Shown: one piece after another, positions 1-64,000 of the stretch | Layout of the letters: every line of letters begins with the position of its first letter | How positions within the stretch are numbered: the stretch's first letter is position 1 | Virus record (IMG/VR): IMGVR_UViG_3300025646_005482 | Coordinates: 64,001 to 128,000 of that record | DNA length: 64,000 nucleotides | DNA from: a virus | Reading direction: 5' to 3' (one strand) | Program-made: the position numbers and the translations under genes | Notes under the pieces: model-generated | Seen by the model: only the letters and a program-made list of their open reading frames with translations | What the model was told of the DNA's origin: nothing | The model's database searches: none

Positions 1-1
1 A

Positions 2-280
2 CCTCCGCTCAAAGGCAAGAAGAGAAAGAGAAGATCATTAGTCGAATCAGACTGGAAAAATTACTACGGATCAAATCAAGAACTCAAAGATGAGCTAGCT
101 AATGGTGCCGAGTTCGAACGATATGTGGTTCATCTTTGCGAAACAAAAACAGAGTGTGCATATTGGGAAATGGATTATCAAATTCGTTGTGAAGCACTAC
201 TCACAGAAGAATACTATAATCAATTTATTGGTGGGAAGATAAACGGAAAATGGCTAAAGAAAAAAGACGAGAAATTCTAA
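2..280 (+). CDS. C-terminal part of a conserved T4-like GIY-YIG/DenA-like endonuclease (5' end outside window)
   Basis: Hand translation of frame 2: PPLKGKKRKRRSLVESDWKNYYGS...YYNQFIGGKINGKWLKKKDEKF*; the ESDWKxYYGS and YYN motifs are typical of this T4-like family. Confidence 0.65.
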   Translation, partial: PPLKGKKRKRRSLVESDWKNYYGSNQELKDELANGAEFERYVVHLCETKTECAYWEMDYQIRCEALLTEEYYNQFIGGKINGKWLKKKDEKF

Positions 281-471
281 TTTCGCTAGACAATGTGTTT
301 TCTGCACAAATTCAAAGACATAAAGTCAATGTCGATATCATGATTGATAGCAATGTCGGTGTAGCGGAACACCCTGACGTGATGTTAACTATCGAAGAGG
401 AGTTAGCAAAAATGGCCGAATGGGAAGATAAACGCGAAGTATTGAGGAAATATTTTGGCGAGTCCGAATGA
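250..471 (+). CDS. Small conserved phage hypothetical protein
   Basis: 73-aa ORF overlapping both neighbours; VGVAEHPDV motif. Confidence 0.7.
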   Translation: MAKEKRREILISLDNVFSAQIQRHKVNVDIMIDSNVGVAEHPDVMLTIEEELAKMAEWEDKREVLRKYFGESE

Positions 472-691
472 TCACATCGTAGTCATCACACAGGAGGGTT
501 GTCCTCCTTGTGATATGCTGAAGATGTATATTGAACAGAAAGATGTGAAGTGTGTAATGCTAGAAGTGCACACTGATATTTCTTTAGAGGCTGTAGAAAA
601 AATATGGCCAGAATGCGAAGGTTTTCCATTCGTAACCGTGAATGGTGCTTTTATTGGTGATTTAATGTTCTACTTGGAGAGTGGATTGTAA
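455..691 (+). CDS. Glutaredoxin (NrdC/NrdH-like)
   Basis: CPPC active site, FPFVTVNGAFIG (cis-Pro and GG-like motif), 78 aa. Confidence 0.85.
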   Translation: MASPNDHIVVITQEGCPPCDMLKMYIEQKDVKCVMLEVHTDISLEAVEKIWPECEGFPFVTVNGAFIGDLMFYLESGL

Positions 692-870
692 TGTTAGATG
701 TATGGAGAATTAAGAAAACACGAGAGATCGTTTATCCAATGGGTAAAGCCGATGGTAATAATCACACACTAGTTTTATTTCGACATAAGAGACAAACTAA
801 AGCTGGTAATTATGGTCATCTCAGTGCAGTGAGAAATGATAACTTAATCAAGGATCGTGAAAATGGCTGA
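691..870 (+). CDS. Hypothetical protein, 59 aa (not in ORF track)
   Basis: MLDVWRIKKTREIVYPMGK...DRENG*; fills the gap, TAATG coupling upstream and overlap with the next start. Confidence 0.65.
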   Translation: MLDVWRIKKTREIVYPMGKADGNNHTLVLFRHKRQTKAGNYGHLSAVRNDNLIKDRENG

Positions 871-1870
871 GATACTCGCTGGAGAATTTAAACGCAACGA
901 AACAAATGAAAAATCAATGGGCGGTACAGAAGTACTGACCATGAAAGTTGCAGAACGAGCTGACCAAAAATTATTGAAAGAATGCCAAATCATTTCTTCT
1001 CGTGTAAAGAGCGAGTTAGCAGATGATAAGATTCGTATTTTTTGGGCACATGATTTGCCAGGCGATCCTGAGGCCGATTTTTTAAAGACCGATCATGGCA
1101 AAGAAAAGTTTCATAAATTCGTGTTTGTATCTAACTGGCAAATGCAGAGATACATCGACCGCTATCAATTACCATGGAGTAAATGTATTGTATTACGCAA
1201 CTTTATTGATACGATACCCGAACACGAAAAACCCAATGACGGCACAATCAATCTGATATACCACACAACACCACACCGAGGCCTAAACATCTTGGCTGCA
1301 GTGTTTCAAAGGATTGCAGAAAAACATAAGAATGTTCATCTTGACGTGTACTCATCATTCGACATATATGGATGGGGCGCCCGAGACAATGATTACAAAG
1401 AAGTGTTTAAGATTCTCGATGATCATCCGAATGCAACTAATCATGGCGCGAAGCCACATGCAGAAGTCGTAGAGGCACTCAAGAAATCTCATATCTTTGC
1501 ATATCCATCTACATGGGCAGAGACTGGTTGTCTTGCACTGATGGAAGCGATGTCAGCTAAAAACGTCTGTGTACACTCCAACTTCGGCGCTTTATATGAA
1601 ACAGCATCACATTGGACAAATATGTACCAGTTTTACGAAGATCCCAATTCACATGCTGGTGCCTTGTTTAATATGTTAGATTTGTCTATCAATCATTACA
1701 AAGACATGTATCATAACACAGGGCCTACGAAGGTATATGCTGATACATTTTATAGTTGGGAAAACAGGGCAGCCGAGTGGAATTCACTGATGAGTGCGCT
1801 GATTGGCCACATTAAAGATAGATCTGTACCGAAAGATGTTGGACCGGTTTTCAGTTATAAGACAACTTGA
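863..1870 (+). CDS. GT-B fold glycosyltransferase (GT4/group 1)
   Basis: N-terminal MGGTE, WAHDLP, and YPSTWAETGCLALMEAM (E-x7-E) motif; ATG at 863 preferred. Confidence 0.9.
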   Translation: MAEILAGEFKRNETNEKSMGGTEVLTMKVAERADQKLLKECQIISSRVKSELADDKIRIFWAHDLPGDPEADFLKTDHGKEKFHKFVFVSNWQMQRYIDRYQLPWSKCIVLRNFIDTIPEHEKPNDGTINLIYHTTPHRGLNILAAVFQRIAEKHKNVHLDVYSSFDIYGWGARDNDYKEVFKILDDHPNATNHGAKPHAEVVEALKKSHIFAYPSTWAETGCLALMEAMSAKNVCVHSNFGALYETASHWTNMYQFYEDPNSHAGALFNMLDLSINHYKDMYHNTGPTKVYADTFYSWENRAAEWNSLMSALIGHIKDRSVPKDVGPVFSYKTT

Positions 1871-1878
1871 TATAAATA
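1871..1878 (+). promoter_or_regulatory. T4-type late promoter TATAAATA
   Basis: Exact consensus immediately after the GT stop, 5 nt before ATG 1884. Confidence 0.75.
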
Positions 1879-1883
1879 GATCT

Positions 1884-2204
1884 ATGAACAATGTCATAGA
1901 GTTTCCGTTAGATCGTCGTCTGGAACAGATGGCGATTGAGGACGGTTTCAATGTCTACGATAAAGTAGAACTCGCCGAATTAGACACAGATCAATACTTG
2001 TCTGAAATGCTTAGTAGTATGTTTAGTAACGACTATAGAGTAGACAATGAAGATTATGTGTACGATATTTCCTTCTTATACGAGACTCTCAAATCATTTG
2101 TCTATAAGATGAATGATTGCCATCACCCCATTCAACACTTCGCGAAGAACTTATACTGGGATGCAGTACATCCAGACACTACTCAATTGGAATTCGATTT
2201 TTAG
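1884..2204 (+). CDS. Hypothetical acidic protein
   Basis: MNNVIEFP... start typical of T4-like small proteins; follows a late promoter. Confidence 0.7.
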   Translation: MNNVIEFPLDRRLEQMAIEDGFNVYDKVELAELDTDQYLSEMLSSMFSNDYRVDNEDYVYDISFLYETLKSFVYKMNDCHHPIQHFAKNLYWDAVHPDTTQLEFDF

Positions 2205-2205
2205 G

Positions 2206-2234
2206 TTTACAAAGCCACATTTATTTGGTAGAAT
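2206..2234 (+). promoter_or_regulatory. Early sigma70-type promoter TTTACA-N17-TAGAAT
   Basis: GGTTTACA...TAGAAT with exact 17-bp spacer upstream of rnh; resembles the T4 early GTTTAC -35. Confidence 0.7.
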
Positions 2235-2261
2235 ATACCAGTAAATAAGTGGAGTTTAACA

Positions 2262-3098
2262 GTGATTATATTAGATTACAACCAAGTAGCCCTCGCCAGT
2301 CTGATGGTGAGTGGTCCTAAAAACATCAATGCGAATGAAGATCTGCTACGACATATGATCCTCAATTCTATTCGTATGAATAAAGTCAAGTTTGAGAAAG
2401 AGTTCGGCGAGCTAGTTATCGCATGCGACGCTACGTCTAACTGGCGCAAACAGTTCTTCCCATATTACAAAGCGAATCGCAAGAAGAACCGACAAGATTC
2501 TGGTCTAGACTGGAATGAAATCTTTCGTATTCTCAATGCAGTACGCGATGAACTTGCAGAATTCTTTCCCTACCCCACCGTCCGAGTTGAGCATGCCGAA
2601 GCTGATGATGTCATTGCGACTCTTTGTCATGAACACGGTCGCCAACTCGGCGGTGACCCTATCCTCATCTTGTCAGGCGACAAAGACTTCCAGCAGCTCC
2701 AGAAATATTCTAATGTCCAGCAGTATGATCCTACACGAAAGAAATGGATTCGCTGTAATGATCCTGTGGCATTCCTGAAAGAGCATATTATTAAAGGCGA
2801 CACCGGTGATGGTATACCCAATGTGTTGAGTGCTGATGATACATTTGTAGCAAATGCACGACAGAAACCATTACGTTCGAAGAGGATGGCTGAATTGTTG
2901 GAGCATGTACCAGAAGAACTAAGGTATAATTACAGCCGTAATCGTATGCTTATCGATCTCAGTGCCGTACCCAACGACATTAGGGCAAACATCAAAAAGG
3001 TATGCGAAGAACAAGAAGGCAAAGGTCGAGAAAAACTCTTCAATTACTTTATCAAATACAAACTCAAAAATTTAACCGATAGCATCTCGGAGTTTTAA
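2262..3098 (+). CDS. rnh: T4-like RNase H (5'-3' exonuclease)
   Basis: IILDYNQ, WRKQFFPYYKANRK, EADDVIA, ILSGDKDFQQL, GDTGDGIPNV motifs. Confidence 0.95.
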   Translation: MIILDYNQVALASLMVSGPKNINANEDLLRHMILNSIRMNKVKFEKEFGELVIACDATSNWRKQFFPYYKANRKKNRQDSGLDWNEIFRILNAVRDELAEFFPYPTVRVEHAEADDVIATLCHEHGRQLGGDPILILSGDKDFQQLQKYSNVQQYDPTRKKWIRCNDPVAFLKEHIIKGDTGDGIPNVLSADDTFVANARQKPLRSKRMAELLEHVPEELRYNYSRNRMLIDLSAVPNDIRANIKKVCEEQEGKGREKLFNYFIKYKLKNLTDSISEF

Positions 3099-3099
3099 A

Positions 3100-3528
3100 A
3101 TGGCAAAATTAATTAGCGATATCTTTAAAGAAATAGAAAAGGTATCTGGCCGAAAGGCAAAAATTCAAAAGTTACAAGAATATCAAAATAACAATGCCTT
3201 CATGCAAATCTTAGAGGCAGTGTGTGACGTTCGAGTTATTTTTGAATTACCTGACGGCGCGCCTCCCTACAATCCTCCTGAAGATATGATCGATAATACA
3301 GGAGGTCTGTACAAAGAAATACGTAAGATGTATATCTTTACGAAGAATAGTCGTAGCGCCGCCATCCAGCCGTTCAAGCGTGAAAAGGTATTCATCGAGA
3401 TGTTAGAGAGTATTCATCCAAATGATGCTGAGCTGATGCTGAGTGTCAAGGAAAAGAAACTGCCGTACAAAGGCATTACATCAAAACTAGTACAGGAAGC
3501 ATTTCCGGAAAGGTTTAAGTATGAGTAA
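3100..3528 (+). CDS. Conserved T4-like hypothetical protein downstream of rnh
   Basis: LPDGAPPY and KREKVFIEMLESIHPNDAELM motifs; usual rnh synteny. Confidence 0.75.
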   Translation: MAKLISDIFKEIEKVSGRKAKIQKLQEYQNNNAFMQILEAVCDVRVIFELPDGAPPYNPPEDMIDNTGGLYKEIRKMYIFTKNSRSAAIQPFKREKVFIEMLESIHPNDAELMLSVKEKKLPYKGITSKLVQEAFPERFKYE

Positions 3529-3694
3529 ATCTAAGAGAGAAAGTAATTACCGCAAAGAAGAGCGTAAATATCAGGATGGTTCACAGCGAGAATTTATCCA
3601 TGAGTACCGCGAGCACAAAGAAGAAAAATATTTAAAAAATGTTCTCAGATCTAACGATCTGGAAGCTCTGTTGGAAGTTGAAGATTATAAATAA
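3521..3694 (+). CDS. Small charged hypothetical protein, 57 aa (not in ORF track)
   Basis: MSKSKRESNYRKEERKY...LEVEDYK*; overlaps upstream stop and fills the gap. Confidence 0.6.
   Translation: MSKSKRESNYRKEERKYQDGSQREFIHEYREHKEEKYLKNVLRSNDLEALLEVEDYK
3686..3693 (+). promoter_or_regulatory. T4-type late promoter TATAAATA
   Basis: Exact consensus 4 nt before ATG 3698. Confidence 0.7.
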
Positions 3695-3697
3695 AAC

Positions 3698-3931
3698 ATG
3701 CCTACATACACTTATTTTAATTCTGAGTCCGGTGAACAAGAAGAACATTTCCATAAGATAGCTGAAATGGACGACTTCTCAGCTAGGCACCCCCATCTCA
3801 CTCGAGTTATCACAGCTCCGAAGAACAATATTGTTACTGGCATCAATCAAAAACCTGATGCTGGCTTTCGTGATGTCCTCAAATCAATCAAAAAAGCCTC
3901 AGGGAGGGATAATACAGTCAACACCTTTTAA
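3698..3931 (+). CDS. FmdB-like small protein lacking the zinc-ribbon cysteines
   Basis: MPTYTY start, KPDAGFRDVLKSIKK C-terminus; typical position before phoH. Confidence 0.7.
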   Translation: MPTYTYFNSESGEQEEHFHKIAEMDDFSARHPHLTRVITAPKNNIVTGINQKPDAGFRDVLKSIKKASGRDNTVNTF

Positions 3932-3966
3932 CCCGTAAGTTTAATAACAAAAAAAGAGTAGGTTAT

Positions 3967-4707
3967 ATGGCACTTTCGAAGAGACAACGACGCGCGTTAC
4001 GTAAGAATGGAATTTTGGATTCGCGTGAACATGTACCACAGAGAGGCATGAAGCTTCAGCCAATTTTTCCGAAAACTTTTGCTCAACAGTTGACTTTTGA
4101 TGCATACGACTCAGGAGACCATTTACTACTTCATGGAATGGCAGGTACAGGTAAAACATTTATTTCATTTTACTTGGCACTGACAGATTTATTCAATAAT
4201 CCCGACTGCGAGTACTACGACATCACAGTCGTACGTTCCGCGGTACCAACCAGAGATATCGGCTTCCTTCCGGGTAATGAAGACGAAAAGCTATCAGTAT
4301 ATGAAGAACCTTATCGAGCAATCTGTAACGAGTTGTTTCGACGCGGCGACGCATACGATATCCTGAAAGAAAAAGAACTAGTAAAGTTTATGTGTACATC
4401 TTTCGTTAGAGGCTGTACAATGGATAATACTATTGTCATTATAGACGAAGTTAACAACATGAATTTTCACGAATTAGATTCGATCATCACACGAATCGGT
4501 GAAAATTGCAGGGTGATCTTTTGCGGTGATTTCCGACAAAGTGATTTAACTAAACAACAGGAGAGACAAGGTCTTCTAGATTTTATGAAGATTATTGACA
4601 GACTACATGGATTCGAACACATTGAATTCCATGCTAACGATATCGTTAGATCATGTCTGGTGAAGGAGTATATCATTGCAAGAGAAGAACTCGGACTTTG
4701 CGCTTAA
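3967..4707 (+). CDS. phoH: PhoH-family ATPase
   Basis: GMAGTGKT Walker A, IGFLPG, RGCTMDN, IIDEVNN, GDFRQSDL, IVRS motifs. Confidence 0.95.
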   Translation: MALSKRQRRALRKNGILDSREHVPQRGMKLQPIFPKTFAQQLTFDAYDSGDHLLLHGMAGTGKTFISFYLALTDLFNNPDCEYYDITVVRSAVPTRDIGFLPGNEDEKLSVYEEPYRAICNELFRRGDAYDILKEKELVKFMCTSFVRGCTMDNTIVIIDEVNNMNFHELDSIITRIGENCRVIFCGDFRQSDLTKQQERQGLLDFMKIIDRLHGFEHIEFHANDIVRSCLVKEYIIAREELGLCA

Positions 4708-5359
4708 ACTTTTTGAGCCCAAACCCCTAAAACGAATCAACGAGGATGGCCAGAGGCTGTACGTTACTGAAAATGGAGAAAAATATCCATCAGTAACGTC
4801 GGCCCTTGGTGCATTATCGAGGAAGAAGATATGGGAATGGAGACAGCGTGTTGGCGCCGAAACTGCCAACAAGATCTCAACACAGGCATCCCGCGCCGGT
4901 ACTGCAGTGCACCAGATTGCGGAAGACTATATTCTCGGACAGATGAAAGAAGACGTGAATCCGATCGCGTTAAACACCTTTCGAACCATCCAGCCGTATC
5001 TCGATCAGAAAGTGGACGAGATCTACGGCGTGGAACTGCAAATGTATTCGACCGAATTAAAAACGGCCGGAACAACTGATCTTATCTGCCGCTATGACGG
5101 CAAAAACACAATCTTAGACTTCAAAACATCTAAACGTTGGAAATCAAAAGACGAGATTCACTCGTACTTTATGCAAGGCGCTGCGTATGCTACGATGGTC
5201 AAAGAACACTATGATATGGATATCGAACGTATCGTGATTCTGATGGCCGTAAATGCTGGTGAAGGTGCACTCGTATTTGATGAAGCACTCGAAGATTGGC
5301 AACCAATGACACGTAAATTCTTTGATCTATATCATAAAGGAAAACTGAAGGATTTTTAA
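4676..5359 (+). CDS. PD-(D/E)XK exonuclease (Cas4-like fold)
   Basis: YPSVT, GTAVH, AGTTD, ILDFKTS, YFMQGAAYA motifs; TTG start with AAGGAG RBS; phoH-exonuclease synteny. Confidence 0.88.
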   Translation: MQEKNSDFALKLFEPKPLKRINEDGQRLYVTENGEKYPSVTSALGALSRKKIWEWRQRVGAETANKISTQASRAGTAVHQIAEDYILGQMKEDVNPIALNTFRTIQPYLDQKVDEIYGVELQMYSTELKTAGTTDLICRYDGKNTILDFKTSKRWKSKDEIHSYFMQGAAYATMVKEHYDMDIERIVILMAVNAGEGALVFDEALEDWQPMTRKFFDLYHKGKLKDF

Positions 5360-6033
5360 TGGCTACTAAAGAAGTATTTTCGGTTACACCTGATTTCTTA
5401 TCAGTTAAAGAGTGTGATCAACTAGTAAAGTTTTGTGAAAAGTTTAAGGATCGTTGGGGAAATGGCGAAGTATCCGAAGATGGAATTGCGGGTCAAGCTG
5501 CAAGAGATCCTATCCGTAACTGCAAAACGTGGTTTATTCAAGGCGACTTCGATGAGAAAGATCAGAGAGAAGCCGAAAGATTTTACAGGATGATTGATGA
5601 AAGATTCAATCGTGTAAAATTAGAAATGGGTCTTGATAACTGGGTTATTACTGAGAGAGAAGCATTTCAGTATACACACTACGAAAAAAATGACGGATAC
5701 GGTTGGCATAAAGATACACATGATGACCCATACGACTCTGCAATGGGTACTGATCCAGCGCATGACGGTCTAAATAGAAAATTAAGTATGACTATTTTTC
5801 TAAACGATTTTGTTGAGTGGGAAGAAGGTCGCTTTGAAATAGAAAATGCATGGACTCATGGACCTAATGATCCTCATTATAGAATTCATCAGTTCCAACC
5901 AGATTATAGTGATCAAATCAGAAAGGGTACAGCAATTGTTTTCCCTTCATATGTCCAACATAGAGTATCGCCAGTACAATCTGGTGTACGTAAATCACTC
6001 GTCGCTTGGTATCTTGGTCCGCCTTGGGTTTAA
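5359..6033 (+). CDS. 2OG-Fe(II) oxygenase (prolyl-4-hydroxylase/PKHD-like)
   Basis: YGWHKD (HxD), RKLSMT, FPSYVQHRVSPV, RKSLVAWYLGP motifs. Confidence 0.9.
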   Translation: MATKEVFSVTPDFLSVKECDQLVKFCEKFKDRWGNGEVSEDGIAGQAARDPIRNCKTWFIQGDFDEKDQREAERFYRMIDERFNRVKLEMGLDNWVITEREAFQYTHYEKNDGYGWHKDTHDDPYDSAMGTDPAHDGLNRKLSMTIFLNDFVEWEEGRFEIENAWTHGPNDPHYRIHQFQPDYSDQIRKGTAIVFPSYVQHRVSPVQSGVRKSLVAWYLGPPWV

Positions 6034-6506
6034 TTGTTTAGCGGATTATCGAGTATAATCTGAATCTTCTCTTCGAGATCTTTTCTGGTCTGACGTAAAT
6101 CAGCATCGAGCGTTCTCATACGCTCGTTTACTTTCGACTCAATACCATATACATCATCACGCAGTTCGCGCTGTGTAGTATTTGTCTGATCGTCTACACG
6201 TCTAGCAAGGGTCTCGACTTTATCCATATCTTCGGTTAGTCTATCTTCTGCTAACTCAAGCTTCTTCTCAAGCTGATCTATCGTAGCGAGGAGTGATGCC
6301 ATTGATTCTGACTGTACTGCCAATTCTTGTTCTATATGTGACATGTCAGGCGCCACGTACTCCTCAATCTGCGCCTTCATATTACGATAGTCATTATAAA
6401 ATTCGAACGCACCCCATGCACCACCACCGAGAGTCGATAGTGCTGTAAGGACCATAAACATCTTACCGCCCTTAAATGTCATGCCAGCAAATTCAAATTC
6501 TGCCAT
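6030..6506 (-). CDS. Membrane-anchored coiled-coil protein (last gene of envelope operon)
   Basis: N-terminal hydrophobic helix MFMVLTALSTLGGGAWGAF followed by heptad-rich region. Confidence 0.8.
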   Translation of the reverse strand: MAEFEFAGMTFKGGKMFMVLTALSTLGGGAWGAFEFYNDYRNMKAQIEEYVAPDMSHIEQELAVQSESMASLLATIDQLEKKLELAEDRLTEDMDKVETLARRVDDQTNTTQRELRDDVYGIESKVNERMRTLDADLRQTRKDLEEKIQIILDNPLNN

Positions 6507-6618
6507 TTTTTTCTGCCTTTTCCGCTATGTATCGTTCGGTTGTTCTAATAATAATATAACCTTTGTCATCATAGACTGTATAAATTAATTGGCCTCCGCG
6601 AGTAACTTCTATGCTCAT
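6493..6618 (-). CDS. Hypothetical protein, 41 aa (not in ORF track)
   Basis: MSIEVTRGGQLIYTVYDDKGYIIIRTTERYIAEKAEKNGRI*; TAATG coupling to upstream gene. Confidence 0.55.
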   Translation of the reverse strand: MSIEVTRGGQLIYTVYDDKGYIIIRTTERYIAEKAEKNGRI

Positions 6619-7079
6619 TATAAAATACTCAGAAAGCCGGCAATGATCATACCAATAAACACAAAGAAGCCGCCGACAGCTGCTACGTCAATATAAAATG
6701 CTTTTTTACGGGCAGCTGCTTGTGCTGCTTCGATTCTACGTTGACGAATCATGCGTCTTTCTTTCATCATATCTTCGTAGAACTGTTGTTGACCAGTATA
6801 AAGCAAAAATTCATATAGTTCTTTTTCGAGTTGCTTTATCTTGTGTCGTGCTGCGGTGACTTGTAGTGCTTGTGCTTCTACACTACTTCCACCAAATAAT
6901 GATCCCACCATCGATGGGTTTTTTGCGTGTTGATCTGCCTCTGCTAGTTGTTCTTTCGCATCAAAGAATTTGGCAAATACATCGTACATATCCTGGACCT
7001 CTTGGCCCTTCTCAATCGCTCCTTTAATCATATTAAATGCAGAACCAGCCATCGACAACGCCGCGGCTATTTCTATCAT
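6618..7079 (-). CDS. Helical protein with C-terminal transmembrane anchor
   Basis: Amphipathic N-terminus, coiled coil, C-terminal TM FYIDVAAVGGFFVFIGMIIAGFLSIL. Confidence 0.8.
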   Translation of the reverse strand: MIEIAAALSMAGSAFNMIKGAIEKGQEVQDMYDVFAKFFDAKEQLAEADQHAKNPSMVGSLFGGSSVEAQALQVTAARHKIKQLEKELYEFLLYTGQQQFYEDMMKERRMIRQRRIEAAQAAARKKAFYIDVAAVGGFFVFIGMIIAGFLSIL

Positions 7080-7084
7080 TATGA

Positions 7085-7537
7085 TTACTCTCCGTTAGCT
7101 AATACACTCGGTGCCGTCGGAGCCTCAAACTGTAGGTTCCGAAGGTTTTGTATCTCCTGTTGTAACTTCAGCACCTCGAGCCTTTTCTTTTCCAACTCGA
7201 GTTTGTATAATACATTGCAATTGAGTCTTTCTTTCGGCGCTCCAATTGGTATGGTGATTCTACCATATACGCCGATGTCTCTCATAAAATCGTCTTGTCG
7301 GAAATTATAAGTTGGATCCATACCACCATAAAATGGATCATTCTGATTTAAAATTCCTACAACACCGAACTCTACGTTCGTTGATGAACCGATAGCAGCC
7401 GAACATTCCAAATCACCAGCCCGTATTCTATCTGACTGGAAACTCTGCGGAGATTGTGGAATTGCTAAGTTGATACCACTTGATTGTGCATATGTAAACA
7501 TCGGTAACATCAACAGCATTATAATTATTTTTTTCAT
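7085..7537 (-). CDS. Secreted protein with two amphipathic beta-strands, Cys pair and C-terminal coiled coil (candidate oligomeric outer-membrane channel)
   Basis: Signal peptide MKKIIIMLLMLPMFTYA; strands TNVEFGVVG and IGVYGRITIPIG; ATGA overlap with upstream stop. Confidence 0.7.
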   Translation of the reverse strand: MKKIIIMLLMLPMFTYAQSSGINLAIPQSPQSFQSDRIRAGDLECSAAIGSSTNVEFGVVGILNQNDPFYGGMDPTYNFRQDDFMRDIGVYGRITIPIGAPKERLNCNVLYKLELEKKRLEVLKLQQEIQNLRNLQFEAPTAPSVLANGE

Positions 7538-7911
7538 TTTACTTTTGAACATACCCTAGAAGAAACTAAACTCGCAGATAGTCTTTGTTTCTCATGTAAT
7601 GAGAGAGAACAAATGTAACGCACACGCGGTACATCTGCCTTTCTTATGTATATATTTATTTTTTTGCGCTCGAGATACTGTACATTTACTGTACGGCCAT
7701 CAGTCATGGCCCACGGTATATGTTCCCAATTATCGGTGTATACTTCGAAAGTGTAGTATGATACGTCTGCGCGAGAGTTCCAAAGAAGCATCTCAGCAAC
7801 ATAAACATCTTTGACGTATGACATTTTGAGTTCGGGATAGGTGGGAGTCCATGCGTGGGCCCATGCGGACCCACTCATGACTGTAAACAAGAGAGCCATA
7901 ATATAGCGCAT
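7534..7911 (-). CDS. Secreted beta-sandwich protein, possibly pilus-chaperone-like
   Basis: Signal peptide ending SAWA; alternating beta pattern; C-terminal Cys pair (YICS...RVCS). Confidence 0.65.
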   Translation of the reverse strand: MRYIMALLFTVMSGSAWAHAWTPTYPELKMSYVKDVYVAEMLLWNSRADVSYYTFEVYTDNWEHIPWAMTDGRTVNVQYLERKKINIYIRKADVPRVRYICSLSLHEKQRLSASLVSSRVCSKVK

Positions 7912-7913
7912 GG

Positions 7914-8411
7914 TTAGATCGCTATGCAGTTAGCCTGAACGATTGCAGTGTACGTACCGCCAGGAAGTGCTTTGCTAATACCATAGTCAGCTTCTGAACT
8001 GACTTTGAACCATGTGCTACCGGTATACTCGAGATCGATCTCAGTAGTAGAATCATACTCAATCTTACTCGTATCGTATGCAGACATCTGAGCATCAGAT
8101 ACGGCCTCTACCGCAGTAGAACCTGTCCATGCAATTGTATCTGAAAGTGCAGGACTTTGTGAGAAAGATGAAGGATGAGTGATGACCGCTTTATACGCGT
8201 TAGCGATAACAACATCATAACGTACAACAGGCTCTACACCACCATCAACTGAGTCAGTACTAAGTACGCTTGCTGAAGGGTTACCGTATACACCTTGCTT
8301 ATCAAGAGTGACAACACACTTAGACTCAACATTTCCTACGATAGGAGCATCGAGTGCTTGTGCGCTGATAGCTGTCATGGCGATTGCTGCTGCCAAAATT
8401 TTCTTGAACAT
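7914..8411 (-). CDS. Secreted pilin/fimbrial-subunit-like protein
   Basis: Signal peptide ending AQA; early IVGNVESKCVV strand with Cys; C-terminal PGGTYTAIVQANCIA resembling the G-x-Y-x-A-x-V terminal strand of chaperone-usher pilins. Confidence 0.65.
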   Translation of the reverse strand: MFKKILAAAIAMTAISAQALDAPIVGNVESKCVVTLDKQGVYGNPSASVLSTDSVDGGVEPVVRYDVVIANAYKAVITHPSSFSQSPALSDTIAWTGSTAVEAVSDAQMSAYDTSKIEYDSTTEIDLEYTGSTWFKVSSEADYGISKALPGGTYTAIVQANCIAI

Positions 8412-9292
8412 TACTGTTCTCCTTTGTATTGTGATTTGACTAACTTATCATGTAGTACATCTTGTGCAATAAGTAGGCTTCGACCCCGGTTATTTCTAGG
8501 CATCGAAGCATCTTTGAGTTGAATTGTTTCACGATATACTGTATCAGGCAATTGCTCATAATATAGATTAGAGAATTGGCTCATAGCCATTACTTGATTA
8601 TGCTTCGCTGTATCTTGAGCATTTTGTAATGATCTACTAGCTATACCTAATACTGTCTCGAGATCAACCTCTTCTTCATCGTCTTCTTTTTCCTCCATGT
8701 CTTTGCGCTCACGTTCCTCTTCATCTTCGTCGCGCATAGTCATCTCTCTATCAATCTCGTCTTGTACGAATGTATTATCAAGTGGATCTACAACTTCAAC
8801 CGATGGAATATCAGGCATTTGTACCTTATATCCTGGACATGATGGATCCGATTGCGGATCAAAACATGTGTCATACTGATATGTGTAAATAACTGACGGA
8901 TCAGTTACTTTACCATCACCTTCCCATACTATTTCTCCGTCTCCCCAATAATCGATAGGTATTCCACCAACACCTATCACTTTGAAGATAGAATTTCCTG
9001 GCAGACCTGTCCAATCATCTGTCTCTCGAAAGATGTATCCACCATCGACTGCATTCTCGTTTTGCACAGTAACAAGCAATGGATCCTCAGGATTTTTGAT
9101 TGTCGTATACCTATACAAAACTGTGTTGACTTGCAAACCAGCCTGCTGAGGCAAGAGATTACTCATGACCCAATTGTATCCATTCTGTGCAGCGTTGGTC
9201 GTTTGACCAAATACCTGTTCAGAGTAGGAGTAAGAGGGCGAGTATGCCAGCAAGACCGCCACCAGCCATGGCAGTTTTCTTTGTTTGCTCAT
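8411..9292 (-). CDS. Secreted protein: beta domain, CxxPxxDPxCPGY motif, acidic coiled coil
   Basis: Signal-like N-terminus LPWLVAVLLAYSPSYS; CFDPQSDPSCPGY; E/D-rich helix; TAATG coupling to the next gene. Confidence 0.75.
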   Translation of the reverse strand: MSKQRKLPWLVAVLLAYSPSYSYSEQVFGQTTNAAQNGYNWVMSNLLPQQAGLQVNTVLYRYTTIKNPEDPLLVTVQNENAVDGGYIFRETDDWTGLPGNSIFKVIGVGGIPIDYWGDGEIVWEGDGKVTDPSVIYTYQYDTCFDPQSDPSCPGYKVQMPDIPSVEVVDPLDNTFVQDEIDREMTMRDEDEEERERKDMEEKEDDEEEVDLETVLGIASRSLQNAQDTAKHNQVMAMSQFSNLYYEQLPDTVYRETIQLKDASMPRNNRGRSLLIAQDVLHDKLVKSQYKGEQ

Positions 9293-9827
9293 CTATTCCA
9301 TCCTTTGGTTTCTCTATTGTTTCATTATCAGCACCTGCAGCAAGCCACGCGGCTTTTGCTTCAGCACCGATCAAACCATCATATGGACATGGTGTACCAG
9401 CATTCATCATTGCATTGAATACTCTTTCGTCTGTACACATGAGTGACACTGCTGCCACTTTCATACCCATATCATATAGAGTTTTGGCATTCTTCAGTCG
9501 TTCACAGTTCTCATCAGTAAATTGTGTACCTGTAGAAATACCGAGAATTTGTGTTTGTACTGCTCCAGCTACACCAAAAGTACAAAGATCAGAGTTCGAT
9601 GTATTGATAGTTGGTGTAATCGCCGATGCAGGAGGCGACTTCAGTGTTGTGGTAGTATTACCGTTGGTCGTAATTGTGCTTGTAGTTGTCGACTCAGTTC
9701 TGATTAAATTAGGATCTACAGCTTCTTCTTGAGCGATTACAATTGCAGGTAGCCACAGAAAACCGAAAATGATGATAATGCAAAACAGAGTGACTCTAAG
9801 CAAGCTTGAGTCTAATTTATCAAACAT
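9219..9827 (-). CDS. Secreted Cys-containing protein with C-terminal membrane anchor (first gene of envelope operon)
   Basis: N-terminal hydrophobic segment, Thr-rich linker, four Cys in the mature region (DLC, ENCERL, LMC, TPCP), C-terminal GGGLAGILALLLLL. Confidence 0.8.
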   Translation of the reverse strand: MFDKLDSSLLRVTLFCIIIIFGFLWLPAIVIAQEEAVDPNLIRTESTTTSTITTNGNTTTTLKSPPASAITPTINTSNSDLCTFGVAGAVQTQILGISTGTQFTDENCERLKNAKTLYDMGMKVAAVSLMCTDERVFNAMMNAGTPCPYDGLIGAEAKAAWLAAGADNETIEKPKDGIDEQTKKTAMAGGGLAGILALLLLL

Positions 9828-9910
9828 ATTATTTTTACCTATAAAATTTTAAAATTGATTTTTAAATACATCAATATAGGCATACTGTTAGAGTGGCTCA
9901 TCCACATAAG

Positions 9911-9942
9911 TATTTATACAAACCTGATCCCAGGCCTGTCAA
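9911..9942 (-). promoter_or_regulatory. Composite promoter for envelope operon: TTGACA-N18-TATAAA overlapping late TATAAATA
   Basis: Reverse complement reads TTGACAggcctgggatcaggtttgTATAAATA. Confidence 0.65.
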
Positions 9943-9970
9943 TAAATGGACAGGCCCCTGCACCTCACGG

Positions 9971-10012
9971 CTTATACGCAAAAGTTATAAGCTTAGAAGT
10001 AAAAAGTCTAAG
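9971..10012. promoter_or_regulatory. Two tandem 6-9-6 palindromic operator-like sites
   Basis: CTTATA-cgcaaaagt-TATAAG immediately followed by CTTAGA-agtaaaaag-TCTAAG, between divergent promoters. Confidence 0.55.
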
Positions 10013-10019
10013 CCAGGCA

Positions 10020-10048
10020 TGTAACGGGGCCTCCCCATGAGGTAGAAT
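10020..10048 (+). promoter_or_regulatory. Early promoter TGTAAC-N17-TAGAAT
   Basis: 17-bp spacer; followed by GAGGAG RBS and ATG 10074. Confidence 0.55.
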
Positions 10049-10073
10049 ACCAGCCCCCTTGAGGAGAATATCT

Positions 10074-10265
10074 ATGTATACTTATGAACTCGACTGCGCT
10101 TCTGACTGCACCCTCGGCTACCTCTCTGATCTTTGCACCAAATACAATGCACACTATCGCTCTCGCATCCACTATGGACCTGCCGGGGGCAATCCGTATA
10201 TCCAATTCATTTTTAATAACCAAAACGACTTAGATCATTTTGTTATTGATTATGTAAATAATTAA
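10074..10265 (+). CDS. Small early hypothetical protein
   Basis: GAGGAG RBS; GPAGGNP motif. Confidence 0.7.
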   Translation: MYTYELDCASDCTLGYLSDLCTKYNAHYRSRIHYGPAGGNPYIQFIFNNQNDLDHFVIDYVNN

Positions 10266-10294
10266 CAAAAATAATCTAAAAAAATCTCTAATGA

Positions 10295-10343
10295 AATCAA
10301 TAACTTGCAAGCGCCCAAAAAGTCTAATCAAATCATAGACTTA
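10295..10343. promoter_or_regulatory. Two IHF-consensus-like sites
   Basis: AATCAATAACTTG (10295-10307) is an exact WATCAANNNNTTR; AATCATAGACTTA (10331-10343) has one mismatch; A-tracts upstream. Confidence 0.55.
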
Positions 10344-10347
10344 GAGG

Positions 10348-10376
10348 TGTACAACCCCATCTCAGCAGGGTATAAT
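10348..10376 (+). promoter_or_regulatory. Early promoter TGTACA-N17-TATAAT
   Basis: Perfect -10, 17-bp spacer, GGAG RBS and ATG 10403 downstream. Confidence 0.75.
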
Positions 10377-10402
10377 GGCTCTTGTCAAATGGAGATATAC
10401 TT

Positions 10403-10909
10403 ATGAAAGCGATCATTCAGACTCAACACATGGAAAACTACGGTGCCCACGATTGGGACGGCGAGGGTTCTTGTCCGCAGTACTGGAAGCCCAAAGGTGG
10501 TAGCACCTACATCTTCAACTGCACCATCGAGGAGAACATGGACCCTCAGTGGTGGGCCCGTGTCGAGGCTGCTTGCACCAGCAAGAGCGAGTACTTTGAG
10601 GAGTACTCAGTTGGTGAGACTGTGGTCGATGATATCGACTTTCGTGTCTCTGACCACACCCCTGACTGGGACGCACCTTATTATGGTACGATCAAGGAAG
10701 ATCGTATCTCTTTCAACCGCACGACCGAAAACCGGCCGATGTCTGGTTGGCGCAAAGAAATCGCTAAGGAGTTCACCGCGTACGACGTGTTGGACAATGG
10801 CGAGGAAGTACATCACGGTGTTGCCTTCGAAATGGTAAACGGTGATGTTATACCTTTCGCTGAGCTTCGCGCTTGGCTGGACAAGTACGCACCTGCGGAG
10901 GCAGCGTAA
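10403..10909 (+). CDS. Conserved phage early hypothetical protein
   Basis: TQHMENYGAHDWDGEGSCPQYWKPKGG motif; strong RBS; codon usage suggests high expression. Confidence 0.8.
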   Translation: MKAIIQTQHMENYGAHDWDGEGSCPQYWKPKGGSTYIFNCTIEENMDPQWWARVEAACTSKSEYFEEYSVGETVVDDIDFRVSDHTPDWDAPYYGTIKEDRISFNRTTENRPMSGWRKEIAKEFTAYDVLDNGEEVHHGVAFEMVNGDVIPFAELRAWLDKYAPAEAA

Positions 10910-10989
10910 TGAAAGACACACTTACTGGAATTTTTGTAATGGCACTGTTGGGTGCCATCCTTGGAATCATGTTAGGAGTATCCATATAA
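10909..10989 (+). CDS. 26-aa single-TM micropeptide (not in ORF track)
   Basis: MKDTLTGIFVMALLGAILGIMLGVSI*; TAATG coupling at both ends, GGAGG RBS. Confidence 0.6.
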   Translation: MKDTLTGIFVMALLGAILGIMLGVSI

Positions 10990-11351
10990 TGGGTAGAAAA
11001 AGAAAGAACGATCCGTTTGCAGTCGAAGAAGTCGAGGTATTTGATCCTGACTTCAAGCAACCCCAAATGATCATTCAGCTTCGTAAGATCGTCGACTCTA
11101 TCGGCAATCCGAAGCCGCTTCATTGGGTTCGTACTGACGGTGATCGTAACATTTGGGTTGCTCACAAGCACGCCAAAACCATCGTTGAGATGTACGATCG
11201 ACTGACTAGCGAAGAAGCTACTTCGTCTGTCGTCCAGAATCGTCAAGATCCAGCTATCAATGCACAACGTACACGCCTCAAGCGTGAGTTTATGCAGCGC
11301 CTGCAGACCACTGTCGGTCTCCAGTCAATTCTCGAGTCGTTGCGAGCATGA
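10989..11351 (+). CDS. Early hypothetical protein
   Basis: Start MGRKRKNDPF with AGGAG RBS; ATGA overlap with next gene. Confidence 0.75.
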   Translation: MGRKRKNDPFAVEEVEVFDPDFKQPQMIIQLRKIVDSIGNPKPLHWVRTDGDRNIWVAHKHAKTIVEMYDRLTSEEATSSVVQNRQDPAINAQRTRLKREFMQRLQTTVGLQSILESLRA

Positions 11352-11560
11352 CTAAGCAGGAAACAGCTGCTCGCGAGTTCGGTAACCTCATGGACCATTA
11401 CTTCGCGTATGATGATTTTCACCTCGGAGTATTTCCTCTGATGAAGAGAACACGTGGCCGTGAGGATGCTGTAGAAAATACAGCTTGGCATGAGTTTGAA
11501 GCTAGACTGCTTGATCTGATATTGAAGCAAATACCACCGGAGTATCCAAACGAGCTATGA
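11348..11560 (+). CDS. Early hypothetical protein
   Basis: 70-aa ORF, ATGA-coupled on both sides. Confidence 0.7.
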   Translation: MTKQETAAREFGNLMDHYFAYDDFHLGVFPLMKRTRGREDAVENTAWHEFEARLLDLILKQIPPEYPNEL

Positions 11561-11787
11561 GAATCTTCAAGGAATTAACAGAGTGGCCTGACGTTGAGTA
11601 CAATGTACCCAACCACACTTATGCTGTCAATGATGCAGGGAAGTGTGTAGGCTACGTCAAGACTGGTACCTCAGAATGGATATTCTTTGCTAAGCCCCGT
11701 ATGTTTGACAGGGCCCGCCGCAAGTTTATCCAGCTCAAGTCAGGAAATTTAGTAAATCTTTTTGAAAAAAACTATGTACAATACTAA
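11557..11787 (+). CDS. Early hypothetical protein
   Basis: ELTEW..PNHTY..GYVK..FDRARRKF motif pattern of small phage early proteins. Confidence 0.75.
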   Translation: MRIFKELTEWPDVEYNVPNHTYAVNDAGKCVGYVKTGTSEWIFFAKPRMFDRARRKFIQLKSGNLVNLFEKNYVQY

Positions 11788-11803
11788 TTTTTTTTGGTAG
11801 AAT
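11775..11803 (+). promoter_or_regulatory. Early promoter TGTACA-N17-TAGAAT
   Basis: Same architecture as the other early promoters. Confidence 0.7.
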
Positions 11804-11828
11804 GGTACATGTAAATTGAATTGGCCGA

Positions 11829-11893
11829 GAATGTAGAGGTGGGGTTGCAACCCGAAACGGCCCAAATAGCTGAATATGACAGCCTCTACATTC
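11829..11893 (+). ncRNA. Putative structured 5' leader RNA (multi-stem junction)
   Basis: 11-bp stem GAATGTAGAGG/CCTCTACATTC enclosing GGGTTGCAACCC, CCGAAACGG and GCTG-N7-CAGC hairpins. Confidence 0.4.
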
Positions 11894-11920
11894 ACCTTAA
11901 TTAGCCTGTAGGAGGGCAAT

Positions 11921-12055
11921 ATGAAAAATGAAAATGTAGTTGAATTTCCAAGCCAAAACAATGATGATCAGCGCGCCAAAATCGAACGGCAAGCTGACGA
12001 GATTGCGGCTCAAACGGATGCTATCGCTAACCTAATCTTTGGTGAGGAAGCTTAA
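11921..12055 (+). CDS. Hypothetical acidic protein, 44 aa (not in ORF track)
   Basis: AGGAGG RBS; MKNENVVEFPSQ...LIFGEEA*. Confidence 0.7.
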   Translation: MKNENVVEFPSQNNDDQRAKIERQADEIAAQTDAIANLIFGEEA

Positions 12056-12057
12056 TA

Positions 12058-13044
12058 ATGGCACATATGGTTGAAACAATGGCGTACGCTGGTGAAGTTC
12101 CTTGGCACGGTTTAGGTGTCAAGGTTGCTGACGATCTGACGCCTCAAGAGATGATGAAGGTTGCTGGTCTTGATTGGTCAGTAGAGCGTCATCCTATCAC
12201 TACGCTGGTTGATGGTGAAGAGATCACTATCGAAGGCAAAAAAGCTTTGGTTCGTTCATCTGACAACAAAGTACTCGACGTTGTAGGAGATCAGTGGATC
12301 CCAGTCCAAAATGCTGATGCGTTCGAGTTCTTTGACGAGTATGTTAAGGCTGGCGGCATGACGATGCACACTGCTGGATCGTTGAAAGATGGCCAGATTG
12401 TATGGGGACTCGCTAAGATCGACGAATCTTTTTCTCTCTTTGGCGGTAAGGATCAGGTAGACTCCTACCTCTTGCTGTCAAATCCACATAATTACGGTCG
12501 CGGTGTCGATGTTCGATTCACACCCATTCGGGTAGTTTGCAATAACACCCTGTCAATGTCTCTCGAAGGCAAAGCATCGCTTGGTATCTCGCTTAATCAC
12601 AAGTCAGAGTTCAATGCTGAGCGTGTCCGCCTAGCCCTCGATGAGGCATCTAAGAAGATGGAAACCTACCACGAAATGGCTGATTTTCTGTCGAAGAAGT
12701 ACTACAAGCAAGCTGACTTGTTCGAGTACTTCAACCAAGTCTTCCCTGTTACCACCAATCGTGCTGGTACAATGGACTTTGACGAGCTTATGAAGTCATT
12801 CCAGGAAGGTAAGAAAGCTGGTTCGCGTAACGCTAGAACTGCAATGGAAATCATTCACACTCAGCCTGGTGCATCACTTGCCGAAGGTACATGGTGGAAT
12901 GCTTACAACGCGGTGACTTATATGACTAATCACACTCTCGGCAACAGTCAAGATACTCGACTGCAGTCAGCTTGGTTCGGTCATAACAAGAACACGAACA
13001 TCAACGCTTTAGGTATGGCAATTGAATACGCTCAAGCAGCGTAA
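12058..13044 (+). CDS. DUF932 / TIGR03299 phage-plasmid family protein
   Basis: PWHGLG, AGLDW, PVQNADAF, TAGSL, TPIRVVCNNTL, GTWWNAYNAVT motifs. Confidence 0.9.
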   Translation: MAHMVETMAYAGEVPWHGLGVKVADDLTPQEMMKVAGLDWSVERHPITTLVDGEEITIEGKKALVRSSDNKVLDVVGDQWIPVQNADAFEFFDEYVKAGGMTMHTAGSLKDGQIVWGLAKIDESFSLFGGKDQVDSYLLLSNPHNYGRGVDVRFTPIRVVCNNTLSMSLEGKASLGISLNHKSEFNAERVRLALDEASKKMETYHEMADFLSKKYYKQADLFEYFNQVFPVTTNRAGTMDFDELMKSFQEGKKAGSRNARTAMEIIHTQPGASLAEGTWWNAYNAVTYMTNHTLGNSQDTRLQSAWFGHNKNTNINALGMAIEYAQAA

Positions 13045-13049
13045 GGTTT

Positions 13050-13092
13050 GGAGGCTCGCGGCCACGGCGAGACGTGGCCGGCCTCCTTTTTT
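13050..13092 (+). terminator. Rho-independent terminator closing the early island
   Basis: GGAGGC..GGCCACG/CGTGGCC..GCCTCC hairpin followed by TTTTTT. Confidence 0.85.
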
Positions 13093-13131
13093 AGTAACAT
13101 AAATATTATTCCATACAGAGGAGGATTTGTT

Positions 13132-13461
13132 ATGGAATGGATTATTGCAGTAGCTGTGGCACTTGGATTGGCCGCATTTTTCTTTTGGCCGCGAGTGAGC
13201 GAAAAAATCGATGAAGTTCAGGAAGACATCACCGAAGCTCGCGAAAAGGTTGAAGAGAAGTTTGAAGAAGTCATTGAAGATGTTGAAGATGCAGTTAAAG
13301 AAGCATTGAATAATCTTCCGACAAAAGCGCAACTAATGAAACTCACTAAGGCAAAGATCGATGAACTGGCTTCAGAAGTCGGTATCACACTTGATCGACG
13401 TCAAACAAAAGAGAAGATGGTTGCTGACCTTCAGAAGCAAGCTAAAAAAGCGAAACAGTAA
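13132..13461 (+). CDS. Membrane-anchored protein with acidic helix and basic HeH/Rho-N-like C-terminus
   Basis: TM WIIAVAVALGLAAFFFW; LMKLTKAKIDELASEVGITLDRRQTKEKMV; CATAAATA upstream and GAGGAGG RBS. Confidence 0.75.
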   Translation: MEWIIAVAVALGLAAFFFWPRVSEKIDEVQEDITEAREKVEEKFEEVIEDVEDAVKEALNNLPTKAQLMKLTKAKIDELASEVGITLDRRQTKEKMVADLQKQAKKAKQ

Positions 13462-13462
13462 T

Positions 13463-13711
13463 ATGACAGAAATAATCGACGATGCTCCGAAGGAGTTCGG
13501 AGCTCAGTCTTTTTTGTTCGAGATAGAAAAGCTACGAGAGAAAGATTCAATCGATTATATGGATGCCATCTTACATTATTGCGAAAGAAACGATATTGAG
13601 ATCGAGGCAGTGGCGCAGTACATTCGAAAGAATCTAGTGCTCAAAGCAAAGATCCAAGAAGAAGCCGAAGATTTAAACTTTTTACAGAAGACAGCAAGAC
13701 TACCTATATAA
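13463..13711 (+). CDS. 33: Late transcription co-activator gp33
   Basis: FEIEKL..YMDAILHYCERNDIEIE..LKAKIQEEAEDLNFL; 33-59-32 synteny. Confidence 0.9.
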   Translation: MTEIIDDAPKEFGAQSFLFEIEKLREKDSIDYMDAILHYCERNDIEIEAVAQYIRKNLVLKAKIQEEAEDLNFLQKTARLPI

Positions 13712-14280
13712 TGGAACCATTTGAGGCATTTCAGAAATATCTTGCGCTCAAGCTTCACTTCGATTCTGAATCCTATGACTACTTCAAGTACCGTGGGAAG
13801 ACGAATGCAAAGAAAGATAAGTTTGATTTAAGGCAAGATCGTTTCTTCTTCCATCGTCTATCAAAGAAAGATGATCTCGAGTTGTACCTAGCCAGCAATC
13901 TGTTTGAAAATCCAGATGCATGGGTAGGACAACTCCTTGATCAAGAATGCGTTGATAGATTTAAAGAAACAAAGAAACGTCATCAGTCCCTGAAATATCT
14001 TTTTCAGCAAGACATGTCACAGTTCGAGAGCTTAGATGACGCGCTCGTGGTTAAGAACGGTGATTACCCTAAGATACTCAACATGTACAACAGAAAGGAG
14101 ATCATGCCTGAAACCATGATAATCCTGAATGCTACGTGTAGGGTATTCTGGTATTGGAAAGAAAACATTTCTGATACTATTATATGGCCGAAGACAATGA
14201 ACAAGCTGTTGAAGTTTCAGCCGTTCGTGAAGTTTGATTTAGAAGATTATGTTGAACTCGTCGGCAATTTATATAAATAA
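13711..14280 (+). CDS. 59: Helicase loader gp59
   Basis: YLALKLHF..YDYFKYRGK..RQDRFFFHRLS; synteny. Confidence 0.9.
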   Translation: MEPFEAFQKYLALKLHFDSESYDYFKYRGKTNAKKDKFDLRQDRFFFHRLSKKDDLELYLASNLFENPDAWVGQLLDQECVDRFKETKKRHQSLKYLFQQDMSQFESLDDALVVKNGDYPKILNMYNRKEIMPETMIILNATCRVFWYWKENISDTIIWPKTMNKLLKFQPFVKFDLEDYVELVGNLYK

Positions 14281-14321
14281 GGGGGAGGGGGGTTTACAAG
14301 CACTCTCTTTTGTAGTAAGAT
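14272..14321 (+). promoter_or_regulatory. Late (TATAAATA 14272-14279) and early (TTTACA-N17-TAAGAT 14293-14321) promoters of gene 32
   Basis: Both motifs read directly, followed by an AT-rich leader. Confidence 0.7.
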
Positions 14322-14385
14322 ATACTTGTTATATTATGAATACTGTGAATAAACTGTTTATACATTCGCATACAAGGAAATACAT

Positions 14386-15297
14386 ATGGATTTTGCAAGT
14401 CTAAAATCAAACCGTAAGTCGTCATTCGACAAACTTACAGCAGCCGCTGAGAAAGTAGCCGGCAATCAATCACAAAGCAACGGCCCAGACGAACGCTTTT
14501 GGAAACCCACAGTCGACACAGCAGGTAATGGTTCTGCCATTATCCGATTCTTGCCTGCACCCTCAGGTGAAGATGTGCCTTTCGTCAGATATTGGGACCA
14601 TGGCTTCCAAGGCCCTGGTGGTTGGTACATTGAGAAGTCACTGACTTCTATCGGCCTCGACGATCCTGTCGGTGAATACAACTCTAAGTTGTGGAACTCT
14701 GGTCTTGAGTCTGACAAAGAGATCGCACGTAAGCAGAAGCGTCGTCTTCACTATGTGTCTAATATCTTGGTCGTCTCTGATCCTGCCAATCCTCAGAACG
14801 AAGGCAAAGTCTTCCTCTATGAGTATGGCAAGAAGATCTTTGACAAGATCAATGACCTCATGCATCCCGCCTTCGAAGACGAGGCAGCAGTCAACCCATT
14901 TGATCTGTGGGAAGGTGCCAACTTCCGCCTGCGCATTCGCAAGGTAGAAGGTTATCGTAATTACGACAAGTCAGCATTCGACTCTCCGTCTGCTCTGTCT
15001 AACGATGACAGCGAGCTTGAAACCATTTGGAAACAGGAACATGGTCTTGCCGAGTTCCTCGATCAGAAGAACTTCAAGTCGTACGAAGAGCTTCAGCAGA
15101 AGTTGATGCGTGTACTTGGTGGGTTGCAGCCTGATAGTGTAGCAGAAGATGTACCTAATGCATCACCTGCTGCGCCTGAAGTGGCTCCAGCGTGGACACC
15201 TCCAGCAGCTACAGCAGAACCTGAACCAGCAAAGGAAACAGTCTTCGACGACGATGATGAGTCACTGGATTTCTTTAGGAAGCTTGCTAACGAATAA
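14386..15297 (+). CDS. 32: Single-stranded DNA-binding protein gp32
   Basis: DERFWKP, GNGSAIIRFLPA, GKKIFDKI, NPFDLWEGANF, acidic C-terminal tail. Confidence 0.97.
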   Translation: MDFASLKSNRKSSFDKLTAAAEKVAGNQSQSNGPDERFWKPTVDTAGNGSAIIRFLPAPSGEDVPFVRYWDHGFQGPGGWYIEKSLTSIGLDDPVGEYNSKLWNSGLESDKEIARKQKRRLHYVSNILVVSDPANPQNEGKVFLYEYGKKIFDKINDLMHPAFEDEAAVNPFDLWEGANFRLRIRKVEGYRNYDKSAFDSPSALSNDDSELETIWKQEHGLAEFLDQKNFKSYEELQQKLMRVLGGLQPDSVAEDVPNASPAAPEVAPAWTPPAATAEPEPAKETVFDDDDESLDFFRKLANE

Positions 15298-15311
15298 AGC
15301 TTGGGAAGCTT

Positions 15312-15374
15312 AGGGTCGTAGATCTTCAAAAGCGCGAGTCATGCAGTAGCGCGCGGGTCTACGGCCCTTTTTTT
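15312..15374 (+). terminator. Long hairpin terminator between convergent gene 32 and the tape-measure candidate
   Basis: AGGGTCGTAGATC/GGTCTACGGCCCT stem with internal GCGCG stem, then T-run. Confidence 0.75.
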
Positions 15375-17793
15375 ATGTCTGCATTTTGATCCTGACAAAT
15401 GGATCGATTGACATATAGTTAGGTCGAGCACCATCTAAACCTGATTTAGCTTGTGTACCCGCTGGAATAGGTGTTTCTTTCATTGCTTGACCTTGCCTTA
15501 TGATAGGCATAAGAGTAGCTTTGATAGCTTGATCTACAGTTTCATCAACTACTGAATCGATATTTTCTTGTAAACCTGCTAATTTTTCATTAATTGGTTT
15601 TTCTACATTTTCGGCAACTATATTAGCTACATCTTGTTGTATAGCGCCGGGTACTTGTTCTAAAATTTCACTGATAGGTACTACTTCACCCACATCAGGT
15701 AATTGTAAAGTTTCTTGTGCGGCTTCTTTCAAATCACGAATACTTATACCGCCAGGTATTGCATCTTCCATTCTTATGGAATTTTCTTTCATGCGTTTAA
15801 GTGCTTCTGAGCCAGAAATTTTACCTTCTCGTAAGTCTTTGTATATTTGAGCACTTTCGCGAGTATAAAACTTAGTGTCTTCGTAGCTGGTTGATTCTGC
15901 GTCTTCTCCTGTAATACCATCAGTTGAAGTTGGTGTTTCAGCAATTTCAGCAGTAATACCATCTGTAGCTGGTTGTTCCATGACATCTTCACCAGTAATA
16001 CCATCTGTATTTGTTGGAACCTCTACTATCGGATCTTCTTCTACCGGCTCTTCAGCTAGTTTTTTAGCTACAGTGTTTTCAGTAATAGTATCCATAATAT
16101 TATTTAATCCTTCCATACCTACTGCACTAAATACTGCTTCACTTAATGGTGTTCCATGTGTTTCTTGGTATCTTTCTCCTAGATCCAGCCACTCGTCGTA
16201 TATCATATCTTTGAAAGCAGCTTTAATATCTGATTCTGATTCTGCAACGTCAAACATTCCTTCGCCCAATATATCAGCGAACTTATCTACATCAGCCATA
16301 CCGCTATATTTTTCTTCCATTTCTTCATCAGATGTGGCTTCTACATCTTCTAAATCAACATCGCCACCACCAAACATCATCTCGCCCAATTTTTCATCAA
16401 TTTCGGTATTGTCTGCAATTAGCTTTCCTGCCATATATCCGACACCAGCTGCGGCAGTAACACCTGCAGCAACTGCTAAAACTGGTGCGGCAGCAACTAA
16501 TAATGCTGGAGCAGCAACACCCATTGCAGTCGCGGCCGCTACACCGCCTGATGCTGCTAATCCTGCAACACCAGTAATAGTAGAAGCTGTCAATAGAGCG
16601 CCTGACACACCTTCTTCAGACGCAGCAATAGCTTGATCTAATAGACCCACTTCTTCTTCAGCTACAGGTTCTTCTTCAGATCCGTCGTCTACACCATCGT
16701 CATCAGGAGGATCGAGACCCAACTCTCGCATTTGATCATCGGTAAGATATTCACCTTCTTGTGCATCTTCTAAAGATGAAGCATATTGCTTATCGTCTGT
16801 TGGATCTGCTGCGCCTTCTTCTTCTTGTATTTCTGGTTCTTCTTCATCATCTGTAAGCCACGCACCTACATCATCTGCAAATAATGCTATAGCGCCCATC
16901 GTAGCGACGTTCATTGCTCTCGTAAGGAAACCTGCTGTTTTAGCAGTGACATAACCAGCGGCTAAACCAGCTCCTAACATCACAGCACCAGTAATAGGAC
17001 CTCTTTTCTTTTCTTGGTCATTTTCGTCGCGACGTCTTTCATTAGCTCTGTTAGTAGCTAAATTTAAACCAATAGCATCTTTCAGAGCCTTTTTAATTAG
17101 ATTTAAATTAGCATTTGTAATTACTAATTGTTTATTGAGTTCGTCAGTTTGACCTCTCAAAGCATCAGTAATTTTAAACAGTTGACCAATTTCAGCTATT
17201 CGTGATGGTATAATAGTACCCGATTGAATAAATGGGTATCCGCCTTCTTCATCAAGCTCAATGTCTTCAACTGCTGTAACTTTAATTAGAGACGATGCTC
17301 TCTCTTCTTCAGGCAATTCAATTCTTGGTATTGAAACTGCAAGAGCCTGTGGCATCCATGATAGATCAATAGTTTTATCTAATATTTCGGCAGGTGTTTT
17401 CTGAGGTGGTTCGGCAGTTCCAGGCGCACCGACTGGTGTGTTTGGTGGGTCTTCACTACCACCTAACATAGAACCAATTAAGCCGCCGACACCACCTGTT
17501 CCAAGCATTCCTTTTAGTTTGCCTTTAAAACCTGTGGTACCGCTTTTGACTTTTGCGTTTTTCTTTATTCGTTTTGCTTCACGCTGTTGTCTCAGCTGTT
17601 TGGCCTGATTTTTTCGAGCTTTAATTTCTTTTGGTGATCTTTGAGCAGGCGGTTTTCCTTTTGAACTTTTTACTAGTTCTTTTTGTTTTTTAGCTTTTTT
17701 CTTTGCAACAGTTTTTGCGCCCTTCTTGGCACCGAGCGTCACAAGACTTTTTGCCGCTTTTAGTATTCCGCCTACGACTGCTCCTGCACCCAT
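15373..17793 (-). CDS. Tape-measure/baseplate hub protein candidate (gp29-like)
   Basis: 806 aa, low complexity, Lys-rich N-terminus, Ala/Gly hydrophobic segments, acidic body; directly downstream of gp26/gp51. Confidence 0.6.
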   Translation of the reverse strand: MGAGAVVGGILKAAKSLVTLGAKKGAKTVAKKKAKKQKELVKSSKGKPPAQRSPKEIKARKNQAKQLRQQREAKRIKKNAKVKSGTTGFKGKLKGMLGTGGVGGLIGSMLGGSEDPPNTPVGAPGTAEPPQKTPAEILDKTIDLSWMPQALAVSIPRIELPEEERASSLIKVTAVEDIELDEEGGYPFIQSGTIIPSRIAEIGQLFKITDALRGQTDELNKQLVITNANLNLIKKALKDAIGLNLATNRANERRRDENDQEKKRGPITGAVMLGAGLAAGYVTAKTAGFLTRAMNVATMGAIALFADDVGAWLTDDEEEPEIQEEEGAADPTDDKQYASSLEDAQEGEYLTDDQMRELGLDPPDDDGVDDGSEEEPVAEEEVGLLDQAIAASEEGVSGALLTASTITGVAGLAASGGVAAATAMGVAAPALLVAAAPVLAVAAGVTAAAGVGYMAGKLIADNTEIDEKLGEMMFGGGDVDLEDVEATSDEEMEEKYSGMADVDKFADILGEGMFDVAESESDIKAAFKDMIYDEWLDLGERYQETHGTPLSEAVFSAVGMEGLNNIMDTITENTVAKKLAEEPVEEDPIVEVPTNTDGITGEDVMEQPATDGITAEIAETPTSTDGITGEDAESTSYEDTKFYTRESAQIYKDLREGKISGSEALKRMKENSIRMEDAIPGGISIRDLKEAAQETLQLPDVGEVVPISEILEQVPGAIQQDVANIVAENVEKPINEKLAGLQENIDSVVDETVDQAIKATLMPIIRQGQAMKETPIPAGTQAKSGLDGARPNYMSIDPFVRIKMQT

Positions 17794-17990
17794 TATAGAT
17801 CGCCTATCTCTACTTGATTTTTATTCTTTTTCTTTTCTATCTTTTCTTTAATCAAATCTACCCATACCTCTCTTTCGAAAGGTATCATATTCTCTATTTC
17901 AGGTATCGTAATCGGGTGGAACTGAGTCAAATTAAACGTGAGTTTGTAGTGAGAGTATAAATCGAGATAACTCAGCCCAATATAAAAAAA
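17793..17990 (-). CDS. 51: Baseplate hub assembly catalyst gp51-like reading frame (no own 5' ATG; probably reached by -1 frameshift from gp26)
   Basis: Hand translation LSYLDLYSHYKLTFNLTQFHPITIPEIENMIPFEREVWVDLIKEKIEK...DL*; ENMxPFER motif. Confidence 0.8.
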   Translation of the reverse strand, partial: FFYIGLSYLDLYSHYKLTFNLTQFHPITIPEIENMIPFEREVWVDLIKEKIEKKKNKNQVEIGDL

Positions 17991-18685
17991 TCGTTAAGAT
18001 TCCTGAATACTACCTTCTTATTTTTATTATTGCTATTTGTATAGTTAACAACATGTTCAATCTTGGGCATATTATCAAAGAATTTGCCGATTGTCTTATA
18101 ATGTTCAACTGGTAGCATTTCTAAAAATGTATCTTGTTCTACTTTTGATTCTTGATCCCAAGCATAAACATCATCTTCATCAAATACAGCATCGATACAT
18201 GCTTTTATCAGTTCGTACGTAATTTCAGTAATGTCTTCCAAATTTTTAATTTTTTCTGAGACAGCAGGAGTTGGATACTTCATCATCAATCCAATTCCTC
18301 CATCTAATTCAATCTTGTTATTATGATTCTCGTCGGGCATCTTCATCTCTACATCATTTAAATCAAGAGATAGTTTATATTCAATTCCATCGTCACTATC
18401 AACTACCTTAAAATTAATAATATTACCCACAGACACAGATCTAATCTTAATGAACAACCATTCGAGATCAAATGTTGCGCATTTGTCGATGTCAAATGCA
18501 TCCATCACAATACAATTATTAATCACTGTTCTAATTGCATTGTATACTTCGTTTACTTCTCCCGTTTCTTTTGCTAACAATAAGATTTTTTCTTCTTTAA
18601 CAAGGAAAGGTCTATAATAAATTGGTTTGCCAGTTGACGGCAGAGTAGTCTGAAAAGTGGGACTACTGATTTTTGGTAAAGCCAT
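17972..18685 (-). CDS. 26: Baseplate hub subunit gp26
   Basis: MALPKI..LPSTGK..YRPFLVKEEKILL..FDLEWLFIKIRSVSVG..MKYP..DFF. Confidence 0.93.
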   Translation of the reverse strand: MALPKISSPTFQTTLPSTGKPIYYRPFLVKEEKILLLAKETGEVNEVYNAIRTVINNCIVMDAFDIDKCATFDLEWLFIKIRSVSVGNIINFKVVDSDDGIEYKLSLDLNDVEMKMPDENHNNKIELDGGIGLMMKYPTPAVSEKIKNLEDITEITYELIKACIDAVFDEDDVYAWDQESKVEQDTFLEMLPVEHYKTIGKFFDNMPKIEHVVNYTNSNNKNKKVVFRNLNDFFILG

Positions 18686-18697
18686 TATGAAACTCCA

Positions 18698-19219
18698 TTA
18701 CGATACTGTAAATCGTGTAAACCTATAATTAACTGAAAATTTAGCTATCTCATCGTGTTGACCCCATCCTAATTGTATTGGTTCTACAACAATAGGAAAG
18801 GCTTCGATGAATTTTATTGTTTTGACTTTGGTTTTGTTATGTCTTTTATAAACATTTAAATCCATGTCGACAACATAATCAAAGAGAAACTTAGCTGAGA
18901 ATGCATCTGCGCCATCTAAGTCAACAATTTTATTTGCCCAATTTCTATATGTCTGATATATCTCAGCTTCTTCATCAACCGTATGCATCATACTCACTTC
19001 TTGAGGATTATACTTATACGGGATATTATAGATTAATCCATTTCCATACGGAGAAAAATTATCTACAGAAGAAAATGCGATACCAGGCATCGACGCAGTT
19101 TCTGTTCTAATTAAAATTTGATCGCCATTACCACCTGGAGGTGTAACGACCAATTCGTACATGCTCGCTGGCAAACTATCTTTTGTTTGTGATTTCCATG
19201 CGTCAATTGATAATGACAT
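18698..19219 (-). CDS. Tail tube-like/tube initiator protein (gp54/gp19 fold)
   Basis: ASMPG, YRNWANKI, EAFPIVVEPIQLGW, FSVNYRF pattern; position between gp2 and gp26. Confidence 0.75.
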   Translation of the reverse strand: MSLSIDAWKSQTKDSLPASMYELVVTPPGGNGDQILIRTETASMPGIAFSSVDNFSPYGNGLIYNIPYKYNPQEVSMMHTVDEEAEIYQTYRNWANKIVDLDGADAFSAKFLFDYVVDMDLNVYKRHNKTKVKTIKFIEAFPIVVEPIQLGWGQHDEIAKFSVNYRFTRFTVS

Positions 19220-19220
19220 T

Positions 19221-19823
19221 TTACGATCTCTGAATTAGTTGTTTAGAATCTTTCCAGACAACTGCTTGTTGTCTCTTTCTAAATCTCTGTGTTGGTAACA
19301 TGAGTGCGATGTCCCAATCATCGTATGGTATCCACAGATATCGTGATCTTACTTGATTAAATAAGTATCGTTTTACGGTGGGCCTAAAGTATTTATATTT
19401 GGCGGCAGAGTTCAAAAATCCATAGCTCAATCTTAATTTCTTTGATTCTCTCAGATTGTCTTGTCTTTGTATAGTATACAATCTATCCATCAGTCTAGCA
19501 CGAAATAGAGGAGGTAGATAGTGCAGATTCATTCCTAAAAATCCATCTTTATATCTCTCAAGAACAAATATTAATGGAAACATATCATAGTACGGTAAAG
19601 TTTCTTTATGTTTAGGATCATACATAAACATATACATACGGCCGACATCGAGATTCACTAATTTATTATATGTTCTGGCTCTATTCTTTAGCTCTCGTCT
19701 CGTATTCACGGCTTTGATAGAGGAAGCCTTATCACGATACCAATCACGTGCTTCTTCTGTGCCAGCCTCTACACCTTCTGCTCTACCTTCATCAGCTATC
19801 TTTTGAAAGATATATGTTGCCAT
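19221..19823 (-). CDS. 2: DNA end protector gp2
   Basis: GRMYMFMYDPKHKETLPYYDMFPL, GFLGMNLHYLPP motifs. Confidence 0.95.
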   Translation of the reverse strand: MATYIFQKIADEGRAEGVEAGTEEARDWYRDKASSIKAVNTRRELKNRARTYNKLVNLDVGRMYMFMYDPKHKETLPYYDMFPLIFVLERYKDGFLGMNLHYLPPLFRARLMDRLYTIQRQDNLRESKKLRLSYGFLNSAAKYKYFRPTVKRYLFNQVRSRYLWIPYDDWDIALMLPTQRFRKRQQAVVWKDSKQLIQRS

Positions 19824-20269
19824 TAGAATTTTAATCCTAGTTCGTTTTCTGTGAGGATGACAAAATCCCAACCTCGTTCTTTACAATATTTATTTGCTGC
19901 AGTCCATTTCGAAGAATTTATACCCCACGTCTTCACTTCATATAAATACTTCTTAGTAAGTTTATTTTGCGCAGTTGGCTCTACGGTTTCTTTGTGAGGT
20001 TTGATCTCAACTACCACCGTATCAGTTTTACCGTCGCGATTGATCTTCTTGACCCAAAAATCTGGAAAGTATCGATGTACTCGTCCGTCTATCGGTGACC
20101 TATATGGAATGATTAGCTCTTCACTTGCCCATTCTAAAACACCTTTTTCGGAATCGAGATAACGCATAAAGAATAGCTCCCATCTACTTCTATAAATAAT
20201 GTTGGTGGGATCACCTCGATACTTACTCGGATTTTTAGGTTTAAAGACACCTTTATAAGTCTTAGCCAT
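19823..20269 (-). CDS. 4: Head completion nuclease gp4
   Basis: KPKNPSKYRGDPTNIIYRSRWE, WASEE, HRYFPDF, EIKP motifs. Confidence 0.95.
   Translation of the reverse strand: MAKTYKGVFKPKNPSKYRGDPTNIIYRSRWELFFMRYLDSEKGVLEWASEELIIPYRSPIDGRVHRYFPDFWVKKINRDGKTDTVVVEIKPHKETVEPTAQNKLTKKYLYEVKTWGINSSKWTAANKYCKERGWDFVILTENELGLKF
20191..20198 (+). promoter_or_regulatory. Late promoter TATAAATA inside gene 4, driving the baseplate operon
   Basis: Exact consensus about 95 nt upstream of the gp48 ATG. Confidence 0.65.
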
Positions 20270-20274
20270 TAAAC

Positions 20275-20282
20275 TATTTATA
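20275..20282 (-). promoter_or_regulatory. Late promoter TATAAATA for gene 4 operon
   Basis: Reverse complement TATAAATA-gttta-ATG. Confidence 0.75.
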
Positions 20283-20291
20283 GGATTTCTC

Positions 20292-21527
20292 ATGGCAGAA
20301 AAAACAGCAGTCGACGGAGTAGGACCGGTCGCATCACAATTAAAGGAAACTTTTAGTTCTCTTGAGCGTGCTCAGCTGAGCGCTATCAAAAATATGGGAG
20401 GAGGAGCAGTTAATCCTCGTCCTGGTACTGGAGGATCTGATGTTAGTGGTATTGTGACACGAATTAATCCTACACAAAAATCTGCAATGGAAATAGGAGC
20501 AAACTTAGCTGCAAAACTAGAAAGATCAGGTGCTGTTTTGCGCGCAGCTTCGGGTGAAATAAGCGCACAAATAAATTCGACAGTACAAGATAAATTACCA
20601 TTAGCACGAAGATATCCTAAACAAATCCCAGATCTTTCTAATGTCAAAAACAGAGTACCAGATCCTTACGGTACTAGTGTCGAAGAAAGAATTAAAACAC
20701 AAAAAGAAAGTATTTTAGGTGAAGAAGATTTCCAGTACGAAGGTTTAGCTTATCCTCCAGATCTTGGTGAAAATACAGCTAAAGCTTGGATTGAATTGGA
20801 ATTTATGACATATACTCGTGGATCGCCATTCGGTAAAGGACAGATTAACGGTGGTACAGTTATCAAGCTTCCTCTGCCTGAAAATTTAAATGTTTATCAC
20901 TCTATTAGATACGAAGAAAGAGATACTGGTACACTTGGTGCACTTGCTCAAAAAGATTCTGCTAGAATTGTAGCGTCTAATGCAACAGCTGAAGCAAATA
21001 AAAAATTCGAAGATATGCAAATGAAAAATTTGATTTCAGGATTAAGTGGCAGCGATTTGCTCAAAGATGCAGCAGAAGTGGCTGGTTATGCTGCGTATTC
21101 TAAACTTGTTGAATCAGAGCCAGTACTAGGTGGTTTAGCAGGTCAAATATCAGGTGTAATTCCAAATCCACACCCAACAGTATTTTTTAAGGGTGTTGAT
21201 CTAAGACAGTTTGAATGGACTTGGCACTTTGTTCCTCGTTCTGCAGCTGAAGCTGCGAGATTAAAACAAATTATAGTAATGATCAAATCAAAGATACTAC
21301 CTAAAAATGGTGGTAACTTTATGGATTACCCAGATTTGATTCAGCCGAGAGTAATTCCAGAAGATCAAGCGTGGGGTAAATTTAGAAGATGTGCTGTTAA
21401 AAACTTTAGTATTAACTTTACTGGCGAAGGTACATCAGCCTTTTTCGTCAATGGTGCACCTGTTTCAGTCAGATGTCAAATGTCTTTCCAAGAAATTGAA
21501 GCATTTATAAATCAATCTGAGGGATAA
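20292..21527 (+). CDS. 48: Baseplate tail-tube cap gp48
   Basis: YPPDL, IKLPLP, PNPHPTVFFKGVDLRQFEW..PRSAAEA, SFQEIE. Confidence 0.88.
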   Translation: MAEKTAVDGVGPVASQLKETFSSLERAQLSAIKNMGGGAVNPRPGTGGSDVSGIVTRINPTQKSAMEIGANLAAKLERSGAVLRAASGEISAQINSTVQDKLPLARRYPKQIPDLSNVKNRVPDPYGTSVEERIKTQKESILGEEDFQYEGLAYPPDLGENTAKAWIELEFMTYTRGSPFGKGQINGGTVIKLPLPENLNVYHSIRYEERDTGTLGALAQKDSARIVASNATAEANKKFEDMQMKNLISGLSGSDLLKDAAEVAGYAAYSKLVESEPVLGGLAGQISGVIPNPHPTVFFKGVDLRQFEWTWHFVPRSAAEAARLKQIIVMIKSKILPKNGGNFMDYPDLIQPRVIPEDQAWGKFRRCAVKNFSINFTGEGTSAFFVNGAPVSVRCQMSFQEIEAFINQSEG

Positions 21528-21529
21528 TA

Positions 21530-22396
21530 ATGTCAGATAGAACACAATACTTTAAAAAATTCCCGCTGACCATCTATAACGATGTACCCGCTATTAATAT
21601 CTTACGACGTGTAGATTTTAATACTAAAGTGAGGGATTTCTTTACAGCTTTTTATAGTTTTACAGTTAAATCAGGCGAAAGACTAGAAACTGTTGCTTTC
21701 GATTATTATGATGATCAAGATTTGGATTGGTTAATCTATCATACAAACGATATCATGGATCCGTATCATGATGTAGTACTCGATTTTGAAGATTTCGAAG
21801 AGACAATAAAGAAAAAATATGGCAGTATACGTCTAGCTAAATTAAAGACTTTTTGTTATCGCAACAATTATAGAGGCGATATACAAATGTTAACTAGCGA
21901 CGGGTACTCAGCTCTTGATGGAGACGTAAAGAAATATTGGAAACCACAATTTGCTCTCGGCCAGATATCAGGTTATGATAGAAACGAAGATGATATGTTT
22001 GCTTCTACTAATCGTATCATATCTTTTTCGTTTTCAGCTACAGTAGAAAATACTTTTACTAAGAATGAAATAGTAACTAATAACAAAGGCGGTATGGCGC
22101 AGGTTGCGACTAGCAATACTTCTTATGTTACGTTGCAACACATCGAAGGAGATTGGGCAAGTTACACGACAAATTTTGATGTGACTGGTGATGAATCAGG
22201 ACGAGTCATTAATTTCGATCATGCGACTTATAAACTTATTCAACATGTAATACCAGAAGCCGAAGCAATTTATTTTGAAAAATATAGTTTCTATGATTAT
22301 GAAACAGAAAAGAACGATGCATTACGTAATATTTCTCTGATAGATAAAGCCTACGCAGAAGAAATTAATCTACAACTCGATGGTTTAATGAAGTAA
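21530..22396 (+). CDS. 53: Baseplate wedge gp53 (LysM-like)
   Basis: YFKKFP, GERLETVAFDYY..WLIYHTNDIMDP, YDYETEKNDALRNI. Confidence 0.9.
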   Translation: MSDRTQYFKKFPLTIYNDVPAINILRRVDFNTKVRDFFTAFYSFTVKSGERLETVAFDYYDDQDLDWLIYHTNDIMDPYHDVVLDFEDFEETIKKKYGSIRLAKLKTFCYRNNYRGDIQMLTSDGYSALDGDVKKYWKPQFALGQISGYDRNEDDMFASTNRIISFSFSATVENTFTKNEIVTNNKGGMAQVATSNTSYVTLQHIEGDWASYTTNFDVTGDESGRVINFDHATYKLIQHVIPEAEAIYFEKYSFYDYETEKNDALRNISLIDKAYAEEINLQLDGLMK

Positions 22397-23671
22397 ATGA
22401 AAGCTAAAGACGCTGGTGAGGTAATCATATCGGGTGAAAAGATATCGCTGAAAAAGTTTTCAGGCGGTGGAAATCTGAATATACACAACCTTGTCCAAAG
22501 AATGGAATTGGTTGAATCACTCGATACACATACTATTACTGCTGATTTTTATATCGCTGAAGGTATTGATTTACCTAATGAATATCCCATGGGTGGTGAA
22601 GAATTAGTAGAATTAGGAATACAAACTCCTGGAAAAGGAGTGTGTAATTATAAGTTCTTTATTGAAAGTATCAAAGCAATGACTACGAACGATGAATCTA
22701 ATATGCGTTCTTATTTGTTGCGTTGTACTACAAAAGATTTTCTAAAAAATAGTTGTACAGTATACACAAAGAGATATAAAGATAAACCATATGATGCGGC
22801 TTTACGTGAAGTCATTAATACGGATCTTGGTGCACAAGAACCATTAATGACAGTAGAGGCTACGAAAGGTAAGTTTGATTATGTTGTCAATCAAAAACGA
22901 CCTTTTCAGGTAGTAGATTTGATAAAAGAAAGAGCCGTCTCAGCCGAAGGAAATAAGTCTTCTATTTTTACATTCTATCAAGATGCTGATGGATACCACT
23001 TTACAACTATTGAGAAATTAATTACAGAACGAAAAGGTGGTGCAGAAAGTAAAACTTTTGTAGCTGACACATCTAATAAAATAGCCAATTATGAAGAAGT
23101 TATTAACGTTAGAAATATTCTAGCATACGAAACAGTTACGCAAGGATCATCAGTAGATAAAGTATTAGACGGTGCACAATATACGCAGATACGAGAATTT
23201 GATTTACATCGTGGTTCTTATTATGATATGCAAGAGTATATAAATCCAGCTCACCATGGCGCATTTAAAAAGACAGACGCGTCTAACGATTTTCATAGTG
23301 GTGATTATAATGGTTTTACTACAAAATTGCCTGGTGTAACTCGTATGGCATTTAAAGATGATACACGGCCCGAAATGGAACACAATAAAAACATTCATTG
23401 GGCCCGTGGTTTTATACCGAGGATGAATCAATACGGTGTAAGATTTAGAACGTATGGTGATACTGATATGAGAGTGGGAGATATTATAAAATTAAAGCTG
23501 CCTATTATATCAGGTACCACTGGATCTCGACCACAGAATAAAATATTTTCACAGAATTATATTGTGACTAATTTAAAACATGTTTTGCAAAAAACAGATC
23601 AAGGTAGATTCGAACACTTTTTGGTAATGGAAGTGGCCAAGCCAAATCAATATGGCAGACCGCTTGGATAA
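22397..23671 (+). CDS. Baseplate hub protein (gp27-like)
   Basis: Between gp53 and gp5; GEELVEL, PFQVVDLI, FYQDADGYHFTTI, GDTDMRVGDII pattern. Confidence 0.7.
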   Translation: MKAKDAGEVIISGEKISLKKFSGGGNLNIHNLVQRMELVESLDTHTITADFYIAEGIDLPNEYPMGGEELVELGIQTPGKGVCNYKFFIESIKAMTTNDESNMRSYLLRCTTKDFLKNSCTVYTKRYKDKPYDAALREVINTDLGAQEPLMTVEATKGKFDYVVNQKRPFQVVDLIKERAVSAEGNKSSIFTFYQDADGYHFTTIEKLITERKGGAESKTFVADTSNKIANYEEVINVRNILAYETVTQGSSVDKVLDGAQYTQIREFDLHRGSYYDMQEYINPAHHGAFKKTDASNDFHSGDYNGFTTKLPGVTRMAFKDDTRPEMEHNKNIHWARGFIPRMNQYGVRFRTYGDTDMRVGDIIKLKLPIISGTTGSRPQNKIFSQNYIVTNLKHVLQKTDQGRFEHFLVMEVAKPNQYGRPLG

Positions 23672-23682
23672 TGGAGAAATAA

Positions 23683-25743
23683 ATGGCATTTTATCATTTA
23701 GGACATGGATTTAATTGGTTTATGGGTCGAGTGGTAGAACTCGATCCAACCGAAGATCCAAAGTTCAAAAGATATTTAGGTCGTGTAAAAGTGCGAGTCA
23801 TACACGATCAAACTGGTGATTTAGGTAAAATCAAAGCTCCGTTTGGTATTCCTGATTCTGATCTATTATGGGCGTGGCCATTATCATCTATACAATCTGC
23901 AAGTTTAAGTTATCGCAAGATAGTAGAATTAGAAGAATATCCTACACCATTTTGGATTGATGCTGTGGGTACATCACCTACGGGCATCGCTGTTGGCACT
24001 TATGTTTTTGGTTTTTATATTGATGGTCAAGAAGGTAACATACCAGTTATTTTTGCTACCTATCATAAAGACTCAATATATCCTGAACCACCCACTGACG
24101 ATGCAGCTGGTGATATGTTGCAGATCAAACCTCCTGAAGGTCCCATTTTTGATTACATGGATGTATCTGCTCTGGCGAAAGGTTGGCATCATGATCCAGA
24201 ACGAGATGAGAATCATCCTTTAGGAAGAGAATATCCACCATCTACTGACCCCGAAAAGGGTGGTCAGATGCTGCCTAAACACAAATCGGCTGCTAATCCA
24301 GACGGTTATAAAAAAGGTTTGATGAATCTCGTTTGGGAACCAGCATCAGATTATAACACAAAATATCCGTTTAATTTTGTTCATACTACGAAATCAGGGC
24401 ATGCAATAGAGTTAGACGATACACAGGGACACGAGAGGATACAGTGGTGGCATCGATCTGGTAGCTTCGAAGAACTATCTAATAATATACTAGGTGGTCC
24501 TCAGGACAGAGACGGATTAGCTGGTGAGTATCCTCAAAAGATGGTTGGTTGGAAAGAACCAATGAAAAACCATGAACCGGGCACTCACCCGCCATGGGAA
24601 GGAAGACGTGTAAAGAAAACTACAGGCAATGATTATACTATCGTATTAGAAAACAAAGAGACGTATGTAGGTGCATCGACTAAACTAGAGATTGTTAATA
24701 ACACGACTTCTGGTATAGGCAATAATCATATCGAGACAGTTGCTAATAACGTTTATATCGCTGTAGGTTTTTATCCACGAACTGCAAACAATGAATTAAC
24801 GGGCGAATCAGCACGTTATCAATTAAAAGATTCATGGCAAGACGAAACTGGTTTTAGAAGCAACGCCGAGAAGAAGTTTAAAGAATTACCTGCTACGCAC
24901 AAATATGATTTTATTACAGACGTAGCTAACAACGTTCAAATGTCTGTGGGTTGGACGTGGAAAAAAGGAAGAGAGATTGATGTATATTCTGAGAAAAATA
25001 ATTTTGTTGAGATAGCAAACAATCAATTAGTATCTCTTGGTTGGATTCCACTCAATAATTACGATGGTGACAAAGAAGGTAGATCTATTCAAGCGCTTGA
25101 CAAGATGAATCATTATCTTGATGTCAAGAATAATAGTTTTACTACGATTGGGTGGAATCCGTTTACAGAAGCACGTCAAGCGACTGCCTTAGATATCTCA
25201 AACCATTACACTGATGTAAAGAATAATGCGTGGGTCAATATTGGTTATGAACCAAAAGGAGAAGATGCGCGCTTAATCAATTCTGACGACGTATATAACT
25301 ATTATACTGACGTGAGAAATACGTGGAGACAAACAACACAAAATAATTTATACATTAGTGTAGGTAATTTGCCTAAAGACGAAAGAAAAAAATCACAATC
25401 TGATGAACGAAGTTTATTCATAGATGTTTCGAATAAATGGGCTACACGAGTTGGTACAGATACAGCCTTTGATTTTAGAGGCAAGATGAACATGAACATC
25501 ATCAAAGAAGGTATGATTGATGCTCACTCACAATTCGTCATTAATGGACATCAAGAAGTTATAATTAAATCTCCTGTAGGCATTACATTTGAAGCGCCGT
25601 CAGTGACAGTAGTTGGTGGTAGTTTCTCAGCTGAGAAAGGTTTGAGTGCGATGTCGAAGGGAATGAGTACGTCTTTTACAGCAATGAATGGTGTCACACT
25701 TAATTTTACCGATGGAATATTAACTAGTATAGAAAGGCCGTAG
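23683..25743 (+). CDS. 5: Baseplate hub/needle gp5 (OB-fold plus beta-helix, no lysozyme domain seen)
   Basis: WFMGRVV..LGRVKVRVI..LLWA..VFGFYIDG; YPFNFVHTTKSGHAIELDDTQGHERI; VxNN repeats. Confidence 0.9.
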   Translation: MAFYHLGHGFNWFMGRVVELDPTEDPKFKRYLGRVKVRVIHDQTGDLGKIKAPFGIPDSDLLWAWPLSSIQSASLSYRKIVELEEYPTPFWIDAVGTSPTGIAVGTYVFGFYIDGQEGNIPVIFATYHKDSIYPEPPTDDAAGDMLQIKPPEGPIFDYMDVSALAKGWHHDPERDENHPLGREYPPSTDPEKGGQMLPKHKSAANPDGYKKGLMNLVWEPASDYNTKYPFNFVHTTKSGHAIELDDTQGHERIQWWHRSGSFEELSNNILGGPQDRDGLAGEYPQKMVGWKEPMKNHEPGTHPPWEGRRVKKTTGNDYTIVLENKETYVGASTKLEIVNNTTSGIGNNHIETVANNVYIAVGFYPRTANNELTGESARYQLKDSWQDETGFRSNAEKKFKELPATHKYDFITDVANNVQMSVGWTWKKGREIDVYSEKNNFVEIANNQLVSLGWIPLNNYDGDKEGRSIQALDKMNHYLDVKNNSFTTIGWNPFTEARQATALDISNHYTDVKNNAWVNIGYEPKGEDARLINSDDVYNYYTDVRNTWRQTTQNNLYISVGNLPKDERKKSQSDERSLFIDVSNKWATRVGTDTAFDFRGKMNMNIIKEGMIDAHSQFVINGHQEVIIKSPVGITFEAPSVTVVGGSFSAEKGLSAMSKGMSTSFTAMNGVTLNFTDGILTSIERP

Positions 25744-25752
25744 GATAATAAT

Positions 25753-26445
25753 ATGTCAATGTCAGTAGCGATAGCTCGCTTAAAATCAATGCAAGAAGAA
25801 CTCGAGGCCGCAACAGGTGTAACCGAGGTCGAATTGCCTGGTCCTCCCGCTGGTCAAGTAGTATCAGTCGCAGGTGAATTTAGTTGTGAAAGATTAGAAT
25901 TGTTAGTGCAAGAACATATCAAAGCCGTAACTGATATGATCAAAGCAAAAACGCAAGAAATCTCTGCGCTAATATCTAACTACGCTCCTATCTTATCTTT
26001 ACCGAGTGATCCGCTCAAGATTTTGAAATGGGCAAAGAAAGTAGTATTAGGAATGGCCGAACCTGCAATTGCAGCGGCTATTCAACATGCTATCGAAATT
26101 GCTCAATTGGCTGGAGCAATGGCTGGTTTGATCGGTGCAGTTGCAGCTGCGGCGTCTAGACTTGCAACGTGTATTACAAATCTAGTTCAAGATAGTTTAA
26201 AGTCTGTGATGGACGAATTGATGAATGGAGCAATTGCTCTATACGATCAAGCAACAGGAATTTATGAATCACTGAAAGATCAAGCGCTTGATCAACTTGG
26301 ATTCAATGAAATTTTAGAATTGTCAGATACCGTATCAGGCCAGATTGATACTCTGAAGAGCACGGTGGGTGACATTGAAAGTTCGGTCGATAGTATGTCG
26401 AATAGTGTTGACGTATTATCTGGCATTCAAGTACCAGCAACGTAG
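25753..26445 (+). CDS. Helical hypothetical baseplate-associated protein
   Basis: 230 aa, Ala-rich hydrophobic central segment. Confidence 0.75.
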   Translation: MSMSVAIARLKSMQEELEAATGVTEVELPGPPAGQVVSVAGEFSCERLELLVQEHIKAVTDMIKAKTQEISALISNYAPILSLPSDPLKILKWAKKVVLGMAEPAIAAAIQHAIEIAQLAGAMAGLIGAVAAAASRLATCITNLVQDSLKSVMDELMNGAIALYDQATGIYESLKDQALDQLGFNEILELSDTVSGQIDTLKSTVGDIESSVDSMSNSVDVLSGIQVPAT

Positions 26446-26454
26446 GAATAGATC

Positions 26455-27360
26455 ATGGCAGATTGCGCAAATTGCGGAGCAGCTAATTCACCAGAATGTG
26501 AAAACTGTACAAAGTGTGGTAAACCCGTTGGTGGTATTCGCAGTGCTCCTCCTAATTCACCCACTGGTGGCCGGACAGTTTTTGGTACTGGTAGTATTGG
26601 TGCTAAGGGCAAGTGGTTTTCAGGAATCCAAGCTTTAGGTGAAAAAGCAGCAAAAGAAATTGCAGAACAAGTTTCTACAATTGGTCCGACTCGGGCAAAT
26701 AATAAAGTCAGAAAACCAGGAACTGGTCGGCCAAAACCAACTGTATATACAATTCCTCAAATCAATATACCTGTAGCTAATACAGAAGAATACGAAGTAT
26801 CATCTAACACCGAACTTTATATTCCTGCTATCGGTACTGAAATTGGTAATGGAGCTGTAGACTATGTAAAGTTTGCAGAAAAAATGCAAGCTCAAGCGAC
26901 AGAGTTAGCAAACAATCTACAGACGCTAAAGAATCAAAAGGGAGTTTCCAGCGGTGCAGGCGGGGGTGTACCTGACGGACCTGATTGTGATATCGACGTA
27001 GAATATCCTGCTAATACGTTTACGATTGAAGTTAAATCAAAATTTGAAGTTATACCGTGTGAAGATCCGGTGCCGTGTGAATTTACATGTTCAACATTTA
27101 CTGTAAATGCTGATGATACAGTTACTATAACAAACGGCACGATTACTATCACATTGAGTGGCGGCACATTGTCATTTGCTGGTGTGACGGCGATGGATTT
27201 ACCATCTGTCACAACTATCGGTGGTAATGCTATTGCTGATAAATCTTGGGTTACTAGCGGCTTCTCAGAAAATACCCATACTCATACATTCTCAGGTACT
27301 GGTTCTGACGGTAACACTAGTATTACTATTTCTGGAACTACGTCTGCAGCATCAACATAA
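26455..27360 (+). CDS. Putative spike-tip protein with N-terminal zinc ribbon and C-terminal HxH motif
   Basis: CANCG..CENCTKCG; short beta repeats; NTHTHTF near C-terminus; between gp5 and gp25. Confidence 0.6.
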   Translation: MADCANCGAANSPECENCTKCGKPVGGIRSAPPNSPTGGRTVFGTGSIGAKGKWFSGIQALGEKAAKEIAEQVSTIGPTRANNKVRKPGTGRPKPTVYTIPQINIPVANTEEYEVSSNTELYIPAIGTEIGNGAVDYVKFAEKMQAQATELANNLQTLKNQKGVSSGAGGGVPDGPDCDIDVEYPANTFTIEVKSKFEVIPCEDPVPCEFTCSTFTVNADDTVTITNGTITITLSGGTLSFAGVTAMDLPSVTTIGGNAIADKSWVTSGFSENTHTHTFSGTGSDGNTSITISGTTSAAST

Positions 27361-27382
27361 ATAACAATTAAAAGAGAAAACA

Positions 27383-27823
27383 ATGGGCGTTAAGACAGCA
27401 AGAGAAAACGAACAATATAAAATCACGGCCAGAAATCGTGATTTGTTTAGCGATTTCAATCAATCTTTTTTACCTCATCCAAATACTGGTCAAATCAGTC
27501 GAAAGGTAAATGTCGACGCGGTTAAGATGTCTTTACGTAATCTCGTATTGACTAATAAATATGAAAGGTTAAGAAACCCACGATTTGGTGGCAATATTCG
27601 TAGGTGGTTGTTCGAGCCATCTACATCAGCATATGCTATTACAAAAGAAATAGAACGACATGTAAGAGAAATTGTTCGTCAATATGAGCCGCGAGTAAGA
27701 TTATTAGAAGTGATCGCATCAGCAACAGAAGATGATACCACCGTCAATATTTACATTAAGTTTAGCATCGTCTCATCAGAAAGAGATGAAGAACTCAACA
27801 TCACATTGTATAGAGTAAGATAA
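27383..27823 (+). CDS. 25: Baseplate wedge gp25
   Basis: AVKMSLRNLVLTNKYER..FGGNIRRWLFE..YEPRV; CATAAATA upstream at 27356. Confidence 0.93.
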   Translation: MGVKTARENEQYKITARNRDLFSDFNQSFLPHPNTGQISRKVNVDAVKMSLRNLVLTNKYERLRNPRFGGNIRRWLFEPSTSAYAITKEIERHVREIVRQYEPRVRLLEVIASATEDDTTVNIYIKFSIVSSERDEELNITLYRVR

Positions 27824-29584
27824 ATGGCCTCTACAAGTAACGATCTCACCACTCTCGACTTCGAATCCGTCAAAGAAAATCTAAAGACGTATCTATCTAG
27901 TCAAGCTATCTTTAAAGACTATGATTTCGAAGCATCTAATATCAGCGTTTTGTTAGATATTCTTGCATATAATACAAACCTCAATGGTTTTTATTTAAAC
28001 ATGATTGCAAATGAGATGTTTCTTGACTCAGCACTATTACGCGATTCTATTATTTCACATGCTAAAGAATTAAACTATTTGCCGCGGTCATTTAGATCAG
28101 CACAGGCTATTATCAACCTAACTCTTACTGACAATTCTAATAATTCTACAGTGCTTATACCGCGCGGTACCACATTTACCGGCCGCTCAGCCAATAAGAA
28201 TTTTACTTTTACGACTGCAGAAAATATACAAGCTCGTAGTACTAACATCACAAATCAATTTAAAGCTGACAATATAGTTATATACGAAGGTGATTACGTA
28301 CAAGATTCTTATGTAACTGATGCTCAAAATCAACCGCGTTTTATCATTACGAATAAAACTGTAGACACAAATAGTTTAAAGGTAATCGTTATTGAAGACA
28401 ATGGCGCAACAACACTGTCTTATGAAAGAAGAGATTCTCTTTTTGGCATCGGTGCTACTGATCAGGTTTTCTTTATACAAGCAGCAGAAAACGACACATA
28501 TGAAATTTTATTTGGTGATGGTGTTATAGGTAGACAACCTAAGAACAACTCTATTGTACTTATCGAGTATCGTGCATGCAACGGCGAATTGCCAAATGGC
28601 TTAGGTGTATTTGCTGCTGATGATAATGTTGGTTCAGCTACAGTTACGGCCGTTGAAACAGTGAGTAAAGCTTCTGGCGGTTCAATTCCTGAATCACTAG
28701 ATTCAATTAAGTTTAATGCGCCACGAGCATTTACTACTCAGGAACGTGTTGTTACAGCACAAGATTACGCCACACTTCTCAAAGCTAATTTCTCTGAGAT
28801 TAATGATGTTGCTGCATTTGGTGGAGAAGAATACACACCTCCTCAGTTTGGCAAAGTAATTGTTGCTGTAGATTTAAAGAACACAGACTTGTTGCCTGAT
28901 AGCTATCGTGAAAAATATAGAAACTTTATTGCACCTCGTAGCCCCTTGTCAATCGATCCAGTATTCGTCAAACCAGAATATTTGTATTTGTCTATTACTA
29001 CTAATGTCAAATACGATATCTCACAGACATCATTGGGTGTAGATGATATTAAGAGTCTTGTTGTATCAGCTATTCAAGCTTACAACGAAAATAGTCTAAA
29101 TGGATTTAAAAAGACGATGCGTTACAGTAAATTAGTTGCAGCAATCGATGGTGCACAAAACGCTATTATCAGCAACGATACTACTGTTTTGGCAACTCAA
29201 TACTTGCCATTGATAATCGGCCAGAGATCGGCTTATAAATTAGATTTTGCAATGCCATTAACTATTGACAAAGACAAATCTTCGGTTAAATCTGAATTGT
29301 TCCAATTCTCTGGCACACCGAGTTATATCAGAGATGACAACGATGGCAAATTAAGAATAGTCAATGAGGGAGCAGATGATGTTTTCTTGGCAACAGTTGG
29401 TTCGGTTGACTATAATAATGGAGAAATAATATTAGATGATTTTGCTACTGGTGACCAGAAAACACAATTGAAATTTACTGTTACTCCAAAAGAAAGAGAC
29501 ATTGCTTCTATTAGATCTTCTATTCTCAGAGTTCTCGATGAAGATATCACCGTAAGAGTCGACCAGGTCCGTTTAGATGGCTAG
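27824..29584 (+). CDS. 6: Baseplate wedge gp6
   Basis: LDFESVKENLK..DYDFEAS..LAYNT..EMFLDSA; FGDGVIG; QERVVTAQDY. Confidence 0.95.
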   Translation: MASTSNDLTTLDFESVKENLKTYLSSQAIFKDYDFEASNISVLLDILAYNTNLNGFYLNMIANEMFLDSALLRDSIISHAKELNYLPRSFRSAQAIINLTLTDNSNNSTVLIPRGTTFTGRSANKNFTFTTAENIQARSTNITNQFKADNIVIYEGDYVQDSYVTDAQNQPRFIITNKTVDTNSLKVIVIEDNGATTLSYERRDSLFGIGATDQVFFIQAAENDTYEILFGDGVIGRQPKNNSIVLIEYRACNGELPNGLGVFAADDNVGSATVTAVETVSKASGGSIPESLDSIKFNAPRAFTTQERVVTAQDYATLLKANFSEINDVAAFGGEEYTPPQFGKVIVAVDLKNTDLLPDSYREKYRNFIAPRSPLSIDPVFVKPEYLYLSITTNVKYDISQTSLGVDDIKSLVVSAIQAYNENSLNGFKKTMRYSKLVAAIDGAQNAIISNDTTVLATQYLPLIIGQRSAYKLDFAMPLTIDKDKSSVKSELFQFSGTPSYIRDDNDGKLRIVNEGADDVFLATVGSVDYNNGEIILDDFATGDQKTQLKFTVTPKERDIASIRSSILRVLDEDITVRVDQVRLDG

Positions 29585-32411
29585 AGATATTACGAGAGAA
29601 ATCTCGCAATTAGTTAAGAACCAATTTCCCTCTTTTTATCATGAAGAGGGAGAAATGTTTATTGCATTCGTAAAAGCATATTACGAATGGTTAGAATCAA
29701 ACAATCAGGCTTTGTATCATAGTCGAAGATTGCCAGACTATAAAGACATTGATAAGACTATCGATGATTTTATTATTGACTTCAAAAACAAATTTCTTGT
29801 TGATGTGCAGTTTAACGTTGCGACTAATAAAAGACTCTTCATTAAAAATGCATTAGAATTTTACAGAGCAAAAGGAACATCACGAGCTGTAGACCTATTC
29901 TTTAAACTAGTATATGGTTTAGAAGCCAGAGTTTATGAGCCATCACGTGATCTGTTTAGATTGTCAGATAATGAATGGACAGATGAACGCTATCTAGAAA
30001 TTTTGCCTAATCCTAAAAATCTAAATTTCGTAGGCAAACAGATATTTGGTTCTATATCAGGTGCCACCGCGTTTGCCGAAAAATTAGTAAGAGTAAAATC
30101 TGGATCAAAATTCATTGAAGTTTTATATCTCAGTGGTCTTTCTGATAACTTCGTAACAAACGAACTAATATATGCATACGATATCGATGTCGATGCGCAA
30201 GCTGAATACAGGACAGAAATCGTAGGTTCGCTTACACACTTTACAATCACGGCTTCAGATGCAGGATTTGAGGTTGGTGAAAAACTATACGTAAAAGTAG
30301 GATCTGGTAAAAAAGCACAAGCAACTGTATCAGCAGTCCAATCTGCTGTAGGTATTGTTGATTTTACATTCGTACATGGTGGATGGGGTTATAGTACTAA
30401 CGCTCAGATAATTGGTTCTGATAAGACTATGATATTTGACAATGTGCAATTTACTAGTAATGCATATTTTTATCATAACTTTCCTTTCGAACAATTTACT
30501 CCAATAAAACAAGATGTAGTAAGATATTATCTCGAAACTACTAATACGACTAGTACTACAGCAGCATTAGATCTTGCCATCGGTACAGAAGTTTATGCTG
30601 CTTGGGGTGACGATGGTAGTAATACTGTAGTTTGGGAAGGTACAATAGTCGATAAGAGTATTCCTAATTCCACATTAGATATTAATTATACAAAAACAAA
30701 TTATACGAATGATTTAACTGACGACGGCCGAGCAATATCTGGTAATAATGACATCACATTCTTATTTGCAAATGTCTCTGGTAATACAGTTGCGATGGAA
30801 ATTGATGTCGTAGATCAAAATGCATTAGATGTTTCGGTAGAAGGAAACGTGATCGCGACATCAAATACCTGTACTATTAGTTATACTACGTCTGACACTG
30901 ATACTGTAATTGAAACTAATGAAATATTCTATCAAGCTGATCCTACCTACAGCCATATGTTTGCGTCAGCTAGTGTTTTAGGTACGTTTGCAAATACAGA
31001 AACATCAGCGAAATATATCAATTTACAAATGAATAGGGGATATTTTAGAACAGATCTTCCTTTCTACAGAACAGTAAACGGAGATGGAGTTACTGATGTA
31101 GAATATCAAGTTGTCAATATGTCTAATGTCGCTGTAGGTATTATTACTAGTACTACTGATTTGAACTTTAAGCTTTTAGCAAATACGTACGCTGCAAATA
31201 CTGCTCTCGGAACTTTCTGTCCTGGTAGCAATAATAATGTCATCGGAGCATATACTACTAAAGCTACGATCAGAGCATCATCCTTCGAAAATACCGAAGG
31301 TCATACTTTCTTGCAGACTCTTGATAAAAATGGTGCAGAACTTACTATCAATAAACTCGATCTCTCAACCATAATTGATGATACAGCTAATATTGATATT
31401 ACTGATACAGCCAATTCGCCATTCGAACATGTTCATGCCGGTAACACTATATTCTATTCTAATACTACTCTCGATGATGCGCTAAATTATACAGCAGAAA
31501 CAATTACTCTCGGAGAAATATCATCGTTTGTCGTGACATCACCTGGTGCAGGGTATGGTGCTGATCCAATGTTCATTGTTTATGAACCCACGTTGTATCA
31601 CGCTGAAAGATATGATTTTTATTTAAGATATAAATCAGAAAATGCCATCGATGACTTACAAAAAGCCTTTATAATCGGAGAAAATATTACGACAGCGAAT
31701 GGAACAAAGGCTAAGATACGAAGATTTAATCAAGCTACGAGAGAAATTTATGCGACGCGATTGCATTTAAGTCAAGATACGTCTAACACTGTAAATCTCT
31801 GGACTACAGACGATTTTAGAATCGGAGACACAATTACAGGTGATACTTCACGTATATCTGCAATAATAGAAACAATTGATGAGACACGATACGCTCCACG
31901 TTCTGGTCTAAACGCAGATATTAAAACACTTGCATTATCAGGTACAGGATTTATTACGGATTTGCGTATATTAGATTCAGGATTTGGTTATTTCGGCAAA
32001 AGAAAAGACTCATCTACTGGTACATATGTAAAAGGAGAAGAGATGACGCTCGCTTCTTTCACAGATTCAACAAAAGAAGTAAGTGTATTAGGATATAACT
32101 TGTCTAACGGAATAGCTCCAGGTCAACACCCAAATCGTAGATCATTCTTAAGTTCAGATAAATACTTACACGACAATAATTTCTATCAAGAATATTCGTA
32201 TCAAGTTCTAACTGCACTACCATTTAGTAAATACAAGAGCACACTCGTTGATGTGTTGCACTTAGCTGGTAGCAAACCTTTTGGTGGATATGTAGGAACA
32301 TCGGAAATCAAGATAGATATTACTCCAACCGATTCTATAGCAACCTATGATATCAAGAACTACGGTTTGTGGGTAAATCAAAATACTTTCTATAGTGCTA
32401 ACGTAGCGTAG
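29577..32411 (+). CDS. 7: Baseplate wedge initiator (gp7-like)
   Basis: QFPSF..FVKAYYEWLE, FYRAKGT, HDNNFYQEYSYQV..LHLAG; between gp6 and gp8. Confidence 0.8.
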   Translation: MARDITREISQLVKNQFPSFYHEEGEMFIAFVKAYYEWLESNNQALYHSRRLPDYKDIDKTIDDFIIDFKNKFLVDVQFNVATNKRLFIKNALEFYRAKGTSRAVDLFFKLVYGLEARVYEPSRDLFRLSDNEWTDERYLEILPNPKNLNFVGKQIFGSISGATAFAEKLVRVKSGSKFIEVLYLSGLSDNFVTNELIYAYDIDVDAQAEYRTEIVGSLTHFTITASDAGFEVGEKLYVKVGSGKKAQATVSAVQSAVGIVDFTFVHGGWGYSTNAQIIGSDKTMIFDNVQFTSNAYFYHNFPFEQFTPIKQDVVRYYLETTNTTSTTAALDLAIGTEVYAAWGDDGSNTVVWEGTIVDKSIPNSTLDINYTKTNYTNDLTDDGRAISGNNDITFLFANVSGNTVAMEIDVVDQNALDVSVEGNVIATSNTCTISYTTSDTDTVIETNEIFYQADPTYSHMFASASVLGTFANTETSAKYINLQMNRGYFRTDLPFYRTVNGDGVTDVEYQVVNMSNVAVGIITSTTDLNFKLLANTYAANTALGTFCPGSNNNVIGAYTTKATIRASSFENTEGHTFLQTLDKNGAELTINKLDLSTIIDDTANIDITDTANSPFEHVHAGNTIFYSNTTLDDALNYTAETITLGEISSFVVTSPGAGYGADPMFIVYEPTLYHAERYDFYLRYKSENAIDDLQKAFIIGENITTANGTKAKIRRFNQATREIYATRLHLSQDTSNTVNLWTTDDFRIGDTITGDTSRISAIIETIDETRYAPRSGLNADIKTLALSGTGFITDLRILDSGFGYFGKRKDSSTGTYVKGEEMTLASFTDSTKEVSVLGYNLSNGIAPGQHPNRRSFLSSDKYLHDNNFYQEYSYQVLTALPFSKYKSTLVDVLHLAGSKPFGGYVGTSEIKIDITPTDSIATYDIKNYGLWVNQNTFYSANVA

Positions 32412-32419
32412 AGAAAAAC

Positions 32420-34663
32420 ATGGCCAAGAAATTAGTACCTTCAGATTTTAAGACACACATTATCAATCAGATCATTGAATCAGTGACTGAACCAGCTAAC
32501 ACTGCATATTACGCTTTCGTTGGCGATCATGAAACCGTTGCATCATCTGAAGAAGAAATAGTGCAGCCTACTGAAACGTTTAGAAATACAAACACAAATG
32601 TTTTCCGCAATATGATTTTTGGCAAAAGAGTTACTGCGCAAGATATTTCTTTTGTGATTAATAGAAACAATTGGATTTCTGGCACTGTATATGAAATGTA
32701 TGACGATCAAAAGATTGACATACAAGATACTAATTTTTATGTTCTCGTAGATGAAAATTCATTTAAACATGTATATAAGTGTCTATTTAATAACAACGGT
32801 GCGCCAAGTACTGATAGACCTCTATTTAAGAATGCGAAATACGAAGAAGATTTATTTTCGCCTGGTGATGATTATTATGAAACCTCTGATGGTTATCAGT
32901 GGAAATATATGTACAGTGTTTCTTCGTCGGTATTTGATAAATTCGCGTCAGAAAAATATATTCCAGTAGTTGCAAATACTGTCGTAGCTAGTAATGCGCA
33001 AGAAGGATCGATCGATGTCATCAAAGTAACTGACGCAGGTAAAAACTATGAGAATCATCTCACTGGTAGATTTGTAAGAGCAGATATCGGTCGTATCACT
33101 AGAGCATTGATCCAAAGTGATACTGTAGAAGCTTCTCCCGCGGATTCTACTGGAGCTAGTCATTTTGATATTATTAAAGCAGCTCAATGTTATAGAATTA
33201 AACCTACAGTAGATGATAGAGACATGACCACAAACTTCTATGCAAATACTATTTTGTATTTGACTACTGGTACGGGTGCGGGTCAATATCAGTTCGTTGA
33301 AAAGTCTGCTTACGTATCTGAAGTAGGTGGTGTTGTATTACAATTAGAAAATCAGTTCTCTGTTTTACCAGATGAAACTACTAATTACGAAATTACTCCA
33401 GCTGTTATTGTCACCGGCGATGGAGGTCAAACAGTAAATGCAGTTGCTCGAGCAATTATTAATGCTAATGCATCGGACAGTGTACATAAAGTAGAGATGT
33501 TGAATACAGGAGCAGATTATTCGTTCGCGTCAGCTGAAGTTTTATCTGGCAACCCAAGATCAGTAAATGGTCAAAGTGTTGTTGTACAACCAGCAAGTGT
33601 CAGACCTATTCTTTCTCCACCTGGCGGTCACGGAGCAAATACTATTGTAGAATTTGGAGCAAAAAGACTGTCATTCTATATGAAGTTTACTGGTAGCGAG
33701 TCTAACCTAGTTGAACCAACAAATACTTTCGCACAGTTTGGATTAATTAGAGATCCCAAATTTGCTAACGTAGCAATATATACTACCGACACGTCTGGTG
33801 AATTTTTGCCTAATGAAACTATAACTCAATTTACTAAATTGCCTATCGGTGCAACTGGAAAATTTGTTTCTAATACATCTTTGGGAGCATCTATTCAAGA
33901 CGTAACCTCAGGCGCAGATGAAAAATATGATCAGCACTTTGTTGTAGGTGATTATATTTTCTTAAAAACCGAACCCTTGACTGGTGTTTCTCAATATTTT
34001 CTTACCACAGTCGGTGTAGGCAGTACTTCTAATACTATATCGCTTGCTGCTTCTCCTCCATGGATAACCTCTACAAGCATGTCTACAACAGCATATTATG
34101 TACATGTTCAAGGTTCAGCAAAAGTTAAAGCTACTACTTTACCTTTGCCGGCCGGTGCTACTAGTGGTTTATTATTAAATAACGTTACACCTGAATTCAA
34201 AAAAGATCATCAAATTTATGGTAGCTTGAGTAGAAATATTGCTACAATTCAAGGGATTGATATAAATACTAGAATCGGAGAAGCCGAATCAGATTTTCAG
34301 TTTGCCGATTTTAATCAGATGTTGAAGATTAGTGCTCCAGTTTTGTCAGGAACATTTGTTGAAGATGAAGAAGTTACACAAGGTGCACCAATCACGGCAC
34401 GTGGTCAACTACATTCTATTGCAACAGCTGGTGGCGGTTCTACAATCAGCATGACTAATATAACAGGCCAATTTTCTACAGTAGGTACGATAACTGGCTC
34501 AACCAGTGGAGCTCAACTCTCTCAAACCGGATCAAATGCTATGGATCTTGTATATGGAGATCTTGACCCAAATACTGGTACAATACTTTATCTACAAAAC
34601 GATATTCCTGTAGATAGGGATGATGATCAAACAGAAGAAATAAGAGTAATCTTGGAGTTCTAA
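32420..34663 (+). CDS. 8: Baseplate wedge gp8-like
   Basis: WISGTVYEMYD, VYKCLFNNNG, DGYQWKYMY, PPGGHG, EEIRVILEF. Confidence 0.88.
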   Translation: MAKKLVPSDFKTHIINQIIESVTEPANTAYYAFVGDHETVASSEEEIVQPTETFRNTNTNVFRNMIFGKRVTAQDISFVINRNNWISGTVYEMYDDQKIDIQDTNFYVLVDENSFKHVYKCLFNNNGAPSTDRPLFKNAKYEEDLFSPGDDYYETSDGYQWKYMYSVSSSVFDKFASEKYIPVVANTVVASNAQEGSIDVIKVTDAGKNYENHLTGRFVRADIGRITRALIQSDTVEASPADSTGASHFDIIKAAQCYRIKPTVDDRDMTTNFYANTILYLTTGTGAGQYQFVEKSAYVSEVGGVVLQLENQFSVLPDETTNYEITPAVIVTGDGGQTVNAVARAIINANASDSVHKVEMLNTGADYSFASAEVLSGNPRSVNGQSVVVQPASVRPILSPPGGHGANTIVEFGAKRLSFYMKFTGSESNLVEPTNTFAQFGLIRDPKFANVAIYTTDTSGEFLPNETITQFTKLPIGATGKFVSNTSLGASIQDVTSGADEKYDQHFVVGDYIFLKTEPLTGVSQYFLTTVGVGSTSNTISLAASPPWITSTSMSTTAYYVHVQGSAKVKATTLPLPAGATSGLLLNNVTPEFKKDHQIYGSLSRNIATIQGIDINTRIGEAESDFQFADFNQMLKISAPVLSGTFVEDEEVTQGAPITARGQLHSIATAGGGSTISMTNITGQFSTVGTITGSTSGAQLSQTGSNAMDLVYGDLDPNTGTILYLQNDIPVDRDDDQTEEIRVILEF

Positions 34664-34666
34664 GTA

Positions 34667-37600
34667 ATGCCTTTAAACACTAATTTATCATCGGCTCCTT
34701 ACTTTGACGATTTCGATAGAGACGATAACTACTATCGAATTTTGTTCAAACCAGCTACTGCTGTTCAAGTAAGAGAAGTCAACCAGCTTCAGACGCTGTT
34801 ACAGGATCAAATCGAACAATTCGGTGATCATATCCTAAGAGCTGGTACAATCTTAGAAGGATGTACGTTCACTTATTTGAACTCAATGGCATTTGTGAAG
34901 ATTACTGACAATGCTCTCGATGGAAAAGCTATCGACCTAAATGCAATCAACGGTCTGAGCGCCAACGGACAAACATCGGGTAAAATTGGCAGAATTACTC
35001 ACGTCGAAGATGGATTTGAAAATGATGCTGCAGGAAATCTAAAAACTCTTTATATCGATTACGACGATGATGACAATAATACAGCTGACAAAGACGAGTT
35101 TCAAGCTGGCGAAGAGATTAGAATTTTTGCACGTGATGATAGACTGTACGATATCAAGATTGCTAATAATGCTACTGGCGCTCTTGTATTTTCAAATAAT
35201 GACGTAGTAGTAATTACATCTGCAATCGAAATTGCTGGTACGTTTACTGGCTCATCTGCAGATTTCTCAAATACATTCTCTCAAGGAGATACAATTACTG
35301 GTACTACAGCCGCTGGTAAAGTTATCGACATGGAAGTTTGGTTTGCAGCTAATCCTGCTACAGATTCTACTCAAGATGAAACTCTCATTCTAAGAGTAAA
35401 ACCAAAAGCCACTAAAATGTCTGGTGCCGCTATCGATACTGACTCTTGGTCAGTATCTGTCGGCGATGTATTGACTCATACCGAAGGCGGTCAAGAATTC
35501 AAGATCGTAAAAATGGTCGGTGAAGGAGCAAGCGCGCAGATTACGACAACTTCTCAGGGTCAAATGATCGACGCTACTGTTACACGTGGTGGTACAGGAT
35601 ATAGTACTCTGCCGCATATCAGTGTTTATTCTCAAGGAGCATCTTCAGCACAGTTAAATATCTTGACGATGGAAGCAGAAACATGGGCGATTAGACTTCA
35701 AGCAGCCCAAGTTACTGACACTGTAGGTACGGGTTTTGGTGTTGAAGTTAGTGATGGCAAGATCTATCAAAAAGGTCTTTTCCTCAACGCCTCTAAACAA
35801 TTTATCATGGTTGATAAGTATTCGAATACACCTTCAGACGTATCAATTGGTTTTGACAGCACAGAAAGTATTGTCAACGTATTTACAGATTCTTCTTTAT
35901 ATGATAATGCGTCAGGCTTCTTGAATGAAGCAGCACCTGGTGCAGACAGATTAAAAGTTAGTCCTAGTCTTGTTGTGAAGACTGTAGCAGAAGAAAGAGC
36001 TGCAGGTAACTTCTTCCCGCTTGTGCGCTTCTCAGAAGGCAAGCCGTATCAACAGAATAAGTTGACTCAGTACAATAAGCTCGGCGATTTGATCGCACAG
36101 CGTACATATGAGGAGTCAGGTAACTATGTACTCGATGAATTTAAGGCAGTATCACGCTCGACATTGGACTTTTCTGAATCTAACACGACGTTTAGTTATG
36201 TAATCGATCCAGGTCATGCGTATGTTCATGGTTATAGGGTCAAGACCGAAACAAATTTTGTTAAAGATGTTTCAAAAGGTTTAGTAACCCAGACTGAAAC
36301 TGGTCTGGGGAGAGATCTTGTATATTCTAATTATTTCGAAGTACATGATCTTGCTGGTTCATTTAACTTTAATACTGGCGAAGAGATTAGTTTACGAGAT
36401 ACAGCTGTAAATTACATTACAGACTATGATCACGACACAAGTGATGTAACGAGTGCACTTGGCGGAACAGAAATTGGTACAGCTAAGATTCGAAGCATCG
36501 ATTATGGTATAGGTATCAAAGGTACTAAGACTGCTGTATATAAAATTCATGTTTTCGATGTAAGAATGAATCGCGGCAAATCTGTTCGCGATGTAAAATC
36601 TATCTATGCAAGTAATGGTGGTGGCGCAGCACAAGATGGTATCGCTGACGTTTCTTTGATTTTTGATAACGCTAAAGTATTTCGTGGCTTAGTCAGCACA
36701 GGCATTCAAAGTGCTAATGGAACATACGATCCTGTTGCTCGTGAAGAAATCGGCCGATTGATTAATCCTGAAGATGACGGTCTCGTACTTCCTTTAAGTG
36801 TTGCAGCAAAACAAATCACAAATTACGCATATATTTATCGTACAACACTAGATGGTGCGGCGGTTGCTGCGAATGGTATGATTACTGTACCATGTGAAGG
36901 ATCTGCTGGTCCGACGGCTAATACTATCTTCCCATATATCGGTAATCTGACCGACGCTGAAGAAAATGAAATTATCGTAATTCCAAAACAAGATATTGTA
37001 TCGACTACTACTGTAGGTGGTAGTGGATTTGATTATGCAAACGTTGCAATCACAGTAACAACGCCAGCAGGTACAGAAGCTAATCACTATGTTTTGACTT
37101 CTGGTGGAAGCGAATCGTTCTTGACCGACTTCAGAGTTGGTGATTGGATTTATGAAGATACATCAGCTGGTACACCAGTAGCACAGATTACAAGTATTGC
37201 TGGTCAGAATCAAATGACAGTGCGCACTAGATCAGGTGCTTTCGGTGCTGCCCCTGGTTCAGGCAACTATGGCATCTATCGATACTATCCAAAAGATATG
37301 CCATTGCCTACCGGTACACGTACAGGCACGACTGCGGCTGATGCATATGCATCTGTATCTGCAGATCGTCGTACGATGTATGTGCACACCGGCACAGCGA
37401 TGTCTACTGCTCATCAATTTGTTGTGTACTTTAACCAATTGCACAATAATACTAAAGTTAGTCTGACCACGCGTCGTAAGCGCTATGTCAAACTCACCAC
37501 GGCTGGTCAATGGCCTGTTACCGGTAAGTGTGTTGGTATTTCGGGTGCTATCCGATTGCATGCTGTTTATAATGGTACTAATGTAGACGGTTCTGGCAAT

Positions 37601-40600
37601 CCTACTGACCCTGATATTACCAGTCAATTCGAATTAGATACACATGAAAATGGAAATTACTTTGGTCTTGGTCACCTACTCAAGAGAAATCTTGATAACT
37701 CGGTTACACTTTCGCCAACAATCCTAGTCGAGCTTGATTATATTACAGACGGTTGTGTGCATGGTCTGAAGACAGTCGATTCTTACAATCTAAACGACAG
37801 CTTAGAGTTGGCCGATCTGCGTAATAGTTCTTCTATGCACACATTAGAAATTCCTGAATTTAGAGATAAGAATGATAATTATTATGACTTAAGAGAGTGT
37901 GCTGACTTTAGACCATTTGCCGATTTGACAGCTGCAGATTCGACGACTGTAAGTGGTGCAACTACAGATCCTGCGAGTACAATTTCTTTTGCTAACTATT
38001 CTTCTTTCAAATATCCAAAGCCTGAAGGTGATTTTACCTACGACATCGAATACTATTTAGGTCGTACAGACGAAATTTCTATAAAAGACGACGGTACATT
38101 TGAATTTGAATTAGGTGCTACTGACACTGATACAAACAAAGCAAATAAATTGTTGTTGTTCAGATCTGAAGTGCCTCCATATCCTTCTCTTCCGGAAGCC
38201 GTATCTTCTGAAATTAAAGATATTTACGAAAGAAATCTTGTATGTAATGGCACACTCAATCTAAGGATCGCTGAATTTACTACTGTTATTAGTGAAGTAG
38301 ATCCTCAAGTCAAAACTTATACTATGGCAGAATTGGCTAGTCTCGAGCGTCGTGTTGAAGCTCTTGAATATATGGCCAATGTTTCAGAACTTGAAAACAG
38401 CACGATGGCAAAATCTATTCCGAGTTCTACTGACTCTACAGTAGAAAGATTTAAGTTTGGATTCTTTGTCGATAATTTTGAAGATAATTCATTAGCAGAT
38501 ATTGGCGCTGATTATTATGATGCATCTATATACGAATACGTATTGCATCCTGATAGAACATCGTTAAATATCGATTATGAAATTTCAACAGCATCTAGTA
38601 AGTATAGAGAAGGTGATATTATCACTTTCCCGCATACACGTAAACTATTATTGTCACAAGAAACGGCAACATACGCTCCGTTCGTAGAAGTGCCTGAAGT
38701 ACAGATTGTAGAAAACTGCGATTTCGAAACTAATAGAAATATGAAAAATGCTGGTGACAGCACGACAGTTTATAGTAAACTACAAAAAGTATGGGAAGAA
38801 TTTACGTTTGTAGGTGCAAATGAAGACGATGGTACTCAGCGATATATCGAACTGAAGTTCTTTAACCCGAATAGAGGCATCATTTACGAAATCATTCAAA
38901 GCACTAAGCCTCCTACTCAAAATACTAGTGAAACTGGTACAACAGTTCATGCACCTACTTCAACAGCAGTGACTGCATTGAGCGCGACTGATGATGCAAT
39001 TCCGCTTTATCAAAAGTTGTATCCAGTTAAAAATGCTAGAAATGCAATTTTGCCGTTTGCTACAAATCCATGGTTCCAGACACTGTCCGGTCCACAAAAT
39101 GTTAGTATTACAGTAACAGGATCTCCGATAAATTATAAATCTTATCAGGGTGCAGGCAAAATTAAGATTCCATACGATTATACAAAAGGTCGATACATCA
39201 CCGTACGAGTTCATAAGGGACCAGGCGGCAATGTATTCAACTTCGAACTGTGTTATCCTGCGGTTTCTGACGTAGATGCTATCTATGATGCTGGAGCACA
39301 GAATGTCAGGACGAGGCCAGCACCTTGTCCCAAAGGCCAATTCAAGTATGAGCGATGTGTAGGCTCTAACTTGTATGTTTATGGTTGTGATGGTAACTAC
39401 GGCACTCAAGTGAATAGAATTATTCGTAATTCACCTAAGTGTTATATTCCTGTGCCGCCAAAACCGCCAGAGCCTATCAAGAGCTGTCCAAAAGCTGGAA
39501 CATTTTATCGTTCTACATGCTCAGGTTCAACTCAGAAAACTTACACTTATACAGGCGCAAGAGGTGCAGGACCAGGTGGTTGTGTAGTTCGAGTTTCTGA
39601 TACGGTAATTTGTTCTAGTTCTTGTGGTTGTAGGCCTAAGCCTCCACCCGTTATTGTCAAGTGTCCTGTAAGGCCACCACCAATTGTACCGCCCGATGAC
39701 GGCTGTACTGCGACTACTAAGCGTGATTGTGATATTAAAGTGTCGACTCCGCCACCAGCACCACCTGCTCCACCGCCAGCCCCGCCGAGGCCGCCGGCGC
39801 CGCCGGTGACACCACCAGCCCCGCCGAAGCCGCCAAAGAAAATTTTGACCAGCCCGCCGATTCCAAAGTGGTTGGGACCCAAGATATGTTTCGTTGCTGG
39901 TACATTGGTCGATATGGCAGATGGAAGTCAGAAGCTAATTCAAGATATGCAAGTTGGAGATCTTGTAATGGCAAAAGACGGGCAGCATGACACCGTATCA
40001 TTTGTACACGATTTAGATGTAGCGTCGCATGTACTAGTGAAATACAACAATAGAATTACTTCTACGTCTGGTCATGCTTTCTTGACAACCGATGGATGGA
40101 AATCTCTAGATCCTGAAATATCGCGAGAAGTTTATGACGATATCGATGTAGGTGAGATACAGATAGGTGATCATTTTGTCAAGAGCGATGGCACCACGGA
40201 AGAAATAACTTCTATGGATCATTGGGTAGAAGAGTGTAAAGTCTATAACTTTGTTACTGAAGATACTCATACATATGTTGTAGATGGAGTTGTGACGCAT
40301 AATAAGCGACCGCCAGTGCGGATTAGTCCGGCGGGTGGTGGTAAAAAGACGACGGTTACGAAGCCGCCGGTTGTTCCGCCGCCTCCACCTCCTCCTCCGC
40401 CGCCTCCGCCCCCGCCGCCGAAGCCGCCGAAGAAGCCAACATTTGGTGGTGGTTGTGTACACGTAGACAGTTATCTGCCTATGGTTACGGAGCATCAACG
40501 ACAAGCGTGGCAGATGTTGCCTGGTTCAGCTATATTATTGAGTTCGGAAGATCTCGAGAATACGGTTGGAACTATCGAGAAAGTACATACTCGACCAGAA

Positions 40601-40915
40601 CCATGTGTCAGACTTGTCACGGAGTCAGGTATCAGTCTCGTATGTTCGCATTCAGCGCCAATTATGACAGAAAGCAAAGATTATCTCGATGCTCCTGAAA
40701 CATTGGGTGCTAGAGTAGCGGTCATGTCAAACGATGAGGCACGCTTCGAAGAAGTTACAGAAGTTGTTGATATGGGTATTCTTGAAGTTAGACCTATCTC
40801 CGCCGGAAATCAAAATTTCTGGGCTGGTGAAAAGGATGGAGAATACATCTTACACCATAACATTTGGTTGAGACATAAAGTTAACTCATCGTTCCCGACG
40901 TTAAAGAAGAGGTAA
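34667..40915 (+). CDS. VrlC-like (DUF4815-type) virion structural protein, N-terminal part, ending in Cys-rich and polyproline segments and two Hint domains
   Basis: PYFDDFD..YYRILFKP..VQVREVNQLQT, APGADRLK, RTYEESGNY, YTMAELASLERRVEALEY, RFKFGFFVDNF. Confidence 0.88.
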   Translation: MPLNTNLSSAPYFDDFDRDDNYYRILFKPATAVQVREVNQLQTLLQDQIEQFGDHILRAGTILEGCTFTYLNSMAFVKITDNALDGKAIDLNAINGLSANGQTSGKIGRITHVEDGFENDAAGNLKTLYIDYDDDDNNTADKDEFQAGEEIRIFARDDRLYDIKIANNATGALVFSNNDVVVITSAIEIAGTFTGSSADFSNTFSQGDTITGTTAAGKVIDMEVWFAANPATDSTQDETLILRVKPKATKMSGAAIDTDSWSVSVGDVLTHTEGGQEFKIVKMVGEGASAQITTTSQGQMIDATVTRGGTGYSTLPHISVYSQGASSAQLNILTMEAETWAIRLQAAQVTDTVGTGFGVEVSDGKIYQKGLFLNASKQFIMVDKYSNTPSDVSIGFDSTESIVNVFTDSSLYDNASGFLNEAAPGADRLKVSPSLVVKTVAEERAAGNFFPLVRFSEGKPYQQNKLTQYNKLGDLIAQRTYEESGNYVLDEFKAVSRSTLDFSESNTTFSYVIDPGHAYVHGYRVKTETNFVKDVSKGLVTQTETGLGRDLVYSNYFEVHDLAGSFNFNTGEEISLRDTAVNYITDYDHDTSDVTSALGGTEIGTAKIRSIDYGIGIKGTKTAVYKIHVFDVRMNRGKSVRDVKSIYASNGGGAAQDGIADVSLIFDNAKVFRGLVSTGIQSANGTYDPVAREEIGRLINPEDDGLVLPLSVAAKQITNYAYIYRTTLDGAAVAANGMITVPCEGSAGPTANTIFPYIGNLTDAEENEIIVIPKQDIVSTTTVGGSGFDYANVAITVTTPAGTEANHYVLTSGGSESFLTDFRVGDWIYEDTSAGTPVAQITSIAGQNQMTVRTRSGAFGAAPGSGNYGIYRYYPKDMPLPTGTRTGTTAADAYASVSADRRTMYVHTGTAMSTAHQFVVYFNQLHNNTKVSLTTRRKRYVKLTTAGQWPVTGKCVGISGAIRLHAVYNGTNVDGSGNPTDPDITSQFELDTHENGNYFGLGHLLKRNLDNSVTLSPTILVELDYITDGCVHGLKTVDSYNLNDSLELADLRNSSSMHTLEIPEFRDKNDNYYDLRECADFRPFADLTAADSTTVSGATTDPASTISFANYSSFKYPKPEGDFTYDIEYYLGRTDEISIKDDGTFEFELGATDTDTNKANKLLLFRSEVPPYPSLPEAVSSEIKDIYERNLVCNGTLNLRIAEFTTVISEVDPQVKTYTMAELASLERRVEALEYMANVSELENSTMAKSIPSSTDSTVERFKFGFFVDNFEDNSLADIGADYYDASIYEYVLHPDRTSLNIDYEISTASSKYREGDIITFPHTRKLLLSQETATYAPFVEVPEVQIVENCDFETNRNMKNAGDSTTVYSKLQKVWEEFTFVGANEDDGTQRYIELKFFNPNRGIIYEIIQSTKPPTQNTSETGTTVHAPTSTAVTALSATDDAIPLYQKLYPVKNARNAILPFATNPWFQTLSGPQNVSITVTGSPINYKSYQGAGKIKIPYDYTKGRYITVRVHKGPGGNVFNFELCYPAVSDVDAIYDAGAQNVRTRPAPCPKGQFKYERCVGSNLYVYGCDGNYGTQVNRIIRNSPKCYIPVPPKPPEPIKSCPKAGTFYRSTCSGSTQKTYTYTGARGAGPGGCVVRVSDTVICSSSCGCRPKPPPVIVKCPVRPPPIVPPDDGCTATTKRDCDIKVSTPPPAPPAPPPAPPRPPAPPVTPPAPPKPPKKILTSPPIPKWLGPKICFVAGTLVDMADGSQKLIQDMQVGDLVMAKDGQHDTVSFVHDLDVASHVLVKYNNRITSTSGHAFLTTDGWKSLDPEISREVYDDIDVGEIQIGDHFVKSDGTTEEITSMDHWVEECKVYNFVTEDTHTYVVDGVVTHNKRPPVRISPAGGGKKTTVTKPPVVPPPPPPPPPPPPPPPKPPKKPTFGGGCVHVDSYLPMVTEHQRQAWQMLPGSAILLSSEDLENTVGTIEKVHTRPEPCVRLVTESGISLVCSHSAPIMTESKDYLDAPETLGARVAVMSNDEARFEEVTEVVDMGILEVRPISAGNQNFWAGEKDGEYILHHNIWLRHKVNSSFPTLKKR
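39887..40303 (+). other. Hint (intein-like/BIL-type) domain 1
   Basis: CFVAGTLVDMADG..IQDMQVGD..TSGHAF..VYNF..HTYVVDGVVTHN followed by Lys. Confidence 0.9.
40454..40861 (+). other. Hint domain 2 (divergent)
   Basis: GGG|CVHVDSYL..CVRLVTESGISLVCSHSAP..EVRPIS..FWAG..YILHHN followed by Ile. Confidence 0.8.
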
Positions 40916-40921
40916 GATTAA

Positions 40922-41554
40922 ATGGCAGCACATGAAAGAGCCAATGAATCGTTTGGATATCGAGAGCACTTATATTATAATGGAGTAATTAAGAGCACTC
41001 GATATCCTATTAATGATTCATTATCTAGTGGAGCAAAGACCATACTGACGGATAATTTTCCTGCTTACGCTAGCTGGATTGCTAAATATAATCATAATGT
41101 CATTGGCAGTAATGTAGCTTGGCGTGAACCATACGGCAGCGGCACAATGGTTACTTTGTATGTCACTGAGCAACCTATTGATTCATTGAAAACTGAATGG
41201 TCAGTCGACACGAATTTGGATTGTTGCACTTGGTTCGGATTTAAATTTATGTTGACTGATAATTCAGTTCAGCTAAAAGTTCCATTTTATGATCCTGACG
41301 GTTATTACACACAACCATCATTTCCAGTAACACCAGCACACTTTGCTAATGTGTATAGTACAAGCGGTTTATGGGGAAAAAGGGAAGCATTTTTCTGGGA
41401 AGGTGGTTATCAGACAATTACTAATTATTGTAATACACATGGTCTATCAAAACCATGGGGAAGTAACACGAGTTTAAGATTTAGACAGTGGTCTGTAGTT
41501 TATGATTCAGAAACACTTGTGCCAGAAATGGTAAAAATGTATGTCTACGAATAA
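40922..41554 (+). CDS. Hypothetical aromatic-rich protein inserted within the split VrlC locus
   Basis: 210-aa ORF; no recognisable motif. Confidence 0.75.
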   Translation: MAAHERANESFGYREHLYYNGVIKSTRYPINDSLSSGAKTILTDNFPAYASWIAKYNHNVIGSNVAWREPYGSGTMVTLYVTEQPIDSLKTEWSVDTNLDCCTWFGFKFMLTDNSVQLKVPFYDPDGYYTQPSFPVTPAHFANVYSTSGLWGKREAFFWEGGYQTITNYCNTHGLSKPWGSNTSLRFRQWSVVYDSETLVPEMVKMYVYE

Positions 41555-41675
41555 AGAAATTAAATTTTTACATGATGTAAAAAAGATTAATGAAAAATTC
41601 TGGGCAGCGGTAGAAAGAGAAAAAAAGATACGTCAATATAACGTTGATAAGAAGATAGGTAAAGTCAATGGCTAG
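41541..41675 (+). CDS. Small basic hypothetical protein, 44 aa (not in ORF track)
   Basis: MSTNKEIKFLHDVKKINEKFWAAVERE...KVNG*; overlaps both neighbours. Confidence 0.5.
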   Translation: MSTNKEIKFLHDVKKINEKFWAAVEREKKIRQYNVDKKIGKVNG

Positions 41676-44535
41676 GAAAAATCTTGGACGAAGTATAAAC
41701 ACCCTTAGGAAAAAAGGTCAAAGCATATTTAGACTGCCTCGTAATATTCCTAATTTTGCTGGTGGTAATTCACTTAATCCTCTTAAAGTTAGACCTATGG
41801 TGATCAAAGCGCGTGGTCTTAAGCCTAATACAAAGTATAAGGTAATGCTTGATAATCAAGCTGGTAGCGCGTTCGAGGATATTACTGACACATCAAAACC
41901 AGTGGGTAAAACTCGTAAAAATAATACTATTACTCGTATTGCTCCAGCTTTTGGCGGAGGTAAACCTGCGCGTCAATTTATCAAGACTGACTCGAAAGGA
42001 AATCTTGAAGTAAGGTGCAAGCCTTTTGGTACCGAAGAAAATACTAAACCGGCAGTTGTTGTTCCTTCTCCTGGTGTAATAGTTTGTAAACCGCCTACAC
42101 ATGGTAAATTGTGGAAATACTGGCATGGACGTGTTCGCGCTAACGATTTCGGCAGAGATAGAATCAAGCTGATTCAATACAGCGCAATTCAGAATCCTGA
42201 CGCCTCTGATCGTGTAAAAACACTTAAAAAAGAAATTTCTACTGAGACTGTTAGACCTGGTAAACCTACGAGTCGGCCTAAAAAAGCACCAGAGTATTAT
42301 TTGCCGCCTGCTGTTATCTGCGATGTTCCGCCAAAACCCGAAGGCGAGATCATTAAGAAAGTTCAAGAAAAGGTAATCACTGATTATTATCAAACTTTTT
42401 ATATCGATGCTGACGTCGTAGACGGTTCTGATACTGTTGATTTGTTGGATGTTTCTTTGTATATCCGCTCAAAACCACAATTTAAAGCAAATGCATCAGG
42501 AGCAGAAGGTCCTGGCATCAATATTTGTTTGATAGATTGTGAAGTAGATGGTACTCCTATCATTGATTCTAAATATGCAGACTCAGTTGTTGACCTCGAT
42601 TATCATGCTATCAAAGCATCACCTCTTGCAACTTCTGAAACTGTATTTAAATTCCCTAGTCCGGTCACCGTAAGAACTAATGCTCATTATGCGATCGCAG
42701 TGTTCCTTGAAGATCAGGGCTACATACTTTGGGACAATCGTAAAGGCGATCTGACCATTGTAGATGGTCAGAAAACTGAAGAGCGCTCACAAGGTTCATC
42801 TAAAGGTCATAAAGGCGACGTCTATTTTTATAACGATGAAGCAGTTCAAGGCAAAAAAGGCAAACCACAATGGGTACCTAAGAATGATCTTGACTTAAAG
42901 TTTGATGTACATATTGCAGAATATTCAGTTAGTGATGTAACAGTAAAACTTGTAAACAAGCCATATGAATTCTTTAACCTGTCTTCTGTTTCCGGAACAG
43001 ACTGGGATCCAGGCGAATTAGTTTATAAGCAACAAGCATCTAATCGTCCAGGTACCGTATCTGTTGTTGCAGGTGCACAAAAAATTACTGGTGACGCTAG
43101 TACAGACTTTACTGATTTGACTGATGGTCAAAAAATTGTATTGATCGATTCTACTGATAACAGTATCAGAGACATTTTTACTGTCGATCGATCAGTTTCT
43201 GGTACAGCAAACACTTTGTATGTAGATGAAATTGCCGAGATTGACATTACTGGAAATTATCAAGTTACTGTTGTGGCTGAAGTAGAATATTTTGATTACT
43301 ACTTTAATTCCATTCGACTAGAGAATTCCAGCGTAAACTATACTCAATATACAAATGCAAATTCAGCCCTATCAAATACTCTGATTTTTGCAGTTGGAGA
43401 CACTATCAGAGGTGTAGATTCTGGTATGACTGCAGTCATCGACTCTTATAATCCTTTGCCTGTATCTACATTCCGCGCTGATATGAATGCTACTGTACCT
43501 CCACAATTTAAGACAGTTACACATTACAACTTTAGCTATGAAGATTCTACTACACCTGGCGTTTATTACCTTGCTGATACTGATAAGCAATTTTTCTTGA
43601 ATGCACCAAACCACATCAAAGGTTATGCTGGTACATTGCTTAGCGCTTCTCAAGAAGTTGATCAAACTCATTCTGGTATGATTGATAATCAAAGCAGATC
43701 ATCTGAAATTGAGATTACGTATCAATATACTGGTGCTAATACAAGATGTTATGCTTGTCCTACCATTTCTCTTGACGAACTAGAAATGACTACTCACAGA
43801 TGGGTAATTAACAACGATGGTACGAACGAGCACCTGAACGAGGGTAACGCGAAGACAAGACACATTTCATCTGTCCTAGATTTAGGTCCTGGTAGTGATG
43901 CAGAAGATGTTCGTCTTATCATGAATGCATACAAGCCGAGAGGCACTTCTATTCATGCATATGCTAGGATACAAAATAGAGACGATACAGAAAACTTCGA
44001 TAATATCAACTGGACTAAGTTGAAGCTGGTCGGTGGTGGTGATTCGTTTAGTGATCCAACCGAACAGTTTGATTATGTTGAACTTGAATTTGGACTAGAT
44101 GATTATACAACTGGCACAAATATCTCAGGGGCGTTTACTACTGTATCAGGTTCAGCTGTTATTACAGGGTCAGTCGGTACCGATGTTTCTAGTGTAAATG
44201 TTGATGATACAATCAGAATTTATAGTCCTCTATTCGAAGATAATTATCAAATATTTAATGTTGAATCTAAAGATGTCGGAGCTAGAACTATCACATTATC
44301 AGAAGCAATAGCTAATAATAATATTGTTGGTGAGGGTTTCAAAGTCGATATCATGACTGCGCCTACCGCTGCATTTAAGAATCCTGATAATTATGGCATC
44401 GCTAGATATTATAATTCAACAGGTGAGAAGTTCGACACCTATAGCAGATTGCAGGTTAAACTAGTGTTGCTAGCACAAAATAGGTACTTAGTACCAAAAG
44501 TTGATGACTATCGAGTAATTGGAGTTACTGCTTAA
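41668..44535 (+). CDS. VrlC-like structural protein, C-terminal part
   Basis: ARGLKPNT, TDSKG, QTFYID, TVFKFPSPV, DLKF, KTRHIS, AEDVR, PKVDDYRVI motifs. Confidence 0.82.
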   Translation: MARKNLGRSINTLRKKGQSIFRLPRNIPNFAGGNSLNPLKVRPMVIKARGLKPNTKYKVMLDNQAGSAFEDITDTSKPVGKTRKNNTITRIAPAFGGGKPARQFIKTDSKGNLEVRCKPFGTEENTKPAVVVPSPGVIVCKPPTHGKLWKYWHGRVRANDFGRDRIKLIQYSAIQNPDASDRVKTLKKEISTETVRPGKPTSRPKKAPEYYLPPAVICDVPPKPEGEIIKKVQEKVITDYYQTFYIDADVVDGSDTVDLLDVSLYIRSKPQFKANASGAEGPGINICLIDCEVDGTPIIDSKYADSVVDLDYHAIKASPLATSETVFKFPSPVTVRTNAHYAIAVFLEDQGYILWDNRKGDLTIVDGQKTEERSQGSSKGHKGDVYFYNDEAVQGKKGKPQWVPKNDLDLKFDVHIAEYSVSDVTVKLVNKPYEFFNLSSVSGTDWDPGELVYKQQASNRPGTVSVVAGAQKITGDASTDFTDLTDGQKIVLIDSTDNSIRDIFTVDRSVSGTANTLYVDEIAEIDITGNYQVTVVAEVEYFDYYFNSIRLENSSVNYTQYTNANSALSNTLIFAVGDTIRGVDSGMTAVIDSYNPLPVSTFRADMNATVPPQFKTVTHYNFSYEDSTTPGVYYLADTDKQFFLNAPNHIKGYAGTLLSASQEVDQTHSGMIDNQSRSSEIEITYQYTGANTRCYACPTISLDELEMTTHRWVINNDGTNEHLNEGNAKTRHISSVLDLGPGSDAEDVRLIMNAYKPRGTSIHAYARIQNRDDTENFDNINWTKLKLVGGGDSFSDPTEQFDYVELEFGLDDYTTGTNISGAFTTVSGSAVITGSVGTDVSSVNVDDTIRIYSPLFEDNYQIFNVESKDVGARTITLSEAIANNNIVGEGFKVDIMTAPTAAFKNPDNYGIARYYNSTGEKFDTYSRLQVKLVLLAQNRYLVPKVDDYRVIGVTA

Positions 44536-44735
44536 TGAGAGAACCTGGTTTTACAAAACAGACCGAAGGCGTCTTTATAAATAACAATGAAAAGGAACTC
44601 GCCATGTACCGCTCTCATCGAGCTCGAGCTTATAGGGAGCGGGAACATTCTGAAAGAATAGACAAATTAGAACAAGAATTACAACAAATAAAACAATTAC
44701 TGCAAAAACATATTGTTGCGCAGCGCAAAGATTAG
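44535..44735 (+). CDS. Small coiled-coil protein following VrlC
   Basis: GVFINN..RIDKLEQELQQIKQLLQK; contains TATAAATA at 44576-44583. Confidence 0.75.
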   Translation: MREPGFTKQTEGVFINNNEKELAMYRSHRARAYREREHSERIDKLEQELQQIKQLLQKHIVAQRKD

Positions 44736-44744
44736 GATAGATAA

Positions 44745-47700
44745 ATGGCATTGTTAACAGGATTTGACGAATTAGATCCGGGTGCGGATACTTTTTCTGA
44801 TTGGTTAAACAAGACCAACGAACTTGTCTTGTACCTCAGAGGAAGTACTGACGCAGGTCAAACTTCTATCATGACCGCCAACTCTCAGCTTGGTGGTTCT
44901 CTCACTTATGGTAATGCTACACTTTGGGGTCAAATGGCTGCCAACTCTATGGTAGTATTCAATAATGGTGATGACGATGATTTTTCTGCGAACGGTGAAT
45001 ATGGCGGTCTGAGAGGTGGTACTTGGGTTGCAGCTGCAAATGCTATTCTAACCGATACACTTTACGTAGTATCTAATACCACATTTACTGACGATACTAT
45101 CAAAGTTAACGTCAACTCTGTATACGGTCTAGTAGTTGAAAACACAATCGATGCAAATGGCGATGTATTGTTTATCGGAGCAGGCGGTTCGAATACCGAT
45201 CCTGAATTACAATGGGAAGCAAACAATGCTACTCTTAATTGGAATGATAATATCAAGGCCACTTTTGGTACTGGAGATGACCTTGAGGTCTATTATACAG
45301 GAACTCGAGGAAATGTAAACACCGATATTCTAGATATTCGTGGTTCTACTAATACAAACATCTTCACAGATGACTTTGAGATGCGCTCTCAGGCCAACAA
45401 TGAGTTGATGTTAACAGCAAATGTCGCGAACGGCGTCGAGCTTTATTGGGATGGCATCAAGAAAGTATCATCAAATACACATGGTGTTGAAGTATACGGT
45501 CAAGTTATTGCTGATAATGGATTTGTTACTTACAACAACCAACCTATCGAGATGGGTGGCGCGAACTACGCAGCAGCCCATAACTTCACCATCGTCACTG
45601 ATGGCACAGATACAACTATAACAGAAACCTCTAACGATTTATCAGTTCGCGTTGAGGATAACTTCCGCGTTACTGATGATACAGGTGCTACTAGCCTCAT
45701 CGTTGCTAATACATCTGGTGAAGTTACACTGTATCACAACAATAATCAAAAGATGCAGACAAATGCTTACGGTGTAGAAATCACTGGAGAAGCAAATACT
45801 GATACGCTGCGTGTTGGTTCCGATGCAAACTTTGATAATAATACTCTGAATTCCAATAGTGTCCATTGGGATGCCACTCTTGAAGTGTGGAATTATCGTG
45901 ATGATGTTAAGGCTACATTCGGTGATTCGGACGATTGGACTTTGTACTATGATGCAGCTGGCAGAGCATATTCAAATGTAGATAATATGGATATTCGGGC
46001 TAGAACCGATATGAATATTATTACAGACGTCTTTGAATTAAAATCAGAAACTGGTCCAGAATTGTATATCTCTGCTGGTGTTGCAGATAATAGCACCGTA
46101 AGATTGTATTACGAAGGAAATGAAAGACTTCAGACAAATACATACGGTGTTGAAGTTACCGGACAATTAGTTGCAAATGGTGGTATCGTTGCATATAATA
46201 ATCAAAAGTTGGAGATGGGCGGTACAAACTACGCTGCAGCTCACAATTTCGAAATTTATACAGATGGTACCGATAGCCATATTACAGAAACTGGTGGCGG
46301 CGATCTTATTGTACAAGCCAATAATATACAAATCGAAGATACAAGTGGCCAAGCGTACTTCTGTGGTACTTCGGGATTGGGAGCTTCTGTCCATTATAAC
46401 GGTGCTATCAAACTAATTACCACAAATATTGGTATTGATATTACAGGCCAAGCAAACACGACTACACTACGAGTGCAAGGAAACGCCGCGTTTGAAAATG
46501 ATGGCGGTGTTGAGTCGATGCATTGGCATTCTAATGACGCTGTGCACGGTACACATTTACACTTCGAAGATGATGTTCAAATTAAAATGGGTGCCGCTCA
46601 TGATTTTGTCATATATCACGAGCCCGGTGGCAATAGCTATATTAAAGAACTGGGTAACGGCGATTTAGTATTACAAGCGAATAACATGCAACTTGAAGAT
46701 ACTTCAGGTCAAGCATACTTCTGCGGTACTGCTGGATCTGGAGCATCGATGCATTTTAATGGTGCTCAAAAACTTATCACTACAAATATTGGTCTTGATA
46801 TTACTGGCGAAGCCAATACTGATACCTTGCGTGTACAATCGACTACTTTACTAGAAGATGATGTTTATTTCGATGGTACAACAGCTGATCAATTGCATTG
46901 GGATTCATCGCAAAATGAATTACACTATAAAGACAATGTTTCAGCAGTCTTTGGCAACACAGATGATCTTAAAATTTACCACGATGGCACTGATGGTCGA
47001 ATTGTAGAATCTACCTCTGGTAATTTACATGTAACTGCAAACAATCTTATTCTAGAAGATACCGACGGTAATCAGTATGTCTGCGGCCTTGCAGGTTTAG
47101 GAACGTCTATTCACTACGCTGGCGCTACTAAGATTATCACTACGAATATTGGTATCGATATTACAGGTGAAGCTAATACTGATACGCTACGAGTGAAGTC
47201 TACAACAGATCTTGAAGACGATATCAGAATACAAGGTTCAACTAACTCTGACACAGTGACATGGGATAAATCAGCTAATACACTTAACTTAGACGACTAC
47301 AACTATCTGACATTCGGTACTGGTGGTGATTTTACTATTCATCACGACGGCAGCAACACATATATGACCGAAATTGGTGTTGGTCACCTTCATGTACAAG
47401 CCAATAATGTACAAATTGAAGACACAGATGGAGATGCATATTTCTGTGGATTAGCCGGAGCAGGAGCTTCTATACACTTTAACGGTGCACAAAAACTTAT
47501 TACCACTGCAACTGGTGTCGATGTAACTGGAAAAGTAGTCACAGATTCATTGCAAGTTGATGGTCATGTAGATCTTGGAGCTTCTGCAGCAGATACCATC
47601 AGCGTACTTGGTGAATTTGACACGGCATTGATTCCTGCAGTCGCTACAGCGAATGTTGGTTCTGTAGCTGATCCATGGGATTGGGGATACTTTAACGATA

Positions 47701-48107
47701 TCGTTGTTGCTAATACAGCGACTATCTTAAATCTTGAAGTAACTACACTCGAAGCCAACGGTGTAGCATTTACTGGTACTGGTGATGATGTCACGACTAC
47801 TTCTACGACTATTATTGATTCGTTTGAATATACTCAAACACAAGGATTTAAGTTCTTTGTACACGGTGAAAATATCAATGATGCCTCTTCTGGTTATGCG
47901 GTTGAAATCAATGTAATTGTAACAGATAATAAAGACATCTACTATACACGATATGGCGAAGTTGAAAATAATATGTCAGATGTCGTGATTGTTCCTGCGC
48001 TGGCAGCTAACACAACTCACGTAATTCTGAATGCAACGTGTGGTTCTGCGAGTGGTACAGATATACATAGATTCAAAGTTCTGAAGATAGAGACGAGAGC
48101 ATCTTAA
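44745..48107 (+). CDS. Large fibre/neck-whisker-like structural protein with internal repeats
   Basis: DTFSDWLNKTNEL N-terminus; repeated W..D.V.A.FG..DD..YH and KLITTNIGIDITGEANTDTLRV units. Confidence 0.8.
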   Translation: MALLTGFDELDPGADTFSDWLNKTNELVLYLRGSTDAGQTSIMTANSQLGGSLTYGNATLWGQMAANSMVVFNNGDDDDFSANGEYGGLRGGTWVAAANAILTDTLYVVSNTTFTDDTIKVNVNSVYGLVVENTIDANGDVLFIGAGGSNTDPELQWEANNATLNWNDNIKATFGTGDDLEVYYTGTRGNVNTDILDIRGSTNTNIFTDDFEMRSQANNELMLTANVANGVELYWDGIKKVSSNTHGVEVYGQVIADNGFVTYNNQPIEMGGANYAAAHNFTIVTDGTDTTITETSNDLSVRVEDNFRVTDDTGATSLIVANTSGEVTLYHNNNQKMQTNAYGVEITGEANTDTLRVGSDANFDNNTLNSNSVHWDATLEVWNYRDDVKATFGDSDDWTLYYDAAGRAYSNVDNMDIRARTDMNIITDVFELKSETGPELYISAGVADNSTVRLYYEGNERLQTNTYGVEVTGQLVANGGIVAYNNQKLEMGGTNYAAAHNFEIYTDGTDSHITETGGGDLIVQANNIQIEDTSGQAYFCGTSGLGASVHYNGAIKLITTNIGIDITGQANTTTLRVQGNAAFENDGGVESMHWHSNDAVHGTHLHFEDDVQIKMGAAHDFVIYHEPGGNSYIKELGNGDLVLQANNMQLEDTSGQAYFCGTAGSGASMHFNGAQKLITTNIGLDITGEANTDTLRVQSTTLLEDDVYFDGTTADQLHWDSSQNELHYKDNVSAVFGNTDDLKIYHDGTDGRIVESTSGNLHVTANNLILEDTDGNQYVCGLAGLGTSIHYAGATKIITTNIGIDITGEANTDTLRVKSTTDLEDDIRIQGSTNSDTVTWDKSANTLNLDDYNYLTFGTGGDFTIHHDGSNTYMTEIGVGHLHVQANNVQIEDTDGDAYFCGLAGAGASIHFNGAQKLITTATGVDVTGKVVTDSLQVDGHVDLGASAADTISVLGEFDTALIPAVATANVGSVADPWDWGYFNDIVVANTATILNLEVTTLEANGVAFTGTGDDVTTTSTTIIDSFEYTQTQGFKFFVHGENINDASSGYAVEINVIVTDNKDIYYTRYGEVENNMSDVVIVPALAANTTHVILNATCGSASGTDIHRFKVLKIETRAS

Positions 48108-48523
48108 TGGCAAATGCAATATATGATAAATACAAGGAAGCATTATTAAATGGTTCAGCAAATACGTCTCTAACTACTGAAACTGTTAAAGTTTCTTTGA
48201 TCGAGTCTAATACTTCTGTTGAGCCATTTACTTCTACAGATGAATTTTATAGTGATGTGACAAGTGTAGTTGCGACAGCTACACTGACTAATGTGACTGT
48301 AGCAGATGGTGTACTCGATGCTGATGATTTAGTATTTGAGTCTGTTACAGATACTACAGTAGACGGAGATGCTAACGCTTTGTTATTTTGGATAGACACT
48401 GGAAATACATCTACTAGCAGACTAGTTGCTTGGATGGACACTGACATAAACGGTTTACCAATTACTCCTGATGGCGCAAACGTAAATGTTACATGGAGCT
48501 CATCAGGAATATTCAAATTATAA
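48107..48523 (+). CDS. Virion structural protein (small beta protein)
   Basis: MANAIYDKYKEALL..GVLDADD..LPITPDGANVNVTW..GIFKL. Confidence 0.75.
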   Translation: MANAIYDKYKEALLNGSANTSLTTETVKVSLIESNTSVEPFTSTDEFYSDVTSVVATATLTNVTVADGVLDADDLVFESVTDTTVDGDANALLFWIDTGNTSTSRLVAWMDTDINGLPITPDGANVNVTWSSSGIFKL

Positions 48524-48535
48524 GAAGAGAAAGAG

Positions 48536-49558
48536 ATGGCCGTATCATCACAAAAATTTGACACACTCGATGGATTAGTTGTCACGGGCCCGATGGAAAT
48601 TGGCGGCAATGTGGCTGTCGACACGAACGTCCTTTTTGTAGACACTGTAAACAATCGTGTAGGTATCAATAAAACTCCAACTGTTGCGTTAGATGTTAGT
48701 GGTGCTGTAGCTATTACGAGCGGAAATATTACTGGCCTAACTAATCTTGGAGCTGGTAATCTAAGTCTAAACACTGATACTATTACTGGTACAGCAGGTA
48801 TAACACTAGACGCAGTGGGAGATATTTCTCTAGATGCTGATGGTGCCGACATTCTGTTAAAGGACGCTGGTACACAATACGGCGCTCTCACTAATTCTTC
48901 TGGCAATCTTGTAGTAAAGTCAGGTACTACTACCGCGATGACACTTACATCGGCAGGTGGAGTTGTATTTTCTGATAACTTAGGTATATCAAACGGCAAA
49001 CGTATCGATTTCGGTACGGTCATGGACATGACTGCAGACTCACAGGGTGTTTTATTAAATGCAAACACATATCATCAAGGGTCTATCGTCAGTTATTTTG
49101 GCGGAGTAAAAGATACAAATACGTATCTACAATTTAATGGTGCTGATTCTTTCCAAATAACAACTGGCGGAACAGTTAGAATGACCGTTAATAATAGCGG
49201 TGTGACTATTCCAGGGGCCTTGTTATTCGATAGTGTTGCATCAGATCAACCATATTATGAAACAATCAATGCTCCTGCTGGACTAACATTTAATTTGAAT
49301 AATGGATCAGCGTTTACTAAATCTGGTGGAGGAAGCGGAGGAACTGTAGTGTTTACCATGCCTTCAAGTCCCGGTACAAATAGTTTTGCATGGACAATTA
49401 AATTTATAAACTCTGGCGCATTGACTTGGCCAGCTAGTGTCAAGTGGTCTGAAGGAGTTCAACCGCCAGAATCTTCTGGAACTGATATATATAGTTTTGT
49501 AACGTACGACGGTGGAACCAACATCTATGGCTCACTCGCAGTTAGAAACGCGTCGTAA
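48536..49558 (+). CDS. Short tail-fibre protein with C-terminal WSEG/TDIYSF docking-type domain
   Basis: LFVDTVNNRVGIN fibre motif; ends WPASVKWSEGVQPPESSGTDIYSFVTYDGGTNIYGSLAVRNAS. Confidence 0.8.
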   Translation: MAVSSQKFDTLDGLVVTGPMEIGGNVAVDTNVLFVDTVNNRVGINKTPTVALDVSGAVAITSGNITGLTNLGAGNLSLNTDTITGTAGITLDAVGDISLDADGADILLKDAGTQYGALTNSSGNLVVKSGTTTAMTLTSAGGVVFSDNLGISNGKRIDFGTVMDMTADSQGVLLNANTYHQGSIVSYFGGVKDTNTYLQFNGADSFQITTGGTVRMTVNNSGVTIPGALLFDSVASDQPYYETINAPAGLTFNLNNGSAFTKSGGGSGGTVVFTMPSSPGTNSFAWTIKFINSGALTWPASVKWSEGVQPPESSGTDIYSFVTYDGGTNIYGSLAVRNAS

Positions 49559-49568
49559 GGGGTAAGAT

Positions 49569-51446
49569 ATGGCTGGTGCTGGTGGTAAAGGGTTTTTAGA
49601 TAGAACTTGGGCTGCAACATATGATCAGACCTCAGCGGGTACTGCTCCTGGTTCTGACCTCAATGTAACATACGGCAAACAAATAATAGAAGTATCAGCA
49701 AGAGGTGGAACGGCTAGCGCTCCTATCTTGCAACCTGCTTATTCCGTCACAACCAATTATCCTGCTCGCGATTACACACAAAGCGCTTATCAGGTCACAA
49801 CATTTTATGCAGATGAGATAACTAATTATCCTTCTCGTATCTTTACTCAGCCTGCATATTCAGTAATTACAAACTATCCGTCACGTAATGTTGCTGATCA
49901 ACCAGCGTATGCAGTAATTACTAATTATCCTAGTCGTTCTACTAATCAACCTGCATATTCAGTAATTACAAACTATCCGTCTCGTGGTAACCCTGCGCAG
50001 CCTGCGTATAGTGTGACTACAAACTATCCGAGTCGAGCCGTACCTGATCAGCCAGCATATTCAGTAACGACTAACTATCCGAGTCGAGCCGTACCTGATC
50101 AGCCAGCATATTCAGTAACGACTAACTATCCAGCTCGTGCGACACCTGATCAACCAGCGTATGGTGTCACAACTAACTATCCTGCACGGCTATATCAACA
50201 GGCTTCTTATTCAAGTATTGTATATTATCCTGCTAGAACTAATTATCAGAGTTATCCTGCACGAACGACTAACTATCCGTCGCGCAACACACCATCACAG
50301 CCCGCATATACTACAAACTATCCTGCGCGAACGACTAACTATCCAGCTCGAGCTGTACCGAATCAGCCCTCTTATACTGCAAGTTTTCCAGCGCGTTTCG
50401 TGCCTAATCAGCCTGCATACTCGCAAAATTTCCAAAACTTTAACATCTATATGGCATACTTGTGGGGGGTTATATATTATCCATCGCGTACGGTACCAAA
50501 CCAGCCTGCGTATGTTGCTAGTTATCCAGCACGTAACGTACCATCACAGCCCGGATATAGTGTAACTCAACCAGCATATAGTGTTTCTCATCCGGCCCGT
50601 GCTAATCCTGCACAGCCAGCATATAGTGTTACTCAACCCGGTTATCAGGGTTCTGCGTATCAACCAGGATATTCTAATGTTACTAATTATCCTGCTAGAA
50701 ATTATTATCAGAATGCATACTCTGTAACGACAGCTTATCCGTCACGTGCTAATCCTGCGCAACCAGCATATAGTGTTACAACTAACTATCCGGCCCGTGC
50801 TAATCCTGCGCAACCAGCATATAGTGTGACTACAAACTATCCATCACGAGCTAATCCTGCACAGCCAGCATATAGTGTAACTACAAACTATCCATCTCGT
50901 GCGACACCTGATCAACCAGCGTATAGTGTCACGACTAACTATCCCTCTCGTAATTATTCAGAGGCAGCGTATAGTGTCACGACTAACTATCCATCGCGAG
51001 CTGTACCAAACCAACCTGCGTACTCTGTAGTGACAAATTATCCGTCACGTGCTACTACACAGCCTACATATTCTGTTACTCAACCAGCATATCAGGTTGT
51101 AACATATTATCCATCGCGAGTATATCAACAAGCAGCGTACAGTGTGATCACAAACTATCCATCTCGAGTAACAGCTGGTACCAGTGGTACAGCTACTACT
51201 TTGCAAATGACTGGCAAAGATGGTACTACATATTTGTTGACAGCTCCAGGCACTGCGACGAATGTAGCTAACTACGCTGCTCCTCCCGTGGCTACTGCAG
51301 TATATGCAACTCTTTACGCGCCTGTGGTAAAAGAGCTAGCTAATGATCCTAATGAGGCAGATGTCACATTGGGTACAAGTCCTGCTGGTCAAACTAATCC
51401 GACATATCGGCCATTTGTCAATGTGAAGTATGACGGCAACCCATAA
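49569..51446 (+). CDS. Pro/Tyr/Thr-rich repeat fibre protein with mirror-complementary arms (predicted giant beta-hairpin)
   Basis: About 17-aa QPAYSVTTNYPSRxxPx repeats over residues 55-533. Confidence 0.85.
   Translation: MAGAGGKGFLDRTWAATYDQTSAGTAPGSDLNVTYGKQIIEVSARGGTASAPILQPAYSVTTNYPARDYTQSAYQVTTFYADEITNYPSRIFTQPAYSVITNYPSRNVADQPAYAVITNYPSRSTNQPAYSVITNYPSRGNPAQPAYSVTTNYPSRAVPDQPAYSVTTNYPSRAVPDQPAYSVTTNYPARATPDQPAYGVTTNYPARLYQQASYSSIVYYPARTNYQSYPARTTNYPSRNTPSQPAYTTNYPARTTNYPARAVPNQPSYTASFPARFVPNQPAYSQNFQNFNIYMAYLWGVIYYPSRTVPNQPAYVASYPARNVPSQPGYSVTQPAYSVSHPARANPAQPAYSVTQPGYQGSAYQPGYSNVTNYPARNYYQNAYSVTTAYPSRANPAQPAYSVTTNYPARANPAQPAYSVTTNYPSRANPAQPAYSVTTNYPSRATPDQPAYSVTTNYPSRNYSEAAYSVTTNYPSRAVPNQPAYSVVTNYPSRATTQPTYSVTQPAYQVVTYYPSRVYQQAAYSVITNYPSRVTAGTSGTATTLQMTGKDGTTYLLTAPGTATNVANYAAPPVATAVYATLYAPVVKELANDPNEADVTLGTSPAGQTNPTYRPFVNVKYDGNP
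49731..51167 (+). repeat. Coding tandem repeat (about 51-nt unit)
   Basis: Includes an exact 51-nt duplication at 50022-50123. Confidence 0.9.
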
Positions 51447-51451
51447 CGTCA

Positions 51452-51459
51452 TATAAATA
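51452..51459 (+). promoter_or_regulatory. Late promoter TATAAATA
   Basis: Exact consensus upstream of the oxygenase at 51490. Confidence 0.75.
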
Positions 51460-51489
51460 AAAATGTGACTATATTATTTAAGGTGATCT

Positions 51490-52116
51490 ATGTTTCAATT
51501 ACCATACTCTCTTGTTCCTCCATACGAACTTCCCCATTTTGGTGTCATGGAAAAAGTGTTCGACGAAGAAGAAGTCGAACGCATTCGTTTCTATGAAAAA
51601 ATTCTAGATTTTCAAGATGCTACGATTGTTGGGCAACAACAAGGCGATGAAGCTTCGCAAGAACAAACAGCCAGAATTGCAAAAAATGCAAGTATTCCAC
51701 ATGACGAAAATACTGTTTGGTTGTGGAATAAGATAGCGCATTTATCAGCAAAAGCAAATTATGATTTATTTTTATACGACATTTCTTTTCTCGAAGATTT
51801 AAGTTATACTGTCTACATAGGTACAGATAACGGACACTATACAAAACACATAGATACTTCTTTATTTGGTTATCGCAGATACGATAGAAAAATATCTGGT
51901 ATTTTAGTGTTGTCTGATCCAGATGAATATGAAGGAGGCACTCTGAGTATTGATGTATACGGTGGCGCGCCTGAAGACAGATGGACGAGAATAGAAAAAC
52001 CGAATAAAGGTGATTTAATTTTCTTTGATTCTAATTTCATTCACACGGTAGAACCAGTGACTAGTGGTAAACGTCAAGTGTTAGTATTTTGGGTACACGG
52101 TAAACAAAAACTATGA
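51490..52116 (+). CDS. 2OG-Fe(II) oxygenase (prolyl-4-hydroxylase/PKHD-like)
   Basis: HYTKHID, RKIS, DPDEYEGG, FDSNFIHTVEPVTSGKRQVLVFW. Confidence 0.9.
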   Translation: MFQLPYSLVPPYELPHFGVMEKVFDEEEVERIRFYEKILDFQDATIVGQQQGDEASQEQTARIAKNASIPHDENTVWLWNKIAHLSAKANYDLFLYDISFLEDLSYTVYIGTDNGHYTKHIDTSLFGYRRYDRKISGILVLSDPDEYEGGTLSIDVYGGAPEDRWTRIEKPNKGDLIFFDSNFIHTVEPVTSGKRQVLVFWVHGKQKL

Positions 52117-52826
52117 AAAGATTTTTTGGTAATGATATCATTGAGTTTTATACTTCTGATGATTTATATGGAAGTATACCCGAACCTGTAGAAGCAGCTA
52201 AATGTGTACCAGATTGGTTTAAAAAACTAAAACCATTCGTTGGAAGATCACGCGAAGGATTTCCTGAACCTACTGCAAAAAGATGCTTGCCTTTATTAGA
52301 TGCGATGACTCACGGCTATATCATCCCATTACAAGGTGATATTCATGTCATTTCTAATCATGATCTCAGTGTTATCAAGGCTAATGAACGAAACAGAGAT
52401 GCTCTCTTCTTGATGGATGGACATCCTAGTTTTCAAGTAGATTCTGCTGCATGGCCAGTTCAAAAACAACATCCACTCAAATTTATCAATAAGTGGAGAA
52501 TTAAAACGCGACCAGGTTGGTCGGTCCTTTTTACTGCGCCTTTAAATCATATTGGAATGCCATTTACAATTTTAAGTGGTGTTGTTGATAGTGATAAATA
52601 TCATCGCGAGGTAAATTTTCCTGCAATATGGCATGTGCCTAATTATGATGGTACTTTAAAAGCTGGCATGCCATTAGCTCAAGTAATTCCATTTAAAAGA
52701 GAAAAGTTTCCTAAGGCAAAGCCGAGAGTACAAAATAAAAAAGAAAGACAACATGAAGAAAAATTACGAGTTGCTATGGATAGCAGACATGGAGCTTATA
52801 CTGAAGAGCTGAGAGAAAAGAGATAA
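52113..52826 (+). CDS. Conserved phage hypothetical beta-rich protein (oxygenase-cluster associated)
   Basis: PDWFK, KRCLPLLDAMTHGYIIP, TRPGWS, GVVDSD, AGMPLAQVIPFKR. Confidence 0.75.
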   Translation: MKRFFGNDIIEFYTSDDLYGSIPEPVEAAKCVPDWFKKLKPFVGRSREGFPEPTAKRCLPLLDAMTHGYIIPLQGDIHVISNHDLSVIKANERNRDALFLMDGHPSFQVDSAAWPVQKQHPLKFINKWRIKTRPGWSVLFTAPLNHIGMPFTILSGVVDSDKYHREVNFPAIWHVPNYDGTLKAGMPLAQVIPFKREKFPKAKPRVQNKKERQHEEKLRVAMDSRHGAYTEELREKR

Positions 52827-52834
52827 ATAGTAAT

Positions 52835-53092
52835 ATGAAGATATGGGATAAAATAGTTGCAAAGATCGATGCGTGGCTTCACGACGAATTCGAAGTCACC
52901 ATTTATTTTGCAGGTGAAGTAATCGAAAAACCAGACGGCAGCAAAGTCACTACAGGCAATCCGAAAACATATGTATGTAGTAAGTTGATTAAGGTTACTG
53001 AGACACATTTTAAATTTATAACAACCGATAAAAGATTAGTGGAGATTAAAACGGTAGCACCTGTGAGCTATGACGTCGTCAAAATCAAATAG
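52835..53092 (+). CDS. Hypothetical protein
   Basis: 85-aa ORF preceded by GATAAATA-N5-ATG. Confidence 0.7.
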   Translation: MKIWDKIVAKIDAWLHDEFEVTIYFAGEVIEKPDGSKVTTGNPKTYVCSKLIKVTETHFKFITTDKRLVEIKTVAPVSYDVVKIK

Positions 53093-53100
53093 GAGCTAAC

Positions 53101-53430
53101 ATGGCCGAAGAAGAAAAAGAAGTAAAAGGCTTTCATCCAGCAGATACTAATGGTGACGGTAAAGTCAGTGAAGAAGAGCATGCAATGTATATGGAGTTTA
53201 AGAGAAAGGAACTAGAAGATGCCGATGCAATGCGAGACGCACAACGAAATATGGCGTGGTTCTCTCTTGCTGGTATGCTTTTGTATCCCGCCATGGTTGT
53301 TGCTACTGATCTTGCTGGGTTAGAAAAAGCATCGAACATTTTAGGTGATATGGCGCCGACCTATTTTGTTGCAGTCGCTGGTTTAGTTGCAGCGTTCTTT
53401 GGCGCACAAGCATGGAGCAAAGGTAAGTAA
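53101..53430 (+). CDS. Holin-like two-TM membrane protein with an N-terminal EF-hand
   Basis: DTNGDGKVSEEE loop; two hydrophobic helices; directly upstream of spanin pair. Confidence 0.65.
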   Translation: MAEEEKEVKGFHPADTNGDGKVSEEEHAMYMEFKRKELEDADAMRDAQRNMAWFSLAGMLLYPAMVVATDLAGLEKASNILGDMAPTYFVAVAGLVAAFFGAQAWSKGK

Positions 53431-53431
53431 T

Positions 53432-53827
53432 ATGCCGTATTTGATTTTATTATTGTTGCTTGGATCGATGGGCGGAGGCGCTTGGTATTATTATACCGAT
53501 ACACAAGAGCGCCTTGCAGTCCTTCGTGATAACAATGCAAAGCTAATGATGGTGGCTGAGACTAATCAAGAAACCATCAACAGTCTGCAACGTGACTATG
53601 AACTCGCACAAGAGAACATGCTCGCACTTGCAGAGAGGGCGAAAGCAGCAGAAGTGTATCAAGACGAATTGGCTGCAAAGCTACGTCGTCATGACCTCAC
53701 ACGACTGACCCTACAAAAACCTGGACTAATTGAAAAGAGAGTAAACAATGCTACGGACAAGATTTTCTCAGAGCTTGAAGTCGATTCTGGCGCTGAGCCT
53801 GTTGTTCCCGCTGATCAGCCTGAATAG
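53432..53827 (+). CDS. Inner-membrane spanin (Rz-like)
   Basis: N-terminal TM MPYLILLLLLGSMGGGAWYY, long coiled coil, KPGLIEKRVN motif. Confidence 0.8.
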   Translation: MPYLILLLLLGSMGGGAWYYYTDTQERLAVLRDNNAKLMMVAETNQETINSLQRDYELAQENMLALAERAKAAEVYQDELAAKLRRHDLTRLTLQKPGLIEKRVNNATDKIFSELEVDSGAEPVVPADQPE

Positions 53828-54209
53828 TGGTTGTGCAAGCGTAGAACCAACTGTCGTAGTCAAGACCGACTACGTCGTCAAGGATATTCCTATCCAACCC
53901 CGCCCTAAACCTATGAATCTGCATAGGGTAAAGTTTTATGCTGTGACTCCTGAAAACATGGATGAGTTCCTCGTTCGGTTTGAAGAAGAGAGTGGTACTA
54001 CTGTGTTCTTTGCATTGAGTGTTCCCGATTATGAGAACATGAGCCTGAACGTAGCAGAACTGCGTCGATATATAAACCAGCAGAAAGCTCTAATTGTATA
54101 TTATGAGGAATCTATCGAGACGATGATCAGAGAAACCCCAGAAGATACAGAAGAGGTAGTGCAAGAAGGAACAGATTCTCTGTTTGACCTTTTACCAAAA
54201 TTTGATTGA
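53748..54209 (+). CDS. Outer-membrane spanin lipoprotein (Rz1-like)
   Basis: Lipobox LNSGC, Pro-rich segment, DYENMSLNVAELRRYINQQKALIVYYE; overlaps i-spanin. Confidence 0.8.
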   Translation: MLRTRFSQSLKSILALSLLFPLISLNSGCASVEPTVVVKTDYVVKDIPIQPRPKPMNLHRVKFYAVTPENMDEFLVRFEEESGTTVFFALSVPDYENMSLNVAELRRYINQQKALIVYYEESIETMIRETPEDTEEVVQEGTDSLFDLLPKFD

Positions 54210-54973
54210 GTAATAACTTTATGGGAATAAGATTCTCTGATATGTCAGGCCAGTTGTATACTGTTCATCCAATAGTCCCTGCAAGGTCTGTCGAGCCAGT
54301 ACATAGAAAAATTCAAATGGAAAAATACAACAGCGAGATGTTTGCGCTGTGTCCTGGTATCATGGACTTTAAAAATACTGGTTGGATTATGCCAGCGTGG
54401 GATGATATTAGAGTATACTGTTCTGAGAAAGCATCGATGGCGTATGCTGGCGGTCAAAAAAGACCACACAACTGGAAGCTTCCGCAGCCAGTAAAAAAAG
54501 TAGAATACTATGATGGCAGAGCTCACGCCGGTCCGATGGATAAGAGAATGGTCGATGGTGTTCCTGCAAATCACGGTTGTCCTATAAAAACAGGAACACA
54601 ACCACTGCACTTTCAGTCCCCTTGGGCATGTGAAATGTTTGGTGATGATGTTGTTTCATTGATGTTATTGCCTCCATATTATCATAGTGATATAGTTGAT
54701 CATGTGCAAGTTTATCCTGGCATTGTCGATTATAATAATAAATTTGATACAATGAGTGTTGTACTAGCACCTCGTACACAGGGAACATTTACTATTAAAG
54801 CTGGAGAACCTTTAGTACATATTATTCCTATTGAAAAGAAAACATACAATGCAGAATACGGTCCAGCAAAAATGAATCGCATGAAAGGACTGGTAGCTAC
54901 GTGTAATCATTTTTATAGAAAATATATGATGAGGAAAAGTCGTTATAATTTGGAATTGAATGAAGATGTTTGA
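54206..54973 (+). CDS. Paralog of 52113..52826 hypothetical protein
   Basis: LCPGIMDFKNTGWIMPAW, PGIVD, IKAGEPLVHIIPI align with the same motifs. Confidence 0.75.
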   Translation: MSNNFMGIRFSDMSGQLYTVHPIVPARSVEPVHRKIQMEKYNSEMFALCPGIMDFKNTGWIMPAWDDIRVYCSEKASMAYAGGQKRPHNWKLPQPVKKVEYYDGRAHAGPMDKRMVDGVPANHGCPIKTGTQPLHFQSPWACEMFGDDVVSLMLLPPYYHSDIVDHVQVYPGIVDYNNKFDTMSVVLAPRTQGTFTIKAGEPLVHIIPIEKKTYNAEYGPAKMNRMKGLVATCNHFYRKYMMRKSRYNLELNEDV

Positions 54974-55763
54974 TAAAGAAAAACTGCGAGAATTAAAAGA
55001 AACTCTAAGACATGACGACAGACCAATTTTCCTAGAGAATGTATTAGATTCTCCTGAAGATTGGGCGAGTTGGAAGGATATAACTTATTGTTGTGAGAAT
55101 CCGAGCATATACGATGTACGCTACTTTAATAAAGTAGAATCTAAATATGATGGTGTGACCGTAGTAAAGCTCATGACTAATTCAGAGAATGAAGTTCATG
55201 CTATTGAACGCAGAGGAAGTTTAACTCGTAAAAATAAGAGATTAAATCCAGTTAAAGTTGTTGATGCTAAAAAGCTTTTAGACAAAAATCATTCTATCAT
55301 AATTACTAATTTTGAATATAAAAATGAAAATTGTAAGAGCATGATTGATTTTCTATGTCATCTATTTTATTACAATGTTGAAAATCATGGTGTATGGCCT
55401 GCAAAAATTGGTCCCAATTCTGGTCATGCCCATTGTTATGCAGGCAAAAAAGAAAGTAATTCTTTTTCTCCGCATGTAGATGGACCAGCGAATTTTATTT
55501 TTCAAATTGAAGGTCAACAAAAATTTACGGTGTACGAAAATAGAAAGTGTGCTTTAACAGAAATTGCCATGCCCGCAGATGCTACACTCGAATATAGAAA
55601 AGAAGTTTATGACAATCTGAGAGTATATGAAGAAAGAATAATGAATCCTGGTGATATGGTATATGTGCCATCTAGAACATATCATTATGTAGAACCAGTA
55701 TCTGATCGTATTTCAATGAGTTTTCCTTTGATCCTAAAGGGACCTACCTCGGTAATGTTGTAA
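54960..55763 (+). CDS. JmjC/cupin-family 2OG-Fe(II) hydroxylase (ROXA/NO66-like)
   Basis: SFSPHVD, NFIFQIEGQQKF, MNPGDMVYVPSRTYH, RISMSF. Confidence 0.88.
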   Translation: MKMFDKEKLRELKETLRHDDRPIFLENVLDSPEDWASWKDITYCCENPSIYDVRYFNKVESKYDGVTVVKLMTNSENEVHAIERRGSLTRKNKRLNPVKVVDAKKLLDKNHSIIITNFEYKNENCKSMIDFLCHLFYYNVENHGVWPAKIGPNSGHAHCYAGKKESNSFSPHVDGPANFIFQIEGQQKFTVYENRKCALTEIAMPADATLEYRKEVYDNLRVYEERIMNPGDMVYVPSRTYHYVEPVSDRISMSFPLILKGPTSVML

Positions 55764-56434
55764 TGGAAATCAATATTAAACGACATGAATTGTGGACAGA
55801 AAGTATGTTCGAAATTCATTTGCCAGACATAGACAATGAATCTATCATAAAGTTTTATGATGAAATAGAAAAAGTTGATCCTGGCCAAAAAAGATCCAAC
55901 ATTGGTGGTTGGCAAAGAGAAGTAAATCCCGGGGAATGTCAAGCATACGATGAATTGATGTATATGATGGCATACGCTGTCACAGATATTTTTAGAAATG
56001 TATTTAAATTGCCAATAGATTTAGCTATAGCAAATTCTTGGCTAAATTCTAATATATTAGGCGAGAATAATGCATTTCATACACATCCCGGCTGTGTTTA
56101 TTCTGGTGTCTATTATATCAATGCTTCAAAAGATAAAGAAAATGGGTCTATTACATTTGTAAACCCTCAGCATCATGTGATCGAAGATTGGATTTCAAAT
56201 TTGCCATTACGAAGTAACGGCGACATTGATCATAAACAATGTGAAGTGTTGCATGAAGATAAACAGTTTGCTTCTACACAACATTTTGAACCCAAATCAA
56301 ACTATGCTTATGTTTTTCCGCCGTGGACGGGACATGAAGTAAGAAAAAATCCACATTCCTTTAATCGTCTAGTTGCTGGAATCAATTTTAGACCAGCAAA
56401 TCAGCCATTGCCTGAATTAAAAGATAGAGTTTAG
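55763..56434 (+). CDS. Putative 2OG-Fe(II) oxygenase (TIGR02466-like)
   Basis: RSNIGGWQ, SWLN, HTHPGCVYSGVYY, FPPWTGHEV, RLVAGIN. Confidence 0.85.
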   Translation: MEINIKRHELWTESMFEIHLPDIDNESIIKFYDEIEKVDPGQKRSNIGGWQREVNPGECQAYDELMYMMAYAVTDIFRNVFKLPIDLAIANSWLNSNILGENNAFHTHPGCVYSGVYYINASKDKENGSITFVNPQHHVIEDWISNLPLRSNGDIDHKQCEVLHEDKQFASTQHFEPKSNYAYVFPPWTGHEVRKNPHSFNRLVAGINFRPANQPLPELKDRV

Positions 56435-56445
56435 TCCGTCAATCT

Positions 56446-56453
56446 TATAAATA
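56446..56453 (+). promoter_or_regulatory. Late promoter TATAAATA
   Basis: Exact consensus upstream of 56487. Confidence 0.75.
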
Positions 56454-56486
56454 CATAAATAAATGTAACTCAAACAGGATCTTTTT

Positions 56487-56846
56487 ATGGCCACTGCCCG
56501 CTCTGAAGACCTGACGGTTGTACAAGGTACAGACGCGCTCTTCAAAATTAATATAAAGGATACTTCGGGCAACGCCTTTGACGTTAGCTCAAAATCATTC
56601 TCTGCTTCCCTTAAAAAATCCTACAGCGCTGATGATGCTACTGCTATCAATTTTACTACTGCAATCAGTAATGCTGTTGGAGGTGTTATTTCTATCTCAT
56701 TGTCTGACACCCAAACACTTGCTTTGGATGTCAACACTCGTTATGTTTACGATGTAATGATGTACAATACAGCAGGGTCAACTGAAATTACAAACATTTT
56801 AAAAGGCAAAGTGTTCGTAGAAGCAAGTGTAACGAGGGTGTCGTAA
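56487..56846 (+). CDS. Ig-like virion structural protein (BppU N-terminal-like)
   Basis: QGTD, ISLSDTQT, RYVYDV, ILKG..V..SVTR. Confidence 0.75.
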   Translation: MATARSEDLTVVQGTDALFKINIKDTSGNAFDVSSKSFSASLKKSYSADDATAINFTTAISNAVGGVISISLSDTQTLALDVNTRYVYDVMMYNTAGSTEITNILKGKVFVEASVTRVS

Positions 56847-57103
56847 TGTCAACTATTATTGTACGTACCGTAACAGATGCTAACGCGAATACAAAAAACG
56901 ATACACTTACTCATACCGAACTCGATAATAATTTTATCAATCTAAATAATGATAAGTATGAGCAAGGTGATGATATTGTTGCAAATACGGTTAGTATTAC
57001 TGGTGGAACTTCTTCACAATTTCTCATGGCAGATGGCTCTACATCTACCCAAACAGGTGCAACTGTCGACGATGCGACTGCACTCGCAATAGCACTAGGA
57101 TAA
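56846..57103 (+). CDS. Small fibre-associated protein
   Basis: LTHTELDNNFINLN; GTSSQFLMADGS; ends ATALAIALG. Confidence 0.75.
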   Translation: MSTIIVRTVTDANANTKNDTLTHTELDNNFINLNNDKYEQGDDIVANTVSITGGTSSQFLMADGSTSTQTGATVDDATALAIALG

Positions 57104-57107
57104 ACAA

Positions 57108-57440
57108 ATGGCAAATACATTTAAGAATGCTGCACTCGCTGACGTAAATAATGCTGCGTACGACACTCTTTATACATGTCCCAGCGCAACTACAGCAATC
57201 GTCCTCGGCGTGGCTATTACAAACAAATTAGCTCAAGCTGTAAGTATTACAGTTCAATTCGCTGATACATCGGCGAGTACGACACATCAATTACTCGAAC
57301 AAGTTGAAATTCCGGGTAGAACCACTCTCGAAGTATTAGCTGGTCAAAAGTATGTGCTAGAAGCATCTGATATATTTAAATGCAAAGCAGGAACAGCTTC
57401 AGCTATTGATGTTACTATGGGCCTGATGGAGATCACCTAA
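57108..57440 (+). CDS. Conserved small virion protein
   Basis: MANTFKN..LYTCP..GQKYVLEASD..MEIT, the family that commonly follows AIALG-ending genes. Confidence 0.75.
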   Translation: MANTFKNAALADVNNAAYDTLYTCPSATTAIVLGVAITNKLAQAVSITVQFADTSASTTHQLLEQVEIPGRTTLEVLAGQKYVLEASDIFKCKAGTASAIDVTMGLMEIT

Positions 57441-58174
57441 TGGCTCTTACCAAAATTGGTATCCTTAGAAATTTTCTATCCACTGGTATCGATGATAATG
57501 CAACCAGTACTGCACTTACGATCGATGCCAATGAAAATGCCACGTTCGCGAATGGTGTTACTGCGTCGTCTTTTTCTGGTGATGGTTCTGCACTCACAGG
57601 TATCGTATCTCTACCTGATGCTATCGAAGTTGAATCAGGCGCTGCTGCCAATTCATTCATCATACAAGCAGATGGCGATGTAGTTTTAACTTCGAATCTA
57701 TCTGCTGTATATGTAACGGCCAATTTGAATGCCACTACTGTATCAGTTAATGATTTAACCGTCAGTAACACATATACTCATGGAACCGGCAACTACGTTC
57801 AAAATCGTTATGTGTTGCATGGAACGACGACCAATAATACCGAAACAGAAATTTTTACTATTAATTCAAATGGTAGAGTCCCTGTTGATACTAATACAAC
57901 TGTATTTTATGAGGCATCGTTTGCAGCACGACGAACAGATGCTACTGGTGAATCTGCTGCTTGGCACCTTAAAGGTGTAGCTGACAATTTTAGCGGTACG
58001 GTCGCTGATGTAGGCAACGTTTATGAGATCGCCGTTGCGCAAGATGATATAAATCTTGCGGTAGATATACGAGCAGATAATACTAATGATGCTATAGGAG
58101 TGTTTGTCACTGGCGCGACTAGTAAAAATTATAGTTGGTCGGTTGTTCTAACAACGGTTGAGGTATCACAATAA
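57440..58174 (+). CDS. Fibre-associated structural protein
   Basis: STGIDDNATSTALTID, FSGDGSALTG motifs. Confidence 0.75.
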   Translation: MALTKIGILRNFLSTGIDDNATSTALTIDANENATFANGVTASSFSGDGSALTGIVSLPDAIEVESGAAANSFIIQADGDVVLTSNLSAVYVTANLNATTVSVNDLTVSNTYTHGTGNYVQNRYVLHGTTTNNTETEIFTINSNGRVPVDTNTTVFYEASFAARRTDATGESAAWHLKGVADNFSGTVADVGNVYEIAVAQDDINLAVDIRADNTNDAIGVFVTGATSKNYSWSVVLTTVEVSQ

Positions 58175-59514
58175 TGGCAAGGCGCAGACGAAGTTTCTTC
58201 TTTGATAACATCAACAAAAAATTGTTGACGGATACAACAAAGAATACAAAAGATGTCAAAGATGACGTAGATGCTGCTGTAGTCGCTAATAACCATATTA
58301 TGACTAAAGAAGAAATTCAGGATGAAATCTCTTCAACTTTGACAACTGATGGTTATGCTACACAGACTTATGTAAATTCTACAGTATCTACTTCGAATAC
58401 TGCGTTAAAATCATACGTTGATACTAACTTCTCTACTACTACGGCGATGAATACCGCCATCGCATCATCAAATACTGCGATGAAGACATACGTCGATAAT
58501 GAAGTTGCAAGTGTAGATCTATCATCATATTCTACAACTATTCAGATGAACACAGCCATCGCATCATCAAATACTGCGATGAAAACGTATGTTGATAATG
58601 AAGTCGCGGGCATTGTCGATTCTGCGCCTGGAACATTAAATACTCTTAACGAGCTCGCTGCTGCGCTGGGTGATGATGCTAACTTCTCTACTACTACAGC
58701 AACATCGTTGGGTAATAGACTAAGAATAGATACTGCTGCGCAAGGTTTGACGGGTACACAACAAACAAATGCGTTGACTAATCTTGGTATTACTGCATCT
58801 CTTACTGAGCTCAATAAGCTCGACGGTGTTACTGCATCTACTACAGAACTGAATTATTTAGATGGTGTAACAAGTAATATTCAAACACAGTTAGACGGTA
58901 AACAAGCTTCAGGTAGTTATTTAACAGGTAACCAAACAATTACATTGTCGGGAGATGTCAGTGGTTCAGGAACTACGAGCATTGTTGTTACAGTCGCAGA
59001 CGATTCTCACAATCATATTATTTCAAATGTAGATGGCTTGCAGGCAGCACTTGATGCAAGAGTTACATCTCTTGCAGATCTCAGCATAACTGCAACAGCG
59101 ACAGAACTCAATTATGTCGATGGTGTAACGTCTAATATTCAAACACAGTTAAACGCTAAGGCAAATTTAAGTGGAGCAACGTTTACAGGCGGAGTGGTTG
59201 CCTTACACTATATAGAGACTAAAGTAACCGCTGCATCAGGAACTGGTACAAAGACATTTAATTTAAATAGTGGTTCATCATTCGAATATACTGGCACAGG
59301 CGCTGGATTTACTGCAGCATTTAGTAATGTACCCGGAACAAATACAATTTCTTGGACATTAAAAACAACTAATAGCGGCACTATTACTTGGCCAGCAGGA
59401 GTGAATTGGTCAGAAGGTGTAACACCACCTCCTTCAAGTGGCACCGATATCTATAGTTTCATAAGTATAGCCGGAACAATTTATGGCTCGCTAGCCATGA
59501 GAAACGCGAGTTAA
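58174..59514 (+). CDS. Tail-fibre protein with C-terminal WSEG/TDIYSF domain
   Basis: DSAPGTLNTLNELAAALGDDANF; TELNYxDGVTSNIQTQL x2; 33-aa SNTAxKxYVD repeats. Confidence 0.85.
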   Translation: MARRRRSFFFDNINKKLLTDTTKNTKDVKDDVDAAVVANNHIMTKEEIQDEISSTLTTDGYATQTYVNSTVSTSNTALKSYVDTNFSTTTAMNTAIASSNTAMKTYVDNEVASVDLSSYSTTIQMNTAIASSNTAMKTYVDNEVAGIVDSAPGTLNTLNELAAALGDDANFSTTTATSLGNRLRIDTAAQGLTGTQQTNALTNLGITASLTELNKLDGVTASTTELNYLDGVTSNIQTQLDGKQASGSYLTGNQTITLSGDVSGSGTTSIVVTVADDSHNHIISNVDGLQAALDARVTSLADLSITATATELNYVDGVTSNIQTQLNAKANLSGATFTGGVVALHYIETKVTAASGTGTKTFNLNSGSSFEYTGTGAGFTAAFSNVPGTNTISWTLKTTNSGTITWPAGVNWSEGVTPPPSSGTDIYSFISIAGTIYGSLAMRNAS

Positions 59515-59554
59515 TAAACATAAATACATATAGAAATTTTTACGGAGAATAACA

Positions 59555-59821
59555 ATGGCTGATTATTGGGTATATTGTAAAACTGGCAATACAACCAGAT
59601 ACGATAGAATAGCATTCAACATGGGTCATGAGATGACACCAGATCAAAAAGCTGACATAGAGGCTTCGACTGGTTTAACTCTTGACGATCCAATATTTTT
59701 TCAAGTAGCAGATGATTTTGATTTAGCTAGTATAGAATTTGATGCTGACGGTAATTTGTATGCCGTATCAGCGGCTGAAGCTGCAGAAAGGGATTTGAAC
59801 GGTTGGCCGGAGCCTGAATAA
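59555..59821 (+). CDS. Small acidic hypothetical protein (possible fibre assembly factor)
   Basis: GGAG RBS, CATAAATA at 59519. Confidence 0.7.
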   Translation: MADYWVYCKTGNTTRYDRIAFNMGHEMTPDQKADIEASTGLTLDDPIFFQVADDFDLASIEFDADGNLYAVSAAEAAERDLNGWPEPE

Positions 59822-61389
59822 TGCCATTTCTTGGTAGGGCGCCAGTAAGAGCTATCACTGATCTTAGTATCGATGGTTCAACAATACAAAACGCAACGAT
59901 CGCAAACTCAACGATCACCGCGGGTACAATCACGTCTGCAACAATTGATACTGCGACCTTATCAAATACTGCCGTTTCATTAGAAAACGGAACGATTACT
60001 AATTGCGATATTTCAGGTGGTACCATCAATGCTACTGCTATATCGTCTGGAACAATTACTGATACAGATATTCAAGCTGGCACAGTAAATGCTACCGCTG
60101 TAACTTCTACTAGTTTCACTGATATTACTATTTCTGGTGGCACAATATCTACCGCATCAATTACATCGGGCACTATCGCTGATGCAGCTATCAGTAATAC
60201 AAGTATAGAAACTGGTACTATCAACGCTGCTAGCATTTCAGCTGGTTCGATTAGCGGAACAGATATAGAAGGTGGTACTATCAATGCCACTGCTATTTCA
60301 GCTGGTTCTATTAGCGGAGCAGATATCGAAGGTGGTACAGTAAATGCGACAGCAGTAACTTCAACTAGTTTCTCTGATATTACTATTTCAAGTAGTACTA
60401 TTAGTTCTACGGCGATCAGTACTGGTTCGATATCTGCTGCTAGTATTTCTGCCGGCACGATCGCTGATGCTAGCATAAGCAATACTACTATCACCACTGG
60501 TTCTATTACCAGTACGTCTATTACCAGTGCGGATATCGAAACTAGCACAATAAATGCATCATCGATCTCTGCTGGTACTATTGCTGGTGCTGATATTGAT
60601 AGCGGTACTATCTCGTCGACGACTATTGATACAGCTACTATATCAAATACTTCTTTGAATCTTACTGGTGGCACTCTTACTGGTGTCGATATCGAAGCTG
60701 GTACCATCAATGCAACAACAATTACAGATGCTTCAATTTCTAATACAACTATAGAGACAGGCACGATCAATGCTGCTAGTATTTCGGCTGGTTCGATATC
60801 TGGCGCCGATATTTCTGGTGGTACTATCACGTCATCTACAATTGAAAGTGGTACTGTGAACGCGGCTGCAGTGACGTCGACAACATTTACGGATATCGAT
60901 ATCACCGGTGGTACTATCAGCACAGCATCAATCAGCGCTGGAACGATTGAAGATGCTAGCATAAGCAATACTACTATCACCACTGGTTCTATTACAAGTA
61001 CATCCATCAGCTCTGGTACGATTACAAATGCTGACATTAGTGGTGGTTCTATCACTCACTCTTCGTTCATCGAAAAGAAAGTTGCGGCGACTTCAGGAAC
61101 CGGCACGAAGACATACAGTCTCAACGATGGTTCTTCGTTCGAGCACACAGGATCAGGAGCATTTACTGCAAACTTTACGAATGTGCCCGGAACACATACC
61201 ACTTCTTGGACATTGGAAGTCAACAATGGTGGAACAGCACACACGATTACATGGCAAGTTGCTGGAGCTGATGCGGTCAATTGGTCAGAAGGTATCATAC
61301 CTCCACCATCTACAGGCACAGACATCTATAGCTTTATCTCTGTAGCAGGTACAGTTTATGGATCACTCGCAATAAGGAACGGTAGCTAA
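59821..61389 (+). CDS. Ser/Thr/Ile pentapeptide-periodic beta-solenoid fibre with C-terminal WSEG/TDIYSF domain
   Basis: Ile/Val at every fifth residue for about 400 aa. Confidence 0.85.
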   Translation: MPFLGRAPVRAITDLSIDGSTIQNATIANSTITAGTITSATIDTATLSNTAVSLENGTITNCDISGGTINATAISSGTITDTDIQAGTVNATAVTSTSFTDITISGGTISTASITSGTIADAAISNTSIETGTINAASISAGSISGTDIEGGTINATAISAGSISGADIEGGTVNATAVTSTSFSDITISSSTISSTAISTGSISAASISAGTIADASISNTTITTGSITSTSITSADIETSTINASSISAGTIAGADIDSGTISSTTIDTATISNTSLNLTGGTLTGVDIEAGTINATTITDASISNTTIETGTINAASISAGSISGADISGGTITSSTIESGTVNAAAVTSTTFTDIDITGGTISTASISAGTIEDASISNTTITTGSITSTSISSGTITNADISGGSITHSSFIEKKVAATSGTGTKTYSLNDGSSFEHTGSGAFTANFTNVPGTHTTSWTLEVNNGGTAHTITWQVAGADAVNWSEGIIPPPSTGTDIYSFISVAGTVYGSLAIRNGS

Positions 61390-64000
61390 TGCCATTTATA
61401 GGTAAGGAAAATTTAGCTGGTCAATATGCACTATTAGATAGTATCACTACTGATGGTAGTGTTTCATATAGCCTGCTGCGCGACGGAGTAGCGTTCGTAC
61501 CATACTCTGAGCGAAATATGATCGTGTCTGTAAACGGTGTCACACAGGCCCCAGTCGCTGCGTATACGATTAGTGGATCAACAATTACATTTGCCGAAGC
61601 ATTGACATCGAGCGATGTAATTGATTATATTCTTATTTTAGGTGATGTATTTGATATTGGTCGACCTTCAGATGACTCAGTTGATACAGCATCAATAAAA
61701 GATGGTGCCGTTACGAATGCAAAAATAGATACAATGGCGGCAACAAAACTCACCGGTACTATAGCAAATGCAAGATTGCCAGATGATATTACAATCGGTG
61801 GTAATTTAGTTGTCAGTGGTAACCTACAAATTGATGGAACAACCACTACAATTAATTCTACTACTCTTACTGTTGACGACAAAAATATTGTTCTTGCTAG
61901 TGGAGCTGAAAATGCGGCAGCTGCCGATGGTGCAGGTATTACTGTTGATGGTGCAAGTGCAACTCTAACTTATAATTCTAGTCCTGATGCATGGTCGTTT
62001 AATAAAAATGTGGGTATTGGTACTACGAGTCCTGATGGAAAGCTCAATGTATTTTCTGCAAGCGCAGGAAGCGTTAGTGCGGATGCCGACGCGGATGAAC
62101 TTGTTTTAGAAAACAGTGGTAATGTAGGCCTTAGTTTGTTAACTGCTGGTACGGGCGAGAGTGGCATTTATTTTGGTAATCCAGGCACTAATGGGCAAAA
62201 GGATTTTTACTTAAAGTTTTACCACGAATTACATGCAACAACAGCAAACCGTAGAGCCTTTACGTTTAATACGGCTTCTACAGAGCGCATGCGTATCGAT
62301 GCGTCGGGTAATGTTGGAATTGGCACAAACAATCCTGCTTATAATTTAGATGTAAGCAAAGGCTCTGCGGGTACAGCCGCTAGGTTTACAGCAAGCACTG
62401 ATAACGGCCGAGGATTGTCATTTACTTCTTCTGATAATGGCATTTATCTTGGTGCTATTTGGACACGAGACGTAGCTTCTGCAGCCGGTGTTCATGCTTG
62501 GTCTATAAATTCATCTGAAAAAATGCGTATTAATAGCGCTGGTGAGTTAAACATCAACGGAACTGGCGCTAATCTTTTAACGGGTAGTGGCAGAGGTGTT
62601 CTTTCTATAGATGGTACATCAGACAGCGGTATGGAGTTTAAAGCCGCAGGTACAACTTATGGTTATCTTTACACGTCCTCTGGCGAGTATAGACTAGCCG
62701 CTTACACAGCAATTCCTCTTACGTTTTTTACAAGCAACGCAGAGCGCATGCGTGTCGATAGCTCTGGTCGCTTGCTAGTTGGTAAAACATCGTCAAGCAT
62801 TACAACTGCTGGAAGTGAAGTGACAAGCGGATCAATACTACAATCTGCGTCTAGCACTTCAACAAACCTTGCTACTAACAATGGGGCAGTAATAAACCTG
62901 TGTAATATATCAGCTACAGACGGCAACTTTTCAAACATAGGTGGGTACAACAGTAATGGCTTAGTTGTATCTCAAATGAACTTTATCAATCTAAGTCACT
63001 CAAGCAGAACAGGGGCTATTACTTTCTCTACGCATAGCGGCTCTGCTCTAAATGAAGCCATGCGTATCGATAGCTCTGGTAACGTAGGTTTTGGACTTAC
63101 GGCTCCTGGCGCAAGATTAGACATACAAACTCCTAGTTATGCCACTAGCACAACTGATGGTATGATTAAGTTTAATGATTCTGTAAATGGACAACACACT
63201 GCTATTCAGTCGTATCATGTTGGAGGTCAAGGCGCTGATATTCATATAGGTACTAATGGCTATGTTAATACTTCGGGCAGTTTTTCTCGATGGTCTGCAA
63301 GCTATGCAGGTGCCATTGCTTCTTTCTATAGACAAGGCGTTATTGCTTTTAATACAAATAGTAGTTCTGGTGCTGTTGCAGAAAGAATGCGTATCGATCC
63401 GTCGGGTAATGTCGGTATTGGTACTTCTCCAACTTATAGATTGGATGTGTCGGGCGCAATTAGGGCGACAAATACCAGCGGTTCAACCATTATTGCTAAC
63501 AGAACTTCCAATCCAGGTTCATTAGAACTTCAATATGATGGAACCCAAACTGCGCAGTTTTCAGCGTTATCTGGCGGTGGAGTTGCCACCTATGTAGGTT
63601 CTACTCCAACAGAAGCCATGCGTATTGATAGCTCTGGTAACTTGCTGGTTGCTACTACTGATAATGCTAGCGCAACTGGTACAGTTTCTGGTATTAGGCT
63701 TCTTGCCAACGGCATATTTACTGCGGCAACGTCATCTGACTCCATGTACATATCTAGAAGAACAACTACTGGTGCTATCATTCAATTTAGGTACAACACA
63801 ACTAATGTTGGAACTATTAGCACAAACGGCTCAACAACATCTTACAACACCTCATCAGACTACCGCCTCAAAGAAAACGTAGTAAGTCTAGACAACGCTA
63901 CAGACCGTCTTAGGCAAATCCCTGTCCATCGCTTTAATTTTATTGCAGACCCTGACACAACTGTAGACGGATTTGTTGCGCACGAAGTTGCTGATGTAGT
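61389..64000 (+). CDS. Long tail fibre with C-terminal peptidase S74 intramolecular chaperone (runs off window; not in ORF track)
   Basis: MPFIGKENLAG...; six ExMRID/NxxG repeats; in-frame TSSDYRLKENV..GFVAHEV near the window end. Confidence 0.9.
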   Translation, partial: MPFIGKENLAGQYALLDSITTDGSVSYSLLRDGVAFVPYSERNMIVSVNGVTQAPVAAYTISGSTITFAEALTSSDVIDYILILGDVFDIGRPSDDSVDTASIKDGAVTNAKIDTMAATKLTGTIANARLPDDITIGGNLVVSGNLQIDGTTTTINSTTLTVDDKNIVLASGAENAAAADGAGITVDGASATLTYNSSPDAWSFNKNVGIGTTSPDGKLNVFSASAGSVSADADADELVLENSGNVGLSLLTAGTGESGIYFGNPGTNGQKDFYLKFYHELHATTANRRAFTFNTASTERMRIDASGNVGIGTNNPAYNLDVSKGSAGTAARFTASTDNGRGLSFTSSDNGIYLGAIWTRDVASAAGVHAWSINSSEKMRINSAGELNINGTGANLLTGSGRGVLSIDGTSDSGMEFKAAGTTYGYLYTSSGEYRLAAYTAIPLTFFTSNAERMRVDSSGRLLVGKTSSSITTAGSEVTSGSILQSASSTSTNLATNNGAVINLCNISATDGNFSNIGGYNSNGLVVSQMNFINLSHSSRTGAITFSTHSGSALNEAMRIDSSGNVGFGLTAPGARLDIQTPSYATSTTDGMIKFNDSVNGQHTAIQSYHVGGQGADIHIGTNGYVNTSGSFSRWSASYAGAIASFYRQGVIAFNTNSSSGAVAERMRIDPSGNVGIGTSPTYRLDVSGAIRATNTSGSTIIANRTSNPGSLELQYDGTQTAQFSALSGGGVATYVGSTPTEAMRIDSSGNLLVATTDNASATGTVSGIRLLANGIFTAATSSDSMYISRRTTTGAIIQFRYNTTNVGTISTNGSTTSYNTSSDYRLKENVVSLDNATDRLRQIPVHRFNFIADPDTTVDGFVAHEVADV

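Follow-up and report, generated by a model that had tools for sequence, protein, structure and literature searches.

The locus lies in the 160,330-bp record of an uncultured aquatic T4-like phage, of which we analysed one stretch of 64,000 nt, here called the window. Eight genes, named by residue length, are close-packed on the minus strand with plus-strand genes on both sides, a 2OG oxygenase gene that ends at 6033 and the next gene, which starts at 10382. The successive junctions g202, g293, g165, g125, g155, g153, g41 and g158 measure -74, -1, +2, -19, +5, -1 and -14 nt, and the initial annotation of eight genes oriented against their neighbours is borne out. The features, with signal peptides and anchors as predicted, are as follows.

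9911-9942, minus strand: promoter region, read from the sequence
6030-9827, minus strand: eight-gene block
9219-9827, minus strand: g202, signal peptide, four-cysteine domain and C-terminal anchor
8411-9292, minus strand: g293, signal peptide and two domains (alignment A5)
7914-8411, minus strand: g165 ('pilin-like'), signal peptide and complete beta-sandwich
7534-7911, minus strand: g125 ('chaperone-like'), signal peptide (alignment A2)
7085-7552, minus strand: g155, signal peptide, beta-hairpin and C-terminal helix (alignment A3)
6618-7079, minus strand: g153, helical by hydropathy, optional member
6493-6618, minus strand: g41, soluble ORF of 41 residues, optional
6030-6506, minus strand: g158, N-terminal anchor and coiled coil (alignment A6)

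Upstream of g202, TTGACA (9942-9937) is followed after an 18-nt spacer by TATAAATA (9918-9911), a T4-type late -10 box located 83 nt ahead of the g202 start. Of 53 distinct upstream regions, 33 have the same box no more than 200 nt ahead of the g202 homologue, and in this genome it precedes by 25-60 nt the large, presumed structural genes (unannotated) downstream of the window. The cassette is predicted from this late-promoter box to be a late-expressed module.

Exported and anchored products

The N-termini of g202, g293, g165, g125 and g155 resemble signal peptides, with small residues at -3/-1, and the alignments showed that these segments are kept across 30-36 homologues per family. Each of the five families has invariant cysteines (alignment numbering): C81/C107/C130/C146 in g202, C142/C151 in g293, C31/C161 in g165, C100/C120 in g125 and C49/C111 in g155. 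Given Sec-type signal peptides along with paired invariant cysteines, the five products should fold in the oxidising periplasm, in agreement with the earlier proposal of five exported proteins with paired cysteines. Of the remaining three, g153 and g158 have membrane segments and g41 has none, which corrects the tally of anchored products to two or three. Thus, five of the eight products are predicted to be exported, two or three to be anchored and one to be small and soluble. The genes are real and co-transcribed, and their products are predicted to exit the cytoplasm; a role in the envelope of the infected cell, as first suggested, is the natural reading. Pfam and PDB sequence searches of the cassette proteins matched no curated family and no solved structure.

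From its N-terminus, g202 comprises a signal peptide, a Thr/Ser/Asn-rich stretch, a four-cysteine domain of ~90 residues, an acidic linker and a Gly-rich hydrophobic anchor (residues 184-202) with no cytoplasmic tail, and the protein is predicted to be held in the inner membrane by this C-terminal helix. The four-cysteine domain is nearly invariant, with ~70 invariant columns in alignment A4. There are at least 8000 g202 clusters at 90% identity, every one metagenomic and without names or Pfam families; the PHROG search returned phrog_20531 (6e-17), and the core domain is also found in Pelagibacter, Roseobacter, Achromobacter and Ralstonia phages. A GlyGly-CTERM/rhombosortase substrate was considered for g202 and rejected: NCBIfam gave no match at E <= 1, the tail ends in Leu residues and a basic cluster occurs in 0 of 36 sequences. 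In that family (TIGR03501), a C-terminal Gly-Gly motif is expected together with a membrane helix and a basic tail.

The first 74 nt of g293 overlap the anchor-coding end of g202. The g293 protein has a signal peptide and a beta-rich N-terminal domain that contains a single C..CPGY knot; an acidic linker rich in Asp/Glu leads to a conserved C-terminal domain terminating in H..LV.SQY. Its distant homologues (460-810 residues) keep the C-terminal domain and differ in their N-terminal domains, with as many as ~12 C..PLY..CPGY repeats in tandem as well as long linkers of Ser/Thr/Pro.

In g155, residues 55-68 and 89-102 form a long conserved beta-hairpin, whose second strand alternates hydrophobic and polar residues, and a leucine-zipper-like C-terminal helix of 29 residues (111-139) follows. 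This hairpin-and-helix architecture, anticipated by the initial annotation, was seen in the AlphaFold2 monomer at low confidence (pLDDT 62), which would fit an obligate oligomer; the PHROG search gave phrog_37374 (2e-6). Of the optional members, g153 has a single C-terminal hydrophobic 19-mer, a putative membrane helix, at 132-150 and is found in 29-32 of the related loci, and g41, with no membrane segment by hydropathy, occurs in 14.

The last gene product, g158, is predicted to be tethered to the inner membrane through a weakly hydrophobic, Gly/Ala/Ser/Thr-rich N-terminal anchor (residues 16-34), whose Kyte-Doolittle value of 1.35 equals that of the anchor of the Rz-like i-spanin in the same genome. 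The anchor is followed by a coiled coil of ~115 residues with a conserved L-D-N-P-L at its end. Homologues include HTVC115P gp49 and CRP-810 gp51. Pfam and NCBIfam searches of g158 returned coiled-coil noise only, and against Rz families there was no PHROG match and an hhalign probability of 32% over just 16 anchor residues. The N-terminal anchor and coiled coil, including the G-G-G-A-W motif within the anchor, match the architecture of an i-spanin, a point in favour of a lysis role; the likeness is one of architecture only.

Pilin-like and chaperone-like products

The predicted structure of g165 is a confident beta-sandwich (pLDDT 86), in which residues 31-164 form a complete sandwich at pLDDT above 90 that requires no partner, with the two invariant cysteines on the first and last strands. 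Its N-terminal P-I-x-G-x-V segment is conserved and modelled at lower confidence, and its C-terminal strand reads G-x-Y-x-A-x-V-x-A-x-C. A pilin identity of g165 was not supported by sequence: g165 has no match in Pfam or among PDB sequences, and its profile gave an hhalign probability of 26% against eight chaperone-usher pilins, in an alignment limited to the signal peptide and the first strand (G-x-V...C). Foldseek matches were weak, the top probabilities including the PapG pilin domain (0.96), CfaB (0.94) and FimG (0.92), and the nearest ESM Atlas fold beyond its own family was a DUF4402 cluster (TM 0.56).

The reading of g125 as a PapD-like chaperone was not sustained. A two-domain PapD-like chaperone (PF00345 plus PF02753) has about 200-230 mature residues; g125 is half that size, with ~105 mature residues that start at an invariant His in the motif A-H-x-W-T-P-T-Y-P and include a conserved C-terminal S-R-I-C-S-K-I-K. 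Neither g125 nor its 34 relatives matched Pfam, g125 matched no PDB sequence, hhalign against six PapD-like chaperones gave 1.6%, and a search for longer homologues found none. ESM features of g125 retrieved only unnamed viral clusters, the nearest named one being PapD_N (0.83), a lead only; g125 may have a single-domain, PapD_N-like fold.

The largest cassette protein has 293 residues, and Usher, Secretin, CsgG and PapD_N profiles found no match in the whole 160,330-bp record, confirming the reported lack of an usher gene. A chaperone-usher pilus was rejected, since Usher (PF00577) was unmatched at E <= 1 in the record and a two-domain chaperone is absent, PapD_N being unmatched and g125 too short. 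The proposed identity as a pilus of this type was also not upheld by the g165 and g125 profiles and searches, which failed to match pilins and chaperones. The cassette is not a classical chaperone-usher pilus.

Distribution and lysis-gene neighbours

The order g202-g293-g165-g125-g155 is retained in ~75 of 80 related IMG/VR viral loci, so the block is not a chance arrangement; g158 was detected in 60 related loci by tblastn and in ~80 by jackhmmer, and hundreds of contigs from uncultured aquatic phages retain the block. Among 185,579 bacterial and archaeal species (one genome each) there were 22 matches, all in metagenome bins of inconsistent taxonomy, and none of 400 genomes from one bacterial class matched the g165 profile. 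Among 1.84 billion representatives this profile found 109 clusters, mostly fragments, and the four full-length distant relatives that were looked up are all on metagenomic contigs. The cassette is phage-only: very common in aquatic phages and absent from the bacteria searched. It matches no described family and is separate from the curli clusters of pelagiphages.

A three-protein core of g202, a g293-like and a g158-like protein is the older part of the cassette. Lacking g165, g125 and g155, it is also present in pelagiphages and a roseophage, and its carriers outside the T4-like phages include unrelated podoviruses. Lysozyme or holin-like genes are often its neighbours. A g202-like protein followed by a g293-like protein with the common C-terminal domain was seen in loci L095-L099, HTVC115P and Mosig.

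Lysis neighbours were counted over 75 loci with distinct g202 sequences, related loci with such neighbours not being independent samples. A lysis-type gene lies within 300 nt of the block in 17 of the 75 and within 6 kb in 28; among the 17, the gene product is an EF-hand/two-TM protein in 11 cases, a T4-type lysozyme (PF00959) in 5 and a GTA_holin_3TM in 1. The EF-hand/two-TM protein, for which no family was matched, we infer to be a holin. In the minimal cassettes L095 and L099 the g293-like gene is separated from the g158-like gene by this two-TM gene, and the window's own copy (53101-53430) is directly upstream of a spanin pair:

53432-54209, within the window: Rz-like i-spanin and o-spanin pair
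53748-54209: o-spanin-like lipoprotein, member of the pair

In HTVC023P, a peptidase M15 gene, of an enzyme class presumably known from phage endolysins, lies three genes downstream of the g202/g293-like pair. Such recurrent lysis neighbours point to a function as infection ends, more than to an organelle of adhesion. Proximity of this kind could also mirror a shared late accessory region, an observation against a lysis role.

An o-spanin within the cassette was sought and rejected, as no outer-membrane lipoprotein member is present: a conserved lipobox is lacking from all eight proteins, sites of the A-x-A type close the signal peptides, and g202 C16, the sole cysteine at an early position, is not kept among the homologues. 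Apart from the cassette, the genome already encodes its own canonical SleB-like endolysin along with a two-component spanin, the holin-like/spanin cassette lying ~43 kb from the block, and an additional lysis device is therefore not obviously needed.

Possible roles and closest known systems

The cassette looks more like an envelope-spanning device of late infection than a true pilus. We tentatively favour a phage-only, inner-membrane-anchored periplasmic assembly linked to the lysis programme. Anchored g202 and g158, together with the secreted proteins, would span the periplasm, and in T4-like phages the assembly would have acquired the beta-sandwich pair g165/g125 and the oligomeric hairpin/coiled-coil protein g155, which may touch the outer membrane. 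Acting with the lysis programme as infection ends, it could help to loosen or breach the outer layers after the wall is cut, or control the timing of this step. As no protein has a homologue of known function, the proposed role rests on context and architecture. It is possible, if rather doubtful, that the cassette encodes a trans-envelope machine exclusive to phages and not described before. This would be either a lysis effector or regulator of a new class, with the g202/g293/g158 core as its basis, or a chaperone-subunit assembly that needs no usher and makes a structure in the periplasm or on the surface of infected cells. If this is true, it would be among the commonest uncharacterised functional modules of aquatic (marine and freshwater) phage genomes.

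A usher-less chaperone-subunit fibre, periplasmic or on the surface of the infected cell and serving aggregation or 'sibling capture', is unlikely. Here g125 would be the subunit-binding half of a chaperone, g165 a pilin-like subunit capped or polymerised through strand complementation, g293 a tip or adhesin-like protein and g155 a small outer-membrane pore. Gene order and sizes do resemble a minimal fimbrial operon, the terminal motifs of g165, its hhalign, Foldseek and DUF4402 results and the PapD_N cluster of g125 point the same way, and the curli (type VIII secretion) clusters of pelagiphages offer a precedent (PMC7029224, PMC9599517). However, the supporting Atlas scores are all in the 'lead only' range, the record has no match to usher, secretin, CsgG or PapD_N, g125 amounts to a single domain without longer relatives, g165 is modelled as complete without a partner, and the older core dispenses with g165, g125 and g155.

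We likewise give a low probability to a periplasmic guard that detects superinfecting phages or stops them, or hides receptors on infected cells and their debris, and that may also signal lysis inhibition to the holin in the manner of T4 RI. Phages export proteins to the periplasm or envelope, among them T4 Spackle, Imm and RI, T5 Llp and P1 Sim, and the cassette proteins are periplasmic by prediction. The N-terminal domain of g293-like proteins is highly variable between phage lineages, the pattern expected of a host- or competitor-specific binder, the module adjoins a holin-like gene at many loci, and the weak g158 anchor resembles a signal-anchor-release segment, such as T4 RI presumably has. 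Exclusion functions, however, tend to be small and to act early, whereas this block has six to eight genes and follows a late-promoter box; g202 hardly varies between phages whose hosts differ widely, which suggests a universal target and not a specific receptor; and family and PHROG searches gave no homology to known exclusion proteins. It is very improbable that the cassette codes for virion or ejection proteins, with hydrophobic N-termini that merely mimic signal peptides. The late-type promoter and the position of the related HTVC115P genes after tail genes (tail assembly chaperone, glycine-rich protein) would suit it, but four consecutive proteins have canonical cleavage motifs, all five exported families have invariant cysteine pairs, g202 has its C-terminal anchor and the block runs opposite to the structural genes. 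PHROG structural families were unmatched, and ordinary virion parts are not recognisable among the products.

Compared with known systems, the cassette resembles two-component spanins (lambda Rz/Rz1, T4 PseT.3/PseT.2) and lysis cassettes in its predicted late expression, the inner-membrane anchor and long periplasmic coiled coil of g158, the conserved cysteines of its periplasmic partners and its frequent adjacency to holin-like and lysozyme genes. Unlike spanins, it has no outer-membrane lipoprotein, matches Rz families neither in sequence nor in PHROG, adds five exported proteins, and coexists with a separate canonical spanin pair. With chaperone-usher pili (Fim, Pap, CFA/I, Caf1, archaic Csu) it shares an operon of small Sec-exported beta-rich proteins, and g165 shares with pilins the Ig-like sandwich, first-strand cysteine and G-x-Y-x-A-x-V C-terminal strand; it differs in having no usher and no two-domain PapD-like chaperone, and in g165 profile similarity of 26% or less. 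In type 1 pilins the disulfide joins the A and B strands, whereas the g165 model is a self-contained sandwich whose disulfide runs N-to-C.

Multi-gene cassettes for exported envelope proteins (curli/type VIII secretion), absent from the hosts, are found in marine myo- and podoviruses, and the function of the pelagiphage cluster is debated as aggregation, exclusion or an open pore (PMC7029224, PMC9599517). The present cassette is likewise a multi-gene exported envelope cassette, missing from the bacteria searched, but it has inner-membrane-anchored members and different folds. Curli itself was rejected, since CsgG is unmatched in the record and the eight proteins have no curlin-repeat, CsgF or other Pfam match. 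T4 RI antiholin, Spackle, T5 Llp and P1 Sim, which act on lysis timing or superinfection, are phage proteins exported to the periplasm of the infected cell, as the cassette products are predicted to be; none is homologous to the cassette proteins, and in contrast to these single small proteins the cassette is a conserved five- to eight-gene block.

The gene block and its promoter

The source record (IMG/VR), of which the window covers bases 64001-128000, is linear, 160,330 bp long and 89% complete by CheckV, and belongs to a T4-like myovirus. Genes in the window include those for a gp6-like baseplate wedge protein (phrog_219, 4e-160), a gp5-like hub/lysozyme and a tube-cap protein, and a PhoH gene lies just left of the block. 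Among cultured phages, megablast/tblastn searches found no match to the window DNA, nor any to g165 or g155 (block genes are named by residue count).

Genes of the block, in order of transcription
9219-9827, minus: g202, ORF of 202 residues
8411-9292, minus: g293, ORF of 293 residues
7914-8411, minus: g165, ORF of 165 residues
7534-7911, minus: g125, ORF of 125 residues
7085-7552, minus: g155, ORF of 155 residues
6618-7079, minus: g153, ORF of 153 residues
6493-6618, minus: g41, ORF of 41 residues
6030-6506, minus: g158, ORF of 158 residues

The junctions from g202 to g158 are -74, -1, +2, -19, +5, -1 and -14 nt, and plus-strand genes flank the block on both sides, confirming the initial annotation of eight close-packed genes opposed to their neighbours. 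At 9219-9292, g202 and g293 share 74 nt in different frames: the sequence for the C-terminal membrane anchor of g202 also serves as the signal-peptide start of g293. Related loci show overlaps close to this length (71 nt in locus L014, for example).

Promoter region upstream of g202, read from the sequence
9942-9937, minus: TTGACA, followed by an 18-nt spacer
9918-9911, minus: TATAAATA

TATAAATA is a T4-type late -10 box. This genome has 22 copies on its plus strand and four on its minus strand, and many of them lie 25-60 nt ahead of large, unannotated genes downstream of the window, which are taken to be structural. Of 53 distinct upstream regions, 33 carry the box no more than 200 nt ahead of the g202 homologue, and these include ones that otherwise have no mutual similarity. 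Because it recurs across such distinct regions, late transcription of the block appears well supported by the sequence comparison.

Export, anchors and predicted folds

Of 234 related viral contigs gathered, we retained the best 80, and we aligned 28-36 homologues per protein. In these alignments, hydrophobic N-termini with small residues at -3/-1 are kept in g202, g293, g165, g125 and g155, together with invariant cysteines, of which g202 has four and the other families two each, so the earlier report of five proteins with signal-peptide-like N-termini and cysteines holds. The signal segments and invariant cysteines fit folding of all five in the periplasm. The C-terminus of g202 is a hydrophobic tail rich in Gly; a GlyGly-CTERM sorting signal was tested via the alignment and NCBIfam and dropped. 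The membrane proteins proposed for the rest of the block are borne out in part: g153 has a membrane helix at its C-terminus and g158 a coiled coil preceded by a weakly hydrophobic stretch at the N-terminus, but g41 contains no membrane segment.

For all eight proteins, Pfam, NCBIfam and PHROGs returned nothing beyond coiled-coil noise and unnamed PHROGs; Pfam was likewise uninformative for every member of the g165 and g125 alignments, and a profile search of PDB sequences with the five family alignments returned nothing below E 0.07. The predicted structure of g165 is a complete beta-sandwich (pLDDT 86) with its two cysteines on the first and last strands. Foldseek found no match to this model at E <= 0.001 and nothing among viral structure models (BFVD); the weak matches comprise MSCRAMM adhesins, cohesins, carbohydrate-binding modules, CfaB, the PapG pilin domain and FimG, at TM 0.38-0.40. 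The closest ESM Atlas fold outside its own family is a DUF4402 cluster (TM 0.56). For g155, a hairpin of 14+14 residues, with hydrophobic/polar alternation in part, and a 29-residue helix are predicted; as a monomer it is modelled with low confidence (pLDDT 62), which would suit an obligate oligomer. An invariant His, within the motif A-H-x-W-T-P-T-Y-P (35 sequences), is the predicted first residue of mature g125 and recalls N-terminal-His metal sites. A copper 'histidine brace' was dropped, as the alignment shows no further invariant His and no other metal ligand.

Distribution and a three-protein core

The order g202-g293-g165-g125-g155 was found by tblastn in about 75 of the 80 loci, at identities to the window between about 40% and 96%. 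As a rule g158 comes next, and g153 and g41 are optional. The g202 family is very large: clustering at 90% identity gives at least 8000 groups, all of them from public metagenomes and none named, and its core domain extends to phages infecting SAR11, Roseobacter and Betaproteobacteria. The narrow g165 family comprises 109 clusters among 1.84 billion representatives; most are fragments, and the four full-length distant relatives that we looked up are all on short metagenomic contigs. When a single genome of each bacterial or archaeal species was scanned, only 22 loci emerged, every one on a MAG contig (L083-L104). These contigs carry incompatible labels (Melainabacteria, Bifidobacterium, Bacteroides, Methanobacteriota and others) and are most likely mis-binned phage DNA. 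A g165-like gene was present in none of 400 sampled genomes of one bacterial class, and the block looks phage-only within the genomes searched. A divergent variant occurs on a 5-kb JGI contig (L112:2344-4154), where the gene for a 170-residue protein precedes the g165-like gene and an SNase-domain gene follows the g155-sized gene.

Profile searches of the more distant loci show g165, g125 and g155 to be additions to an older core. Five loci (L095, L097, L098, L099 and L101) have, after a g202-like gene, one for a secreted protein of 500-810 residues. The four longest of these share with g293 only a short C..CPGY knot, tandemly repeated in three of the four (up to about 12 copies), and a C-terminal domain ending H..MV.SQY, while the L101 protein matches the knot region only. 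Between knot and C-terminal domain, these g293-like proteins have unrelated N-terminal domains and long Ser/Thr/Pro linkers. In the large proteins at L097:9117-11225, L098:754-3195 and L099:10516-12657, the repeated knot reads Q-Q-C-S-x-N-P-L-Y-x-x-x-C-P-G-Y, the linkers span 150-250 residues, and a W-D-D-S-Y...F-P-F-Y-G motif is present that we take to be nidogen-like. Neither the large g293-like proteins nor the long g202 forms matched anything in Pfam.

Among cultured pelagiphages, a g202-like gene followed by one for a 460-610-residue protein is found in HTVC115P (gp54/gp53), HTVC023P (gp45/gp46) and Mosig (00202/00201); HTVC115P gp53 has a similar C-terminal motif by eye, with a profile match that is not significant. 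These three, and possibly roseophage CRP-810, are the cultured carriers of the pair, and jackhmmer linked g158 to HTVC115P gp49 and CRP-810 gp51. Because g202/g293-like pairs and g158 homologues recur across these loci and cultured phages, the three proteins form a core common to myoviruses and podoviruses of different hosts. Two GenBank products of CRP-810 (L105) look wrong: gp51, labelled 'lysozyme', contains no lysozyme domain and is a g158-type anchor/coiled-coil homologue, and gp53, labelled 'OmpA family', has no Pfam match at E <= 0.01 and contains a g202-like domain. As these labels are unsupported, the idea of a fusion between the g202 domain and a peptidoglycan-binding domain was dropped.

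Lysis genes and the possible role of the block

Copies of the module often lie close to lysis-type genes. A T4-type lysozyme gene (PF00959) is directly upstream in several loci, a GTA_holin_3TM gene immediately precedes the g202-like gene of Mosig, and in HTVC023P a gene for peptidase M15, an enzyme class known from phage endolysins, lies three genes downstream of the g202/g293-like pair. In many loci, a gene for a small EF-hand/two-TM protein is directly before, after or within the module; the minimal cassettes L095 and L099 have it between their g293-like and g158-like genes. A lysis-type gene occurs within 300 nt of the module in 17 of 75 loci with distinct g202 and within 6 kb in 28 of 75, compared with a chance adjacency of about 5% for a genome of 200 genes of which about five serve lysis, which is a rough estimate and not a formal test. 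Since the loci are related to one another, this excess is suggestive and not proof.

Lysis genes of this genome
53101-53430: EF-hand/two-TM protein, 109 residues, no family match, directly upstream of the Rz-like pair; presumptive holin
53432-53827: Rz-like i-spanin (phrog_739, 7e-13)
53748-54209: lipoprotein, 153 residues, overlapping the i-spanin gene; also an Rz-like spanin match (phrog_812, 2e-11)
L108:3468-3956 (genome 13467-13955, outside the window): SleB-like cell-wall hydrolase, signal-peptide-like N-terminus (phrog_938 endolysin, 1.5e-23); probably the phage's endolysin

The stretch 53101-54209 is a canonical lysis cassette, and the SleB-like gene is distant from its holin and spanin genes. 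With this endolysin and a canonical spanin pair of its own, the latter 43 kb from the module, the phage argues against a simple lysis role for the block. g158 has i-spanin architecture and a G-G-G-A-W anchor motif in common with the genome's own i-spanin; homology between the two could not be demonstrated, as the similarity is limited to the 16-residue anchor. A second cluster of small envelope proteins (L107, genome 39177-40718, outside the window) encodes two lipoproteins, of 143 and 63 residues, together with two tiny membrane proteins and a multi-pass membrane protein of 135 residues (phrog_21122).

We regard export, conservation and late timing as solid, and likewise a phage-only distribution in what was searched. 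Our preferred but tentative reading of the function is that the block encodes an assembly that is anchored in the inner membrane, spans the periplasm and is linked to the lysis programme. In such an assembly, g202 would be tethered via its C-terminus and g158 via its N-terminus, and secreted g293 would dock onto this core through its conserved C-terminal domain. T4-like phages may have enlarged the core with the g165/g125 sandwich pair and a g155 hairpin/coiled-coil oligomer, and the whole could loosen the outer layers or set lysis timing. A rival reading, a periplasmic device for exclusion or sensing, seems unlikely to us. That the products are virion proteins is highly improbable.

The block was initially annotated as an usher-less pilus, and a chaperone-subunit fibre has leads in its favour: an ESM feature score of 0.83 between g125 and the PapD_N cluster, the Foldseek probabilities of g165 against pilins, its DUF4402 neighbour in the ESM Atlas and its terminal motifs. 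The absence of an usher was confirmed across the whole 160,330-bp record, which has no match to Usher, Secretin, CsgG or PapD_N profiles. In profile-profile comparison, g125 reached 1.6% probability against six PapD-like chaperones from annotated records (FimC, Caf1M, MrkB, PefD, FaeE and PapD/Pix); with about 105 mature residues and no longer relatives found in our search, it is not supported as a PapD-like chaperone. g165 reached 26% against eight subunits (FimA, FimI, FimF, FimG, MrkA, the F4 (Fae) cluster fimbrial protein, FaeF and Caf1), over the signal peptide and first strand alone. Leads for a pilin-like g165 are its beta-sandwich and the CfaB, FimG and PapG pilin domain matches in the weak Foldseek list; membership in a pilin family is not supported. 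An usher-less fibre seems unlikely to us; if the block does build one, it would be a new route to surface-structure assembly.

In pelagiphage and roseophage records, nearly all genes around module copies are labelled 'hypothetical' and host-lysis annotation is scant; a module that accompanies holin-like and lysozyme genes yet matches no PHROGs or Pfam lysis family could fill this gap. The abundance and host range of g202 point to a very abundant, wholly uncharacterised phage function, and our literature searches found no published description of the cassette. Of the defining features of chaperone-usher systems, an usher and a two-domain chaperone were not found, and family membership is not supported, given the low g125 and g165 profile results and the lack of longer g125 relatives. 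The curli clusters of pelagiphages (PMC7029224, PMC9599517) are a precedent for envelope cassettes of unclear purpose in marine phages. In contrast to these clusters, the present block is without CsgG and constitutes a distinct, undescribed set of families.

Follow-up and report, generated by a model that had tools for sequence, protein, structure and literature searches.

A mirror-symmetric repeat protein with a variable central segment in the tail-fibre module of T4-like marine myoviruses

In T4-like phages, host range is set by the tips of the fibre proteins. In the published structure of the gp37 tip, the chains reportedly reach the distal end and then return, with the receptor-contacting residues located at the chain reversal. 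At this tip of T4 gp37, W936 tolerates only aromatic substitutions and G938 tolerates none, and Y949 is positioned to stack on a glucose of LPS (PMC6957217). In T2-type phages, gp38 is encoded by a separate gene that follows the distal fibre gene; it comprises a conserved part for attachment to the fibre and a repetitive, conserved scaffold, which carries the hypervariable segments that set host specificity (PMC3157838).

The protein analysed here (mirror-repeat protein) is encoded in a stretch of 64,000 nucleotides, in the following called the window, which is part of a 160-kb virus record of IMG/VR (IMGVR_UViG_3300025646_005482). ORFs between approximately 20 and 45 kb of the window match baseplate proteins of the T4 type, namely the tube cap, the hub/lysozyme, and the wedge subunits gp6, gp7, and gp8. 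As judged by gp6, the closest cultured relatives are Caulobacter phage Cr30, Sinorhizobium phage phiM12, and cyanophage Syn1, with sequence identities of only 35–37%. The gene of interest is located in a series of genes that code, in this order, for a fibre-like structural protein of 1120 residues, a phrog_644 protein of 138 residues, a tail-fibre-like protein, the mirror-repeat protein, and a 2OG-Fe(II) oxygenase (Table 1). At 25 of 25 loci, a fibre gene with the same C-terminal domain of about 100 residues ends 13–34 nt 5' of the mirror-repeat gene, and at each of the 23 loci whose sequence extends far enough downstream, its stop codon is followed after 18–62 nt by the start of a 2OG-Fe(II) oxygenase gene. 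The C-terminal domain of the fibre protein recurs on two other fibre genes of the window.

Table 1. Coordinates of the mirror-repeat gene, its parts, and the flanking genes in the window.
Feature	Position	Strand	Remarks
Upstream tail-fibre-like gene, 340 aa	48536..49558	+	phrog_7760, phrog_9017
Mirror-repeat protein gene	49569..51446	+	ORF, 625 aa; rare, unannotated family of T4-like marine myoviruses (tail-fibre module)
N-terminal conserved segment, aa 1-54	49569..49730	+	Predicted to form the base jointly with the C-terminal domain, based on close-pair mean identity (92%), AF2 strand pairing, and structure matches spanning both termini
Left (outgoing) arm, aa 55-284, 230 residues	49731..50420	+	Tyr/Pro units of ~17 aa; regular in aa 91-207, degenerate toward the centre
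Innermost left rung, QPAY motif aa 281-284	50409..50420	+	Opposite YPSR aa 304-307 (pair Q281/Y304); partial unit match 281-285
Apex, 19 aa, aa 285-303, centre Y294	50421..50477	+	Aromatic/hydrophobic; without Pro or charged residue; holds W299, M295, G300
Innermost right rung, YPSR motif aa 304-307	50478..50489	+	Opposite QPAY aa 281-284
Right (returning) arm, aa 304-533, 230 residues	50478..51167	+	Units degenerate near the centre, regular in aa 378-494
C-terminal conserved domain, aa 534-625, and stop codon	51168..51446	+	Close-pair mean identity 87%; AF2 pLDDT 53-75
Downstream 2OG-Fe(II) oxygenase, prolyl-4-hydroxylase-like	51490..52116	+	PF13640

The locus resembles that of the gp38 adhesin of T2, T6, and S16 in two respects: The gene has a fixed position after a fibre gene, and its product combines a conserved base, a repetitive scaffold, and a variable tip. 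In contrast to gp38, however, the scaffold does not consist of glycine-rich motifs but of Tyr/Pro units with a length of 14–17 residues, and the Gly content of the arms is 1–6% in all but two proteins (1% in the protein of the window). The mirror-repeat protein has one central variable site compared to four in gp38, its putative attachment part is divided between the N- and the C-terminus, and it has no sequence match to the annotated gp38 family in Pfam, PHROG, or the PDB, the attachment domain included. Similar to the gp37 tip, the turn is located in the middle of the sequence and contains many aromatic residues and a Gly; the reversal of the chain is deduced from the mirror symmetry of the sequence. 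Unlike gp37, which forms a homotrimer with His-coordinated iron and contains His-x-His motifs, the mirror-repeat protein possesses a single His in 625 residues, lacks a family or PDB match, and is known from its sequence and from monomer models. Moreover, it differs from gp37 in that tandem repeats make up its out-and-back part, which accounts for about 77% of the protein. With no sequence match, no glycine-rich motifs, and a single His, the mirror-repeat protein belongs to neither family.

Full-length relatives are few. Word-indexed and exhaustive protein searches yielded 22 matches among 1.8 billion representative proteins, and about 30 further loci were detected by pattern scans of viral and metagenome contigs. 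No Pfam family (E ≤ 0.1) and no PHROG (E ≤ 0.01) matched the protein, the sequences of the PDB contained no relative, and the ESM Atlas offered nothing usable. Among cultured phages, tblastn gave no match with the whole protein, the N-terminus, or the C-terminus, where the low-complexity filter may mask matches of the repeats; a megablast search with the 10-kb neighbourhood gave no match to cultured phages either. The N- and C-terminal segments are common to all homologues. The arms vary in the type and number of their units, and the total length ranges from 267 to 973 residues.

The repeat region of the window protein (residues 55–533) comprises about 28 units of a Tyr/Pro repeat with a length of about 17 residues. 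A profile deduced from nine regular 17-residue units covers nearly everything in this region. The longest stretch without a match to the repeat unit comprises residues 286–303, and it is bounded by partial matches to the first five positions of the unit (residues 281–285) and to positions 10–16 (residues 304–310). The profile thus places the apex between the QPAYS start and the YPSR end of one unit. The apex is therefore an expanded unit, in which 18 residues occupy the place of the four middle strand residues. A foreign insert or a junction of two unrelated arrays was rejected as the origin of the apex, as it sits inside a single unit. A frameshift was also rejected: The other two reading frames across positions 50421-50477 contain nothing repeat-like (ORF 50137..50565), and the apex is conserved in frame in the homologues L008 and L009.

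The first-pass annotation, which was made from the DNA sequence without database searches, had drawn attention to exactly these nucleotides. It described them as a non-repeat segment at the symmetry centre of the repeats that is far more hydrophobic than the arms, carries the sole Trp and the sole Met found among the repeats, and lies at the apex of a predicted hairpin. The segment is indeed in frame in the ORF and encodes residues 285–303, and the profile scan agrees with its non-repeat character. The mean Kyte-Doolittle hydropathy is +0.15 for the apex and −0.82 for the arms, and the residues F, W, L, I, M, V, and C account for 42% of the apex but only for 11% of the arms. The complete protein contains two Trp (W14, W299) and three Met (M1, M295, M546); W299 and M295 are the sole ones inside the repeat region. 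Within this region, the apex is the most hydrophobic segment. In the whole protein, it ranks only 39th of 607 owing to the higher hydrophobicity of the C-terminal domain.

Given this composition, the segment had also been proposed to be a membrane-inserting loop. Insertion into the outer membrane of the host would be in line with the exclusive presence of Trp and Met at this site and with a run of about 11 hydrophobic residues in a segment free of charge. However, the first eight residues of the apex are mostly polar, the mean hydropathy is just slightly positive, and the segment is too short to span a membrane. Furthermore, the apices of several homologues are charged or hydrophilic; those of L010, L018, and P0004 contain three charged residues each. 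The hydropathy value and the shortness of the hydrophobic run weaken this proposal, and we regard membrane insertion as very improbable, less likely than the purely structural role of the apex that is discussed below.

The arrangement of the motifs in the two arms was analysed by means of mirror constants, i.e. the sum i+j of two facing positions. For i+j=588, which corresponds to a mirror centre at Y294, the tenth of the 19 apex residues, all 28 left-arm motifs are located opposite a motif of the other type. This holds with zero tolerance for 13 Q-type motifs (such as QPAY) and for 15 Y-type motifs (such as YPSR), each of which is exactly mirrored by the opposite type. The next best constant matched 21 of the 28 motifs. 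When the elements were shuffled within the arms, 0 of 1000 samples reached a full match; the mean best fraction was 0.42 and the maximum was 0.68. Note that this shuffling destroys the alternation of Q- and Y-type motifs and represents a generous null model. In a motif-free scan, 32 of the 38 left-arm aromatic residues faced an aromatic residue for the constant 588, compared to 16 for the runner-up (z = 9.6 versus all other constants). A mapping of left-arm segments to their best unique partner in the right arm gave weak, non-significant negative correlations only; the scan for facing aromatic residues was far more decisive than this mapping.

The register is kept in the degenerate zone, where Y-only mini-units of the left arm (starting at residues 229, 236, 251, and 258) are located opposite Q-only mini-units of the right arm (356, 349, 334, and 327). 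The leftover Q motif of the right arm (505) lies opposite a degenerate Y motif at residues 80–83. In this register, the 7-residue YSVTTNY strands face each other in an antiparallel manner, and the Pro-rich linkers are positioned opposite each other. Residues 281–284 and 304–307 constitute the innermost facing pair, and the 19 residues of the apex are exactly the intervening stretch.

In order to locate the mirror centre in the family, every distinct full-length protein was scanned, and the position of the centre was compared with the midpoint between the conserved N anchor and the conserved C anchor. In 14 distinct proteins, an unbiased, motif-free scan found the mirror centre at the identical offset of +3.5 residues from this midpoint. 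In at least 20 of about 27 homologues, whose repeat regions comprise 215–833 residues, the distance is at most 5 residues. As the centre has a fixed position relative to the anchor midpoint, the lengths of the two arms match to the residue over a nearly four-fold range. A comparison with the relatives L008 and L009 (555 residues, 67–70% identical) illustrates how the length changes: The window protein possesses 34 extra residues per arm, which correspond to two units each, and the alignment shows a single gap of 34 columns in each arm. P0001, a complete relative of 352 residues (66–70% identity), lacks the apex insert, and its mirror centre is located in a bare linker of four residues. Two observations limit the generality of this pattern. 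The mirror centres of P0002, L015, and L016 are ambiguous. Proteins of the L003 type have about 20 left-arm units of 15 residues and about 21 right-arm units of 14 residues, which means that the unit counts match, whereas the residue counts do not. A strict residue-for-residue pairing can therefore not hold in L003-type proteins.

Confidence in the AF2 models is low for the arms and the apex; the mean pLDDT amounts to 38.6 (window protein) and 52.1 (P0001), with values of 50–80 at the termini. In these low-confidence models, two strands are predicted per unit, and the sequence-derived constants pair strand 38–45 with strand 543–549 in the window protein and strand 37–44 with strand 271–276 in P0001 as mirror partners. 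Taken together, the exact mirror register, the equality of the arms across the family, the matched indels of 34 residues, and the mirrored strands at the base indicate a chain that runs out and back. Sequence analysis can hardly provide better evidence that residues 285–303 are the turn of a long intramolecular hairpin, as the first-pass annotation had predicted.

Two predicted strands per unit would fit a triple beta-spiral shaft as in adenovirus or reovirus, a one-way trimeric structure with repeats of about 15 residues that each comprise two short strands and a Pro/Gly turn. The mirror register and the matched indels of the arms would not be expected of such a shaft, and the fold matches contained none. 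In the same low-confidence models, both termini contribute to one 8-stranded beta-sandwich. Structural alignment with the PDB gave about 90–100 aligned residues, which span residues 14–352 of the P0001 model and 12–624 of the window model. The best fold matches had Z-scores of 6.2 for the window model and of 7.8–9.0 for P0001, values that are near the stated noise level of the tool. With the same reservation of near-noise scores, the best matches of P0001 were the CUB regions of TEP1r and C3 (Z 9.0 and 8.5) and a GOLD domain (Z 8.4). The designed double-stranded beta-helix 6e5c superimposed with an rmsd of 2.5 Å over 74 of 78 residues at a similarly near-noise Z of 7.8, and TNF/C1q-like jelly rolls were also among the best matches, again with Z-scores close to noise. 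A CUB, GOLD, or jelly-roll fold name for the base is only a lead. The CUB domain of C3 and TEP1 is interrupted by a large insert, and a double-stranded beta-helix is itself a wound hairpin. The arms may form an elongated double-stranded beta-helix. We know of no natural jelly roll with a hairpin insert of 215–833 residues that is made of repeats. A literature search on double-stranded beta-helix fibres yielded nothing relevant.

The degree of conservation decreases from the termini to the apex. In 18 close pairs, the mean identity is 92% for the N-terminus, 78% and 79% for the outer arms, 69% and 71% for the inner arms, 52% for the apex ±10 residues, and 87% for the C-terminus, and dN climbs from the base via the arms to the apex. 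Exceptions are the pairs L008-L009, P0006-L004, and P0004-P0005, which lack an identity minimum at the apex. In seven proteins, the 15-mer with the lowest self-similarity of the repeat region is located at a relative position of 0.48–0.53. Family-wide, the central ±9 residues contain more non-Tyr hydrophobic residues (25% versus 13.5%), more Gly (11% versus 4%), and less Pro. The most pronounced divergence was seen for L019, L024, and L025, which are 84–90% identical overall but share only 14–40% identical residues in their apices, which in addition differ by indels. In these proteins, dS is saturated in the apex, whereas it is 0.22–0.70 in the arms. The low identity with indels and the difference in dS point to a replacement of the apex as a cassette by recombination.

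The first-pass annotation had assumed a hypervariable apex. With respect to the family, this assumption proved adequate, since the variability among close relatives peaks at the apex, which has been swapped in L019, L024, and L025. In the lineage of the window protein, however, it is variable rather than scrambled: The identity to the apices of L008 and L009 is about 50%, and the aromatic skeleton is conserved. A diversity-generating retroelement was rejected as the source of variation, as neither a template copy nor a reverse transcriptase was found: Within the 160-kb record, which is about 89% complete, there is no second copy of the apex DNA and no match to RVT_1. By means of a back-translated DNA pattern, no second copy of the exact window apex was detected in metagenome or viral contigs, nor was one found among shorter proteins.

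The variability of the apex need not reflect contact with a host. According to the main rival interpretation, the apex is only a structural cap that seals the Tyr-rich core of a beta rod, and it varies due to weak constraint. Apices that are rich in hydrophobic residues and Gly and poor in Pro are expected for a tight capping hairpin, and the retained aromatic skeleton of the window apex fits this role. Where dN/dS could be computed for the apex, values of 0.11–0.64 and none above 1 were found; relaxed constraint would therefore explain the variability equally well. In P0001, a linker of four residues suffices for the turn, and a long tip is thus not required for the protein to exist. On the other hand, an apex length that varies between 4 and about 60 residues exceeds the need of a cap. 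The replacement of the apex in otherwise 84–90% identical proteins, with indels and saturated dS, resembles the exchange of a functional module and not drift. Moreover, the lone difference between the two 782-residue proteins L003 and L005, V384I, is located inside the apex. We consider a mere cap rather unlikely, but it has to be taken seriously.

A second rival interpretation concerns the protein as a whole. T4 gp38 is a fibre-assembly chaperone that is encoded after its client fibre gene, and the invariant position of the mirror-repeat gene directly 3' of a fibre gene would be compatible with an analogous function. The protein would then be an assembly factor and not an adhesin, and the apex would play no role at the host surface. 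However, a length of 267–973 residues, lineage-specific repeats in the arms, and a fast-evolving centre are unusual for a chaperone, and no match to an annotated chaperone family was found in Pfam or PHROGs. An assembly factor is thus improbable and less likely than the cap.

The interpretation that we favour, and that we consider somewhat more probable than improbable, is a hairpin chain that acts as an adhesin associated with the tail fibre and whose apex is an exposed contact surface that evolves fast. It is the likeliest one because the termini are conserved, the variability rises toward the centre, and a loss of the tip or a swap of the cassette is tolerated. The single chain would exit from a conserved base, formed by the N- and C-terminal segments, run out along one Tyr/Pro arm, and return along a second arm of exactly equal length, with the two arms paired residue for residue. 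Residues 285–303 would make the turn at the far end and serve as the tip, or cap, of the rod. With its conserved base, the protein would dock on the fibre whose gene lies just upstream, and it would presumably be present in the virion. The conservation gradient and the analogy with fibre adhesins suggest that the turn is the distal, host-facing end. There, residues 285–303 would bind a receptor, and the aromatic side chains of the apex might stack on sugars or protein loops of the host surface.

A more elaborate version of this model can be put forward only tentatively. The family may represent an undescribed type of single-chain adhesin, namely a rod made of one long beta-hairpin, possibly an elongated double-stranded beta-helix that emanates from a jelly-roll base. 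Paired indels of one unit per arm would adjust the length of this rod, an exchangeable, aromatic and glycine-containing tip cassette would set the host range, and the invariably adjacent prolyl-hydroxylase-like oxygenase would modify the Pro/Tyr repeats.

Independent of these details, the residue-exact equality of the arms, which is maintained by matched indels, is an unusually clear signature of a long intramolecular hairpin at the level of the sequence. For the abundant uncultured marine myoviruses, the determinants of host range are mostly unknown, and the mirror centre offers one short and precisely locatable candidate segment. No more than the sequence is needed to locate it; between strains, it changes faster than the rest of the protein, and it is swapped as a cassette. 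The apex may therefore serve as a practical marker for the diversification of host range in metagenomes and as a defined target for binding experiments.

In the 782-aa homologue of the mirror-repeat protein (locus L003), the left arm consists of ~20 units of 15 aa and the right arm of ~21 units of 14 aa. Arms of this type agree in unit number, but differ in residue number; a strict residue-for-residue hairpin cannot account for this. The distant homologues L006 and P0019 have arm repeats of quite different types. The central segment of both contains a Cys pair, which may close the tip by a disulfide.

Coordinates of the features discussed
Feature	Sequence	Positions
782-aa homologue (same type in L002, L005, L014)	L003	6001-8349
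Distant homologues	L006	6001-7944
	P0019	
561-aa homologues	L004	6001-7686
	P0006	
Six-G run	window	50464-50469
Fibre C-terminal domain, copy 1	window	49253-49558
Fibre C-terminal domain, copy 2	window	59209-59514
Fibre C-terminal domain, copy 3	window	61111-61389
Three-gene module	window	48536-52116

The 561-aa homologues P0006 and L004 carry an extra insert within the C-terminal domain that is similar to their own apex motif: a hydrophobic strand is followed by Y-G-x-K-x-G-Y. Between these two proteins, variability is greatest in this insert and not in the apex.

At the DNA level, the apex codons for Trp-Gly-Val in the window include a run of six G; such runs may slip when the DNA is replicated. 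In the genes of loci L019, L024 and L025, synonymous divergence is saturated in the apex region (about residues 250-300 of each protein), and the dS of the arms is 0.22-0.70. This region is a recombination mosaic with conserved repeat units at its borders.

Three fibre-like genes of the window, whose shafts are unrelated, end in one common domain of ~100 aa, with identities of 57% (E 1e-31) and 43% (E 1e-19). The mirror-repeat gene adjoins, downstream, only the first of them. The order of tail-fibre gene with this domain, mirror-repeat gene and prolyl-hydroxylase-like 2OG-Fe(II) oxygenase gene is fixed. The module is present, with spacings of 13-62 nt, at every locus examined (L002-L030 and the window). 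This invariant neighborhood suggests that the oxygenase modifies the Pro/Tyr repeats of the mirror-repeat protein.
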